A stretch of DNA of 62,924 nt, counting the filler. It is 12 parts of 12 records of this genome, joined end to end, with 100 filler letters (N's around TTAATTAATTAA, not from the genome) between each part and the next. Parts side by side here need not be neighbours in the genome. Positions count along the whole stretch, not along the records: positions 5,537 to 9,676 come from SRR15195285_6; 11 more parts are not named here. One strand, written 5' to 3'. Position 1 is the first letter of the stretch; each line of letters opens with the position of its first letter. The notes beneath the pieces were generated by a model, which worked only from the letters and a program-made list of their open reading frames with translations, made no database searches and was not told where the DNA came from. Positions 1 through 62,924 of the stretch are shown piece after piece. The translations under genes and the position numbers were made by a program.

Positions 1-191
1 AGACTTTCCCGCCCGTGAGCCGGCACTGTATTTCAAAAACGGCACGAAACGGCGCTGTCACGCCACTAGAGGGGTGCACTCGGGATAAAGGTGGGTGAAG
101 CCGCACAAAAGTAACGGAGAGCGCTAGTCCGATCCGAATTCCTCGAAAAAAAACGGTTGATGCGAAACGGTTGCCAATTCATAGCGTCGGT

Positions 192-228
192 ATCCATACT
201 GGTACCGGATCCATACTGGTACCGGATC
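192..228. repeat. 17-bp tandem duplication (ATCCATACTGGTACCGG x2) in palindrome-rich non-coding DNA
   Basis: Two exact adjacent copies at 192-208 and 209-225, followed by a partial ATC. Confidence 0.85.
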
Positions 229-764
229 TCTAGCACATGTACAGTGTAAGCGCCGGAGGACTCCGTGAGAAGCGAGGCGAGTTCCTCGAGGAATTCCTCG
301 TCCGCACAAACCACAAACCGACAGATGACGATCTGACTCGTCGGGCTTCCCCGTGCCGCCGTGGACATGCATTCATAATACAGCTGTACAGTACCGGAAC
401 AGGGATTTGCAAGTACTGCAGGATCCTACTATTCATTGAATGATTTTTCAATCAGAATCAGCAGACTTGGAATAGGTAGGAGAGTAGGAAGCAACTTCCC
501 GGGTGAACTTCGAGAGTCGTGACGTCGTGAGGCTTCTGCAGACTGACCAGTCGCACTGCCCTTCTTCACCCGCTGTTCTTCTCTTCGATGAGCTCATCGG
601 TCATTCTCATTCCCGGGTCAGTCAGTGAGTCAGTGTGTACACAATTCATATATATCTCGAATTACTGTCCATTTGGACAGAGCTCATTGGCCACTGTACT
701 AGACCGGTATTGTACCGGTTTGGCGGCGTTTGGGCCTGGCAACCTTGGGCTTCTTGGCAGCGCT

Positions 765-975
765 TTGGGGGCGTTCTTCGGGGCGATTGGAGGGGCTCGA
801 GGGCTGGGGAGGGCGGTTAGGCGCGGGGGGGAGGGCGGTTGTGGGAGGGCGGTTGTGGGAGGGCTGGTGGAGGGCGGGGGCGCCCACATCTACTGGCCAC
901 GTCATCACTTGGCGGTACGGTGGCAAGGGCGGGTGGCAGCGGGGGGGCGGGCTGTAAGGGGGGCTCCGGGGTCGG
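765..975 (+). promoter_or_regulatory. G-run-rich upstream region of the MLO-like gene (G-quadruplex-capable)
   Basis: Dense G3-G8 runs and a GGGAGGGCGGTTGT repeat about 180-390 nt upstream of ATG 1151. The function is inferred. Confidence 0.4.
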
Positions 976-1150
976 GACGATGGGCTGTGATTGAGTGGGT
1001 CACGGAGCGGTGATGTGAGCCCGCACGGCGAGCAGGGGGCTTCTGGAAGGCAGGCAGCGCGGCGAGCAGCGCCGCTGTGGACGGCGGAAGGTCGCACGCC
1101 ACGCCAGGAGCCGGCGCGCCGACGAGCTTTTGCCACAGCGTGAGCGAGCG

Positions 1151-4012
1151 ATGGGCGGCGCGATCTTCAACGGCAATATTAATGGGCGGGCAACGGCGTG
1201 GATGATGGTCGGGATGCTGATCTTCGCGGTGATGTGGGAGTCCTTCACCAGCTACCTCGAGCGGCGCTTCGAGGGCAACAAGGCACACAGCGAAATTCTC
1301 AGTGCGTTCTCCGGCACATTCACGCCACTGTGCTCTGCCCGCTGCACGCCTCGTACCTCCCGTTCCGTCGCATCAACGCGCGCGTGTCTTGTCCGAGCAG
1401 GTAAGGTCTACAAGGAGCTGATGATTCTCGGCTTCATCGCTTTCAACCTGATCATGGGAAAAGAGCTCGGGATCGTCACCATGAACGCCGAGACGCTGCA
1501 CTGCTTCGAGTTTTGCGATTTGCTTGTCTCGATCTGCGTCCTCGTGTATGTCGCAAACTGCGGTATTTCGTCGTCCGTCATGCACATAGCGCAGCGCGAC
1601 TGGGATCGTATCGCGCACACGTCGATCATAACGGTGATCGATGACCTGAATTTCTACCTGGACCGGCTCACGGGCTCGCGATGGAGGCGCTTCAAGCACC
1701 GCTTCGCTTCGGACTGGCGCAACGACGCAGATTTCAAGGTGATGGAGCTGCTGTTCAAGTCTAAGTTCCACCTGCCGCACAATTTCGACTACGTACACTA
1801 CATCAAGCTAGTGTTGCAGGATGTGGTTGTCACTATGGCCAACATCACCACGCTTCACTGGGGCATACTCACGGGCATGTTTGCCTTCTGGTGGGTTGGT
1901 ATGGTGTTGCTGCTGCCGATCCTAGGCCTGGATGCAACGCTTGAAAACAACAACATCTGCATGGTTACTTGTCCTGATGAACAACATCGCCGGCAGCTGG
2001 TGGCCGCTGCTGCAGCTGAGCCCGAGCCATGCTACGCGAAGATCCCAGGAGATACGTGCTCGATGAATATCACGGAGCTGCAACTAGCCTGGGATGATCT
2101 GGTTTCGAACACCTCAGTGGACAGCTACTGGAAGACTTGCGACGAGTGTCTCGCCGCCGGCGAAAATCTTGGACCAGATGACATCAGCAGCGATCTGACG
2201 CTGCGCTGGCTCGTGCTGTACTGCGTTCTTGGATGGCTGCTGGCGGCAACACAGGCCGGCATCGTGTACTCGCTTCATGAGCGCATGAGGCGAATTCTCA
2301 GCATGCATGATATCCACGAGCCACAGAATTTGCCGGAGCTCTTGAACAACCTTTACAAGAATGTGGTGAAGCATGCCTTGGCGGAGGGCGAAGCGCAGGC
2401 GTCCGGTAAGGTAATTGTCGATGACCCGAAGAGCGAAAGGACTGACGTCGTGCTAGCAAAAGAACTGCACCACCAGACCTTGATCAATCTGGACGATGAC
2501 GAGGCCAACAGCTATGAATCCGACACCATCATGGTTTTTTCGAGGGCAGGCAAAACGGCAAACGATGTGCTCTCCGTTCGTGAATATGAATCTTTGATGT
2601 TCGCCACGCAGCTGGTCCAGCTGCTAATCGATTTCTACTTTGGGTTTTACTTCGTGCATATGGTCCAGCGTGTACCAAAGGCCTTCGGTCATGAGCGGCT
2701 GTTCGATGGCGCGACAAAGCGGCAGCTTGTGTTCCACGGCATCATCATGGGTTCCGTGTGGACCGTGTTCAGCTTGCTCATGGTCACAACTAAAAAGATT
2801 TCACTGCTGTACGGCGTTCTCCACCTGTCGGAAGATGGAGTCACGAATGTCTTGAACCACATGGACATGGTCAAGTCCGTGAGAGGGAGGATTAAGAGTA
2901 CGCTCGAGAAGGTGACGCTCGTTCGTGGAGATCCGGATCCGGAGCAAGCGCAGAGACTGCTAGACCGTGCGGTCGGCGGTGAGTTGAAGCTTCTAGGACG
3001 GCTGAATGCATCAAAAGGTAGAATTAGCAAAAAAGAAATTGAGCAGCTGGTGGCAGGTCAAGAAAACTTAACCTTGACGAAAGAGGCCGTTGAGAGCTTC
3101 ATGGACCGTGACGCCTTCCAGCAGATCAGCAGCTTGCCCACAGCGCAGTCTCAAATGAGATTTCGAGTTGCGAATACGGCGACGACGCTGGTCTTTTCGA
3201 ACGGCGCGGAGCCTGCAGCAGACACTGTTGCAGTGGACGACTTCGCCGCATTCTTGGTGCAGTTTGTGACAGACATGATGTTCAAAGCCATGGAGAATGG
3301 GGCCACTGAGGCAGCACTGAACGATGTTCGCCAGGCGCTGCGCAATGTCGCTGTGGTCACAGACGGCATGATTGAACACTCCGAGGGAATAGCGCGAGCA
3401 AAGCTGCTCTTCGTTCTTGTAGATACCGACGGCGGCGGCTCGTTAACTCAAGGCGAGCTGTACAAAATGCTCCGCCGTTTCAAGGTACCGATCACGAAGC
3501 AGCAGTTCAAACCAATATTGCGTCTGATTGACCCGGACCAGAGCAAATCGCTTGAGCTAGACGAATGGCTAAGCTTCATGGTGTCATCAGATGATGATCT
3601 TGAGCACATAATGAGTGACGCGGCCAAGGTCAACCAAATGATCAATGCACGCAAAGGCGCAGATATTTCCACAGTCATGGGCGAAGGCGTCGGGCTATTC
3701 TTTGGTGAAACGGCGGGCAAAATTGTGAAAGGGGGCGTCGAAGTCGCGGAAAAGGTGGCTCAGGAAACAGCTGGAGTCGTTGGAAAAGGGCTGGACACGG
3801 TCGGCCTGGAGAGCGTGAGAAAGGAGCTTCTTTATGATGAGGAGGAGGAGGCTGCGAGGCAACGGCGCAGCGATGCGCTCGGCGCCTCACCTGGAAGCTC
3901 GGCGTTTGGAAGCCCGACGTCAGGCAATCGCCGAAAGAAGGGGTCGGAGTTCGTAAATCCAATGTCGGAGTCACTCATTCCCGACGACGAGGATAGTGGT
4001 GGGGAGGATTGA
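1151..4012 (+). CDS. MLO-family multi-pass membrane protein with C-terminal EF-hand pair; one intron (1302-1400)
   Basis: Removing the GTGCGT...CAG intron gives ILSKVYKELMILGFIAFNL (cf. MLO KEELMLLGFISLL). HNFDYVHYIKLVLQDVVVTMANITTLHW matches MLO FDFHKYI..SLEDDF..VVGIS..LW. Several TM segments. EF loops DTDGGGSLTQGE and DPDQSKSLELDE. Confidence 0.8.
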   Translation: MGGAIFNGNINGRATAWMMVGMLIFAVMWESFTSYLERRFEGNKAHSEILSAFSGTFTPLCSARCTPRTSRSVASTRACLVRAGKVYKELMILGFIAFNLIMGKELGIVTMNAETLHCFEFCDLLVSICVLVYVANCGISSSVMHIAQRDWDRIAHTSIITVIDDLNFYLDRLTGSRWRRFKHRFASDWRNDADFKVMELLFKSKFHLPHNFDYVHYIKLVLQDVVVTMANITTLHWGILTGMFAFWWVGMVLLLPILGLDATLENNNICMVTCPDEQHRRQLVAAAAAEPEPCYAKIPGDTCSMNITELQLAWDDLVSNTSVDSYWKTCDECLAAGENLGPDDISSDLTLRWLVLYCVLGWLLAATQAGIVYSLHERMRRILSMHDIHEPQNLPELLNNLYKNVVKHALAEGEAQASGKVIVDDPKSERTDVVLAKELHHQTLINLDDDEANSYESDTIMVFSRAGKTANDVLSVREYESLMFATQLVQLLIDFYFGFYFVHMVQRVPKAFGHERLFDGATKRQLVFHGIIMGSVWTVFSLLMVTTKKISLLYGVLHLSEDGVTNVLNHMDMVKSVRGRIKSTLEKVTLVRGDPDPEQAQRLLDRAVGGELKLLGRLNASKGRISKKEIEQLVAGQENLTLTKEAVESFMDRDAFQQISSLPTAQSQMRFRVANTATTLVFSNGAEPAADTVAVDDFAAFLVQFVTDMMFKAMENGATEAALNDVRQALRNVAVVTDGMIEHSEGIARAKLLFVLVDTDGGGSLTQGELYKMLRRFKVPITKQQFKPILRLIDPDQSKSLELDEWLSFMVSSDDDLEHIMSDAAKVNQMINARKGADISTVMGEGVGLFFGETAGKIVKGGVEVAEKVAQETAGVVGKGLDTVGLESVRKELLYDEEEEAARQRRSDALGASPGSSAFGSPTSGNRRKKGSEFVNPMSESLIPDDEDSGGED

Positions 4013-4590
4013 CACTAGTCTAATGAAAGTACAGTGTAGATGATGGCACGATGGGGCTGCCTCGGCAAGCTAGCAGAAAGTTCCACCTGAGGATCTGCTC
4101 TGGTGCGATCGCCTCTGTAGTTACCGCCCAGAACGAACGACTTCTTCGGCACCCGGCACTGATCGTCCGAGTCCAGTGTACACCGACCGCTACGGACTCT
4201 AGCGCGACGCCCCAGGCCGAATTCAAGAGTCGCGAGTGTACTACTATAGTGGGCCGTCGCATGGCGGGCGCCTCGCCGGCGCGAGCAGGCACGCACCATA
4301 TGAAACTAGTTAGTCAGAGTCGCGGCTTTGTGTACTGATGCACCAGGTAGTGATTATGAGAGTGTACCGATATGAGACTACGCGTTCTCTTCTATATTAG
4401 ATGACCTCGGGCGAGACGGCCCTCGCCTAAGCTGACCGTAGACGTGCCCATTTGCCACCCCGTTGGCACGCCACTGTAGTATCTTGCCTGGCTCTCTCGC
4501 TGCCTTGGTTTGCTGCGCCTTTTGACTGCGGAAGGTTGCCGCTTGATTCGCCATCAATTGCTGACTCTCGGTCAACTGCCAGGTGGCAGT

Positions 4591-5436
4591 CTACATTTTT
4601 CCGGCGAGAAAATCTCGCGCAAGTGGGAACCATTTGTTCGAGCACGGGCACATTCGGTCACCGTCAGGATTGAAGTGCGATACAGAGCACTCTATGCTGT
4701 GTGGGCCCTCGTCTGGCCGCAAGATGAAGATCGCTAGCTCTGGAACATTGTCCGCCACTATCTGGGCTAGTCGGTCCTTCATTGCAGTGACATCGCAGTT
4801 CCAGTTTCCACGAGACGTACTGGCGAGCATGGCCACGCCAACTTTATCGCGGGAGATGGCAGCGTTCAAAACTGTCGCGTTGTAATGCTTCAGCCATCCT
4901 GTGAAGTTCTGGCTGCCTGAAGTGCACCGCTCACACATGTAGTTGTATGTGTCGCCATCAAGCAGACGATCCACACTGTGTTGGATGTCGTCTATGTCTG
5001 AAATCACCGCGTTGTACTGGTTGGTGTACGTCGTCAGACGCGCGCCGAGGGGAGCAAGTGCAGCTCGCAGCTGCTTCAAATAGGCGGTGTACTTGACGGC
5101 GTCGGCCTTGGTGGAGTTGGGTGGCTCGACGTCCCACGAGATTCCCCGTAGCTTGTAGTTTTTGGTCAGTGCAACCATCCCATCGATCGAGTTGGAGGGA
5201 CTTTTGAACATGGCACGGAGAGAGTCGATCGACGGCGACCCGGTGATGCGCTCGGCGCCGATACCCATTGCATTGAGCTGTGGGATCATGGCGTCGCAGC
5301 CAACAGAAACCCCGGCCTCGAAAGAGCCATCCGGACGGATCAAGTCGCCACAATACAGCATGAGTGAAGTGGCGACCTTCGATCCGCCCTCTCGCTTCAG
5401 AAGCTGCCCCTGTGACCCAGCAAACCAGGCTTTTGT
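4591..5436 (-). CDS. GH18-like (chitinase/chitobiase-fold) glycoside hydrolase, 5'-truncated at contig end
   Basis: LRGISWDVEP resembles the GH18 DxxDxDxE strand (DxE retained). It is followed by YTAYLKQLRAAL..LGARLT and a D(R)LLDGDTY motif typical of TIM-barrel GH18-like proteins. Confidence 0.55.
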   Translation of the reverse strand, partial: TKAWFAGSQGQLLKREGGSKVATSLMLYCGDLIRPDGSFEAGVSVGCDAMIPQLNAMGIGAERITGSPSIDSLRAMFKSPSNSIDGMVALTKNYKLRGISWDVEPPNSTKADAVKYTAYLKQLRAALAPLGARLTTYTNQYNAVISDIDDIQHSVDRLLDGDTYNYMCERCTSGSQNFTGWLKHYNATVLNAAISRDKVGVAMLASTSRGNWNCDVTAMKDRLAQIVADNVPELAIFILRPDEGPHSIECSVSHFNPDGDRMCPCSNKWFPLARDFLAGKM

Positions 5437-5536
5437 NNNNNNNNNNNNNNNNNNNNNNNNNNNNNNNNNNNNNNNNNNNNTTAATTAATTAANNNNNNNN
5501 NNNNNNNNNNNNNNNNNNNNNNNNNNNNNNNNNNNN
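5437..5536. other. Artificial contig-joining linker. Identical linkers at 9677-9776, 14687-14786, 19217-19316, 23058-23157, 33124-33223, 36451-36550, 42234-42333, 47214-47313, 50874-50973, 55310-55409
   Basis: 44 N + TTAATTAATTAA (stops in all six frames) + 44 N, identical at all eleven sites. Genes are cut off at many of them. Confidence 0.97.
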
Positions 5537-5557
5537 ACCTTAGCGACACTTAAAAAT

Positions 5558-5631
5558 CCGGTGTGGGCACGCGCCACGCGCGCGCGGTCAGCGCGCGCGC
5601 GCGCCGGCGCGCGCGCGCACGCACACACCGG
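5558..5631. repeat. CG-alternating palindrome / hairpin
   Basis: Perfect 26-bp palindrome at 5593-5618 centred on CCGG, flanked by inverted CCGGTGTG (5558-5565) and CACACCGG (5624-5631). Confidence 0.75.
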
Positions 5632-5883
5632 CAGCGGCGTCGGATGGAGCTGATGGAGGCACAGATGCCCCTGGTTCTGTAGGTAGGCCAGCTTAGCGGG
5701 TGCACCCTGGCGCCGCCGAATTAGGCAGCAGGCGGAGGACTGAGGCGCAGGGTGGGGGGCATAGACCACGCCGAAACAGGCAGGCGAATCCGGCGTGGAG
5801 GGTGATCGCAGCAGGTTAGTGACTTCCGCAACGACGGAGCCTGGTGGTTCCTTGGTGCCGGTGGTGTTACTTGGTGCCCCACC

Positions 5884-8502
5884 ATGTCGGAGGAAGGCGC
5901 GCTGCGGGCTGCGCAGTCACTCACCACGGCACACCGCGCCCACAATCGTTTAGGAACGAGCGTGGGATCGTTTCGAGGAGAGCTCCGAGTAGACATGCCA
6001 GTCAAGAAGTTCACGTGCGCACAGCTGCTGGGCTTGGAAAGTGTAAGGAAGGACGCCAAACTCCCACGTGCTCGCTACAAAGGGACGTGTGCCCGTATTG
6101 CTGGTACCAGTACTGGGCGGCTCAAGCCAGGGCGAACTGGCAACCTTGTCGGAGCATGTGCCAATGATGCCAAAATCGATTGGGGTGATCTTCAGGACAG
6201 GCCAGATTGGTTCGAGACCATGTGCTCAGTGTGCTTCGCAGCATTCAAGCTGCAAACGTACGATTACAAGTCTGAGGGGAGTGTCAGAGCAGCACGCAAG
6301 CGAATGCGCTCTCTGCAGGCGTGCACGCGTTTGGAAGATTTTCACAACCTCTATCGCGCTGCTAGTACGCGTGAAGCTTCAGGCCATACATCGAGTTCGA
6401 TTCCAAAATTCCAAATCTCAGCGTCTGTGGCTGCCCCGACCAAACGTCCAGTAGCAACCTCACCGATCGGACAACGGCCTGCGAAGCAGAAAAAGCTCGA
6501 TCACCAAGCTGCTGCAACGCTGGCCACGTTGCAACAGACTCAGGGTGGATGTCATACGCAACCAACTGTACACGCATCGGCTCCGCAACTAGCAGCGAGT
6601 GCGAAGACCAGCCAGCAGGTGCCTACACAACTATTGGCACAAGAAGATACGACGGTCGAGAGACAAACTCCAAGGTTCACGGAGGACGAATCGAGGGGCA
6701 CACAAATCGAGTCGCGATGCACCCAGCCTGATTTCCAAAAGACCTTGCCAGTAGCGGCCGTGGCTAGTGTCCTGAGCATCAAATCACAGGAGAAACGGTC
6801 AGAACCAGGGGCGACTCGACAACTAGAAGCGGGAACAGTCGCGCCGAATCATCAGCCATGTGTTACTAACTCAGAGAAGGCAACCATCGAGACCTTTCCA
6901 CACGGTACAGTGTTAAGATGCACCGATTGTACCCATGGTACGCATTTGTTTAACGCCATAGCTGGTGAGGCAACCATGTTGTGTCCAAGGGACTGCGGCC
7001 GTAAGTTTGAGGCACGTTACCTTACGGTGCAGGAAATGGCGGAGACACAACGCCAACTCGTTTCCGAACGCGAGTTGATGCAAAGTGCGTTTGCTCAAGC
7101 ACTGAAAAGCCAACGGCGTGAGAACGAGAAACTACAACAACAGCTACATTTGCTTCATCAAAAACGCGGTGATGAAATCATTGACAGTGGTCATGTAGAG
7201 CACTCCGTACCAGCTAGCAGTATATCCAATGAGCAACACGGGTTAAAATCAGTACAGCATCACAAGTTCGCTGAGAAGGAGTGCCGGCAGCTATATGCCT
7301 ACTTTCAGCAGACGTGGAAACCTGGAAACCAGATGTACGTCAACAGCAATCTTTACCCGGGATTCTCTCGGTATAACAAAATACAGGCGGACGCTGCCAC
7401 GCGGGTACGGCACCAAAAGTTTCACACAGTTTTGCTCACATCGGAGGACGATACCACTGCCGAGACCCCAGGTTTGTACAGCAGGTTCAAAGAGGACCTG
7501 CCACGTAAGGCAACTGAAAATTGGGAAGCCTTGGAGCGCGAAGTTCTTAAAGTTGCCGCTGCACGCCGCGGAGACCATCACTCCGATTCCGTCCATAGCT
7601 ACAGTGATCTAGACGGTTCCTACACCGGATCTGCCATCTCGTTTCTATCTGGCAACTGGCATAGGTCTTGCGCAGCGACTGACGGAAATACCCTGAAGGT
7701 TACGTTCTTCTGCACACGGGACAGAATCCTCTGCGGCCATTTTTTGAAGCAAGACTCGAAGGCAGTTGCTCATTTCAGGTGGCACATCGACAACGACCGT
7801 GAGGAAGACGAACACGGCAACGTGTACAGCAACGAAGGTCACTGGGATGCAGTTGTTACGGTCGTCGTGGTGCTTGGGAACGAGGGTACTCCTTCAGGCA
7901 TTGCATTTCAGGCAACGCAGCCGGAGCCTGATCCAGCGGAGGAAGAACTGGAACGCTTGGAGCGCAGCGACCCTGGGGATATGGATATCACGCAGCTACA
8001 GGCTCTGTATGAGCACCTCATCGGCCGCGTGGCAACCGGCGCATGGGGCAAGGACGAGTCTGGGCTGCGTCTGAAGATTGCCGAGGCACATCGCAAACAC
8101 CTTCTCTTTTGTTGCTATCCTAACTTCATGGACGAGTGCGTTGACGTAGCACTGAAGAGCCAAGGAGCAAAGGGCGTCGAGATCAAAGAAAACGGCGTGA
8201 CCGTAGCCCTGGCGACAGTGGTGGAGAATAGGCTGCTGTGCATTTGCGTTCGCGACGATTTCCAAAAGTCTCGTTATGGTACGTTTCTGCTGTCCAAGTG
8301 CTGCACGCTTATCCCTGGCGACGAAATGGTGGTCGAAGCTGACTTGGTCTTCGAGGAGTGGTACAGACAGCGGGGGTTCGAGCGTGCCGGCAGCAAGGCG
8401 ACGGAAACATACGTGCTGATGAGAGCTGGCAAACGCGCGCTACTGGATGCTTGCAAGCAGCTAACGACGCGTCGACGTCGGCCTCGAATTGAGAGCTTCT
8501 AG
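5884..8502 (+). CDS. Intronless 872-aa multidomain protein: Cys-rich N-terminus, coiled coil, 2OG-Fe(II) dioxygenase-like domain (permuted) and C-terminal GNAT acetyltransferase
   Basis: Uninterrupted ORF. DSBH motifs HFRWHIDND..VVTVVVVL and GSAISFLSGNWHRS..TLKVTFF. GNAT motif A ICVRDDFQKSRYGTFLL and motif B EEWYRQRGF. CxxC pairs CSVC and CTDC..CPRDC. Confidence 0.7.
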   Translation: MSEEGALRAAQSLTTAHRAHNRLGTSVGSFRGELRVDMPVKKFTCAQLLGLESVRKDAKLPRARYKGTCARIAGTSTGRLKPGRTGNLVGACANDAKIDWGDLQDRPDWFETMCSVCFAAFKLQTYDYKSEGSVRAARKRMRSLQACTRLEDFHNLYRAASTREASGHTSSSIPKFQISASVAAPTKRPVATSPIGQRPAKQKKLDHQAAATLATLQQTQGGCHTQPTVHASAPQLAASAKTSQQVPTQLLAQEDTTVERQTPRFTEDESRGTQIESRCTQPDFQKTLPVAAVASVLSIKSQEKRSEPGATRQLEAGTVAPNHQPCVTNSEKATIETFPHGTVLRCTDCTHGTHLFNAIAGEATMLCPRDCGRKFEARYLTVQEMAETQRQLVSERELMQSAFAQALKSQRRENEKLQQQLHLLHQKRGDEIIDSGHVEHSVPASSISNEQHGLKSVQHHKFAEKECRQLYAYFQQTWKPGNQMYVNSNLYPGFSRYNKIQADAATRVRHQKFHTVLLTSEDDTTAETPGLYSRFKEDLPRKATENWEALEREVLKVAAARRGDHHSDSVHSYSDLDGSYTGSAISFLSGNWHRSCAATDGNTLKVTFFCTRDRILCGHFLKQDSKAVAHFRWHIDNDREEDEHGNVYSNEGHWDAVVTVVVVLGNEGTPSGIAFQATQPEPDPAEEELERLERSDPGDMDITQLQALYEHLIGRVATGAWGKDESGLRLKIAEAHRKHLLFCCYPNFMDECVDVALKSQGAKGVEIKENGVTVALATVVENRLLCICVRDDFQKSRYGTFLLSKCCTLIPGDEMVVEADLVFEEWYRQRGFERAGSKATETYVLMRAGKRALLDACKQLTTRRRRPRIESF

Positions 8503-8793
8503 TGCGTAATTGGAGGAGGTTGTTCTGCGGATGCATCGCTGGGCATATCGCGCTAATCAACCACAGAGTCGCCACTCTGCAGTGGCCAATGAATCGCTGG
8601 TGTTGTTCAACTCGGAATTCTTGATATTCTTGCAGTCCTAATTTTTTCACTTGGCACAATAGATGTGGTATCATCACATAGTTAGTACTAGCTCCTGTCA
8701 CAGTGGACTGCGGACGCCCACTCATACACCAGAAAGTCATTGTCGTAGAGCTTCCGTCTCTGCTGGTATTGTATCTTATTTTTTTCGCCAAAG

Positions 8794-9234
8794 ATGTCAG
8801 CCCTGAGTACAAACAGCGAGCAAAGACGCATGTCCACGATGCAGGACAACTCGGTAGCTCTCGCTGATAGCGTTGCTGAGCGGTACGCCAGTGTGATGGA
8901 CAGCCTGATCACTGACTGCAGCCGGCTCGAAGATCGTGTCGCTGAGCTCGAGAACAGTCTGCATGCGGCCGTGCAAGACCGCGACGCAGCCGCAGCAGAG
9001 CGAGACACCGCCCAACGTGAGCGCGACCAGGCGCTGCAAGATCTCGAGGATATCGAGGGCACGTTCGGTGACGAAGAGTTGCGCGAGTACTGCGAAGTCT
9101 GCGATCGCTTCTGGCATCGCGACTATGTGACCTGGTTTGCGCACCCGTTCGAAACTGAGGATGGGAGACACGTTAACAGTGCGTGTGGTGGCTGCTTTGG
9201 CCAGGTGCCTGTTGGACACGGGCCAGTTGCGTAA
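8794..9234 (+). CDS. Small coiled-coil protein with C-terminal CxxC...CxxC zinc-ribbon-like motif (start may be 8830 or 8839)
   Basis: Heptad region SRLEDRVAELENSLHAAVQDRDAAAAERD followed by CEVCDRFW...CGGC. No intron. Confidence 0.55.
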   Translation: MSALSTNSEQRRMSTMQDNSVALADSVAERYASVMDSLITDCSRLEDRVAELENSLHAAVQDRDAAAAERDTAQRERDQALQDLEDIEGTFGDEELREYCEVCDRFWHRDYVTWFAHPFETEDGRHVNSACGGCFGQVPVGHGPVA

Positions 9235-9776
9235 AAGTTTCAAATGAAGCTGCACAATCGACTGTCCGTCTCGAACCTCACAGCAGCATGCTGTGCCAGA
9301 ACCGGCAGTCACCTGCGCACGCTTCTATGTGGTTGCATTCCAGACCATCTTCTGTCAAACTGTGAGCACTCGCTTATGCTGACATCCCGCTTTTCGAGAA
9401 CGTGTCACTTCACCGTCGCACCATGCAATGCTGTGGAAGTTTTTCCGCTGAGTCCCAGGTGCGAGGAAATTTAGTGACAGTAATTTGCCCAGCTGCAACA
9501 AGAAAGTGCCAGTACCGCAGCCACACCACCAACACCAACACCGTTCTTGCCCCGATCTGGTAGGTACAACAGATTGCAGTCAGACGGTGATCACAGCATC
9601 TCCAATGGTTGGGAATACAGCACTCTACACTCGACCACTTTTGAAGTCAAAATATATAGAGGTGATGTGAAAAAGTNNNNNNNNNNNNNNNNNNNNNNNN
9701 NNNNNNNNNNNNNNNNNNNNTTAATTAATTAANNNNNNNNNNNNNNNNNNNNNNNNNNNNNNNNNNNNNNNNNNNN

Positions 9777-10103
9777 GGTGGTGGTGGTGGTGGTGGTGGT
9801 GGTGGGACGGATGCATCTGCCGCAGCCACCGATGGAGGTGATGCGCAGGCCACATCAGGTGGCGGCGGTGGGGGCAAGAAGTCAAAAAACAAAAAGAAGA
9901 AGGGCAAGGGCAAGTCTGGTGGCGGTGTGAAGGTCGCAAACGCAACAAAGGATGACGATGACTTTGCCAGCCTGGTGACACCGACGAGCACTCAGGCCGA
10001 TGAAGGTCCCTCATTCCTGATGTGTGTGACTGTGGTTGTTGTCGCGATGCTGATGACTTTCTTTGCGCTCATCATACTCAAGAGAAAGTCAAAGAGCGCG
10101 TGA
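9777..10103 (+). CDS. 3' end of a gene encoding a C-terminally membrane-anchored protein
   Basis: Frame open from the contig start: polyG, K-rich stretch, FLMCVTVVVVAMLMTFFALIIL, then KRKSKSA-stop. Confidence 0.6.
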   Translation, partial: GGGGGGGGGGTDASAAATDGGDAQATSGGGGGGKKSKNKKKKGKGKSGGGVKVANATKDDDDFASLVTPTSTQADEGPSFLMCVTVVVVAMLMTFFALIILKRKSKSA

Positions 10104-10234
10104 GTTACGTTGACTAATCACAACAAAATTGGGGTTCTCTAATGCTGCCAAAGGCGTGTTCAGCCCGACATCCCAGAATCCAAAGGCGAGCCGCCCAATA
10201 GCCACATGCATTATGCTCTTTGCGTCTAGGCGGT

Positions 10235-13200
10235 TTACACTCCACTGCGTGAGCGTGTGCGCGATAGCTGGCGCGACAACCCCAAGCCTACATCCTCCGT
10301 AGCCGCATGCGACATAGTAGGCGACGGCTCAGACACACCTGCACCAGTTTCCGCGGGCGCTGCTGCTGCTGCACCGGCGACGGAAGCTGAAGGAGAGATG
10401 ACTGTGGTTGGTGGACGATCTACCTGTCTGGCCAGCTGTTCCAGGCGTGCTTGCTCGCGAGACACGCGCTGCACCAGCGTGCTCGCGCGCTCAATCAGTG
10501 TCGATGCTGTCGCTTGGAACTCGGCGACAGCCCTCTCATCCTTCAATGCAGCGCCGCTGCTCAGGTCTTTGCCAAGGACAGACAGCTCCAACAGCAAATC
10601 CTCTGTTTCAATCTGATCGCAGCCATTCTCACCAGTGGAAGCCGCCATGGCCCACTTGATGGCGGCCATCCACCTCTGTTTAGGTGGCGACAAATCTTTG
10701 GGCACTACCCGAGCCGCCGCCGCGCGGGCCGGTGAGGACGGTGACGACGGGTGCTTCAATTTTGCCACATCTTTTGGGGTCACTTCTTCTGTTTTTTCAA
10801 CATCAGTGTCACTGTCATCTGCATCGTCCTCGCTGTCGCTGCTGCTTTCGCTACCACTTCCGATGTCGCTTGTGTCGGGGCTGCTACCTTGGTCACTGCC
10901 ACTCGAACCACAGTCGCTTTTGTTTTCTTCGTCATCAGAGCCAGTATTCAGGTTCTGTTTCAGCACCATTCGCCTGTACATGCCGTCTTTGATCGCCATC
11001 AGCGACTTGTGGTCTCCGCTCTGAGCTACCACGCCATCCTCCATACAGACGATGTGGGTGGAATTCTGCAGCACCACGAGTCGGTGCGCGATCTGCACTG
11101 TAGTCCTCCCTTCCATAAGCGTTTCAATAGCCGTTGCTACCAGCTCTTGCGTGTCAGCATCGAGACTGGCAGTTATCTCATCTAGAATCAAGATGCGTGG
11201 GTTGCGTAAAAGAGCCCTGGTTATAGTAATGATTTGCTTTTGTCCTGGTGATAGGTCACTGCAGTCAGTTCGCCACCGCTCCGGCTGCTCCATAATGACC
11301 TTGTATGCGTTGGTGCGCTTGCAAGCTGCCTCGATCTCCTCTTGGGTTGGGTCTTCATTGCGACCCTCAGCCGATCCCGCGTATCCGTACACTAGATTGG
11401 CGCGGATGTCGCCGTCAATGATGTATGGAGTTTGCTGAACGACTGCCATCTGCCGCCTCAGCCACGGAGGGTTGTAATCTCTGATATCACGGCCATCGAT
11501 CAAAACTTGTCCACTTTGGCAGTCGTACATGCGGAGTAAAATCCTCAGCGCAGTAGACTTCCCACATCCAGCGGACCCGACGATACCTAGTGACTCACCG
11601 GCGTCCAATTTGAAGCTGAGACCACGGAGAACTTTTTTGTTTTTGTCACGCGGGTACGCAAAGTGAATGTCTTTGAACTCTATCACTCCGTTGAGCGGCT
11701 TTGTCGGTGTCAGTCCGACATTCTCATCGATTCCCTGCGTTGGTGTACGGTCCAGCATCTCGATTATACGTGTTGCTGGGGCCAGCACGCGAGCAAGCCC
11801 AGGCAGCTCACGCTGAAAGAACGACTTTACACCGTGCACCAAATTTTCAGATAATGAGACAGCAATGGCGACGTCGCTGGCGCTCATCTTATTCTGCAGC
11901 ACCAGTTGTGATCCAAAGTAGAGACCCAAGTATGTGCCAATCTGATAGGAAAACCGAAAGATTGGATTGAGCAGGTCGAGAAGCAAATCTGACTGCTGGT
12001 GAAGGTCGTCCTGCACTTCGTTGGACGCTGAGAATTCTTCAACAGTCCGAAGCTCTCGCCCGAATGATCTAACGACTTGCATGCTCTCTGAATCATGAGT
12101 TACGCTTTCCATTCCGAGGCTGTCATCATTTCTCATGCGCCCTCGCTGCTGGCGCTTTGTCGATTTTTTAAACCAATTTATAACAAGCGCTTGGACCACG
12201 TTGGTCACGGGCAGTATGAATGCCATGAGCTTAAGCAGGTCTGGACTCTGCTCGTACGCCACAATAAAGTTCGACACAAGCCCCACGGCACGCTTGATGA
12301 CATACTGTGGCTGATAAACCAGGTCATGCTCGATGTCTTCGGCGTCTCGCAAGCACCTGTTCGGACTGTCGACTGAGTCGAAGTACCTGAGATCCTGGCT
12401 GATGATCGCCTTGCCCACCATTCGTTTCAGAGTCTGGCTGACAGCATCAGCACCTTTGCGGGTAAAGCGATTGCTCAGATTGTCGATGAACATCGTGATG
12501 AACTGTATGTAAATGACAGACCAAAAACTACTGTAGACCTGCTCATGGTCGAGCTGCTGCAGCGATCGGATCATATCGGACTTGAATTTGAGAGTCAAAG
12601 GTGTTACTGCGCCAGAAAGAGTGTTGAAAACCGTACCTGCGAACAGAGTTGGTGCGCTGGAACTTGCCAGTCGTAGCAGCACCCCAAGTTTGCCGTACTG
12701 CTCTTTCTTCTTGGCCCACATTGCGTTGACTGCCGTCACAAGCTCGCCACGAGTGGGCCCTACTTTCAGAGCAGGGCACCATTTGCTGCGATCGATTAGT
12801 CCGTAATAATCTAAGTGTCTCACTGCAAATGCACGTGGCCCTTTGCCGTATTTGACGCGTACCACCCGCTTGCGCTCCCTCCGTAGCAGGCGCAGTAAAT
12901 CCTTGATGGCTTTGCCGTCTCGAAATTTTTCGTGCTCGGCATGAGTTGAGTCGTTCATTTTCGTGACGCATTCGCTGACCTCGCGCTGCAGCGATTTCCA
13001 CGTCAGCTCGGTTGCTTCCAGCAGTAACGCATCCACTTCGTCTCGCTCACGTCGCAGCAAGGCGACTTTTTCCTCTAGTGAGACAGCTGATTTGCCTAGC
13101 GCAATGTCCTTCCTCTGAAGCTCTGCGGCATTCTGTGTGATTTCAACATCGCGGAAGCGCTTATGCGAAGCCTCCTTCCTCCAAGTATGAATCCGTTTCG

Positions 13201-14303
13201 CCTCGGTCCATTTGAGCTCGTTTACTTCGGTCTGCACCGGGGACACTTGTGTCTCAACTGTAGATAGCAACGGATAAGAATTCACATCCGACCCAGAAGA
13301 CTTCCCCAGTTTGGTGAGCTTCTTTTTCAGCTGCCGAGCTATGACGTCAGGGTCATCACCTTTCATCTTGTCAGCGTTCTCTCCACTCACCACCTTTCCG
13401 TCGTCGCTCCGCTGCGGCAAGATTGCCACTGTAATTTGCCGTGGGCCGAATGCAATTGTCCACTCGTGCAGACTGATTTGCCCGTCGCCGTCACGGTCGA
13501 TGCTGGCTACTAGCGCTGCGATGTCGTCAGGACTCATATCCAGCCCCACATCTGCCAGGCCGAGCGCAAAATTGTCAGCCGAAATGGCCCCCTCTCCACT
13601 GCGATCCATCATCTGGAAGGCCTGCGATATTTTTGCGCCCTTCTTAGTAAGCTGGTCCTTCAGCTGCGCAGTCAACTTTGCCACCAGTATCTGCACGCTG
13701 TTGGATCGAACTAGCCGCTGTGGCGGCAAATCCGGCTGCGTGCTGCCGTCCGTACTGACCATCTCCTGGGTACTGTGCTCCCCGCTCTCCCGCTCGTCTT
13801 CATCCAACGTGTCCTCAACCAGCAGCAGACGTGAACTGTCCACTTCAAACAGCCGCTGAAGCTCTTCTCTCAGCACTTCCTCGCCGTAACCGCCCACATT
13901 CAAAGTGAACGTCAGCCGGACTGTACCTTGGCCACTGGCTCCTAGCTTGTTCAGGTAGTACTTCGTGCGCTCAAGCTTCACCACTTCGCGTAGCTTGATG
14001 CTTGCTCGCTGAACCTCGCGACGCTTCCACTCAAGCTCCTCGTGGTTAACGCGCCTGGTCTTGAAGAACGCATCATATATCAGAAATAGACCCACTGGTG
14101 TGCCGAAGCAGGCTACGAGGGCTGGTCCGTGTTTGGCCACTACGGACGCGTTCGGCAGCACGCGCTCCATCAAACACTTAGCTGGATGAACGCTCCCGCG
14201 TGATCTGATCAACACCTCGAATCAGCAGACGAACCGCTTCCCTTCACGGTAGTCAAGCCGCACCTGTATGAAGCGCCGTCATACTGCCGCCGGCCCGGAG
14301 CAT
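10235..14303 (-). CDS. ABCB-type half transporter (TMD-NBD) with N-terminal EF-hand pair; probable intron 14263-14182
   Basis: Walker A GSAGCGKST, Q-loop VVQQTP, signature LSPGQKQ, Walker B ILILDE, D-loop ASLD, H-loop IAHRL, IEFKDIHFAYP. EF loops DRSGEGAISADN and DRDGDGQISLHE. A short first exon splices in frame. Confidence 0.88.
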
Positions 14304-14589
14304 CCTCTGCCAGGCCACCTGGCACCAGCAGCTGCGGGTTACAGCTTACGGATGGATCAACTGCTCAGCGAGCTTACGCAAGCTCCTACTACCCACAGGC
14401 ACGCAGCGCCTCAGCCCAGGCGAGATCCTGATCCCGACACAGCACCTCCGCCCAGGCGAGTTCCTACGATCCACGTGCAGCACCTCGGCTCAGCAGCTCA
14501 GCAGCGCGCTGCGCGCCATCGTTCAGCGCCGACGCGCCTCGCTTGCGATGCGGGCGCCGCGCCTTCCGGCGTATATCCATTCTCACTCA

Positions 14590-14686
14590 TTTAGCTAGAT
14601 CTAGTACTAGTAGCTTGTAGCTACTCGAGCTAATACTGCAGTACCGCGGTACTCGGAGAGTACAATCAAGCGCCGGGATGTATTGA
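14590..14686. repeat. CTAG/GTAC-rich low-complexity tract ending in AAGCGCCGG at the contig break
   Basis: TAGCTAGATCTAGTACTAGTAG...CAAGCGCCGG; same organisation as 55085-55309. Confidence 0.55.
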
Positions 14687-14936
14687 NNNNNNNNNNNNNN
14701 NNNNNNNNNNNNNNNNNNNNNNNNNNNNNNTTAATTAATTAANNNNNNNNNNNNNNNNNNNNNNNNNNNNNNNNNNNNNNNNNNNNGGGTGGTGGTGGTG
14801 GTGGTGGTGGTGGTGCACTGTGAGCGCTCGCCCTTGCCACCCCACTTGACGCAGCGCTGCGGCGGCTCATCGCTCATCGCATTGCTGTGTTGTGTGTGTG
14901 GTATAGTAGAAGGCGAAGGGCGGGGGTGCGGTCGCG

Positions 14937-17567
14937 ATGTCGACGCAGATCCGGGAGATCGTGGACCTGCTGAACAAGCCGCCCTTCTCGCACAACTTCA
15001 GCCTGTGAGCACGCCGCCACGCGCGATCAGTTGCGCCGTGCGGGCGAGTCGGGATGTGCGGCGTGGTGCTACGCATCGCACGGGCCGAGCGGCCGGGTTG
15101 GTTTCGCGAGGACAGGGTAGTTATTATCACAGATGCGGGCAAGCGCGGCTCGGGTCGCGCTGCTGCGCAGGGGCTGAGGCGCTGCGGTGGCTGCTGTGTG
15201 TGTGTTGCTCAGGGTGACTTTCGATGAGCAGCAGCCGCACCAGCTCATGATTCTGCTCAACGAGGTGCTCGGCGCAATCGACGACTCGCAGAAGGTGCGC
15301 TCGCGTGGTTTCCGGCCCGCGGGGCGATCGCGGGGCCCACCCTTGCGTGTTGCTAAGCGCCCGAACCCCGCGCTTGCTCAGGTGGACATGACGCGCGAGG
15401 ACCCGGTGATGGCGCAGAATCGCATCATTCAGTTCCTGCACGTGCTGGCGTACAGGCCGGCAGACCCGAGCACGTTCATGATGAACCTGTTCAATGGCGA
15501 CCGCGATGTTTGCTACACGCTGATGGAGTGGCTGCTCAAGTCGCTGGGCGCCCACAAGAAGCGCGCGTACCTCGCGCCGTACCTGACGGAGATCGACGTC
15601 CCGCAGGACCTATTCGCTGACGAAATGGTCATGGAGATCAAGCAGAGCTGCTCGAACCTGAAGGAGGAGTTCATCCACTCGCACAAGCAGCTGGCCATCC
15701 TGGAGGAGGCGACGCAAGACCCGAACGCGAAGAAGGAAATGATCCAAAACCTGGACGACGAGCGCCGCCAGCTGTCGGAGCGCGTGGCGCGACTCGAGAA
15801 GAAGCTACAGGGCAACCTGGAGAACTTCGACGGGATGCACGTCGTGTGCAAGCGACTGCGCCGCGAGCTGGATGACGAGAAGGCTCTGAAGCAGAAGCAC
15901 AAAGATCAGACCGAGTCCCTCCAGAGCGCAAAGCGCGCTCAGGCCCAGGCTAAGGAGCGGCTCGAGAAAATCCGCAACGAACAGGGTCACATGCTGGATG
16001 GTGACGCGGTAACCATGCTCGCCAAGCTCGAGGAGGATATAGTGCGTAAGAGGAAGCAAGCGCACGAGGATCTGCCGCACGATCTGGCGGAGTCCCGGAG
16101 GAAGCTGGCGGAAACGCAGAGCATCGTTTCTGGCCAGTCTTTCACCGAGCACGACGTGCAGCAGCTCATGGCCCAGAAGCGGCGGCTTGACCAGGAGTGC
16201 GAGCGCATGGCAGAGGAAAAGCGCAACCCTCCAGCCGCGGATGACAAGATCATAATGTTTCGGCAGCAGGCAGGGATGATGGAGCGGAAGAAGGAGCAGC
16301 TGCTGCAGAAGCTGGAGGAGGAGAAAAGCCGCAAGGCAGCTCTGGACAAGGAGATTGAGGAAAAAGAGAACAGCTTCGAGGCGATGGGCTCGATGGGCCA
16401 CATGAGTGGGGATGATTTCCGGCGGATCAAGCAGGACTTCCGTGCGAAGAGTACGCAATACAAGCGCATGAAGGCCGAGCTCAACGAGCTACGCGCCGAG
16501 AAAGGAGTGCTGCAGCGCACGGTAGCGATCCTGGAGTCGCGCTGTCACGACCTGGACGGTTTTGTGCAGGAGCAGGAGCGGAAGGCCGGCGTCGAAGGTG
16601 CTGCGAATAACTTGCGGGAACTCGAGACAGTGGCCGCGAAGAAGTCGGAGTACGATCGGCGGAAGGGCATGACGCTTCAAGAGCACTCCGAGGAGGTTGA
16701 CAATATTCGCCAGGTCATCAAGGACAAGAAGCAGAAGCTTGCGCCGATGATTAAGGAGCTGCGCGCCGCTCGCGGCGAATTTCAGCAGATGGACGGTTCG
16801 TACCAGGAGCAGAAGGGTATGTACGACCAGTTCAAGCTCAAGTACGACTGCGAGTTCGAGGAGCTGGAGACTGACTCTGATGCATTTAGGTGAGCGAACC
16901 GACTTATGCAGATGCACCTCCGCCTGCGTGCACCGCTTCACCACACACTGACTGTGCCAGCTGCCTGGGCGTGTCAATGCTCAATCACTGCGTGAGTGTG
17001 AGCCGGCTTGTGGAATCTAAATATTGACTATGTGCCCACTCTCGTCCGCTCAGGGCCGAGATCGAGAAGGCGGAGTCACAGCTCCACCACCGCAACGCCT
17101 TAAAACAGATCGAAAGCGTGGCAGTGCGGCGGGTGGAGGAGGAGGTCCAGGCCAAGACAGCTGGCACTCGCGTCGGTCCGAACCAGGAGTACGGGTCGTA
17201 CCGTGACATGTACGAGGACCGCATCCGCATGACGACTGACAGCATTAAGCAATTGCGCGAGGAACGCAAGTATGCAGAGGTGAGCTCCTTCGTTCCTATC
17301 CACCTGCCTGAGGAAACGGACTATCCCTGTTGCTGCACGTGCCCTGACCGCTGGCGACTGCTCTGCAATACGCAGGAGAACTATGAGCCCAACTTGGTGC
17401 AGATGAAGATCTTCAGCGGCTTGCAAAATCTCCTGAATGTGAAGCTGCAGTTGATCCAGTCTGGCCAGGGCAACATGTTCGGTGAGAACGACTTGGCCGG
17501 TGGCGTGAACCAAGTAGTTGCGGGTGAGCAGGGCGGCGCGGCGAATGTCTTCACGCTGGACTCTTGA
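14937..17567 (+). CDS. IFT81: Intraflagellar transport protein 81; 5 exons (introns 15005-15212, 15295-15381, 16890-17053, 17280-17375)
   Basis: Spliced N-terminus MSTQIREIVDLLNKPPFSHNFSLVTFDE matches the IFT81 CH domain. HKKRAYLAPYL, FRQQA, KGMTLQEHS, KKQKLAPMIKELR and C-terminal EPNLVQMKIF..L..LL..K motifs. All introns are GT-AG and phase-compatible. Confidence 0.95.
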
Positions 17568-17968
17568 AAAAACAGCTGGTCAAAGCTGGCCGACACGAGT
17601 AGTTCGTGTCGTGGACAATAATGCACACACCTACATTCCATTAGTTTCGACGCGTTGTTCACTCATTGGAGTTCTGCCGTCACGCGTATCGCACTATGTA
17701 CCGCACAAGCACAGGGCGACAGTGGCAGTAGGACAGGGGGAGAGACTGGCGTGAGTGATGGCGAGACGCTGCAGCACGAGAGGGAACCCAGTTGGGACGG
17801 CCGTGGTCAATCGGAAGTGCGATGAACAGACTTCTTGAGACAATACCGAGCACTGGACAGCGCCCCGCACCGATGGGTCCAGGCTGCTGCACCCGGGTCC
17901 GCAGGCAGGACTTGCAACTCGTTGCAAGTTGCCATTCCCATCCCCCTGCTTGCTCATCACTCAATCGC

Positions 17969-19216
17969 CTAGGCTGTAGGTTGCTCCCACTGAGACGCGC
18001 CTGTCGATTGGTTAACGTAGTACGGCCGACCGTCTGCCTCGTTGGGTAGGATTTCCCATCCCTCAGGCAGCTCCGAGTGCACTGTCAGTAGATTAAGCAA
18101 CGGCGTGCGGGCGGGGGAGACAACAGCACACACCACAAACACACATGTGAGAAACAGCAGGGCAAAGCAAAGCAGGGCAGGACAGAGCTGAATGGTGGCG
18201 GCAGTTCGAGTACGCACTGCACTTCCCAAACCCCTCACGCAGGGCCGCCTTGTCAAGGTCCTTGCCGATGAAGACCATCTTGTTGATGCGCGGCTCGTCC
18301 TCTGTCCAGTCGTTCGCCGCCGGACCGAAGTTGATCGACTCGTGCACGCCTTGGAAGACAAACTTGGTGCTGCCTTGGCCGTGGATCGAAAGGACGCCTT
18401 TGCTGCGGTACAGATCACTTGAGCGCTCGCGCAGAAGCGTGCCCATGAAGTAGTTAAACTTGATGTCTGAAGCAGCCATACAGCGCATACCCAGCAAACG
18501 TCAGATAGCTGCCGCGTGCGTGTAGTGCTAGGTTTGCAGCCTGCGAGCCAGACTGGCTACGTGGGTGGCTCGAACTCACTGTCGAGGTCACCCTCCAGCT
18601 TAATCCCGACTGACCCCACACGAGAAAGGTCATGCACCTTCTTCTTTGCCTTGACGTTGGCACCGTGGCCATGGCCGTGGCCTCCCGCGTGCCCGTGCCC
18701 GTGCCCGCCACCCTCCTTGCCCTCAGCCGCAGCCGCAGCTGCAGCGGCGTGCCCGTGCCCGTGCGCGTGGCCTTCGTCTGCGCAGGTCTCGTCAGTGCAC
18801 ACCTCTTCCTCCTCTTCGTCATCGGACATTTGATCGGCGAGCGTGGGGTCCATCTCGAGCGAACGCTCGATCGAGAAGGTGCTAAGCCCCAGGACCTCTT
18901 TGAGGTCCACCTTCGACCGCTCCGTGACGAGGATCTTCGCGAATGAGTTGACTCCCTTGATGTTGCCAACCTACCAGCAGCGACGGCACAGGCAGCCGTG
19001 AGACGAGGGTCGAGGCTGAAGGCAGTTGCGGCGCGAGGGCGGGACAACACTGGGGCGGGCTGCGGAGCACTCACAACGTCCTCAAGCTCCTCCGGCGTGA
19101 CCAGATCCTTCTTGTTGACAATGATCTTGTCCGAGAAGGCCACCTGCTGGACGGACTCGTTGACGGCGTTCTCAGCCTTCACTTCGGTGAGGTGCTGCAT
19201 GATGTGCTTGGCATCG
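17969..19216 (-). CDS. CobW/COG0523 (ZNG1-like) metallochaperone GTPase, 5'-truncated, with His-rich insert, CobW_C domain and a terminal WW domain (introns 19074-18971, 18579-18467, 18217-18082)
   Basis: DAKH...QQVAFSDKIIVNKKDLV (G4), GHGHGH tracts, VHD..VGSV, LYRSKGVL..FQGVH..KMVFIG. Last exon LPEGWE..DGRPYYVNQSTGASQWEQP is a WW domain. Confidence 0.88.
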
Positions 19217-19317
19217 NNNNNNNNNNNNNNNNNNNNNNNNNNNNNNNNNNNNNNNNNNNNTTAATTAATTAANNNNNNNNNNNNNNNNNNNNNNNNNNNN
19301 NNNNNNNNNNNNNNNNA

Positions 19318-20607
19318 GGATCCTTGCTACCGTGCACCGATGGGAGCTGCAGTACGACCACAATGACATGTGCGCAGCTGGCTGCTGTCGGTGGCTGCGA
19401 AAAGTATTTCGGAGAGCTATTTGATTATTCGGCCAGCTCAGCTGCCCCAACGTGCTCGCAGCAATTTTCTTTTGGCGCTACAACAGCTGTGGCGATGGGA
19501 TGCTGCTCGACGTGCAACGTCGATTCGCTGAGTGCCAAAGAAGTTGACGACTTGATCACGCTGTTCAAGAAATTCGACCAGGACGGGGATGGTTCTATTG
19601 ACCAGTCAGAGCTGAAAGCCCTTTTGCATGTGTCAGGCATTGACGCTACAGATGAGCAGGTGGCCACTGTTTTGAACGACGACGACACTGATGGTGACGG
19701 CAGAATCGAGTTCAGCGAATTCGTTGGAATTGTGCGCCAAGATATGGCCAGGCACCCACCAACCGCAGGCGGAACAGGACGCCCTGCGGGAAGCTGCGTG
19801 GAGCGAAGTACGACTGTGGCTGGGCAGACATTGTCGTGCAGTCACTATGTGCAGCTCGGATACACATGCCAGGTACAATTCTGCAACTTAGCAGGTTCCG
19901 GTAGCTCTGAGAGACACTCTGCGGTCAATCTTTTGATCTACGTTGCCTGGGTGTGTTGTGTGCAGGCGCTTACAACCACGCCTCAGTTCATGAATGTGAG
20001 TTTCTCCTGCAATCAATCTGATACAAGTCCACAACTGATCTGCATGCACGGTCACGCCAGGATTTCGACTGTCACTGCTCATGCCCCGGTGCCAACGCAC
20101 ACATAGCGACTGCTCCTGGGGCCAGACGCTGCAACGCAGCGGCGCTGTCCGCTGCGTGTTGTGAGTTCGCACACAGATCATGTCGCACGTGAATCTCGTG
20201 TCATTTCCCAATTGCGACAATTTATGGAATGAGGATTATCATTTAGGATGTCTCGGGTGCTCGCGTGCTCTGCAGCGGACCCAAGTATCATGACCCCGGC
20301 TCACCTGTGCGACAACATGTGTTCAGTACGTCACACGCCGTGTCCACGTTTTCGTTCATTTCCTGCGTAGCGTTTTCAACCGTTGCGTGCGCAGGCATAC
20401 ATGCTCCAGCACTGGGCAGAGTGCTCTACTGACCCGACAGTCGATCATTCCCTAATTGATGCGTTCGCACCGGTGCGCCGCAATCAGCAGTGCCTCATTG
20501 TTGCTCACAATGCGCTCGGAACAACGAACACATGCTATGTGCAGGTTCAAAGCTATTGTACTGGCCAAGCGGCGGGCTCCACGGGGAGCAATGCAGGCGG
20601 TGGGTAA
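19318..20607 (+). CDS. 5'-truncated multi-exon Cys-rich protein with an internal calmodulin-like EF-hand pair
   Basis: EF loops DQDGDGSIDQSE and DTDGDGRIEFSE. About five short GT-AG introns (e.g. 19873-19965, 19996-20060) link Cys-rich exons ending AGGG-stop at 20607. Confidence 0.7.
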
Positions 20608-20737
20608 AGGAAGCTAGTAATTAATGCAAGATCACGTTGTTCATTCTGTAGACAGCGAAAGCGGACGCAAAATCAAGTAGGTTCATTCGATTTTGGGATG
20701 ATTGTGAAGACTATTGCACACAGCACCCCTAGAGTGA

Positions 20738-22720
20738 TCACGGCTTCGGGTGGACCCTCGTCTTTTTGTCTTGCATCTTCATGTTTGTTACAACGGCACC
20801 GAAAGCGAGTAACGACAACACGACCAAGCTGAGCACAGCCATCACGGAAAAAAAGAGAACGTTCGGCCCAACGGCCATGTCGCAAACCAGGCCTGGAATC
20901 ATCTCCGTTGGGATATCGTCGGGTGACTCTGTGCCGACCGGATCCCGAGCAATTTCGGAAGACGTGTAGCTGCCTAGCAGGCCGTTATCTTCGCAGGTGC
21001 ACATAAACTGGTTAGGTCCCAGCTCGAAACCACAGTTGTTGGCCTCCCGTTCTTTCTGTGATTCGGCCTCGGCATCTTCGCAGTCACGGTCACCATACGC
21101 GCACGACGTGGTTCGCTCATCGTCCGCCAGCTTCGCTGCACAGCTGACAGTGTCGTCACAAATGCCACGTTGACACGGCGAACTCGCGCACTCGTCTATA
21201 TCTACGTCGCATCGACCCTCCAGCGTCACGTTGCATTGGCCTACGTATTCCGAGATGAAGTTCTCGGCGCACATGCCGTTGGCCCATCCAGGTTTGCACT
21301 TGCACCCAAAGCTGAAGGCCGGGGCCGTTGCCTCCGTCTCCACGTTTATGCACTCCTCGGTCCCAGCAGTGCTGCACGGACCGCCGTCGGTGTTGCTGCA
21401 CTCAGCGCTGAGAAACACAGTGTGACTGCCTGCGGATGATAGCTGCGCGATCGGTAGCACAACGTCGTGCAATGCCATTGGTACAATTTGAAATGTGTCG
21501 GGCCACGTTCCCCCTAGCTGATGCAATTCATTCCCACCAGACGCAAAGATCTTGCCTGCCTCGGTCCTAAAAAACGACGATCGCGCGCCAGCAACCACAT
21601 GGCGCACGCAGGTACGCTCGTGCCGCAGACCGTCGCTTTGGCACGATGCGCCATCGTCGAATCCAGGGCTATCCCAGCGCTTCACAAGCTCCACGGGCGT
21701 GCGCCGTATAGGGAATAATGGGCCGCGCGCGTCGGCCAGCTGCCCTGAAAGGTTGTCACCAACTGCAAAGATACGGCCAGTATTGTCGCAGAACAGCGAA
21801 TGGGCAGCCCCCGCCGCCACGTGAACTATCCGTGGTGGTGGAGACACCGGCCACTGATCGATCAAAACTGCCAGGTTCCGCTTTTGATCTGGCACGCCTA
21901 TTCCGAGCTGACCGCGGTCGTTGCCTCCGACCGTGAAGACCCGACCGTCGCTATCTAGCAGCACTGAGAAGGTCTTGCCAGCGGCAACCATGGAAATGAT
22001 GGTGTCGTTCGAGAAAGGCTCGCCAGTTGGACCGAGCGTTGGTGTTGGCGTATTGATGTTTGTGAAAGACCCCGTGCCCAGCTGCCCGTGCTCGTTCAGA
22101 CCAGTGACTAGCACGCGACCGTCGATCGTGCGGAAGAGCGAGTGCGATCCTGCCTGGTTGGCGGCCACCTGCGCCAATCTGTCTGGGCATGGCACGACTC
22201 GCGGCTGCCTGTTGTACTGGCTTGATTCTGGCAGGCCCAGTTGACCGAAGCTGTTGAAGCCTACTGCATGCGCCACTCCTTCGCTGTCGAGGAACAAAGA
22301 ATGAGTGCGTCCCGCTGCGATCTGCACGATGTGGTGTGCGCCGAGGCTGGTGACCACCACCGGCTCGCGTGTGGACGGCACAGTCTGCTCGTCGATCAGC
22401 TCGAAGAAGTCGTTATACCCTGAGGCCAGAACACGGCCGTCGTGAGTGAGGTACAGCGTGTATCCTGTCGCGCCCGACGGGTCGTCGCCACTGCTGGCGG
22501 CCACTTGCCGAACAGTGTTCGTCAGGTTGCCGTGCTGGCCTAGTTCAGGGTCGTAGTACCGCGTGATCTCCTTGGGCACGGCCGCGTACGTATGCGTTCC
22601 GTCCCCGAGCTGGCCACATCCGTTGCTGCCCACTGCGAACACGCGGCCGCCACCCACGCGAGACGGCGCAAAAGCGATCAGCGAGAGTAGACTGACACAC
22701 CGTCGCCATGAGCAGTTCAT
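20738..22720 (-). CDS. Type I membrane protein: signal peptide, RCC1/BLIP-II beta-propeller, EGF-like repeats, TM helix
   Basis: Repeated G.N..GQLG and (V/I)AAG..H(S/T)LF RCC1 motifs. cbEGF-like DIDECASSPCQRGICDD. TM VLFFSVMAVLSLVVLSLLAFGAVV. N-terminal hydrophobic leader. Confidence 0.82.
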   Translation of the reverse strand: MNCSWRRCVSLLSLIAFAPSRVGGGRVFAVGSNGCGQLGDGTHTYAAVPKEITRYYDPELGQHGNLTNTVRQVAASSGDDPSGATGYTLYLTHDGRVLASGYNDFFELIDEQTVPSTREPVVVTSLGAHHIVQIAAGRTHSLFLDSEGVAHAVGFNSFGQLGLPESSQYNRQPRVVPCPDRLAQVAANQAGSHSLFRTIDGRVLVTGLNEHGQLGTGSFTNINTPTPTLGPTGEPFSNDTIISMVAAGKTFSVLLDSDGRVFTVGGNDRGQLGIGVPDQKRNLAVLIDQWPVSPPPRIVHVAAGAAHSLFCDNTGRIFAVGDNLSGQLADARGPLFPIRRTPVELVKRWDSPGFDDGASCQSDGLRHERTCVRHVVAGARSSFFRTEAGKIFASGGNELHQLGGTWPDTFQIVPMALHDVVLPIAQLSSAGSHTVFLSAECSNTDGGPCSTAGTEECINVETEATAPAFSFGCKCKPGWANGMCAENFISEYVGQCNVTLEGRCDVDIDECASSPCQRGICDDTVSCAAKLADDERTTSCAYGDRDCEDAEAESQKEREANNCGFELGPNQFMCTCEDNGLLGSYTSSEIARDPVGTESPDDIPTEMIPGLVCDMAVGPNVLFFSVMAVLSLVVLSLLAFGAVVTNMKMQDKKTRVHPKP

Positions 22721-23813
22721 TCTCGGGCGGGGTTGCGCGTAGGTTCCCAAGCAGCTGGTCAGCAGCAGCAGCAGCAGACGCAGCAGTGTGCCAGTGATAG
22801 CACAGCGGTGTAGGGATCAGACGTTATATCGAATGCAGAATAATCTATCAATATATCCAATATCGTTGGGCCAGGCAGGAATTCCTCGCGACGAGTACAA
22901 AATACGGCTGGGTTCATTGACACATTGAAAGAACAACTCAGGATGACAGAAGAATCAGCCGGGATGGAATCAGACTTTTCAATGAGTCGCGACCGTGTGT
23001 CACTGTCCATCAGCTGTTGCATCACCTCTACAGTACATTCGGGTAGGACTGAGGGATNNNNNNNNNNNNNNNNNNNNNNNNNNNNNNNNNNNNNNNNNNN
23101 NTTAATTAATTAANNNNNNNNNNNNNNNNNNNNNNNNNNNNNNNNNNNNNNNNNNNNAGGTCACAAAGCGTGTTCGAGGAGGTCCACTGACGCACCACAG
23201 ACTTGCCGGCGAGCGCAGGGTGGTGCAGCTAGCTGCTTAGGGGTGAGCCGCCTTGTTTTAGTTTTGCACTAACTCAAATCGGTCACCCCGTCTAAACCGC
23301 CGAATTCGCTACTTCCGAGATTAAAGAGCATGCGAATGACCTCGAGACACGTGGGTTGGGCCGCCGCGTTTTCGACACAATCTAGGAGCGCTAAGAGCGC
23401 TATGGGTTGTTGGATGATCGCTACCGAGTGTTCGCGAATGGACATTTGGTTTGTGTTTTATTTTTTATGAATCGCAGACTTTTGCCCGTAGCGCATCCGC
23501 CGCCTCGTCCGTACCTAGCCTGATGGTGATGATGCCTTTGCGGATGCGTGCAGTAGTAAGTATACGCTACACGATCGACTGGCGCAGGTGCTAATTATGA
23601 CTGTGTCTGCCTGGATGTTGAGATGTAGGTGGTTCGGTGCGGTTTTGCGTGTGCGAATGCCAGGGTCGAGTGACGGTTTAACAGCCGAACGCAGCTCCTC
23701 GAGCCCATTAGCGGTGGCGCACAATCATCAGCATTCGGTACGTACATGTACTGGTCATGACATGCTCGGAGATCCAATCTTGCGCGTGAGAAGTCATGCT
23801 CTCCGTCGTTGCG

Positions 23814-26800
23814 TCAAAGCAGCGCTTCTCGCTCGGTCCGATTCTCCGTCATGCCAGATGCGTCAGATGTGTCTTTGGCCGCTACTTGAGCACCGGGACA
23901 TAGTGGCTCCACAGCACGCTTGGCCGTGAACTTGTTGGCACGGGAAAAACCCAGCATTGGATACCTGACATGCGAGCCGAAATGACAATAGCTTAGCCTA
24001 CGCTATGTCGGTCGTTTGTCAGGGCGTCTAATGAAACTATGGTTGGTGCGCGCTGAAGCTCAGCAACAAAGATGTTCAAGCGAGTAGCCGATGCATGGGC
24101 GATAATCATAGACGAAGGGCGCCACTCTTGGCCAATCAGCAAAGAGGTATGGAGTGCGCTCTTACTGCATTAGCTTGATCGCGACAAGCCACCTGTTGCG
24201 AGCTCGCGTCCAGGTCTTGAGCTCCAGAGCGCTCTTGGCCTTGCCCCACTGTTGGCAATCCTGGTCGCTGTCAGCGCACCCCTCGCCACGGGAACGAAAC
24301 ACAAGCTTGCGTGGTGACTCAATGTTGGTGGCTTTCAGCAGCTCCCACGCGGCCACATTCATCAGGGGGTTGTTTTGAAAAATGCACTGGAGCACCATCG
24401 CTTGGTACGATTTTGAACCGGAATCGAGTTCCGCATAGCGCTCAAACCAGCCTGGCAACGGCGATTCTGCAATCGATAGGACCGAAAGCAGACCGATGAC
24501 GACGAAGAGCACAATTCTCACGGCGGCAGCCTTGGCACCCTTTGTCACGGCCAGGAACAGCGCCCAGATATCGTAACATCCGTAGCAGCGACGATTGCGC
24601 GCCGCACCGTCGGTGGCCACGCCGAAGCGCAGTGACGGTCCGTACGTGTATTTCATTACCCGTTTCTTGACGAGCATCGTTGCGAGCATCGGAATGATGA
24701 CAATCAGCAGCGCACCAAAGTTTGATGCAACGTAGTCCGCGACAACACGTGCGACCACGGGCCAACAGAACGGAAAGATCACGAGAGTCCAAAGGAGCAA
24801 GAGTATATGGACGGCGAGCGCGGAGTTGGCCACGTGCATCCCAACGAAGTTAATTGCGTCGAATGGTCGAGCCTTCGACTCAATTGCCTTGACACGAATA
24901 CCCACACGTGCCATAAGAACTTGCTGTCGAAGCTCCATAAAGACCTGAACCTGGGTGAACAAGAACATTGCAGTTGTGATGCAGAAGGCCAGGATAAATG
25001 CTAACCAAATGGCATCGATGAGCCCATCTGCAGTCAGCCACGACGTGCGCAAAACACAGTAGGCGATGGGATCAGCGCTCGTAGCGGGGGGTGGGGAAGG
25101 GGCGGCAAGTTGCGTCTCTAAGCTCTTAAAAAACGCAACTAGAAGACACAGCGAACTTTCGGCTCATTTGACTCACCAATCAGGTCGATGATATGGTCGC
25201 GTTGCACGTACGCGTATTCAGCTGCTTCATTGGGTAGCTCCGCGCCAAAACTTTCATAGTACAGAGTCTCCATTTGTACCTGCTCTCGTCCCGCCCAATA
25301 GCAAATCAGTATGACTCCTGGGTAGATCGATTCGCCCATGCCAAAAGCTTTGCTCTCGACTCGTACAACTATTGCACGGAGTCAGTACAAGAAATGTGGA
25401 AATGGTGTTGCTGGTCTTGTTGCGCAGCGTTCCCATTGAGTGCTTAGTGTCGCGTGCGATACTCGCAAATTTGATGCAAGTCATGCAAAATATCATCATG
25501 CTGATCGAAGCCGAGATACATAGGCGGCTTGGGAAGAAGAACGCGTCCAGGTTGGGCCCAAAAACATTTTGAAAACATTTCTTCAGCTGATGGGAGTACT
25601 TCAATTGTTTTCCAAGGGATACTGCGCGAGCCCGCTTATAGATTTCCGCCACAGTGGCATCGCGCCTAAAGTCAAAGAGATAGTCTGGCAGGCCATTCAA
25701 ATGCAAAATAGAATTGTGCTCATTGGCATATTGCACGATCAAGCGAGAAGTTGGCCTTCCAGCAGCTGTCGCCTCCAAAAAAGCTGACGTGGACGCTTTG
25801 GACGTTTCGGCTAAGAAGCGTGCTTGCACCCGCTGCGTCTCCGATACCTCTGCGTCCAATCCTTCCGCCCCGTATTGCTCGAGGCGCTGTTGCAGTTCAG
25901 TGCAAAGCTCAATAGTTTGCTCAGCATCTTTCTTGCACGCCTTCGCGTTTTGATACTCAGCGCTGTCCTCGTCCTCGATCTTCGCGAGAGCCTTATTGGT
26001 AGCTTCGATCTGCTGTTGCATGTTTGTCATGTACTCGGTACACATTGCCGAGAACTCATTCCTGGTCGGCGAGTTCAACCAACCGTGATACCATTGCTCA
26101 GCATTTGCTGTGCTATCAAACATGCGTTTTGCGTACGCATAAAATGTACGTTTTCGGATATTGACGTGCTGTACCTTGTGACCCAGTGATGTGCGGGTAA
26201 ACACCATCAGCCCAAGCAGAATGAAAATGATTAGAATCAAATCGCAAAGCAACAGAATATAAAGACCCTCCTTGTCCTTCCATGCACTGCCATCGGCATG
26301 GTACTGAAAATTCAGCCAGCCCAAGATAACACCTGACATGACCAGGCTGATCAGCATATTCCAATCCCATCGACCATCGTTGTCAAAGGCGCTGTTGCCA
26401 ATGAAGACCGACGCAAAGAGTGCGAACATAATCAACTTTTCGATCCACATCATCGTTTGGTACTCCCAAGTCTTCGTGTCAAACATTTCTACCACCACAC
26501 TCTGTTCGCTGGGCGCAGATGCGATACCAAAAGTGTACGCACGCAGAACGTACTCCCCTGCAGCTGCAGTCACCATTTCCATGTCCTTAAACACCCACTC
26601 TTTCGTGTCGTCGTCAAAAGAGCCAGTCCATCCGTTGCTCTGTCCCGCAGGTCTGTTCGTGGAATTAGCGTTGCCACGTTGGCGCAGGTACGCGTTTGTA
26701 GCCACGACTTCCTTTCCTGGTGGCTGGAGCAGCTTCGAACCTTCCACAATCAGGTTCACAGCTGCCGTGACAGTTTCGACCGGGTCCTGGTTCTGCGCCT

Positions 26801-29800
26801 CCACGCTGTGGTCTCTCGCTTTCTCAACAAGTTCATCGAATGACAGCTGCCTTTGAGGATACTTGTCAGACACTGAAAGCCGCACAGTGCTGACAGGGCA
26901 TGCACCAACATTTTCGCAATATTGGCTTCCTTCTACATTAGTAGCACTGAGTCTGATCTCAGGGAGTGGAACGATCAACGGAAAATCCTTCTTGTATCCG
27001 CAGTTGGCAGCATCGCTGTCTCGCACTCGCCAGCCATTGCAGCTTGAAGAAGGTACGCCGTCAAATCTTGTAAACGTCGACGAGCCCACCTCGTTTATCA
27101 GAGTAAACGCCTTGCTCTTTGCAGACAACTTGCCTACTTTGAAACTCACGCCATAATTTCCGCTCATTCCTTCTCGTGTCATGAGTGTGAACGTCGCTAC
27201 ACCGTTCTCATCCGTCAGTTCGCGAGAAGTGCTCGGGTCCAATGTTCCAGATACACCGTTGATGATCGATGCAGCATTTGTGTCACTACTCAAGCAGTCA
27301 CCTGCGGTGGTCTCTAGTGAACCACCTAGGGTGCTGACTCGCTTTAGCATCTGCGTCTGCAATTCTGCGGTTACCTCGCCATTAATGAAAGAGAACGTGC
27401 ATGTGTCATCCTGATACTTGCATGCACCTCCAGTAACACCGGTGCAGTCGTCTTGGGTTGTGCAGCTGGCACAATCCAACACTGAACATGTGCCACGCTG
27501 ACCAAGCTCAGCGGCAAGTTCACTTGGCATGATGCCACTTGACACTGCAACAGCCCCAGCAAATTCCTCTTCGATGGCTGCCTCCACAAGCTCTTTTGCT
27601 TGGGCTGCAGTGACACACACAGCCGCATCTTTGGCACGAAGGAACGCTTTCATGAGAAACTCTTGCGGAGTTTGAGCCGGGCCGTCCGGGTGGACCAAAC
27701 TAGCAGTTATCTCCTTGAATGCAACCGGTGCCCCTTCCGCCGTCAACCTCACACGGATCTCAATCACTTTACCCACCCACACCTGCCACCAACACAAAGC
27801 GGGCCATCGCGCACTCGATCGACTAAGCGCATCATCCAGGGCAGTCGTTGTGGCAAACTTGATACGATCCTATGTATGTCTACGTGGTGTGGGTGAAGTG
27901 CGTGGGTGGACTATCTGGATACGAAATACGCCCAGAAATCGCTGGGTTGTTCCAGCGCATGTAGTTACGTTTCATCACGTGCAGCTGGTGTGCTTGGCAT
28001 TTGCAGCAGACAAATTTCTGTGGGACGTACAAATTCAGGCGGGTCATTTAGGAGTGATATGGTGGTCGGCTCATTTAGGACTTTGACCGTCCGTGTTTCC
28101 TCACTGCATCTACCCGCGTTACCATACCCTGTCACTGTGTCGGACCAAAGTGACGCAAGGGGTGAGGCAGACCGAGTGATACGAAGGGTGAAATGCTGCC
28201 ACACAAATGTGGGCCGTCGCAGAGAACACACCTGTGCCGGGATACAGCGCTTCGGCCGAGCAGAACTGCAGGTTGATCTCTTCGCCAGGTGCCGCGTGGC
28301 GCAATTTGGGCATCACCTGTGCCTGATCGCTGAAAATGGTGAAATCCCTCTCATCCAGGACAGCAGAATCAAAAGCTTCCTTGTACGAGCAGCTGGATTC
28401 AAATTCGCTCTTGATGCCTGTCTCAGTGCCAAATAAGATGCAGACAGAGTCTGCCAGCTTCTTTTTGGTGTACTTGGCAATGGCTCGTGGAGGAATTGAG
28501 AACTCTTTTGCGGAATTCTTCACGGCTGCTGGAATCGTAACTGTAACAGTTAAGCCATAGCCTCCATATCTTAATGTCTGGTCTACTGGATCGACGACCT
28601 CTTTGGGCATCAAAACGTCAGCCGCGTATGGTCGGGAAACCCTGATGATCGGATGGGCAGAGAACCCTGCCCTGCCTTCTGTTAGGGTAGCGGAGGGCTG
28701 TTCCACGATTGAGACAGTGTCCAGATTTGAGAAGCACATCTTGGCACCTAGCGCCGAATATGCGTTGGATCCAATGTTTGCATTTTTGTCGCGATGCCCT
28801 TGTACTTCGAAAGGCCGGAATGGCACCGCAAAATAGCGCGGCTGATAGCACCTGTTCGCTTCCACCGAAAACGGGATTAAGAACTGGAACTCTGCCACTC
28901 CATCGGGTCCACTGCGACAAGACTGTTTCATGCCACGAGTTTCCGGAAACAATCGTGTGCATGTTCCTTTACCATTGGCCGCGGAAACAGCCATACAGTC
29001 CTCTCTTAATCTGCAACCGACAAGGCCTTTCGCAACTGAAATGTTTTTGCTGGTTATCCAGGTGTGACCAGCTGCATGGCACGAGTCTGAGTCGTGCTCT
29101 GGGACGCTCAGTTGCAAGTGCGCGTCGCCCTCAGATGCTGCCCCAACAACTGATGCCCAGGTGTCCCAAACTCCGTGGTCAGCATTTGTGTCGTCGGAGC
29201 AGAGTGAAGGATAGCACTCGCTGCCTGTGGATTCAACCCCGTCGTGCCAATCGTAGGTTGTACTACAGGCCGTACCAGCCCCACCGTCTGCCACCGCCAA
29301 GGTCTCGGTTTGGAGCAACCCGAGGTCAAATTGGCCGGCAGACATGGGGCGGGCCAGCGACTCTGCATCGTCTTCAGTGTTGAATTCAAACGCCGCCTCA
29401 GTCGCGTCGCCGATCTGCGGCGCTGGAACTAGTGATGCCATCACTTGATATCCCGCGAGTGGAGTGCCACTGGTATCCTTGAGCCGCACCTTGGGCGCAG
29501 TTTCACCAATCCCAAAACCGATCGGCACGCCTTTGAACCCGCCCTGTTCACCGACGGCAGCTTCCTGGACTATCTCGATGGACCCTATTGGATTCTTCAC
29601 AGAGTAGCGAATCACTGGCGATGTTGCACCGTACCCCGCAATTGTGAATCCAAATTCTCCTGGGAAGCCTCTCCTAGCGATAACAGCGAAAAAGTGGTGA
29701 TAATCATTGCCAAATTGCAGGGTGCGGATCTGCACGCAACCCCACTCATAAACGATGGTCCTGATGCCGGTGGGACTCGACCGAGAGCCCAAAGAGACAT

Positions 29801-32800
29801 GGACTGTTGTGTCTTTGATCGGAATTTTGGCCTGCAAGCCTTCGTATGCAAGCATGTACGGTGGCAGCTGCAGCACCTTTACTTCCAGTTCATCGACAGC
29901 ATACGGTACGACATGCGAGTGTTCATCGTCGTAAAAATCTATTGTGAAGCCGAGCTTCGAGACGAAGTCGGCCATGTCGCTTGAGGTCCAGAAATCAGGA
30001 GGCGTGCCTGTACAAATGCCGGCAGATGAGCAGTCGTTGGCAGCGACCGCGCGTTCAAGGGGCGCCCACAGCAGCTTTGTGGCAGTCTCGATATCAGATT
30101 GAGAGTCCAGCACGTGAGTTCCGTCGATGGCATCCAGAGGAGAGTCGCGAAAGTCTGATAGCTTATCGCCGATCCTTGGGTCCATACCGTGGAGGCTGAT
30201 GAACGCAATCTGCGACCTCCAAGTAACGCTCTGTACGGTTGAGCTGCACGCTGGAACGCCGTCGCCGTACTCGGCCACAAAAGGCGAGTCGACCGCGAGC
30301 CGATTTGGCACAGCGTCGACCACATACCGTATCGTACCAGAAACTCCAGTAAAGCACATGTAGTTCGCCATGCCGGCCTTGAATTCGTTTTCAAAAAATA
30401 CCTGCCCATGAGAATCTATGCGGAAGAATGTCAAATGGGACAAAATTGGCGCATGGTCCCCTACTTCTTTATCGTCGAGAACCCGCAGGCTCAAATCCTG
30501 TTTCACAGGCGCAAGAAACATCAGTTTTGTGCTGGCGCGCACCACCATTGGGACCTATCCTGATTGTTCGAAAGCTTTCAACAGACAGTGTTCAAGAACC
30601 AACTGAACATTTGGCGCGAAAATGGGCATGCGTACCAGGCAGTCGGTTGCACTGTCGACGCTCCCATTATCCGGTTCCTCATCTGCGGTCTCAAGCAAAG
30701 CGCACAGGGGAAGCTCGTCGTTGTCAGCGTTGCGCGCGTGGACGGAGACGGTGCTTATATCGATACACCGTGACAAGAATTCGGCCACCTCGTCATGTAT
30801 TTCTGCCAGTTCCGTTTGCATAAATGCTGGTGGCATCCCATCCAAATGTACACGTTGACAGGCCCACGCGCCTTCCTGATGCACGGAGGCCTGGTCCTTG
30901 GCAATTTTAGCCTCTGTACGTGGTGCAACTCCTATTGCTGTCCGTTCGCTAACGGTTGACTGTACGCCATCGATGGTCACGCGGAGGCGCGCAGTTGGGC
31001 AGGAAGTGTCAGAAGTTTCCACGCAGTCGGGATCAGCAACTGAAGGTGGGATGGCGACGAACTCGCACTGAACGACAGCCAGACCATCACGCGCAGTCTC
31101 GGACCGCAACCCGAGAGTCGGGTCTACATTGACAAGCAGCGACGAACCCACAATTGCAGAACCATCCATTGACACCAGATCAACTTCGCTAACACGCTTT
31201 CCCGCGATCGGCTCGCCGTTTGCATCGGATGCTCTCACAATCAGGGTTTCCTGCATGTTCTGAATCGTCTTGGAGGCTCCAGCAGTTTTTTTCGCCCCTT
31301 GCTGGCCACCGAACATATTGAGCAATACACGTCCTTCAGTGAGGACCTCGACCGATGCGATTGAAGTCTGCACTCGGATCAGGGGCGATAGATCCGCGCT
31401 CACAAATCCACCCATGGCAAATCGCAGACGATAGTTCCCGTGGTGTCCACGGACTGAGAACGCGAGCGCGTCAAATGTAGCACAGCCGTTGGAGTCCGTC
31501 AGCGTCGAGACAGGGTTGAGCAGATCTTTGTGGTGGACGGCGCCCTCGCCCTCGTCATTTGGCTCGTACATATTCATGAAGTGGTGACCGTCAGCGATAG
31601 CTACGAGCGCAATTATCTTTTCGCCTACCAACGGTTTGAGAGTGGCCATTGAGAAATCAAGGTTTTCAAAATATTCGTAACTTGCACAAACCCGTAAGTT
31701 TTCTGTAGGCAGCGGTAGTCCTTCCGTTATGGTGATGTCGGTGTCAGCCACAGGATCTCCGTTGGCGTGCATTTCGGCAGCCTCGGAAACTGAGGTACCA
31801 TCGGCAAAGGTCAAAACGATGGACGATGGAAAGCTTTGCAGTTCTGACATCCAGAGGTCATAAGTCAACAAGATTGGTGGTACATAGACGGGCGAAGTTT
31901 CATCCTCAATTCCATCTATCGCCCGTTCGCCTTTGGCAGATTCGGATGACCAGGACACCACGGTGCCTTCACAATAAAAGTATAGGTACGTCCATGCTTG
32001 CGTTGCAGCGGTGACTTTGAACTTTGAGAATGTGGCAACGCCGTCAGCATTGGTAACGGCCGTCGCACCCTCAACAAGTGCGTATGCTTGCCCAAACATG
32101 TGGTGCGTGGATCGCCCCCTCATTCGGATATCTGGCCGGTCACCTGCAAACACTGTCACTCTTCTTCCTTCGAGGCGTCTCCACTCGTCGGATAGTACCT
32201 CGACTTGGAAGGTTGAGAAAGTCTCGTTGAACTTCACTTGATACGGTGGGATGCTCTTCGGTTGGATGTGCAGTACTGTGGAGAGCACTTCAATGACGGC
32301 CGAGACAGGCTCAGCGACGCTGTCTTCCTCAGTGCCAGAGACGCCGAACTCGAGATGGTAAATCCCCGTGGGTCCACCCTCGAACTTGAGATCGGTGAAT
32401 CGTGTGTCGCCCCATGCGTCTGTAGAGTTGAGACCACCGCTCAGGCCAAGTGCGCACGGAGCCGAGATCTGCATGCCTTCGAGGGTGCCCTGCAACTCCT
32501 GCAGCGTACTGGTGGTGCAATCCAGGGTGTCGTGGGTCTCTGTGACAAACATGGACTTGACTGTGGCTGTGATCACGCGACCGCCAAGAAATTCGCCGTC
32601 CTCATCCATCGCCTGCACCCCGGGTGCGTGCGCCAGCGCGTCGCCCATGTAAACAAACGCGGGTACGGTCGAAGAAAACGCGATCTCGCTGATCGTGGTC
32701 TTGGGCACGACCTTCTCCACCGCCAATAGATCGAACGTGAGCAGCAGATACATCAGCACTGAGACAAGCACAGTCAACAGCCGCAGCCGCGTCCGGTCCT

Positions 32801-32825
32801 CGATCAGGTCCTGGAACATGCCCAT
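23814..32825 (-). CDS. Giant (~2,700 aa) membrane protein: N-terminal TM, bacterial-Ig (Big_1/invasin)-like repeats, C-terminal STRA6/RBP-receptor-like TM domain
   Basis: Five listed ORFs join in frame through GT-AG introns 30635-30555, 28231-28135, 28030-27783, 25388-25280, 25176-25028 and 24165-23965. C-terminus LDSGSKSYQAMV....NNPLM and RARNRWLVAIKLMQYPML..R match STRA6 DPGY..Y....HP and RARARWGLAYTLLHNP.L..FR. Repeats of T(D/N).(D/N)G.ATF..L....G.Y.L.F. Confidence 0.72.
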
Positions 32826-32951
32826 CGCGCCAGCGCTACCCTGAAAAGTCACGACACGCCGACCACCCCCCTGTCCTGCTTCTGCCTGCCGCCGGCTCGT
32901 GCTCGTCGGCTCGCCCTAGCTGCGGTCTCTCACGTCTCAGCGCTGGACGCT

Positions 32952-33048
32952 AAATGACAAAAGCCGCCGGCCGCCGCCGGAGCGCGGGAGCGGAGCGGAG
33001 CGCCGGAGCGGAGCGGAGCGGCGAAGCGGCGAATGACAAAACCCGCCG
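32952..33048. repeat. (GGAGC)n microsatellite bracketed by direct repeats AATGACAAAA.CCGCCG upstream of the STRA6-like gene
   Basis: AATGACAAAAGCCGCCG near 32953 and AATGACAAAACCCGCCG near 33032 flank GGAGC repeats. Confidence 0.55.
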
Positions 33049-33225
33049 AACCGAGCGGCCGGCGAGCGAGCCCAGGTCGATTCTCATCAGTATAAAATCA
33101 ACCTCTGGTACGCCCTGAATAAANNNNNNNNNNNNNNNNNNNNNNNNNNNNNNNNNNNNNNNNNNNNTTAATTAATTAANNNNNNNNNNNNNNNNNNNNN
33201 NNNNNNNNNNNNNNNNNNNNNNNAC

Positions 33226-35410
33226 TTGGCGATGGTGTTCTGCCCGATTGCTATACTTGTGCACTCGCTGCTCTGGTGGGACTTTGGCCTGCCGTGGTAT
33301 GACGCGACGACCTTCGAGGGCTACGCGAAGCTGAGCTACCTCTGTGCTGAGCGCCCGTTCATCCGCCCTGATACACGGACAATAGACGGGCGCCCGCCTC
33401 GAGGCGACGGGATTTTTGGTAGCGGCACCAGCGGGGCGGAGCTGGAGCTGCCGCCCTGGGACGGCATCAACCTCTTTGGCGGCGAGTACCTCCCCGGCGA
33501 GGAAGCGCAGCCTGAGTACGTCGCGCAGCTTTCGCATGCTTCAGTCGACGGAGGCACGGGGTATGTCTTCGACGACCACAGGATCTACCACGTCAACTAC
33601 TGCAACGACGCAGAGTTCTCTTCACCGCTGGAGGAACCGGAGTGGCCGGATGTATCGACGCATGGGAGGCTGGCCACGATCGCGGGCAAGCACAGTGGGC
33701 ACTACTTTCACTGGTTTGCCGAGGAGCTGCCGCGCTTGCTTCTCCTCGAGGAGTTCTTTGCAGCCCGGGCCCAGGCGCACGGCGACCTGGCCCTGCAGGA
33801 CGACGACGTTAAGCTGCTGCTTCCGGCGCACACCGAAGCATCGCACGGTTTTATTCGAGAGAGCCTTCGCCACCTCGGTATTCCACCGTCGCGGGTTATT
33901 TCTGCCACCGCCGGCACGCGATACTACGCGCAGGAGCTGTTCGTGCCGACCATGACATGCCTCGGGCGGCCGTCACGAGAGATGGTGGAGCGCGTTAGGG
34001 CGCGGTTTGCGCCAGCGACATTCGGTGGACCAAAACGGAGACGGATCATCCTGATCGAACGTCATCATCACTCAGCAGTGCAACAGGCCAGCTACGGTGG
34101 TGGGCTGCTTGGAGCAGTGGGAGCGGGTACTGCGCCAGCGGTCTCCAACTACCAGGAACTCAAAGCTCGACTGGCATACGAGTTCCCGGACGACGAAGTG
34201 AGCAGCTACGACGGTACAACGTCGCTGTCTCAGGCGATAGAATTGTTCTCTACGGCTAAGGTGATTATCGGACCGCATGGTGCAGGATTGGTCAACATGC
34301 TTTTTGCGCCAAACGACACCGCTGTTGTTGAGCTGCAGAGACCATCGCTTTCACTGGAGGCTCCTGTTCCTTCATCCTCATCCAGCTCCGTTGGCAGCGA
34401 AATCGGTTTCGTTGGGGTCGCTGGAGGAGGCAATAGGGCACCAAATATGAACTACTGGCACCTCGCGTCTGCGTTGAGCTTGGAGCATTGGACGCTGTTC
34501 GCGAGTCCGGACGGCGAGGCTGTCCAGGCGGGCGCCGCCTCAGCCTCAGCTGCAGTGCACGCTGCTGTGAATCCAGTGTTGCAAGTGGTGGAAGACATTC
34601 TGCTGCGGAGTGCTGGGAAGGCGGGTCCGCGTCGGCCAATGGCAGCTGGGTTGCTACGTGGCAAGGGTGACGAGGATGGGACAGAAGCGACGCTGCTCGG
34701 GCTGCTCGAGACTGATCCGGACGATACCACGGCTGGGTCGGCGAACGCTGTGGCAGCTGTAGAAGAGGATGGCGAGAGCTCAGCAACTGTGAACGAAGTG
34801 ACAGAGAAACACCTCCGTGCAGCTTTGTCGAAGCACGCCCATAAGCTGGACGGGGTGGGAGATCACGTAATGGTCATACGGGCAGATGACCTTACACTCA
34901 GCTCAGCAGCTGCAAGGGGGCGAGAGACAGTGTTAGGGGCAGAGGGCGAGCAGGGGATCCCGTGGTGCAGGCCGAGCCAGGAAGAGCATGCAACAGAGCA
35001 CGTGATTGCAAAAGAGGTGCGCTGCAGACACCTTGTATGATATCCATAGTCTTGCTCAGCCATAGGCACGCTTACCAGTGTTGTGGGAACGATCTTTCGG
35101 TCAATCGCAGGTAGCGCGATATCGCGCTGAGCATGCAGCCGAGGAGGCTGCCAAAGCTGCCTCATCTCGCGGTCTCTGGTCTTGGGTGTTGGATGATCCA
35201 TCCTACATTATCCTAGCTGTTGCTTTCGGTGCATTTTGGCGCTGGAGGCAGCGACAGGCAGAGATACGACGAGCGGGTGCAGAGGAGGCAGCGGCAGAGG
35301 CACGATTGCAAGCAGTCGAGGCGGCGGCGGCGGCGGCAGCTGGCGGGAGTGGCTCTGGGATTCACAAGGCCTCCGAAGTGAGCGCAGCAGGTGTCTTGCT
35401 ACCTATGTGA
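33226..35410 (+). CDS. Glycosyltransferase family 61 (DUF563-like), 5'-truncated, with C-terminal TM; intron 35017-35110
   Basis: GHYFHWFAEELPRL, AKVIIGPHGAGLVNMLF..TAVVEL and NYWHLASAL motifs. The spliced last exon encodes YIILAVAFGAFWRW. Confidence 0.82.
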
Positions 35411-35506
35411 CAAATACACCGTGCGTTGCTGTCTACCGCTTACCACTTGCGGCATTTATCTGCATAATTAGACTGCCCTGCACTGTCGTCAAGCCCCGCG
35501 AAAAGG

Positions 35507-36227
35507 TTACAGGTCCTTCTGAAGAATTGCCTTGATGGCCGGCTTGTCCATCTTTTTTATCGGCCCACGGTCGCCGTAGCACTGGATCGGTGCCAGCGAC
35601 CCCTTGGACGCGTCCTGACCTCGTAGTTCAAGGTACTGCTGGTGGTAGTCCTCAGCCGGCCAGAAGTTAGCGGGAGGCGTTGCTAGCAGCTCTGTGACAA
35701 CCCTCTTCCCGTCAGTCCGACTTGCTTCAAACGCTGCGATCGACAGATCAATCATACGCTTCTGCTCCATATTGTGGTAGAGGATGGCTGTGCGGTACTG
35801 GCTGCCGCAGTCGTTCCCTTGACACCGTGCATCAGTCGGGTTATGAATGGCCCAGAACAGCTGCAGCAGCTCCTCGTACCCCACGGTGCTCGGGTTGAAG
35901 GTCACCTCAACTGCCTCGGTGTGCCCGGTCCGCCCTGTCGTCACGTCCTCGTAACTAGGATTCGCCACGCTGCCGCCCGCATAACCAACCCGAGTCGCGA
36001 CCACCCCCGGTACGCGCTGGAACACCATCTCGACCGACCAGAAGCACCCCGCCGCCAGAGTGAACAGCTCCGTAACAGTGCTCTCCTCTGCGGAGCGGGC
36101 AGCAATCCATGCAGCGAAAGATGGGTGACCGGATGGCCTGCACAGACGTAGACTGATGGATGGGGCACCCAGTGGGCTCAACTCGACTGGAAGTATCCGC
36201 GTCGTTCACTGGCAGCGCTGCTTGCAT
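35507..36227 (-). CDS. msrA: Peptide methionine sulfoxide reductase A (5' exon structure uncertain)
   Basis: AAGCFWSVE, VGYAGG, NPSYEDV..GRTGHTEAV, HNPT..QGND.GSQYR and FWPAEDYHQQYL. Confidence 0.93.
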
Positions 36228-36550
36228 TGGATGTGGATTCTTTGCTTTGCTTCGCCTTGCCTTGCTTGGGTGATTGTACAGTTTGTGACCAACGGAGGAA
36301 TCTACTGGAAAAAGTATCGATGGCGACAGTATACGTATGGCAAATTGCGGCCAAACCAACAATCGAGAGATTTGCAGTATCGTCGTACCTTGTTGTTGTG
36401 CGCTTGCCGGCGAGGAGCAGAGCGACGACAGCAGCAGCAGCAGCAGCAGCNNNNNNNNNNNNNNNNNNNNNNNNNNNNNNNNNNNNNNNNNNNNTTAATT
36501 AATTAANNNNNNNNNNNNNNNNNNNNNNNNNNNNNNNNNNNNNNNNNNNN

Positions 36551-37993
36551 AGGCGCATCAAACGGTGTCGCCACATCAGCGTCAGGACTGCTCCCCACCA
36601 ACTCTCTGGCAGCCCAAAGCTTGAACTGAGTCGCCCCGCCGAAAGGCAGGAGCCAAAACAGAAAACGAAGGCCAGCAAACGGAAGGAGAATGCTACGAGG
36701 TCAAAACATTCCGTGGACTTCTCGGAGGCAGTGATGAAACGTCTCCCTTCACACAAATTCGCTGGGCGACCGTCTATCGGTGCAAAAATCATCGTGGAGT
36801 TTGACGACTGCTGCTACAAAGGCAAAGTAATATCACACTGTCGGGACAATGATGCCCTGTTTGACTGCTATTTTGAGGAGGATGGCGAAACATGGACTCT
36901 CGATGCAAACCGACATCGGTATTGTCTGGACAACATCAACATGAAGCGGGAGAAAGAGCGCCGCAAGACTGGAAGCGCTGATGCAAGTTCATCATCTCGG
37001 GCAGTAGCTAAGAAACCGTCCAAGAAGAGAAATCGCCGTCTGACGGCCGATTCTGACTCCGACGACGATGCCTTGACTTTTAAGCGCACGAAAGCTCCTG
37101 CTGTTGCCAAACGACACCGCATGTCTCCGGAGCGAGAGTCTCTCCTCGAGCGTGCCAGTAGCTCGCCCAATATCCATCGAATAATCGCGCAGAATGCCCC
37201 ACTATATAATGGCTGTAAGGTTTCATTCTATGACGATTGGCCTGGTCTTGCTTCTACGTGATATCCAATCTCACCTTCTGAATGCTGTGCTACTGGTATC
37301 GTCCTGATGTTTGCAGCAAAAGACATGTTGATCCGGAAGCTTGGTTCTCACATTTCGTCACAACAGCCGCCAGGGCACGATGTATGGGATACGAACAGCA
37401 TCGGTACAGCAATCTCGGAAATGTGCCAGTATGACATTCAACATCACAAGTGGCTGCTCAAGGAATCATTCTGCTTTTTTTTGACGAAAGCAGAGCGACG
37501 GTCGCTAGGCTACAAACGTGGTATCCTGAAGAGCGGGGCTGACAGTGGCAGCACAAGTGACTCAGATAAAGATGCAGCTAGAAGAGCCGTACAGAGTTTG
37601 ACTCTATGGCCGTCAAAACATACGCCAGGTGACGATCCTACAGACTCCAGCCCACGAAGACTAGGAGCAAGCGTGGAGACGCAACGGCGGCCATCTGCTG
37701 CTGAAAAGTCGCCTACAAAGGAACAGGACCGTATCGTCCGATGTTTGTTCCGATCGTCTGCTCCGCTTGGCTTGGATTTCCGCAAGACAGATGATGGTGA
37801 CAGCCTCAAGATCAGTTCTATCGCAACGGGTTCGTCTAGTGCATCCATACCTGGCGTGAGGGTTGGACTGATACTTCATGAAATTCAGGGGCGCCCGGTC
37901 GCAAGACCCAGCCGAGCCGAGCAGCAGCTCAAAGAACTTAGCCAGGTAGCGAAGACTCGGCCATTGGCCTTGGCATTCAGAGTACCTAGCTAG
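36551..37993 (+). CDS. 5'-truncated protein with Tudor-like and C-terminal PDZ-like domains; intron 37215-37316
   Basis: IGAKIIVEFDDCCYKGKV....FDCYFEEDGE (Tudor-like). APLGLDF...KISSIATGSSS..PGVRVGLILHEIQGRPV (PDZ-like). Confidence 0.55.
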
Positions 37994-38502
37994 GGACTCT
38001 GTACTTGCTGAGTTATGCGTACAGACATGCAGTTTTGAACGTTGTTCAACGATGCTTCGTGCAGCTCTTGCTTATCTTCGTCTCTTGCTTATCCTCGTCA
38101 TCCAGTTCGTTGCCCAAACGGCGCTCGCTATCATTTAAGGAACTTTCATCCAGCTGCCTCCTGCTACTTGTTGCTGGAGCTGATCAGCATGTTCGAAGTC
38201 GAATTTTCTCAGCGGGCCTGGTCAACTGATCGATTGATGTGATCTCTGCATAATGCCACGTGCAAGGCAAATGTCTGAGATATACATCGGAACCGAGCAC
38301 ACTCTCACTGACTTGTACGCTCAAAGAAAGGACTCGCACCGTCCTCACACTGTCCTGTAAGAATTGCGAATTCCTTTTCCAGCGGAATGGCCAGCTTGTC
38401 GCGTATGTGCATGATCAGATCGCGGAGTGAACGGCATGCGTTGTCCGTGACAGTCAAGACAGTCTGCAAGCGGCACACGGCCAAACAAATTAAAAAGCTT
38501 TC

Positions 38503-41500
38503 TCAATGCCTTCTGTTCGCCAGAGCCCACCGCTGAGGCACTGAGTTGTAAATCGGTGAACTCACGGTGTCTTTAACCAGCTCGCCCGACTCGATACATA
38601 ACCTTAAGTTGCCACTCCCACCCTTCTCAGGCAAACGCGTTGGTGAATGTGCGGCATCGATGGTTGCAGCTACAGGGCTCGGAATGTGATGAAACTGCTC
38701 TGCCAGCTCATCCAATTCTCCCTCATCTACCAGTGTTTCAGAAGGCAAGTCGCTGGAGGTTTCGGTACCATAGCGAAGCGCGCGCTGCGTAGGCAGAGCT
38801 TTCGGCGGTATTGGAGGCATATTGCTAGGGGTTACAACTGTGGGCATGCTGCCACTGAGTTCTTGAGACGACTCATCCTGCAAGATGTCGTGGAGGTCCT
38901 TGGCCCTTTGCAGCACCGTAGTAGGACCAGCGTGGTCGCCTGAATGATCGTAGTTAGACGATTCAGCGTTGATACTACCATTGTGACCTACGGTGTGGGA
39001 TGTTGTTGACCCTACCGAAGGTTCGAGCGTTTGGTTTTGTGTTTTGCGGTGCGCAATCCATGAACGAAAACATAGGCTCGCTGCAGGCAGTTGGCCGCTG
39101 TCCTGCGCGTTGTATGCAAAGTTCATCTGTTGATTCCCATCCAAAGCCAACCGCTGGAACTCTTCCTGCGCTTTCAGGTCTGTTATGGGGTAGCTGAGTG
39201 TCCGACAGCAGTGCGTGAAGTCTTTCAAATCGAGCTTGTCGCCTATGTTTGCACGTAGCTCTTCCAACTCTAGCCACCTTTCGGATAGAAAAATGTAATG
39301 AAGCAGTAGGCGCTCGAGCTGTGTGCGTTCGATTGTTGGCTCGTCTGCTGGAAGGCTAATCGAGTGATACGCAGGCCCCAAGGCGTCCGTCTGTCCATCC
39401 GGGAGAAGATCATGGACGGCTACCGAAATTAACCGTTTCTCCACGGCTTTTTCTTTGGTGATATCGTGTTTCTCACAGAAGTCATGCCACATTTGCTTCG
39501 TCAGGCCGAATCCAATTGGTTCTTCGACCAATTCCAGTAGAACCTTTCCCCTTTCGTTGCTGAAGCTCACCCAACCATGTGCACCTTGGCCTCGACACTG
39601 CCCGTCAACTGAAATCCATACGTCGTCGATCTCAATCATCTCACCTGCTTCGTAGAGATAACAAATGCTGCTCGTCTTGTCTGTGGTCTCCGTTGCAGCG
39701 GCCCGAGCACACAGTCGATAGGACCCAAGACAAGGGATTTTCTTAGCAGCTGTATTGGACTCAGCCATCGCAGGCGTTGCTTTTGCGTCGACCGCGGCTG
39801 GAGTGGTGCTTTTACTGCGCTGTACTTGAGCAGTGGGCGAACCCTTCAATTGTCGACTTGGGCTTTGCGTAGAGTTTGGCTGTGTAGCAGGTCTCGGACT
39901 GCGGTACTTCCGTTTGCTTTTGGGCGCAGTTCCAGAGGTAGTTTCATCCATTTCTGCTCTGTGCTTTTCCTCAAGCTTATGTTTCAGTGCTTCCTCTTTC
40001 TTCTGCTGTGCCTGTTGAATCCTTGTGTGTAATTCTGCATCCCGTTTGTATATCGCTGTCGCTTGCCTGATCCGTTGCGGCATGACCTTCTGTCTGGTTT
40101 TCAAGAGCTCGTCTCGCTCATCCTCCCTGTCTTTCTCCTGTTTCGCGCTCTTTTCGCGCTCCCTCTCCCGCAAATCCTGCAGCTTTTGTTTATGCTGTTC
40201 CGCATCCTGTTTGTATTTAGACGTCGCTGCCTCTTTCATTTGCCTTGAATAGGCAGTAGCCGTTTGTAACCTCTTCGCCGACTTGAGTTTTTTTTTCCGG
40301 AATTCTTCTTCCTGCAGGTCTTTCTCTTTTCGGAGTCCCTGCAGGTTCTGTTTCCTGAGTGTGATGCTCTTTTCAGTTCGCTCAATAAACGCTTCGGTTG
40401 TACGCTTTGGTTGTGGAACCTGTTTGATGGCGTCGATAGCCTCTTGCGTAAGCTGCCAACAGCGGCAGCGCTGATCTTCTGCTGCTTTCACGCATGGTGA
40501 CACTCCTTCCGTTCTACCAACCCACCCCCCAAACCACTCCCCGGTCTCGATTGTACGATCCCACGTGCCCTTGCCTGTAGTGGCTTCTACAATACCATCG
40601 GCCACGTAAAACAGCGAACCAACATCGCCCTGAGCAATGATTGTATCACCACCCTGAAATTTCCGTTCTTCCAGAGCGTTTGCGAGGGCCAGGATCGTTT
40701 TGGTGCCTTTATCGCTTTCTCTCTGCTGTGCAGCCTTTTCGATTCTTGGATTAGCAGCTAAACTAGTCATAGTGTCCTTCAGCTCGGGGAATGGAGGATG
40801 GTGTGCAAGCAGGCTTCGCACCACAGCTTCTCGCTTCACCAATTGTTCGATTTCCTTCACAGAGTCCTCGGTAATGCGTAGGAGCTTGAGTGATCCATGA
40901 GCTCGCATTCCAGAAGTACGCTCTGATTTTTGTTGCGCCAGGTTTCCAAACCACACATCGCGTGGCAGTGTATCATCAGCTACTTCTGCATGCTCAACGA
41001 AGTGAAGTGCGCTGATCTCCTCTCTCTCAGCGCTGCTACCAGAGACTTCAATAATTTCAATCTTAGAAAACAGCTGCAGCTGAAGCGCTGGTGGTATGCG
41101 TATATGTTGCAGCTCTGCTAAAAGACTTTGCGCCGTGCTTCTTCTGATGCATCGCAATTTTTTGAGGGAGGGGGCGTCAGCTCTCGGCAGCCATTCGTGG
41201 CTGATCCACCCTCCTTTGGATCCATCTCTAGTGATCCGAAGCCGGTCGTGCTCACCATCTTGCGGTACAACACAGAAAACATCACCCGGGGACAGCATTC
41301 CTACTGGCGTTGAGTCGCGCGGATGACAATGTACTTTAGTCGCGCGGATGGCTTGCCATTGAGGTCGGTACAATCTATCGACGAAGTTCGAGGGGGGATT
41401 CGTCATACTGCGGCGCTTTTTTATTGTTGGCGTGAATGTAGCTGCTTCTGTCTGCTCCTTCTGCTCCTTTTCCTTTTGTGCAGCTTTCGCTCTCTCAACC

Positions 41501-42233
41501 TTTTGCTGCCTCTCCCTCTCGAATTTCAACAATTGTTCCTGATGTCGTTTTGTGCTCTTCTTTCTGTCTTTTTTGTATTCTTTTTGGAGCTGTTCGTTTC
41601 GACGGTAGCACTCAGATCGCTCGTCTTGTAGCTCTGACTGCAGCATTGTCGATGCCTCAAGCGTATGGACAGCTCCTTCTGATAAAGGTTTTGATTTTTC
41701 CAGGAGACTAACTTCCTGTTGTATTCTCTCAATCTGTTCATCGATTTCCTGTACTCGTTTCCAGAGGCCAACCCCTATATCTTTACGAGCTTGTTGTTCC
41801 GAGCGTGGTCGCGGCCGGTCGTCGCGAAATGTTTCGCCACGGGCCTCTGTATGACCGTATGTATTGCACCAGGCAAACTCTGGTTCGACGTCTCTGACAC
41901 TTCTCGCTTTCATTGGGCGAGGAGTAGCAAGGCGTTCAAGCAACTCGCTGCGGCTGAGATTTTGTCGTGCACTTGATGCTGGGACGCGTGAAGGCTTGGC
42001 CTTGGCCTGTTTGGGTCCATCAACCTGTTCACCAAGCACCTCAGAATGCGGACGAGAATAAGCCTGGGTAGCCTGGCGCATTATGTCCGACCGCAACGGT
42101 ACCGCCTCGGTTTCGTGGGTTGGGACTGTCTCAGTTTGGTTTGGGGTGCTGCTCGCAGTCGGTGATGTAACATGGAGTACTGCTGTCTCTAGCGATAGTT
42201 CTTGCTGATGTGGCGACACCGTTTGATGCGCCT
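38503..42233 (-). CDS. Large coiled-coil protein (5'-truncated) with degenerate cNMP-binding domain and two SH3b-like domains
   Basis: 1238-aa open frame. FQGGDTIIAQGDVGSLFYVADGIVE..IETGEWFG (cNMP fold). GMLSPGDVF..GGWIS and YEAGEMIEID..GWVSF (SH3-like). Long K/E/Q coils. Confidence 0.65.
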
Positions 42234-42333
42234 NNNNNNNNNNNNNNNNNNNNNNNNNNNNNNNNNNNNNNNNNNNNTTAATTAATTAANNNNNNNNNNN
42301 NNNNNNNNNNNNNNNNNNNNNNNNNNNNNNNNN

Positions 42334-44274
42334 GGCGGCGGCGGCGGCGGCGGCGGCGGGAGCCACGCTGCAGCAGTTGCAATCTCGTGTCCGGCTACGC
42401 ACGCTGGGATGCAGCCGACCCAAGGAACCCTCACTCGACGATGCATTGAAAGCACTATCAGTGTCGAAGGAGGCATATGGTCACCCATGGACGGCAGCTG
42501 CACGAGGTCTGTCTGCAAGCGTTTGACACACTTTCTTGAGGGGTATTCGATGGCACTGCGGTCGGGGACTGATGCAGCAACACAGCTCGCGTCTGATCAC
42601 CACGCCCTGCATTTCCCTGAAACAGCTTCAGGCAGTGGTATAGTAGCGCTTCGCTGCCCCGTTGAACATTATTCAGGCACAATTAGCATGACTTGCAACG
42701 AAAGCGCTGAATGGTCAAATACGGTCGGACAGTGTGAGTGGATGCACTGTGCGAGCCGTTTGTACAACGCTGGCACTACTGAACGACCAGCAGTAGTAAC
42801 ATTGCCGGACTTGAGCGTAGGCGACACAGTGTCATTGTCCTGCTGCTCTAAGTTCACTGCTGCTGGTGGTTGCGCTGAGCCAGCCGATGGCATTGGTGTA
42901 GTCACCACAACGTGTATCAGAGACAGGGATGGTGGATATACGTTCAATACCTCAGGACAGTGTGTACCGAGCACAAGCTTTCGCCTTGGACTGACGGCCT
43001 CCACTCCCACGGGCAAGAACGGTACCGATCTGCTGAGACAGCTTTGGTCACAGTTTTCTTCAGGAATGGCCACCCGCATATCGAACACAACAAGAGGGGC
43101 GTGGACATTGCCATCTGATGGTATGCTTGGCGTGCTGAATCTGCGCCGAGGCAATGAGTGGGGAACGGTTGCAACTCGCCCGGTCTACGCGTCGTCACCT
43201 GAAGGTTCCCTTAGGACAAGAAAGAATGCTCACGTAGAGTCGAGCAGTCGGGCAGTTGCAGCCGGCAATGTGGCGTGTCGAGAGCTCGGTTTTGCCGGCG
43301 CAAGTGTGGTAACAAACTGTCAGGCCATCACCAACCTTATTAAGAACAACAAAGGAGTCATTCCTGGGGCGGAAAGGTTGCTGTCTGCATTGTGCTCGCG
43401 CGAAGCAGGTCCAGTGTGGCTCGAAATCTCTGCGGCTTGGGATAACGACATATCTCATTTTCCAGAAGCAGAATGGCTGCCTGCTGTACCAGCTAATACC
43501 AATGGGCCGCTGTTCCGCGGCCCGCCCCCATGGCTACCCTCTGTGGATCAACCGTCATGGTGCATTGGGGACGAGATGGATGGTAAACACACACCACGTG
43601 GCACAGAGTGTGATCTTGACAGTGGCAATAGGAGTGGCGTCTGCACGAATGCTTTAGCCAATCACACAGCCGGTACCCTGGCGAGATGCGTGCAATTTGA
43701 TCTCTACAAACACCCAAATGGACCAGATTCAAGGGTCGTACAGAAGAGGGCTGGAAGGGACAAGAGCATTCCACACAACAATTATCACCTAGTATTAGGC
43801 TGTACCGGCTGGGGTGAGGCGATACCATCGTACCCACTTGTTGACGGTGCAATGAGGCAGCCTGGCCGCAGTGGTGGACCAGGTGGAGGCACGTGGGTTG
43901 TTGGGGACGGACTGGGGGCGTATAGTCACGATGACGTGAGCATGCCCAAGATTTTCTCCGATACGCAGCCGCATCTGTGTCGTTTTCACGACAACTGGCA
44001 CAGCAACAGCACATACACATCTATGGCTCGCTTGGAGCTGGCGAGCTCTGCATTCTATAACGTCGACGAAGAAGTCGATCCCGATGGCACTGAGCTGCAA
44101 TGGCGCGACGACAACTTCACCTACCCTGGCATGCCGGGAGTATGCATAGATGGTTGCCCACAAGCCATGGTTGAGGCCGGGGAGGTCCAATATTGTGCTG
44201 ATTATGATCACCTACCAAGGTGGTGGTGTAACCTCAACTGCATGGTGGCGGCCAGACCGCAGGAAGCGGAATGA
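42334..44274 (+). CDS. 5'-truncated Cys-rich extracellular protein with sushi-like repeats and an SRCR-like domain
   Basis: CP..YSG.I...C.....W....G.C repeats. GVLNLRRGNEWGTV...AGNVACRELGF...GPVWLE match the SRCR consensus. Confidence 0.6.
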   Translation, partial: GGGGGGGGGSHAAAVAISCPATHAGMQPTQGTLTRRCIESTISVEGGIWSPMDGSCTRSVCKRLTHFLEGYSMALRSGTDAATQLASDHHALHFPETASGSGIVALRCPVEHYSGTISMTCNESAEWSNTVGQCEWMHCASRLYNAGTTERPAVVTLPDLSVGDTVSLSCCSKFTAAGGCAEPADGIGVVTTTCIRDRDGGYTFNTSGQCVPSTSFRLGLTASTPTGKNGTDLLRQLWSQFSSGMATRISNTTRGAWTLPSDGMLGVLNLRRGNEWGTVATRPVYASSPEGSLRTRKNAHVESSSRAVAAGNVACRELGFAGASVVTNCQAITNLIKNNKGVIPGAERLLSALCSREAGPVWLEISAAWDNDISHFPEAEWLPAVPANTNGPLFRGPPPWLPSVDQPSWCIGDEMDGKHTPRGTECDLDSGNRSGVCTNALANHTAGTLARCVQFDLYKHPNGPDSRVVQKRAGRDKSIPHNNYHLVLGCTGWGEAIPSYPLVDGAMRQPGRSGGPGGGTWVVGDGLGAYSHDDVSMPKIFSDTQPHLCRFHDNWHSNSTYTSMARLELASSAFYNVDEEVDPDGTELQWRDDNFTYPGMPGVCIDGCPQAMVEAGEVQYCADYDHLPRWWCNLNCMVAARPQEAE

Positions 44275-44805
44275 GAGCAGCGGTCACTCCTCGAAGCGGC
44301 ATGAGAGCGTTGGCCGAAACAAGAAGAGAGCCACGAAGAGGGAAGAACGAGAGCCCCAAAGAGAGAAGTGGCGGAAGCTCCAGTAGAGTTGGCCTTCAAT
44401 ACAATACTCGTACCCCACCTGTCTCTAGCGTTCCGACTCTCGCTGTCTCTTCTGCGCTTTGAGGGTGGCGATGATCGTTGCTCTGGAGGTCTTCGCCAGG
44501 GGCGCTGCCACGAGTCGCCTTCTCCGGACACTTGTGCAGGCTAACCTGGAACCGACTCGACCATAGCCTCGAATACCCCGGGGGTAAGTCTGAGAGTGAG
44601 CGCGTATGCAACGATCGGCGTTAAGTGTGCAGGCTTGTTTGGTCATAACTTGGGGTCGTTTTTACTGATATCCCCATCGCAGGCTAAGATGAGCAGCTGT
44701 GTGTTGTGTGGTTTCTATAGCCACCATGCGAAGGTAGGCCGTATCATCACTTCCGTACATTACGCGAAGCAGTCCCGTACGTTCAGACCCTCTTGTACTA
44801 ATGCT

Positions 44806-45769
44806 CTAATGGAAGAGATGAGGTAGTGCAGTAGGCAGGTCGAGAATAGACCCGATGACGTAGTCAGCATCGGCGCATTGCATAGCGTCCTTTCCGTCCC
44901 GGCTCTGTCGGCCGCACAGAACCGTCGTCCAGCCAGCCTTCTTGGCCGCCTTCATGTTTCCCCAGGAATCGTCCACCAGGATGCATGAGGATGCGTTGCA
45001 CGCACGCGTAATCTTCTCGGCAGCTCTGTAACTCGATGTCTCGTACCTGCTCTCGAAGACAGCATCAGCATCAGGATTAGGAGCAACAGTAGCCGCAGCG
45101 CGCGCAACCTTGAGCTCTGACGTTCAGGGTGGAGCTGATTGTTGGATCCAGCCCAGACTTTGCCGGAGTAGCTACTTGGTGGTGTAACCGACTGCCCGCA
45201 CGTCGATGATGGGCCGGTTCGGAAGTACATCTGAGATACCGAGAGCATCGAGGCAGCGCTCCGCATGATCAGAGACAGACGCAGTGTACACCCATGGGCT
45301 GCATACGCTCAGATCAATCGTTTCTAGCATCCTGCGTAGCGCTGGATCTGGCTTAATGCAGTCGTCGAGGCGGATGTCGTGTACAGCCCGAAGAAAGTCT
45401 TCCCTATCGTGAGCTATACCCTCCTTTTCGAGACCTCGTAGGCAGGTGCCATGTTTCTTGTAGAGTTGGTACGGTTCGCCATCGGGAAGTCCGAGATTTT
45501 CCGCACAGTATTTGCCGATCGAATCCGTGATGCGCTGGGCTACCACCCAATCATTGGTATACAGCGTGTCATCTGCGAGCAGTCGAGCGGCCAGGCATGC
45601 TGAGAACCGAGGCACCCAGCAGTTCTGTGGCTACGCGGCGGCCAGCAGCGCGCGCACCGCAATCTAAGAAAAGCGTCGTGGTAGCTGATGGCTTCTGTCG
45701 CGCGCTGCAGCAGTACAGAGCCACGCCAGCTGCCGCGACGGCGCCCACTGCCGCTGCTGGGGTGTCCAT
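44806..45769 (-). CDS. HAD-superfamily pyrimidine 5'-nucleotidase (SDT1/PHM8-like); introns 45657-45573 and starting 45175
   Basis: Spliced motif I FLDCDDTLY, LYKKHGTCLRGL, IKPDPALRRML, motif IV LVDDSWGNMKAAKKAGWTTVL and end SILDLPTALPHLF. Confidence 0.88.
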
Positions 45770-46488
45770 CTGCTGCTGTTGCTGCTGCGTCGCCCCTGGC
45801 GCTCGTCCCGCGTGGACGGCTGGACGCGGCCGCCGGCCGGCGCGCGGGAAATTGCCGCGCCGACTCAACACCTGCTGACCAGCGCGCGCGCGCGCGGTGT
45901 CGATGGTACGATCGAATTGTACATGTAGCATGTAGGACAGTAGGCTCACAATATTGTACCGGTAGTATGAAAACTCGAACAAATATGCAGAAAACAAGTA
46001 CGACTTGCTACGACCGGAAGCGTCGCAGGCACCAATCTGAAACGGCTTTCGGTTTCTTTGGCCGTCGACGCCCGGCATGTGTGGCTCTCGATGTCCTGAG
46101 CGTCTGGCTGCCTGCTGGGAGTAATGCCAGGGCTGCCTGCCATGCGTCACGAATGTGTCCCCATCCGTGCGTGGCCGATGAGGGGATGTCGCCATGGAAG
46201 TCGGTCCATTCCGACGCTTGGTGTGATAGATCGCCCCACACTAGCACGCATGCGCGATGTTACATTCTCGTACGGTCTAATCAGTCCTACTCATGAAGAC
46301 CGGATGGCTCGAAGGAGCAGTGGCGCGCTTTTTTCCTCGACCTCTGGAGGGTTGGCAAGCCTCGCGTGGACTGTGTGCTCACGCCACGTCAAGCGTTCGC
46401 GGCCCTGTCAAAGAAGTTCGGATCCGACGTTGGGAAAAAATGTGTGTACACGACAAGTGCATTTGACCAAATTTGAAAGCATCTCGCA

Positions 46489-47213
46489 TCATGTACTTTG
46501 TGCTTCCTCCACGGCACGGCGCGCCCTATGCAAGGCAGCCTCGACTTCTGCACGCTGAGCTTCAAGGTCTGCCTGCTCTGCCATAGTGTTTGCTTGTGCA
46601 CCATCTGCAAACACGCGCGCGCGCATCACATGCACACAGATTTCGCAACATATCAGCCGAGACTGCATAGAAAAGCACACTTGATCAGCTCTGAACTACA
46701 TGCCAGCAGACAGTACACTCAAAATCTAAGCCTTACCAAGCAATGCGTACTCCACCTCGAGCTCCTGTACACGTATCCAAAGGCGCTCCATTCGAACGAG
46801 CTCTACCTCCTCTGTCTCTGTCACGTCTGCATCATTGGTAGCCACTGTGACTCCGTGGTCGGATGCAATGTTTTGCGTTCCCGGTTCAGTAGTCTCAAGT
46901 GTGCCTCCGATGTCGTCACTGCTGTCTGATGGAGCAGCCATTGACCGTAGCGCAGCCAGATTACCACCTGCTCCCTCTGGTCCCGCATCCGACTGCGTCA
47001 GTGGGCTACACTGCGGTAGTTTAGTTGTTGTCACCACTGAGAGGTCGCTCTCGTACGTAACCTGCCAAGCGCAGTAAAAGGGAAGTAGCAGTTAGCCTGA
47101 GTGTGTGTCAACAACAACTGTAGCACAATTTGATGCAACGTACCTCATCGCAGCCCTCAACAGACACAAACGAATTTAGAGGTTGTTGCTGCGGCTGCTG
47201 CTGCTGCTGCTGC
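46489..47213 (-). CDS. 3' exons of an uncharacterised low-complexity/coiled-coil protein
   Basis: polyQ exon, then exons joined by GT-AG introns ending ADLEAQRAEVEAALHRARRAVEEAQST-stop. Confidence 0.45.
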
Positions 47214-47493
47214 NNNNNNNNNNNNNNNNNNNNNNNNNNNNNNNNNNNNNNNNNNNNTTAATTAATTAANNNNNNNNNNNNNNNNNNNNNNNNNNNNNNN
47301 NNNNNNNNNNNNNAGTCTGTACTGGAAAATACTACCATTCTGCTGTACCCGTATCAACAGAGCGCGCCAGGGTGTATGTTAGTACTGAAAATCCACTGAG
47401 AAATCACTGAGTCTCAATTCACTGAATCGACCCGGAATGGGCAAACCCACGGAAAGCGCGTGAAGAGTGTGACACACTCAGCGTGTGTTTAGT

Positions 47494-50400
47494 ATGGTGG
47501 ACACGCAGTGGCCGAAGCAGGGCGAGGGGGCCTTCTCCGGCTGGCTCGACGCGCTGGACGACGAGGGGGGCTTCAGTAAGCGCTGGCTCTACCTGCAGGA
47601 GCGATGCTTGAGGTGAGTGGACACCATGGCCCCCTTAGCATGGATATGGGGACGGATTTGGTCGCCCCGCTTCGGCCGTTTGGACCGTTACGGAAGGGGT
47701 CGTTGGAGATACTGCGATGGTCTTGCCAGTGTGGCGGCGGAGCGTAGGGAGGCTGTCCGAGGGGTTTCCCATGGGGTGATTTGCGAGGCGGGCCCATTTG
47801 TATGGCTATGGGTGGACGAGGCGGATTGTGGTTCTTGTTTGCCTTCCGCAGTTAACTGTATGGGGGGAGAAGGTAGTTCGCTGTGATGGCGCATGGGCGT
47901 TCGTGGTGTGGCTGACTGGCCGGGATGTGATTTGCTGTGTTGTGTGTTTTGCGGCATCGATAGGATCTTCACCGCCCCGCCGCAAGGCATTGCGCCACCG
48001 AGATGCGCGCCACCGGTATGTCCGCCCGCCTGCCCGCCCGCCCTTCATCGAGGCTTGACCCCTTTCTTCCCGATCGCCGGGGACACCTTTGCGCCTTATC
48101 GCTGGCTGGCGCATCGGGCGCGCGCCTGTCCATAGACTTTGCTCTCTATCTTTTGGCTGGGCAGCGGGGAGTACGGCTTACTGGGTATGATAGGATAGGT
48201 TGGTGATATGGACGAGGCGTGTGTGTTTGTGCGGCTGGCAGGGGGAGGCGGCGCTGATCTACGAGATCGCGGACCTGAGGAAGGGCTTCAAGTGGGCGGC
48301 AGGGGAGGTCGCCGCCGACCCGGAGCTGCTCGACTGTAGCAAGGACTGCATGCTCCAGTTCCGCTGGCAGGACCGCGTGCATCGGTTCCGGCTTTCGCAT
48401 GCAACCCTCTGCGACAAGTGGTTCGCCGTGCTCAAGGAGGGCGTCCGCTCGCTCAAGTCGTCGGCGCTCATGCACCAGGGGCGCATCGCGATCCTCGACA
48501 ACGATGGCATCTCGAAGGAGGTGTGGGGATCGCTGACGCACACGCCGAAGCCCGGTAGCTCAGAGCTGCAGTCGACGCTCTGGTGCTACCCGACCGTGGC
48601 AGCTGGCAGCGTGGGGCTGTCCGATGTGGAGGGCCAGCCGCCCGGATCCAGCGACGCGATGTGGGGCCAACCGGCAGCGCTGCGCTCACGCGTGGTCCAG
48701 CTCGACATCCCGAGCCCAGAGGAATTGTGCAAGACCTTCGACATCGTGCCGCTCAAGCCGGAGCCCGTGGCGTCCATTCTTACCGTGGACGCTCCAATCG
48801 ACGTGGCGCTGGAAGGTACCAGGGAGGTGCAGGAAGGCTTCGATGAGGCTGGCCGCGCCCACAGCATTAATGAACCTACGGAGTTCCAGATTGCCATGCA
48901 GAGCGGGGTGACCTGGCGCTTCCGCACGCGCACACGGACGGAGCAAGAAGACTGGATGTACACGCTGCGGAACGAGCTTGCGGCCGCTAAAGAGAGCCGT
49001 GACGACCCGGTGCAGATACTGGACACGCTGCTGGCACCAATGATGGAGGAAGCACCGTTGGTCGACGAAGACGTACACTTTGTTCTCTTCACGCACGATG
49101 CACGGGCAGGGGGCAGCGGAGACGGTCCCGCTGCAAGCCTAGATGCCGAAGCCAGCCACCCGATGCCGAAGGGGATGCCTCCTATTCCGAAGCCTAGCGT
49201 GCCGAAACCGCGCGGCCCAAAACCAGGAGCGGAGGGTGCGGAGGCAGCAGCCGAAGCTGCCGATCGCTACACTGGTGTCGGCAATCAGCTCATTAAAATG
49301 GCGCGACAACTGCAGGATGAACATAAGCGCGAGGTGCCAGCGACAGAGATTGAGCTTTGGCTAAAGTCTTTGGGTATAAAGCGCTGGCAGCATTGGGGTC
49401 GTGTCTTAAACGAGAAGGAGATGGAGATGGCCGACGTGCCGTTCTTTACAGAAGAGACCCTGATCGACATTGGGATCGCTGCGCTGGGTCCACGGATACG
49501 AATGCTGAACTCGATCAAATTCATGACGAAGACCCGGACAAAAAAGAAGGATCCGATGTCTGGCAAGTTTCAACTGCAGGTGTTGTTGCCGAACACGAAC
49601 GAAATTGCGACCGTGAATCTCGGTCTGCGCGATGCTGTTGGTACTCTCAAGAAGGAGCTGCTGTTCCAGACGCAGATCCCGGAGCGCAAGGACATGCGAC
49701 AGAAAGAAGTCCGGCGGCACGAAGGCCCTCTCACGCCCCAACCTGTGGCTGACCTCGTGGCGGCGGAGCCTGGCAGCGAGGAGGATAAGATGCGGACAGC
49801 GGCTGTTGCCGAGCACACGCTGAAGCTCGTGAGCCGAATGGAGCCGTTCGCAATTCACACTGTGCTGACCGACGACCAGTTACTGCGCGAGGTGCCGTTT
49901 ATCTATTTCGCGAGTCAGCACAAAATTGTACCGAGATTAATGCTGCAGAAGAACCTGACGAACAAGATGAAGCAAGCTCTGCTCTTGCTAGTTTGTGGCA
50001 AGCTTCAGGAAGCGTCGGAACAGTATCCCACTGCCGTCGCCGACTTCGGTGACTCTCAGCAGCTTGCGGAGTTCTTGCAGATTGCTCGTGCAATTGAACA
50101 CATCGTGGATGTCCTGACCGTCGAAAACGGCAACCCTGGATTAATCCGTCGCTTCCAGTCTTTTGCAGCGATGAATCGTGTTGATGCGTGGAAATCGGCA
50201 GAAGCAACCGACGCGGCCGAAATCGCACAGGCACATGCGCGGCGCGAGGCGGAGAGGGCGTCAGCCCGCTTTGTGACACATGTCCACCTGTCAACCGACT
50301 CCGCCGTTGAAGGCATTCGTGGGCTGATCCTTCGCGAGGACTGGGTACCGAAGCCAGTAATCGTGGAGTGCACAGGTGAGACAACTGTGCTGGAGGTGAT

Positions 50401-50873
50401 GAACGAATTCCGACAGCGGTTCGACCGCGGCACGTGGGCTGAGCTGTTTGCCCAGCACGAAGGCAAGATGACACTGAAGATGCAGAAGTACGCCGATATT
50501 TTCGAGCGAGACGAACGACTTTACAACTACGATGTGGCCCGGACTGCGATTGATGAGCAGGTTCCTCTGCATGTTACGGCGATTTTTGTGCCGTTGATTG
50601 GTGCCGTGCATGCCGCGCCAGCACTGGACATGCCGCCCCTGCACCCGTCACTCCGCCTTCTCGTCAAGGAGCATGCGTGGCTGCAGCCCGAAAAGCTACC
50701 GCCTAAACCGCAACTGACAGAGCCTGAGCCCGAGCCCGAGCCGGGGCGCGAGGCTGACGCACTGGCAGCTAGCAAGGCAAAGAAGCAAAAAAGTCCGAAG
50801 AAACAAAAGAAGAAGGGCTCAAAGGAAGACAGCGCCGTCTCCTATGAGCTTGGATCGAAAGAGCATGTCGCTG
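47494..50873 (+). CDS. N-terminal part of a class I PI3K-like protein: PH-PH-Pro-rich-SAM-ABD-RBD, 3'-truncated (introns 47613-47963, 48016-48241)
   Basis: PH1 FSGWLD..FSKRWLYL...FRLSHATLCDKWFAVL. PH2 ...WRFRTRTRTEQEDWMYTL. SAM IELWLKSLG..TEETLIDIGI..LGPRIRML. ABD-like LQVLLPN..VGTLKKEL. RBD-like TTVLEV..TLKMQKYADIF..RLYNYDVARTAI. Confidence 0.62.
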
Positions 50874-51231
50874 NNNNNNNNNNNNNNNNNNNNNNNNNNN
50901 NNNNNNNNNNNNNNNNNTTAATTAATTAANNNNNNNNNNNNNNNNNNNNNNNNNNNNNNNNNNNNNNNNNNNNTTGCTGAGGCAGGGACACTAGTGTTTT
51001 TGCATAATAGTTAATACGGAAGGGCCACGACGGGCCATCCGTCTCGAGCAGGCAGCCCTTCCCCAAGGTACATGTATGCTTCAGATGACTGAGATGTTCG
51101 TTGAATTCGGGACGCCGGTCGGTCTGGAGTCAGTGTCAAGTGTGGAGTCCCTCGCGGCGCCGCGCGCCGCGCGTGCGCGCGCGTGTTCGGCGCGCGCGAT
51201 CGCGTCGTCGCTCCGGAAAGTGCTGCCGGCG

Positions 51232-53466
51232 ATGGCATGGTGGGTGCGGCCGATGTTGCAGCAGCTGGCGCTGGTAGCGCTGCTGCTGCTACATGTAGGC
51301 CCTCAGTGGGCGACGGCAGAGAGCGTGGGGGCGCCGGCGGAGAGCTTCGGCTTCCTCAAGGGCAGCGTGTGGCACTGGAACAGATGGCGGCACGTCGTCT
51401 TCGGTGATGATGGTGTGTTCAACGCTCCGGACACAGCGTGTGGCAACTCCAGTTGTTCCTGGTCTGTAGATGTCGAGGGCAGTGTGCACGTGGACTGGGG
51501 TGAGCAAGGACGGCACACGCTGCGACCAACTTCGTTGCATGCTGCGGAGGGTACAGAGCTTCACGGGTCGCGGCTGCGTGATGGCGACGCGGTTGCGGCC
51601 ACATGGGTCAAGCCACTGCGTGGCGTGGCGCCAGGGCACCTCGAACGATTCTACGATCTAGAGTCCGGAGATGCCAGCTTTCTCCTCCCGCCAGCACACT
51701 GCGGCGGCGTCACAGCAGCAATGGTAAATGACGACTACTGCGACTGCGGATATGACGAACCACAGACCGCCGCATGCTCCGTAAGCGACATCCGAGGTCC
51801 AGTTGAAAACACAGCGGCTGCCCTTGAGTCAAGCCGTACCTTTTGGTGTGTGAATGCTGGGTGGCGCGGAGCTCCACTGTTAGTATCTCGCATCGGTGAT
51901 GGCATATGCGACTGCTGCGACGGCAGCGACGAACTGGCTGGCACATGCGAGCCTACGTGCGCGCACGAAGCCGCACAGGAGAATATCGGGATCAAGCAAA
52001 AGCTGCGGGAAGTGACGTCGGCGCTTGAGGCAAAATACGAGGGCGCCGAGCACGGAAAAGAGGAACATGCGAAGTGGGTGATTGACCTACCACGGCTGAA
52101 ATCTGAGCTTGACGCCCTACTACCAACCTTCGGCGACCTAGAGGCGGCACATGCGTCGCTATTGAAGAACGAGGCTGCTCAAAACAAAGCGGAGGCGGCC
52201 TATGCAGCAACAGGAGGTGCATCTACTGAAGTCGAACAAGACAGCGCAACAAACGTAGTGGTCCCGCCCCAAGAGTGCGACTGGGATGGCCAGCTTGTAA
52301 AGGAGCCGGGTGCGGCCATTTTCGCAGACTACCAGGACCTCGGCGTCTGGATGGAGGCTGTCGTGCTGCATCTGGATCGGGTTGAGAACGAACAACAGTT
52401 CAGTGTCGTCTACACCGAAGACAGCGAAGTGGAGAATGGTATCGAGTCTGCACGGGTACGACCTCGTGCACCTAGGTGTAAGGGGCTTGAGATCGATGGC
52501 TCTGAGGAAATTGTTGGTGTCAATGCGACGTGTGGCCAGACCAGCAGACCGACGTGCCGACCGGGTTATGCTGGCGGTTCCCAGCTGTATGTCTGCCGTG
52601 GAGATGCAAAATGGCACCCGGTTGACGAGGCAGCTCCGCTGCAGTGCGAACTGCTTCCGCCGCGTGCTCCAACGGTACAGTCGGTCGTCATAGACGATCA
52701 ATCTCTTCAAATTTCGTTCGATTGGGCCATGGAAAACAACGCAACTTACGACGTGGCAGCCACGTCGGAAAACGACGAGACTGTGCTGGTGACCACCCGG
52801 GAAGGTGCCGAGCATGCACCGTTTGCTGTGTCCCAAGCAAAGAACATTGCCCGGGTCAATGTATCGGCGCTTAAGAATGGCTTGAATTACACGATCTTGG
52901 TGGCAGCTGTCAACGCTGCAGGGCGCTCAGAAGCTACAGCAAGCCAAAGATTCTCGCCGTCGCCCTTGAAAGTTGAGTTCGCCAACGCCATCAGTACTCG
53001 TTCGTCCACCACAAAAGCGATCGCATCGATTGAGAAGAAACTCGCGTTGGTCACGGCTGGCGATCTCGGAAAAGAGTTCGAATACGCGTCGTTGCTCAAC
53101 AAGTGCGTGTCAGGCAAAGGCAAGAGCGGAAGTCACACATTCAAGGTCTGTGGTTTCGCTACAGTAGACCAGAAGGACGACAGCGGGAAATGGATTCGAG
53201 TTGGTCGGTGGAATGGATGGCAGCATCAACCAGATCAATCGCATCGAGGAACAATGTTGTACACAGGTGGTGCACGCTGTGGGACAGACAAACAGCCACG
53301 TTCAGCGTCCGTTGAGCTGGTTTGTGCTCCGAAACTTACCATTGTCGAGGCAAAGGAGCCAACCAGCTGTGCCTATGCCATTGTTCTTGGTTCGCCAGCG
53401 GCATGCGTATCGACAGACATGCCAATCTTGTGGCCCGAGAAAAGCTTCAGCCATGATGAACTTTGA
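51232..53466 (+). CDS. Glucosidase II beta subunit (PRKCSH)-like ER protein with extra Tudor-like, sushi-like and FN3 domains
   Basis: Signal peptide. VNDDYCDC..DEP.TAACS and SRIGDGICDCCDGSDE. MRH domain YTGGARC...RSASVELVC..EPTSCAY..SPAAC. C-terminal HDEL. FN3 LKNGLNYTILVAAVNAAGRS. Confidence 0.85.
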   Translation: MAWWVRPMLQQLALVALLLLHVGPQWATAESVGAPAESFGFLKGSVWHWNRWRHVVFGDDGVFNAPDTACGNSSCSWSVDVEGSVHVDWGEQGRHTLRPTSLHAAEGTELHGSRLRDGDAVAATWVKPLRGVAPGHLERFYDLESGDASFLLPPAHCGGVTAAMVNDDYCDCGYDEPQTAACSVSDIRGPVENTAAALESSRTFWCVNAGWRGAPLLVSRIGDGICDCCDGSDELAGTCEPTCAHEAAQENIGIKQKLREVTSALEAKYEGAEHGKEEHAKWVIDLPRLKSELDALLPTFGDLEAAHASLLKNEAAQNKAEAAYAATGGASTEVEQDSATNVVVPPQECDWDGQLVKEPGAAIFADYQDLGVWMEAVVLHLDRVENEQQFSVVYTEDSEVENGIESARVRPRAPRCKGLEIDGSEEIVGVNATCGQTSRPTCRPGYAGGSQLYVCRGDAKWHPVDEAAPLQCELLPPRAPTVQSVVIDDQSLQISFDWAMENNATYDVAATSENDETVLVTTREGAEHAPFAVSQAKNIARVNVSALKNGLNYTILVAAVNAAGRSEATASQRFSPSPLKVEFANAISTRSSTTKAIASIEKKLALVTAGDLGKEFEYASLLNKCVSGKGKSGSHTFKVCGFATVDQKDDSGKWIRVGRWNGWQHQPDQSHRGTMLYTGGARCGTDKQPRSASVELVCAPKLTIVEAKEPTSCAYAIVLGSPAACVSTDMPILWPEKSFSHDEL

Positions 53467-53601
53467 GTGATGTCGCTGGCAAAGCGCAAGCTTATCAAGG
53501 TGCACGCGCCAGACGCGAGCATAGAAGGGTGGTCAAACACGCAATGTACTGTTTGGGAGCAGCAGAATCTCCTTTTCATTTGCTGCATACTACGCCGTTA
53601 G

Positions 53602-54832
53602 CTAGGTGATTGCCAATAGCTCAATCCTGAACACAAGCGTAGATTGCGGAGGAATCTTGGGTCGATCGTCGTTACCGTAGCCCAAATGCGGTGGGATCGT
53701 TAGCGTGCGTTTTTCACCAACGCACATGCCGACTACGCCTTGATCCCATCCTGGGATGACTTGTTTAGCTCCAACCCGGAAAGTGAACGTCTTGTTGCGT
53801 GTGTGGCTGTTCGCAAACTCGAACTCGCTTCCGTCAAGAGTACCTATATAGTGCACTGTCAGCTTGTCGCCGTGTTTCGCTTTCGTTGCTTCGGTACACC
53901 CGATGTCTTTCGTGATCTGCATCCCCACACCTTTCCTGCCAACAAACATCTCAAGGAATGCAGCCACTGGGTTGAAAGTCAAGTCGGGCCTTGGAGGTTC
54001 TCGGACTGCCTCATCCACATCTTCTGCTGGCGGACGTAGACAAGCTGCATTCGGGTCTGGTGGGGTCTTGTCCCGACACGCGAAAGGAGCGGTTCGCGAC
54101 CCGTGTTCGTCCTTACTTGTGACACGATCCCAGACGCCGCGTCCACATATGAAGAGCTCCTCTGTGTCGTCTGCCCTACCATCGACGCGAACGTAGCCAC
54201 TTTTACAGTGCGCAGTGCACACCATACCACATGTAATATTTTCCAGCGCATGCCGTTTTGCGCCCCACGGATGTGGACAATCCTGGCACAGCGTCGGCTC
54301 ACTACGCTTAATGAACTGCAGCGTCGGTCCGCAAACCCAACGTATACGCCACGGTAGCAATAGACAGCGAGTGGACGGGCGGAGCTTCTTGCAGGAGAGA
54401 GCGCACCATTTCCACATTCGCCCCAACCAGGAAGCGATATTTAGGGTTACCAATGAAGGTCCGGTCGCATCGCTGGGGCGCTACCTGTAGTCGACTGTGT
54501 GGTACCTTTTTCTCGAACTTAATGCCGGTGTCAATGCCATCGTATTTGATGCGGTAAACCTCGTCCTCAGGATTTTTTGCCCTTTGCCCTGCAAAACCGA
54601 TGGAGGCAATTTCGCCATGAAGCCAGAGGGTTACGGCTAGCCCTGCGCGGCGCTCGACCATCACCTGATCGCCGGGCTCGTACATGTCCTTCCGGACGAC
54701 CCTGTCAGGCTCGCAGCGCTGCGCTGCTACAGCTGCTTCTACAGCGTCGTCCAAATTGCTCGCCCATCCGCAGCTGGTGGGCAACTCAGCGCACAATGCT
54801 GCAACAGCGGCCGTATACAGGCGCCAGTTCAT
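53602..54832 (-). CDS. Secretory-pathway FKBP-type peptidyl-prolyl isomerase with N-terminal Tudor-like and sushi-like domains; intron 54406-54316
   Basis: Signal peptide MNWRLYTAAVAALCAE. FKBP motifs GDKLTVHYIGTL, QVIPGWDQGVVGMCVGEKRTLTIPPHLGYG and IPPQSTLVFRIELL. The two listed ORFs join in phase 0. Confidence 0.85.
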
Positions 54833-55084
54833 CGCACGTGCGCAGCTGCGCGGATCCACACCGTCTAAGGCTCTATATGTAGCTATGTAACTGGATCGGG
54901 TCTATAGCTAGAGGCGATCCTCAGCGTGGTCTCGGACTACTAGTACTTTTGTCGTATCGCACACGATTGCGTCGCTCAGCGACCACAGTGACCGTCGTCG
55001 CAACTGTGCCTTCTGCCGGCGCTACATGCGTGCATGGTGGGTTGGCCGGTTGGTGGATTGGCGATCCATGTAACACGTGCATTT

Positions 55085-55309
55085 CAAGTACCTGTACAGG
55101 CTGCAGCTGTACTAGTACTACCGTACTGGAATAGTAGTACAGTACCCGCTCAGGTACTATTTTTTAAAAATAGTAGTGTTAGTACTGCTGGTACTACTAC
55201 TAGTACGAGTAGTATGCGCGATGTAGTACTATCATAGTGCTAGATCTAGTAGTACGGTACAGTAGTACCGGATGGTACAATGAATAAACAAGCGCCGGAG
55301 TTTATTTAA
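55085..55309. repeat. GTAC/CTAG/AGTACT-rich low-complexity tract ending in AAGCGCCGG at the contig break
   Basis: More than 15 GTAC/CTAG tetramers, TAGATCTAGTA shared with the tract at 14590, and terminal CAAGCGCCGG. Confidence 0.6.
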
Positions 55310-55410
55310 NNNNNNNNNNNNNNNNNNNNNNNNNNNNNNNNNNNNNNNNNNNNTTAATTAATTAANNNNNNNNNNNNNNNNNNNNNNNNNNNNNNNNNNN
55401 NNNNNNNNNG

Positions 55411-56184
55411 CCCAGCCGCAGCGCGCGCGTCACCTCGCCGGGAGCTGCAGACCACACGGACATGATTGCGAGCTGGTGGGAAGGACACCGTGCTCTCGCG
55501 AACGAGCTGTGGGGCCCGGGAAACGGCACGGATCCCTCGGACCGAGCACTGGGCCCCGCACACCTCGGCCTGTACGGAGTGCTGCGGCGAACGGCGGTGC
55601 GGGCGCACGTCAAACTCAGCTCGGCTGTGGTCGGCTCGCTCAATCCAGGAGCGGTGATCGAGGTGCTTGAGGCGCGCGTGTTGATGCGGGGGGGGCACAA
55701 GGGGTCGGGGCAGGAGAACCCGCGAGTCCACGTGCGGTTGCGCTCGCGGTACGGAAAGTCGTCGATGGCGATCTGTGGATGGGCCCCTGTAGCAACGCCC
55801 GGCGGCCATAGGCTGCTCGAGAAGCTGTCGGACGGAGGACAAGACGCAGCGGCCACGACAGTGACAGTAAAGAAGTCGAAGAAGAAGCAAAAGAAGAAGA
55901 AGGCGAAAAACAAGAGAGTCGTAGTCTCCACTCCTACTCACCCGGGTGTGGTCAGCAGCGCCAGCGATGGTAGCCTCAGTGGGGTTGTTGCGCAACATGC
56001 CGAGGCGTTGCTGTCCAGCCACTTAAGTCATACCGTGGGCGCTGATCACGACTCGGATGAGAGTGGCCACAGTGGCAATGTCACCACCCACGATGATTTA
56101 GCTGGTGGGAGCAAGCAAAATGCGCCTAGCCGACGAGCGCAGGGCAATGCTAGCGCGAGTCGGCCTGCGTGGGTTGGACTGTGA
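55411..56184 (+). CDS. 3' end of a protein with an SH3b-like domain and Lys-rich tail
   Basis: YGVLRRTAVRAHVKLSSAVVGSLNPGAVIEVLE...GWAPV..LLEKL. Frame open from the contig start. Confidence 0.55.
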   Translation, partial: PSRSARVTSPGAADHTDMIASWWEGHRALANELWGPGNGTDPSDRALGPAHLGLYGVLRRTAVRAHVKLSSAVVGSLNPGAVIEVLEARVLMRGGHKGSGQENPRVHVRLRSRYGKSSMAICGWAPVATPGGHRLLEKLSDGGQDAAATTVTVKKSKKKQKKKKAKNKRVVVSTPTHPGVVSSASDGSLSGVVAQHAEALLSSHLSHTVGADHDSDESGHSGNVTTHDDLAGGSKQNAPSRRAQGNASASRPAWVGL

Positions 56185-56325
56185 TGCGAGACGAATGGAA
56201 ATTCTGCCTCCTCTTCATTGAGGGGATGATGATCAGACATGACTTCATTATATTATAATGCATTAGCTACAATATCGCAGGTGCAGTGGTTCGGGTACGC
56301 AGATTAAGGCGCCCACCCTCGCCCG

Positions 56326-59300
56326 TTACGAGGCAGGCTCCGCAGCCGACCCTCCCTCATTCTTCACCTCAGGCTCATCCTCATCGCCTGTGTCGTACTG
56401 GATCTTTCGCTTCGCCAGACTCGTCATGCGGAACGTCAGCGCCACCCGCGCTGTCTCCTTCAAATCTGGGTTTTGCTGAACCTTTGCCCAGGATCTGATC
56501 GTGCCGATCAGCAGCTTCGCATTCATATCTGCCTGCGCCTGCTTCTCGCTCTCTATCTGCTCCTCGATCGACAGCGCCAGGTGGCCGCCTGCCTTGATGA
56601 TCATCAGGACCTTGAGCAGCTGCTTGACTGTGTAACCAAGTTGCTGCTCCTCGTAGGTCATGCTGTACTGCGCCTCCAACACGTGCAGAACCTCTGCATA
56701 CTCTTTAGCGCCGAAGGGCTGATCGACAAAATCGTCTGGCAGCGCGGACAAGAACGGCCTCATTCGAGACGTTGGCATCCGCCCAACAGCCTCGCCGGTG
56801 CCTGTCTGTGTCTGGAAAGTCCATTCGTCCATGAAGGCCTGAACATCCTCGTTCGTCAGCTGTAATTTCTCCGCATTCTTGATATTCTCGTGGTTCTCCA
56901 TGATAACACCGATGACCATGTTTAGCAACAGCCAGCTTGCGAGCAAGTAGAAGCTAGCGATAAAAGGGAACGCGTACGAGCTACCGCAGTTTCCGTGCTC
57001 GGCCACCAATAGCTCCTTTCGGATCTCCTCCTGCCATTCGCTCGGAGCGCCCAGCGCCGCGAACTCCTCGGTACTAAGCCCCGCCGCAAAATAGTCGCCG
57101 ATCGTCTGATACTTGTCCGTCTTCAGCACCGACTCCAGCTGCCTGTCGGCCCAGTCCTGGTGGATGAGCCAGTCACCCACGTCCATGGTTGGGTCAATGG
57201 AGCCCGCAGCGACACAGTACGGCGGTGACAGGCGAAGCTCAGGCACAATGAACAGGAAATCCTCGCCAGATGCAACCTGGAAGAGCAACATTACGGCGCT
57301 CCCGAAGGACTTGAAATTACCACGATTGTCGTAGTTTCCAAATCCGCATTGGATGTTGTCGGCCTCGCCAAGCAGTCCTCGCTCGTTATCCGGGCAGAAA
57401 GCTCTGACACCACGGCCATCTGGCATGGTGTCAAAACCCGGGATGGTCTTCAAGTGCCCGAAGAGATACATCCCGAGGCATGCGTAGATGAAGAACACCA
57501 GCATCAAAAGCATCAGCACATTACACGCCGCGGGTATGCTGATGAAAAAGAGCTGGAAGATCTGCTGCAAACCCTTGGCGCGTTTCACTAGCAGTACAAT
57601 GCGCCCACACCTTAAACACTTCGCTATCTGGCCAAGCATTGGACTGCCGTGGCCAATTGCAGCCATCAGCATGAAAAAGTATGACGACAATACCACGAAG
57701 CAGTCTATCTTGTTCCAGTGGTCGGTAATGTAGCCTAACGGCCCAAGGCCGATGACCTTGGCCGCCATCTCTAACGTGAAGACTGCCAGGCAGAGGTAGT
57801 TGAGTACTTCCAGCGTGGTACTCCACCCATCCGGCTCCGGGAAATAGTTGGCACTCATAACAATCACGTTGAATAAGATCGTGCCGGTGATTATCTGATC
57901 GAACCACGGCTTTTTAATCAGCTCGAACGCTTTCATCCTGATTCCACCTTCCTGAGAAGGGGCCGCTACCTCCTCCACACCGATTTTGTCTACCGACTTC
58001 ACAACTGACTTCATCAAAGCCCACTTCTGCTGCGCTTCTGTCTGGAGGCTCGTGCCACTCGAGACGCCGAAAAGATAGATCAAGACCCCAACGAAGAGAT
58101 TGACCAGCGCGAAAGAGCAGATAAAGAGGAAGATGATGAAGTAAACTGCAGCGTATGGATTCGCGTTGCGCTGCGGCTGTATGTCGATCCCTATCGTGTC
58201 CATGGCAAGATACAAACACTCGCTCCAGCCGGCGCATGTGCCGACCAAGAAAAGAGTCTGCAGCGCCGAGCCAATGTCGTCGAAAGAGAATCCCCAGTCC
58301 CCTTGGCCGCCGGAGTAAGCGATGCGCCACCGCGGCTCGCCCATGTAGACGCACTTCTGCCCATCGTTCGGGTACGAATGCACGCCTGGACACTCGGCCT
58401 CGTAGGTGTACGATCCAACACAGTCATACCGACCGTAGACTTCGACGTTGTCGCATTTGTTGAACTTCCCTCCGAACAGGTTCACACCGAGAATTGCGAA
58501 CATCACGTAAAAGACCGCCCCGAGCAAACCAACACCAAGCAGCCCTCCTGCGCTAGCCACCAGTGCCTCGATGATGTGGCGCATGCCTTCGATTCTATTC
58601 AGCAGACGAAGCGGTCGGAGCAGACGGAACAGACGGAAAATTTGGGCGGCCTCAGCCATGGCTGGACTGCCGCTGAAGATGTGAGCCAGCAAGGCCGTGA
58701 AGATGATGATGAAGTCCATTTTGTTCCAGTGGCTTGCCATGTAGGCCTCCTGGGTCAGTAGGAAACCCATGTCGATACTCTTCATCAAAAACTCCCCCCA
58801 AAAGATTACGAGCAGCAGCAAGTCAATCCCCTCGAAAATTTCCATCGTTTCCCGTGGGATGGTACCCGGAGGCCCTTCGTAGGCGATCATGCACGAGTTG
58901 GCAATGATCAAGAACATGATGAAGTACTCGAAAGGTGCCGCCTTCGATACAGCCGCGCAGCACTTGCGGACCGGATTGTCTGGAGCGAAGCAGAAGAACG
59001 CCTTCCCGCGCGGCCCCACATCCTCGTCAATTTTCTCCAGCATGTCCTTCATGCCAAGGTAGTTAACTGCGACTCGGCGGAAACCATTTGATACTTCTTC
59101 CTCAGTGTTCTGTTTCTTGTACTTCTGCTTTTGCTTTTTGATCATCTCGTCCTCGCCCAAGCTGAAGTTTTCGACAACCACGGCCACGAACAGGTTCAGC
59201 AGGACGCAGTTGCAAAGCGTCCAGAGTCCAATGAAGAACACGCAGGCACCTGAGCCGTAGGTTTGCATGTAGGTGTACATCGTGACTTTCCATCGGTCCC

Positions 59301-61233
59301 CTGTCATCATCAAAAAGCAGGTGGAAAACGCCATTAGGAAGCTCTGGAACGTCGGCCGTGGAACGAGGCCAGGGTCGCCAGTGCCTTCGTCAAGGAACGA
59401 GTCCAAATCGTCAAACTGCGACATGTCTCCCATCATGTGCATGCCGAACAGTGCGAACACGAACAGGCAGTAGACGATGAAGACACACAGGTTGATCACA
59501 GCAACCCAGGAACCCAGGACTACACTGAGCAGCTCGCGAACCATCTCAATCTTGCCGAGCAGCCGCATAACCCGCAGAATTCGAGACAGGCGGAACACCT
59601 TGATCAGCGCGAGGCCCTCGCCTTCGATTTCCAGCACGAAGGCCACCAGTGCAACGGTGCAGGTGGCATTCACCAAGGTGTCTACCTTGTTGAACCCGAT
59701 CTTCCAGTATCGCCCGAATCCGAGCCCGCAAATTTTGATGACCATTTCGATATCGAAAAGCAGCGTGAATCCTACGTCCACCCACTCGAGGGTGCTTGCG
59801 GTAGCGGGGTCGTTCCAGTGAAGTGAAGGAGTGTTCAGGCTGAGAGTGATCACGTTTAGGCCAATCAGGAACGTGGACACGCCGTCGAAAATCGGTTTCT
59901 CCGTCAGCCTCTCCAAGGCGTCTGACTGGTACGGAGGAGCGGTCCAACTCCTCGGGCGCGGAACGATCCACTCTCCACTGCCGTCGTCGACATCCTCCTC
60001 CTCCTTCTCCCCCTCCCCCCCATCCTCGTCATCCGATTCAACGAATGCACTGTGGTGAGATTCTGCACGAACCTCGTCGAACGCTCCGCAAATCACAGCT
60101 ACAAAAATGTTCATCGCCGTCATTGTCAGGAGAACCTGAATCGACACGAAGAAGGGGTACGCTATAGAGCTGGTATTCGTTGGCGACCACTTGTACACCC
60201 AAGTGATATCCTGCCAGTTGTCGCCGGTCGTGGCGATGAACAGCGACAGGAATGACGCGAGGACATTGTCGTAACCAGCCATTCCTCCGCGAGAATTGTG
60301 CCCCACGATCATGCAAACGTTGCCGGCATCTATGTCGCAGTCGATCGATCCAGGACACGTGACCACGTCGCAGGCTTTGCCGCCCCAAATGAACGCATTG
60401 TTTTTCTCAGGGCACGGCGCGAGCTCGCCAGTTGCCAGACAACCGTCGGTCCCGTTCACGGTCAGCCTGCCATCCGAGCAGCACTCGCAGGCCTGCGCTT
60501 CGGCCGCCGTGACGCACTGGGTGCGCAGGCCTCCGCCGAACAGGGCCATTCCCACGATAGCGTAGATCGAGAAGAAAAAGAAGAACATGAGGCAGATGTT
60601 CCCCATGCCCTCGGCCGCACGCCCGAGCGACGCCAGGATCGCGCGGATCCCCGACAGGAACCGGAAGGCGTGCATGATCCGCAGCACGCGCAGGGCGCGG
60701 AGCATGGACGTCTTCGAGATGATGCCGCTGTAGGCGAACACGATCTCCATCATGTAGGTGCCCCACGCCGTCGTGACCACAAACAGGTCCAGCTTGTTCC
60801 AGTTGCTGGACCAGTACGACTCGTACGTGACCGCCGGGTTCTGAGTGCCGAGGCTATCCAACCCGTCCTGCCAAAAGCCAAAACCCATGATCCGGATGCA
60901 GCACTCGCTCGTGTAGAACAGGGTGAACACAAAGTCCACGACACCTAGCATGTCCTTCGTGTCCTGCGACGTTGGGTTATTCGGGTGGAAGATCAGCATC
61001 AGAATCGTGTTGGCCGCGATGACGCCCACGACGACGCCCTCAGAGAGAGGGTTGCCGATCAAGCCGCGCAGCATGCCGTGGGAGCTCTCGGGTGCCCACA
61101 GGTGGTTGGCGGGCACGAGCGTCACGGATTGCCCAGGCTCCGCCTCGTCCGAGGCGCCCGGTGCCGTGGCACCGCCCGCGTTGGCGTCCGCCATCGGGTT
61201 GATGACGAAGGCCTTGTCATTCGTGCGCGCCAT
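56326..61233 (-). CDS. Four-domain voltage-gated Ca2+/Na+-type channel alpha subunit (1635 aa, intronless)
   Basis: Four 6-TM repeats with WNK.DF/L motifs. S4 segments RALRVLR, KVFRLSRILRVMR, RLFRLLRPLRLLNR and KCLRCGR. Pore loops TGDNW, TGDRW, TCAGW and SGEDF. S6 LNLFVAV-type motifs. Confidence 0.93.
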   Translation of the reverse strand: MARTNDKAFVINPMADANAGGATAPGASDEAEPGQSVTLVPANHLWAPESSHGMLRGLIGNPLSEGVVVGVIAANTILMLIFHPNNPTSQDTKDMLGVVDFVFTLFYTSECCIRIMGFGFWQDGLDSLGTQNPAVTYESYWSSNWNKLDLFVVTTAWGTYMMEIVFAYSGIISKTSMLRALRVLRIMHAFRFLSGIRAILASLGRAAEGMGNICLMFFFFFSIYAIVGMALFGGGLRTQCVTAAEAQACECCSDGRLTVNGTDGCLATGELAPCPEKNNAFIWGGKACDVVTCPGSIDCDIDAGNVCMIVGHNSRGGMAGYDNVLASFLSLFIATTGDNWQDITWVYKWSPTNTSSIAYPFFVSIQVLLTMTAMNIFVAVICGAFDEVRAESHHSAFVESDDEDGGEGEKEEEDVDDGSGEWIVPRPRSWTAPPYQSDALERLTEKPIFDGVSTFLIGLNVITLSLNTPSLHWNDPATASTLEWVDVGFTLLFDIEMVIKICGLGFGRYWKIGFNKVDTLVNATCTVALVAFVLEIEGEGLALIKVFRLSRILRVMRLLGKIEMVRELLSVVLGSWVAVINLCVFIVYCLFVFALFGMHMMGDMSQFDDLDSFLDEGTGDPGLVPRPTFQSFLMAFSTCFLMMTGDRWKVTMYTYMQTYGSGACVFFIGLWTLCNCVLLNLFVAVVVENFSLGEDEMIKKQKQKYKKQNTEEEVSNGFRRVAVNYLGMKDMLEKIDEDVGPRGKAFFCFAPDNPVRKCCAAVSKAAPFEYFIMFLIIANSCMIAYEGPPGTIPRETMEIFEGIDLLLLVIFWGEFLMKSIDMGFLLTQEAYMASHWNKMDFIIIFTALLAHIFSGSPAMAEAAQIFRLFRLLRPLRLLNRIEGMRHIIEALVASAGGLLGVGLLGAVFYVMFAILGVNLFGGKFNKCDNVEVYGRYDCVGSYTYEAECPGVHSYPNDGQKCVYMGEPRWRIAYSGGQGDWGFSFDDIGSALQTLFLVGTCAGWSECLYLAMDTIGIDIQPQRNANPYAAVYFIIFLFICSFALVNLFVGVLIYLFGVSSGTSLQTEAQQKWALMKSVVKSVDKIGVEEVAAPSQEGGIRMKAFELIKKPWFDQIITGTILFNVIVMSANYFPEPDGWSTTLEVLNYLCLAVFTLEMAAKVIGLGPLGYITDHWNKIDCFVVLSSYFFMLMAAIGHGSPMLGQIAKCLRCGRIVLLVKRAKGLQQIFQLFFISIPAACNVLMLLMLVFFIYACLGMYLFGHLKTIPGFDTMPDGRGVRAFCPDNERGLLGEADNIQCGFGNYDNRGNFKSFGSAVMLLFQVASGEDFLFIVPELRLSPPYCVAAGSIDPTMDVGDWLIHQDWADRQLESVLKTDKYQTIGDYFAAGLSTEEFAALGAPSEWQEEIRKELLVAEHGNCGSSYAFPFIASFYLLASWLLLNMVIGVIMENHENIKNAEKLQLTNEDVQAFMDEWTFQTQTGTGEAVGRMPTSRMRPFLSALPDDFVDQPFGAKEYAEVLHVLEAQYSMTYEEQQLGYTVKQLLKVLMIIKAGGHLALSIEEQIESEKQAQADMNAKLLIGTIRSWAKVQQNPDLKETARVALTFRMTSLAKRKIQYDTGDEDEPEVKNEGGSAAEPAS

Positions 61234-61738
61234 CTCGGGGGCGCGGCAGTCTCGCAGCGGCGCTCGAACCCCGCCGGCCGATCACTCCATCGCTGGCGGG
61301 CACGTCTGGAGCGCTCCCCCGCTTCTCTGTTCGGTGTCCTGCGCCGCAGCGCCCCGGCAGCCGAGCCCGCGGCTCGCTCGCTCTCTCGCCAGCGGCCTGG
61401 GCGCCCAGCGGTGCCCCCCAGCAGCGCCCCCAGATCACCGCATCCCCAGCCCACCTACCTCCCCCGAGGGGGCGCTGACGTCCGCTCTAACACGCCCCAA
61501 CGCCTCCAACTCCTCCACCGCAGAACGGCCGAGAAGGTGCCGCGCTCGCCCTTCGCCCTTCCCCAGCGCCCCTCCCTCCCCCCCGCTCCCCAAACCCCTC
61601 CACCCCGCTCCCCCCCAGCTCAACCTCCACCGTCCACCCCCGTTTTCCCTGCGCACCGCCCCGCAGGTAACGGTCAAAACCGCCCTTCAAAACCGGCCTT
61701 CGCCATCATCAGCCCCGGGGCCCACAGCGCCGCCGCCA

Positions 61739-61771
61739 GCCAATTCAGCCAATCGGCCAATCGGCCAATCG
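61739..61771. promoter_or_regulatory. Tandem CCAAT boxes (GCCAATCG x3 plus GCCAATT) in the divergent promoter region
   Basis: Read directly from the sequence, about 510 nt upstream of the channel ATG, next to GGCCACGTC. Confidence 0.45.
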
Positions 61772-61785
61772 ATCGGCCACGTCGA

Positions 61786-61893
61786 CTTGACGCCCATAAC
61801 AATTTCCCATACTGATGATTTGGCTTGACGCCCATACGAAGTTCCCATACTAATTTGGCTTGACGCCCGTACCAAGTTCCCATACTAATTGGG
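61786..61893. repeat. Three tandem ~35-bp units (CTTGACGCCCATACGAAGTTCCCATACTAATTTGG consensus)
   Basis: Units at 61786-61823, 61824-61858 and 61859-61893, with no intervening spacers. Confidence 0.85.
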
Positions 61894-62355
61894 CCTTGCC
61901 CGACCTTTACTGACAATCTCGTAGTCATTGGCGTGGTTTTGCGCTTGGAATGGATGTATGGATGAGTGGGGAAATGTGAGCTTGCCTGTTTTTGCCGACG
62001 TGTCCGCAATTTCCATTGGTCTGTTGGTTTTGTCTCAAGGAGCACGAACGTTCGCCAGATGGGATTTTTTGAGAAAAAAATTTCAGTCAGAACAACTCGG
62101 TGGAAATCGCCTACCGTAGTCAAGAAAGCTCCGCGAATTCCTGATTGGATCTGGTCAAGAGGATCCTCGCCGAGTCCACCTCAAAATCTGTGCGCACACC
62201 AACTGAGATTCTGGAGGATTTCCAAACTCGGACTCTCTCGCACTGTGAGTTCTCTATTTTGTAATATTCCCAGACGTACATTCCCAGGGGTAGGAGTACG
62301 GGTTTTCCGAGCCGTTCATCAATGGCACAGCGAGCGGGTCACCGTCGCGCGCGGC

Positions 62356-62411
62356 CAAGCCAAATCATTCATGAATGAGAAATTGTATGGGAAATTCGTA
62401 TGGGCGTCAGG
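62356..62411 (-). repeat. Inverted copy of the 61786 repeat unit
   Basis: Reverse complement reads CTGACGCCCATACGAATTTCCCATAC-AATTTCTCATTCA-TGAATGATTTGGCTTG. Confidence 0.8.
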
Positions 62412-62698
62412 GGCAAAGAACCGAGGTGGCACCGGCTCCGGGGCGTGGAGCCACAGAGAGCGCGCAGATTCCGCTACGGCTCTCTGGATTTACGGGAGAG
62501 TGGTCCGCGCAGATCCAACCCGAACAAATCACTATTGGACATATACACGAAAGCTTTTACACAGTCATAACATATTACGAGGTAATTCAAATCTGGAATA
62601 TTCTGACGATCTGAGAATCTCTGCGGTCACTGGAGGAAAACGCAGCAGTCAGCCCTGATCCTTGCCGCTCGCGTTTAGCATCCCTTAACCGTTACACG

Positions 62699-62806
62699 AT
62701 GGCCGGAAATGCCGAGCGCACCTACCTGATGATCAAGCCGGACGGCGTCCAGCGCGGACTCGCGGGCAAGATCATCGCGCGCTTCGAGGAGCGTGGCTAC
62801 AAGCTC
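62699..62806 (+). CDS. NDK: Nucleoside diphosphate kinase, first exon (rest is outside the window)
   Basis: [36 protein letters not shown] followed by a GTGAGT donor. Confidence 0.93.
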
Positions 62807-62924
62807 GTGAGTGCTGCCTGCAGAAGCCCAACCACCAAGCCGCTTGTCCACGTGCGCGCGCACGAGCGGCGTCCGCCGTGGGCGACGATGCGGTGCCGCT
62901 GCCGCCGCCGCTGCCGCCGCCGCC

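Follow-up and report, generated by a model that had tools for sequence, protein, structure and literature searches.

The Fe(II)/2-oxoglutarate (2OG) oxygenases make up a very large class of enzymes that has been studied closely, and the HxD...H order of their metal ligands serves both to define members of the class and to find them. Does a gene in the window analysed here (the whole stretch of DNA, 62,924 nucleotides long) encode a domain of this class in which the two halves of the catalytic jelly-roll have been exchanged, as a preliminary description had proposed? The gene (5884..8502, + strand) is an open reading frame of 872 amino acids and a stop codon, with no intron required for its translation. 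An identical 872-aa protein is on record in EukProt, and a Logan contig carries a near-identical copy of 873 aa. Eleven homologs from ENA, JGI/IMG, NCBI and Logan align with the window's protein at 74–92% identity over residues 456–704. The gene is a member of a small multi-copy family known to date from marine protist data only, and no further copies were found within the window. A phmmer search against 1.84 billion representatives returned close family members and no distant homologs; three other matches, all repeat proteins (two TPR, one with a 52-aa tandem repeat), were judged to be artefacts.

The N-terminal half of the protein (residues 1–455; 5884..7248, + strand) is variable, with N-termini that differ among homologs. 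It contains a low-complexity stretch, Cys pairs at residues 345–373 and a Q/E-rich stretch that probably forms a coiled coil. A PDB profile search returned coiled-coil proteins only (E 1–9), and the Zn_ribbon_8 match of this half is not significant (E 0.82). Conservation sets in at S456, and the first part of the conserved module (residues 456–569; 7249..7590, + strand), FAEKECRQLYAYF included, may provide the N-terminal helper elements of a prolyl-4-hydroxylase (P4H)-like domain; P4H N-terminal profiles score weakly against it, at 0.4–2.9 bits, values reached by 25–71 of 1000 shuffles.

The proposed jelly-roll follows, at 7591–7914 (residues 570–677), and the letters, the residue positions of H593, K605, H634 and D636, and the CTRDR linker had all been described exactly. 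Block A (residues 570–609; 7591..7710, + strand), with H593 at 7660–7662 and K605 at 7696–7698, would correspond to strands V–VIII by its alignment to the C-terminal half (C-half) of the family profile, and block B (residues 615–678; 7726..7917, + strand), with H634 at 7783–7785 and D636 at 7789–7791, to strands I–IV by its alignment to the N-terminal half (N-half). The linker CTRDR (residues 610–614; 7711..7725, + strand), the proposed join of strand VIII to strand I, is crossed without gaps by the permuted-profile alignment. H593 precedes H634-x-D636 along the chain, the reverse of the PF13640 order, in which HxD on strand II comes before the distal His on strand VII. HMMER and hhalign agree in aligning H634 and D636 with the HxD columns and H593 with the column of the distal His. 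K605 had been assigned to the 2OG-binding Arg/Lys position, the strand VIII residue that binds the C5 carboxylate of 2OG, and this needs correction: the Arg column aligns to T603, two residues earlier, and K605 would lie on the same face of the strand as that column. H593, H634, D636 and K605 do not vary among the 12 sequences, a conservation that carries little weight since all homologs are at least 74% identical. Residues 556–690 include nine His and three HxD/E motifs (566, 634 and 653), such that the bare motifs are within chance, and it is the profile-level match that exceeds it.

The junction itself, across 7700–7730, is genuine. All eleven homologs keep both the junction and the block order, which shows that it is not a misassembly, and positions 7711–7725 are bridged by contigs from an RNA run (X2, 7303–7826) and two DNA runs (X3, 7452–7772; X5, 7513–7765 and 7422–7843), which belong to three other studies and have no joints reported. 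An in-frame mini-intron at 7699–7725 was considered and rejected, as every homolog conserves these residues at the protein level.

Standard libraries do not report the domain. Pfam, NCBIfam and PHROGs gave no oxygenase for residues 456–700, and hmmscan with default filters, run on the entire protein and on its halves, gave no 2OG family at E up to 10. The PF13640 model of Pfam (gathering score 27 bits) likewise gave no match at E up to 10 with the whole protein, residues 470–872 or pieces. The expectation that standard HMMs would either miss the family or match it in halves was thus borne out for the missing but not for the halves, with nothing reported at all. PDB sequence searches returned chance matches only (streptavidin variants at E 0.28–1.8, coiled coils), and the ESM Atlas gave no usable match for residues 470–700. 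AlphaFold2 models were of low confidence, with a mean pLDDT of 32.0 for residues 456–872 (2 sequences) and 33.4 for residues 456–704 (12 sequences). A possible likeness of NWHRSC...FFCTRD to SET domains was dropped, there being no Pfam SET match at E up to 10.

The order of the two halves was examined with a profile of 99 bacterial PF13640 (prolyl-4-hydroxylase-like) domains, the halves of which were rearranged while residues 556–690 were kept in their natural order (HMMER, --max, Z=1). The canonical profile scored 11.7 bits in separate pieces (P 1.4e-5), with 6.8 bits in the best single alignment. With the C-half moved ahead of the N-half, the profile scored 20.1 bits (P 3e-8, to be read with the knowledge that the hypothesis was drawn from the very sequence being scored and that, in a scan spanning very many windows, a chance match at this level is possible), of which 19.6 bits came in one alignment over residues 581–667. 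This is a gain of 8.4 bits over the canonical order; the N-half used twice gave 11.4 bits and the C-half used twice 4.2 bits. All eight family members tested gained on the permuted profile, at 20.1–23.8 bits. The observed permuted score was reached by none of 3000 shuffles, and the maximum among 2168 natural windows of 135 aa was 5.7 bits. With the family alignment as query, hhalign gave a probability of 27.5% on the canonical template (P 6.5e-4, 31 columns) and 92.8% on the permuted one (P 3.9e-7, 76 columns); the N-half-twice template stayed at 27.5%, and a separate run in natural order gave 7.8%. The prediction that a swap would score far better is therefore supported by both programs, here with the profile rearranged and the query natural. 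Rotating the cut point through the profile gave a maximum of 20.1–20.4 bits at columns 96–106 against a baseline of 11.6–11.7 bits at the canonical ends, which places the cut in the strand IV–V region, as had been suggested. The permuted order also outscored the canonical one in seven of seven profile subsets, by 4.3–8.8 bits.

Taken singly, the blocks differ in how clearly they are recognised. In all 12 members, block B matched the N-half profile at 10.5–13.4 bits (P 2e-5; reached by 0 of 2000 shuffles and 0 of 2999 natural windows) and gave no alignment to the C-half profile; no C-half match was found downstream of it. Its aligned part stops at residue 667, leaving strands IV and V outside the alignment; SGIAF would be strand IV. 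An acidic insertion of 9 residues separates HxD from strand III. Within block A, residues 581–609 align to the C-half of the profile, and the block alone scored 3.7–7.5 bits against that half across the 12 members. It also scored 5.9 bits against the N-half, through H566-S-D568, and for 4 of the 12 members this match was as good as the one to the C-half.

Control families of canonical order show the reverse preference. HMMER favoured the canonical order for 24 of 29 AlkB proteins, 19 of 30 PF03171 proteins and 30 of 30 members of a left-out SM-20-like subfamily. In hhalign, moving from the canonical to the permuted template lowered AlkB from 89.7% to 37.5%, PF03171 from 88.6% to 36.4%, and the score of a collagen-type P4H control from 136 to 80. 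AlkB and PF03171 proteins, which are true members of the double-stranded beta-helix (DSBH) fold, had a median score of no more than about 4 bits with the 99-domain profile, which indicates that the protist family is nearer to PF13640 than either of them. Bacterial members withheld from the profile scored 59–74 bits, compared with about 20 bits for the protist domain. Against narrow profiles (collagen-type P4H, AlkB, PF03171, YbiX alone or SM-20-like alone) the query was at chance level, and such subfamily profiles have little power even for true relatives. Searching the protein collection with a profile of the bacterial alignment (A5) gave a list of 120 proteins, from the same two bacterial subfamilies.

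Downstream of block B lies an acidic linker (residues 679–766; 7918..8181, + strand) that has no match to either DSBH half and is probably helical, judging from its sequence and low-confidence models. It is followed by a GNAT-like acetyltransferase domain (residues 767–841; 8182..8406, + strand). PF13673 and PF13508 match in P0001, P0003 and P0006 at E 0.002–0.03, below the curated cut-offs (15–20 bits against cut-offs of 20.7–27 bits). In the ESM Atlas features (P0025), one family or clan is common to the ten best matches that carry a family assignment, the family rows listed are GNAT, and the best score is 0.92. The acetyl-CoA motif of GNAT enzymes is Q/R-x-x-G-x-G/A; the corresponding position here reads QKSRYG, in which Arg replaces the first Gly. 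The protein ends in a basic tail, RRRRPR (residues 863–868; 8470..8487, + strand), recognised by reading the sequence, which is possibly a nuclear localisation signal.

We consider it probable, at roughly 65%, that the domain is a P4H-like jelly-roll in permuted order, with a GNAT-like domain fused to it. Residues ~570–678 would form a PF13640-type double-stranded beta-helix with its second half first: strands (V)VI–VIII, bearing the distal His593 and Lys605, followed by strands I–IV, bearing His634-x-Asp636, with CTRDR as a five-residue hairpin joining both halves. This would amount to a circular permutation of the barrel with the cut in the IV–V hairpin. Since the metal triad is kept, the domain would most likely still bind Fe(II) and 2-oxoglutarate and hydroxylate a protein substrate, placed between a variable, probably coiled-coil N-terminus and the C-terminal GNAT-like domain.

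The most serious alternative is that the likeness is due to chance or convergence, with residues 556–690 being a lineage-specific, His-rich and beta-rich domain of some other or unknown fold that shares no homology with P4H. The silence of libraries, PDB and Atlas over residues 470–700, the lack of distant homologs among the 1.84 billion representatives, the abundance of His and Asp with three HxD/E motifs, the chance-level scores on narrow profiles and the origin of the hypothesis in the scored sequence would all fit such a domain. However, the permuted profile reaches P 3e-8 in HMMER and P 3.9e-7 in hhalign, family members score 20.1–23.8 bits where natural windows and shuffles fall far short, the rotation optimum lies at a structurally sensible hairpin cut, and the ligand residues sit on ligand columns; we therefore regard a chance likeness as unlikely. 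Still less probable, in our view, is a permuted jelly-roll that has lost its enzymatic role and serves the GNAT-like domain as a binding or scaffold module. Such a loss of function could account for a basic residue outside the Arg column and for a domain so diverged from the left-out bacterial members (~20 against 59–74 bits), and the family is young and too conserved for selection on the ligands to be tested; against it, all four of H593, H634, D636 and K605 are invariant and lie on, or two residues from, functional columns. Finally, a canonical-order oxygenase (H566-x-D568 as first motif, H630 as distal His, R639 as 2OG Arg, then extra strands) or a tandem of two N-half units could draw on the N-half score of block A (5.9 bits, reached by 18 of 2000 shuffles and 0 of 3823 natural windows) and on a G618..S625..H630..R639 spacing that resembles the C-half motif when read against the consensus, but is very improbable given the lack of any C-half alignment for block B, canonical and N-half-twice scores well under the permuted one (6.8 in the best single alignment and 11.4 against 20.1 bits), a Tyr in place of H566 in 2 of 12 members, and the absence of an internal repeat between residues 546–612 and 613–682 (1824 of 2000 shuffles reach the alignment score).

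If the permuted P4H-like jelly-roll is real, the barrel tolerates being cut in the IV–V hairpin and having strand VIII joined straight to strand I, which would be useful for enzyme engineering. Library HMMs would then systematically miss permuted forms, and searches with rotated profiles could uncover more of them. The GNAT-like fusion is a hint that the protein may be a coupled protein-modifying enzyme, in a lineage without a cultured model. Among the titles and abstract openings covered, from literature outside subscription journals, no circularly permuted 2OG oxygenase or DSBH is described; within that literature the topology would be unreported for Fe(II)/2OG oxygenases, if structure confirms it. 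A wider proposal, to which we give somewhat less than even odds, is that a natural circular permutation of the catalytic jelly-roll, encoded in the gene itself, would here be described for the first time in an Fe(II)/2-oxoglutarate oxygenase, and that the enzyme, still active and fused to a GNAT acetyltransferase, would give an uncultured marine protist a single polypeptide that hydroxylates and acetylates proteins, perhaps nuclear ones.

How does the protein compare with known systems? Residues 767–841 resemble GNAT acetyltransferases (PF13508, PF13673, PF00583) in their repeated sub-threshold matches and their Atlas neighbours, but differ in scoring under every curated cut-off and in the QKSRYG motif. 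To our knowledge, no fusion of a GNAT with a P4H-like domain has been described. With the PF13640 (2OG-FeII_Oxy_3) P4H-like hydroxylases, represented by the PKHD-type YbiX of E. coli, SM-20/EGLN-related proteins and bacterial homologs of collagen-type prolyl 4-hydroxylase, the protist protein shares two barrel halves recognisable at profile level, His and Asp on the HxD columns, a His on the distal column, a G-x4-F-x-S-x3-H spacing equal to the family consensus and, weakly, an upstream helix resembling LSeeECdaLi. It differs from them in the swapped halves with their 5-residue join, the lack of a Pfam match (cut-off 27 bits), a Lys as basic residue two positions past the Arg column, the acidic 9-residue insertion ahead of strand III, and its fusion both to a GNAT-like domain and to an N-terminus that is long and variable. 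Concanavalin A and the other legume lectins are natural circular permutants of one another among beta-sandwich/jelly-roll proteins, and the concanavalin A permutation is introduced post-translationally. The protist domain would resemble such permutants in keeping the same barrel while its termini come to lie in a hairpin and the former ones are linked by a short loop; these, however, are lectins and not metalloenzymes, and the proposed protist permutation is encoded in the gene.

We read the 872-residue product of the ORF at 5884-8502 (plus strand) as a P4H-like jelly-roll that would have its two halves swapped at the IV-V hairpin, retain its metal triad, and be fused to a GNAT-like domain, a reading to which, judged from sequence, we give a probability of roughly 0.65. 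The gene lies on a contig of 4140 bases (5537-9676), and the protein is also recorded in EukProt. Translation returns residues 570-677 (7591-7914) just as quoted in the preliminary description, which had proposed a circularly permuted 2OG-Fe(II) dioxygenase here, with H593 at 7660, H634 at 7783 and D636 at 7789. Because residues 556-690 hold nine His and three HxD/E motifs, the motifs by themselves are weak proof.

Searches of Pfam, NCBIfam and PHROGs at E up to 10 found no oxygenase in the whole protein or any piece of it; of the two outcomes that the preliminary description had foreseen for standard HMMs, a miss or hits only in halves, it was the miss that occurred. PDB sequence searches gave chance matches only, and two AlphaFold2 runs gave models too poor to place ligands (mean pLDDT 32.0 and 33.4). 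The sole repeated library signal was a match to GNAT families, below their thresholds, that spans residues 767-841 and is found also in the family members P0003 and P0006; the ESM Atlas features of P0025 point to GNAT at 0.92.

Since hmmscan filters conceal matches weaker than about E 0.1, we built our own profiles from YbiX orthologs, PF13640 matches, AlkB, PF03171, and collagen-type P4H homologs. PF13640 matches occurred in 129 of 301 Pseudomonadota genomes, from which the best 30 loci and 40 chosen lower-scoring ones were used. Narrow subfamily profiles left the query at chance level, and true cross-family members scored likewise low on them (between roughly -2 and 13 bits). With a broad profile made from 99 PF13640-type domains and having 153 match columns, residues 556-690 scored 10.0 bits (P 3.2e-5), which none of 5000 shuffles, 466 natural window segments or 1323 bacterial-flank segments reached, and other family members scored 11.1-13.2 bits. 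When this profile was divided at the strand IV/V boundary, its N-half matched the second block (residues 613-680, the proposed strands I-IV) at 10.9 bits (P 2e-5; 0/2000 shuffles, 0/2999 natural windows) and at 10.5-13.4 bits across 12 members, in none of which the C-half aligned to this block. The first block (560-612, the proposed V-VIII) scored 3.7 bits against the C-half, reached by 19/2000 shuffles and 16/3823 natural windows, and 5.9 bits against the N-half via H566-S-D568; the ranges among the 12 members were 3.7-7.5 and 3.2-7.8 bits, respectively. Neither half matched beyond residue 680.

We then consider the order of the halves, rearranging the profile columns and leaving the query (residues 556-690) unaltered. 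As had been predicted, the swapped order scored far better: the full HMMER score rose from 11.7 bits for the canonical order (best single alignment 6.8 bits, P 1.4e-5) to 20.1 bits for C-half then N-half (19.6 bits, P 3e-8), and the hhalign probability from 27.5% over 31 columns to 92.8% over 76 columns (P 3.9e-7). A separate hhalign run, set up by the search tool itself on the natural order, gave a probability of only 7.8%, a point against the reading. The N-half twice gave 11.4 bits (8.9 bits, P 1.7e-5; hhalign 27.5%) and the C-half twice 4.2 bits (3.6 bits, P 0.0027). The permuted alignment is a single stretch, residues 581-667, gapless at the join; permuted exceeded canonical in 7/7 profile subsets, and a rotation scan peaked at cut columns 96-106, with baseline again at the canonical ends. 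Controls preferred the canonical order (AlkB 24/29, PF03171 19/30, a left-out subfamily 30/30), and their hhalign probabilities or scores drop on the permuted template.

That all this is a chance resemblance to P4H-like profiles seems unlikely to us, even though the permutation idea was derived from the same sequence that was scored and all homologs are close: the observed score was reached by 0/3000 shuffles, 2168 natural windows gave a maximum of 5.7 bits, and 8/8 members tested scored 20.1-23.8 bits. A canonical domain built on H566, D568, H630 and R639, or a tandem of N-halves, is very improbable, as each scores about 9 bits below the permuted profile, H566 is Tyr in 2/12 members, and no internal repeat was found.

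Under the permuted reading, both HMMER and hhalign align H634 and D636 with the columns of the HxD motif and H593 with that of the distal His, in agreement with the proposal of a preserved triad. The Lys proposed for the 2OG-binding Arg/Lys position is present as the invariant K605, but the Arg column itself falls on T603, two residues earlier. The alignment spans strands VI-VIII and I-III; strands V and IV, which lie outside it, are proposed. Upstream, FAEKECRQLYAYF weakly resembles the helix LSeeECdaLi found in collagen-type P4H homologs (0.4-1.1 bits; 71/1000 shuffles reach this), and of four N-terminal profiles three hint weakly at a match upstream and not downstream; if real, these would confine the cyclic rearrangement to the barrel.

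Misassembly at the junction (7711-7725) is excluded. It is bridged by an RNA contig from run X2 (7303-7826) and by DNA contigs from two runs of other studies, X3 (7452-7772) and X5 (7513-7765 and 7422-7843), with no joints reported in these contigs across it. The window itself joins separate contigs through N44-TTAATTAATTAA-N44 spacers at 11 joins (5437-5536, 9677-9776 and nine others), the spacers having stop codons in each of the six reading frames; pieces adjoining in it may be unlinked in the genome. No second copy of the gene was found in the window. A second ORF on the same contig (8794-9234, plus strand, 146 aa) combines an N-terminal half resembling a coiled coil with a tail rich in Cys and His (CEVCDRFWH...CGGC), and could encode a small zinc-binding protein. 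Neighbouring contigs carry long intron-free ORFs, whose translations predict a 960-aa membrane protein with an EF-hand-like stretch (1130-4012, plus strand) and a 1326-aa ABC-transporter-like protein with an EF-hand-like insert (10235-14215, minus strand).

The family is small and is present in RNA libraries made from marine samples. A single relative came out of a word-index search, and exhaustive phmmer against 1.84 billion representatives matched 11 proteins, eight of them close relatives or fragments. The other three (P0010, P0012, P0013) were rejected as repeat proteins matched by chance: summed weak repeat matches brought them to E 1e-4 to 1e-11, a trap for automated homolog lists, and the TPR motif EEVLKL..GxHHPDT is similar to the query's EREVLKVAAARRGDHHSDS. 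Further full-length proteins came by cluster look-ups from ENA, JGI/IMG and Logan, together with an NCBI record that bears a bacterial label, P0024, which is named “MRP8 family protein [bacterium]” and lies on a contig of 9.8 kb. Since all the rest of the family stems from data on protists and marine eukaryotes, this label probably reflects a binning error. The 12 aligned sequences are 74-92% identical over residues 456-704 and differ in their N-termini; block order and junction are identical in all 12. In the most diverged branch (P0006, P0035, P0039), the C-terminal part is 61% identical and the members of 745 aa differ again in their N-terminus; P0006, a record of 187 aa, starts directly after the jelly-roll region and may be either a fragment or a GNAT form that stands alone.

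Among the papers listed by full-text searches, none has a title or abstract opening that describes a permuted 2OG oxygenase or double-stranded beta-helix. The comparison case for a permuted jelly-roll is that of the lectin permutants.
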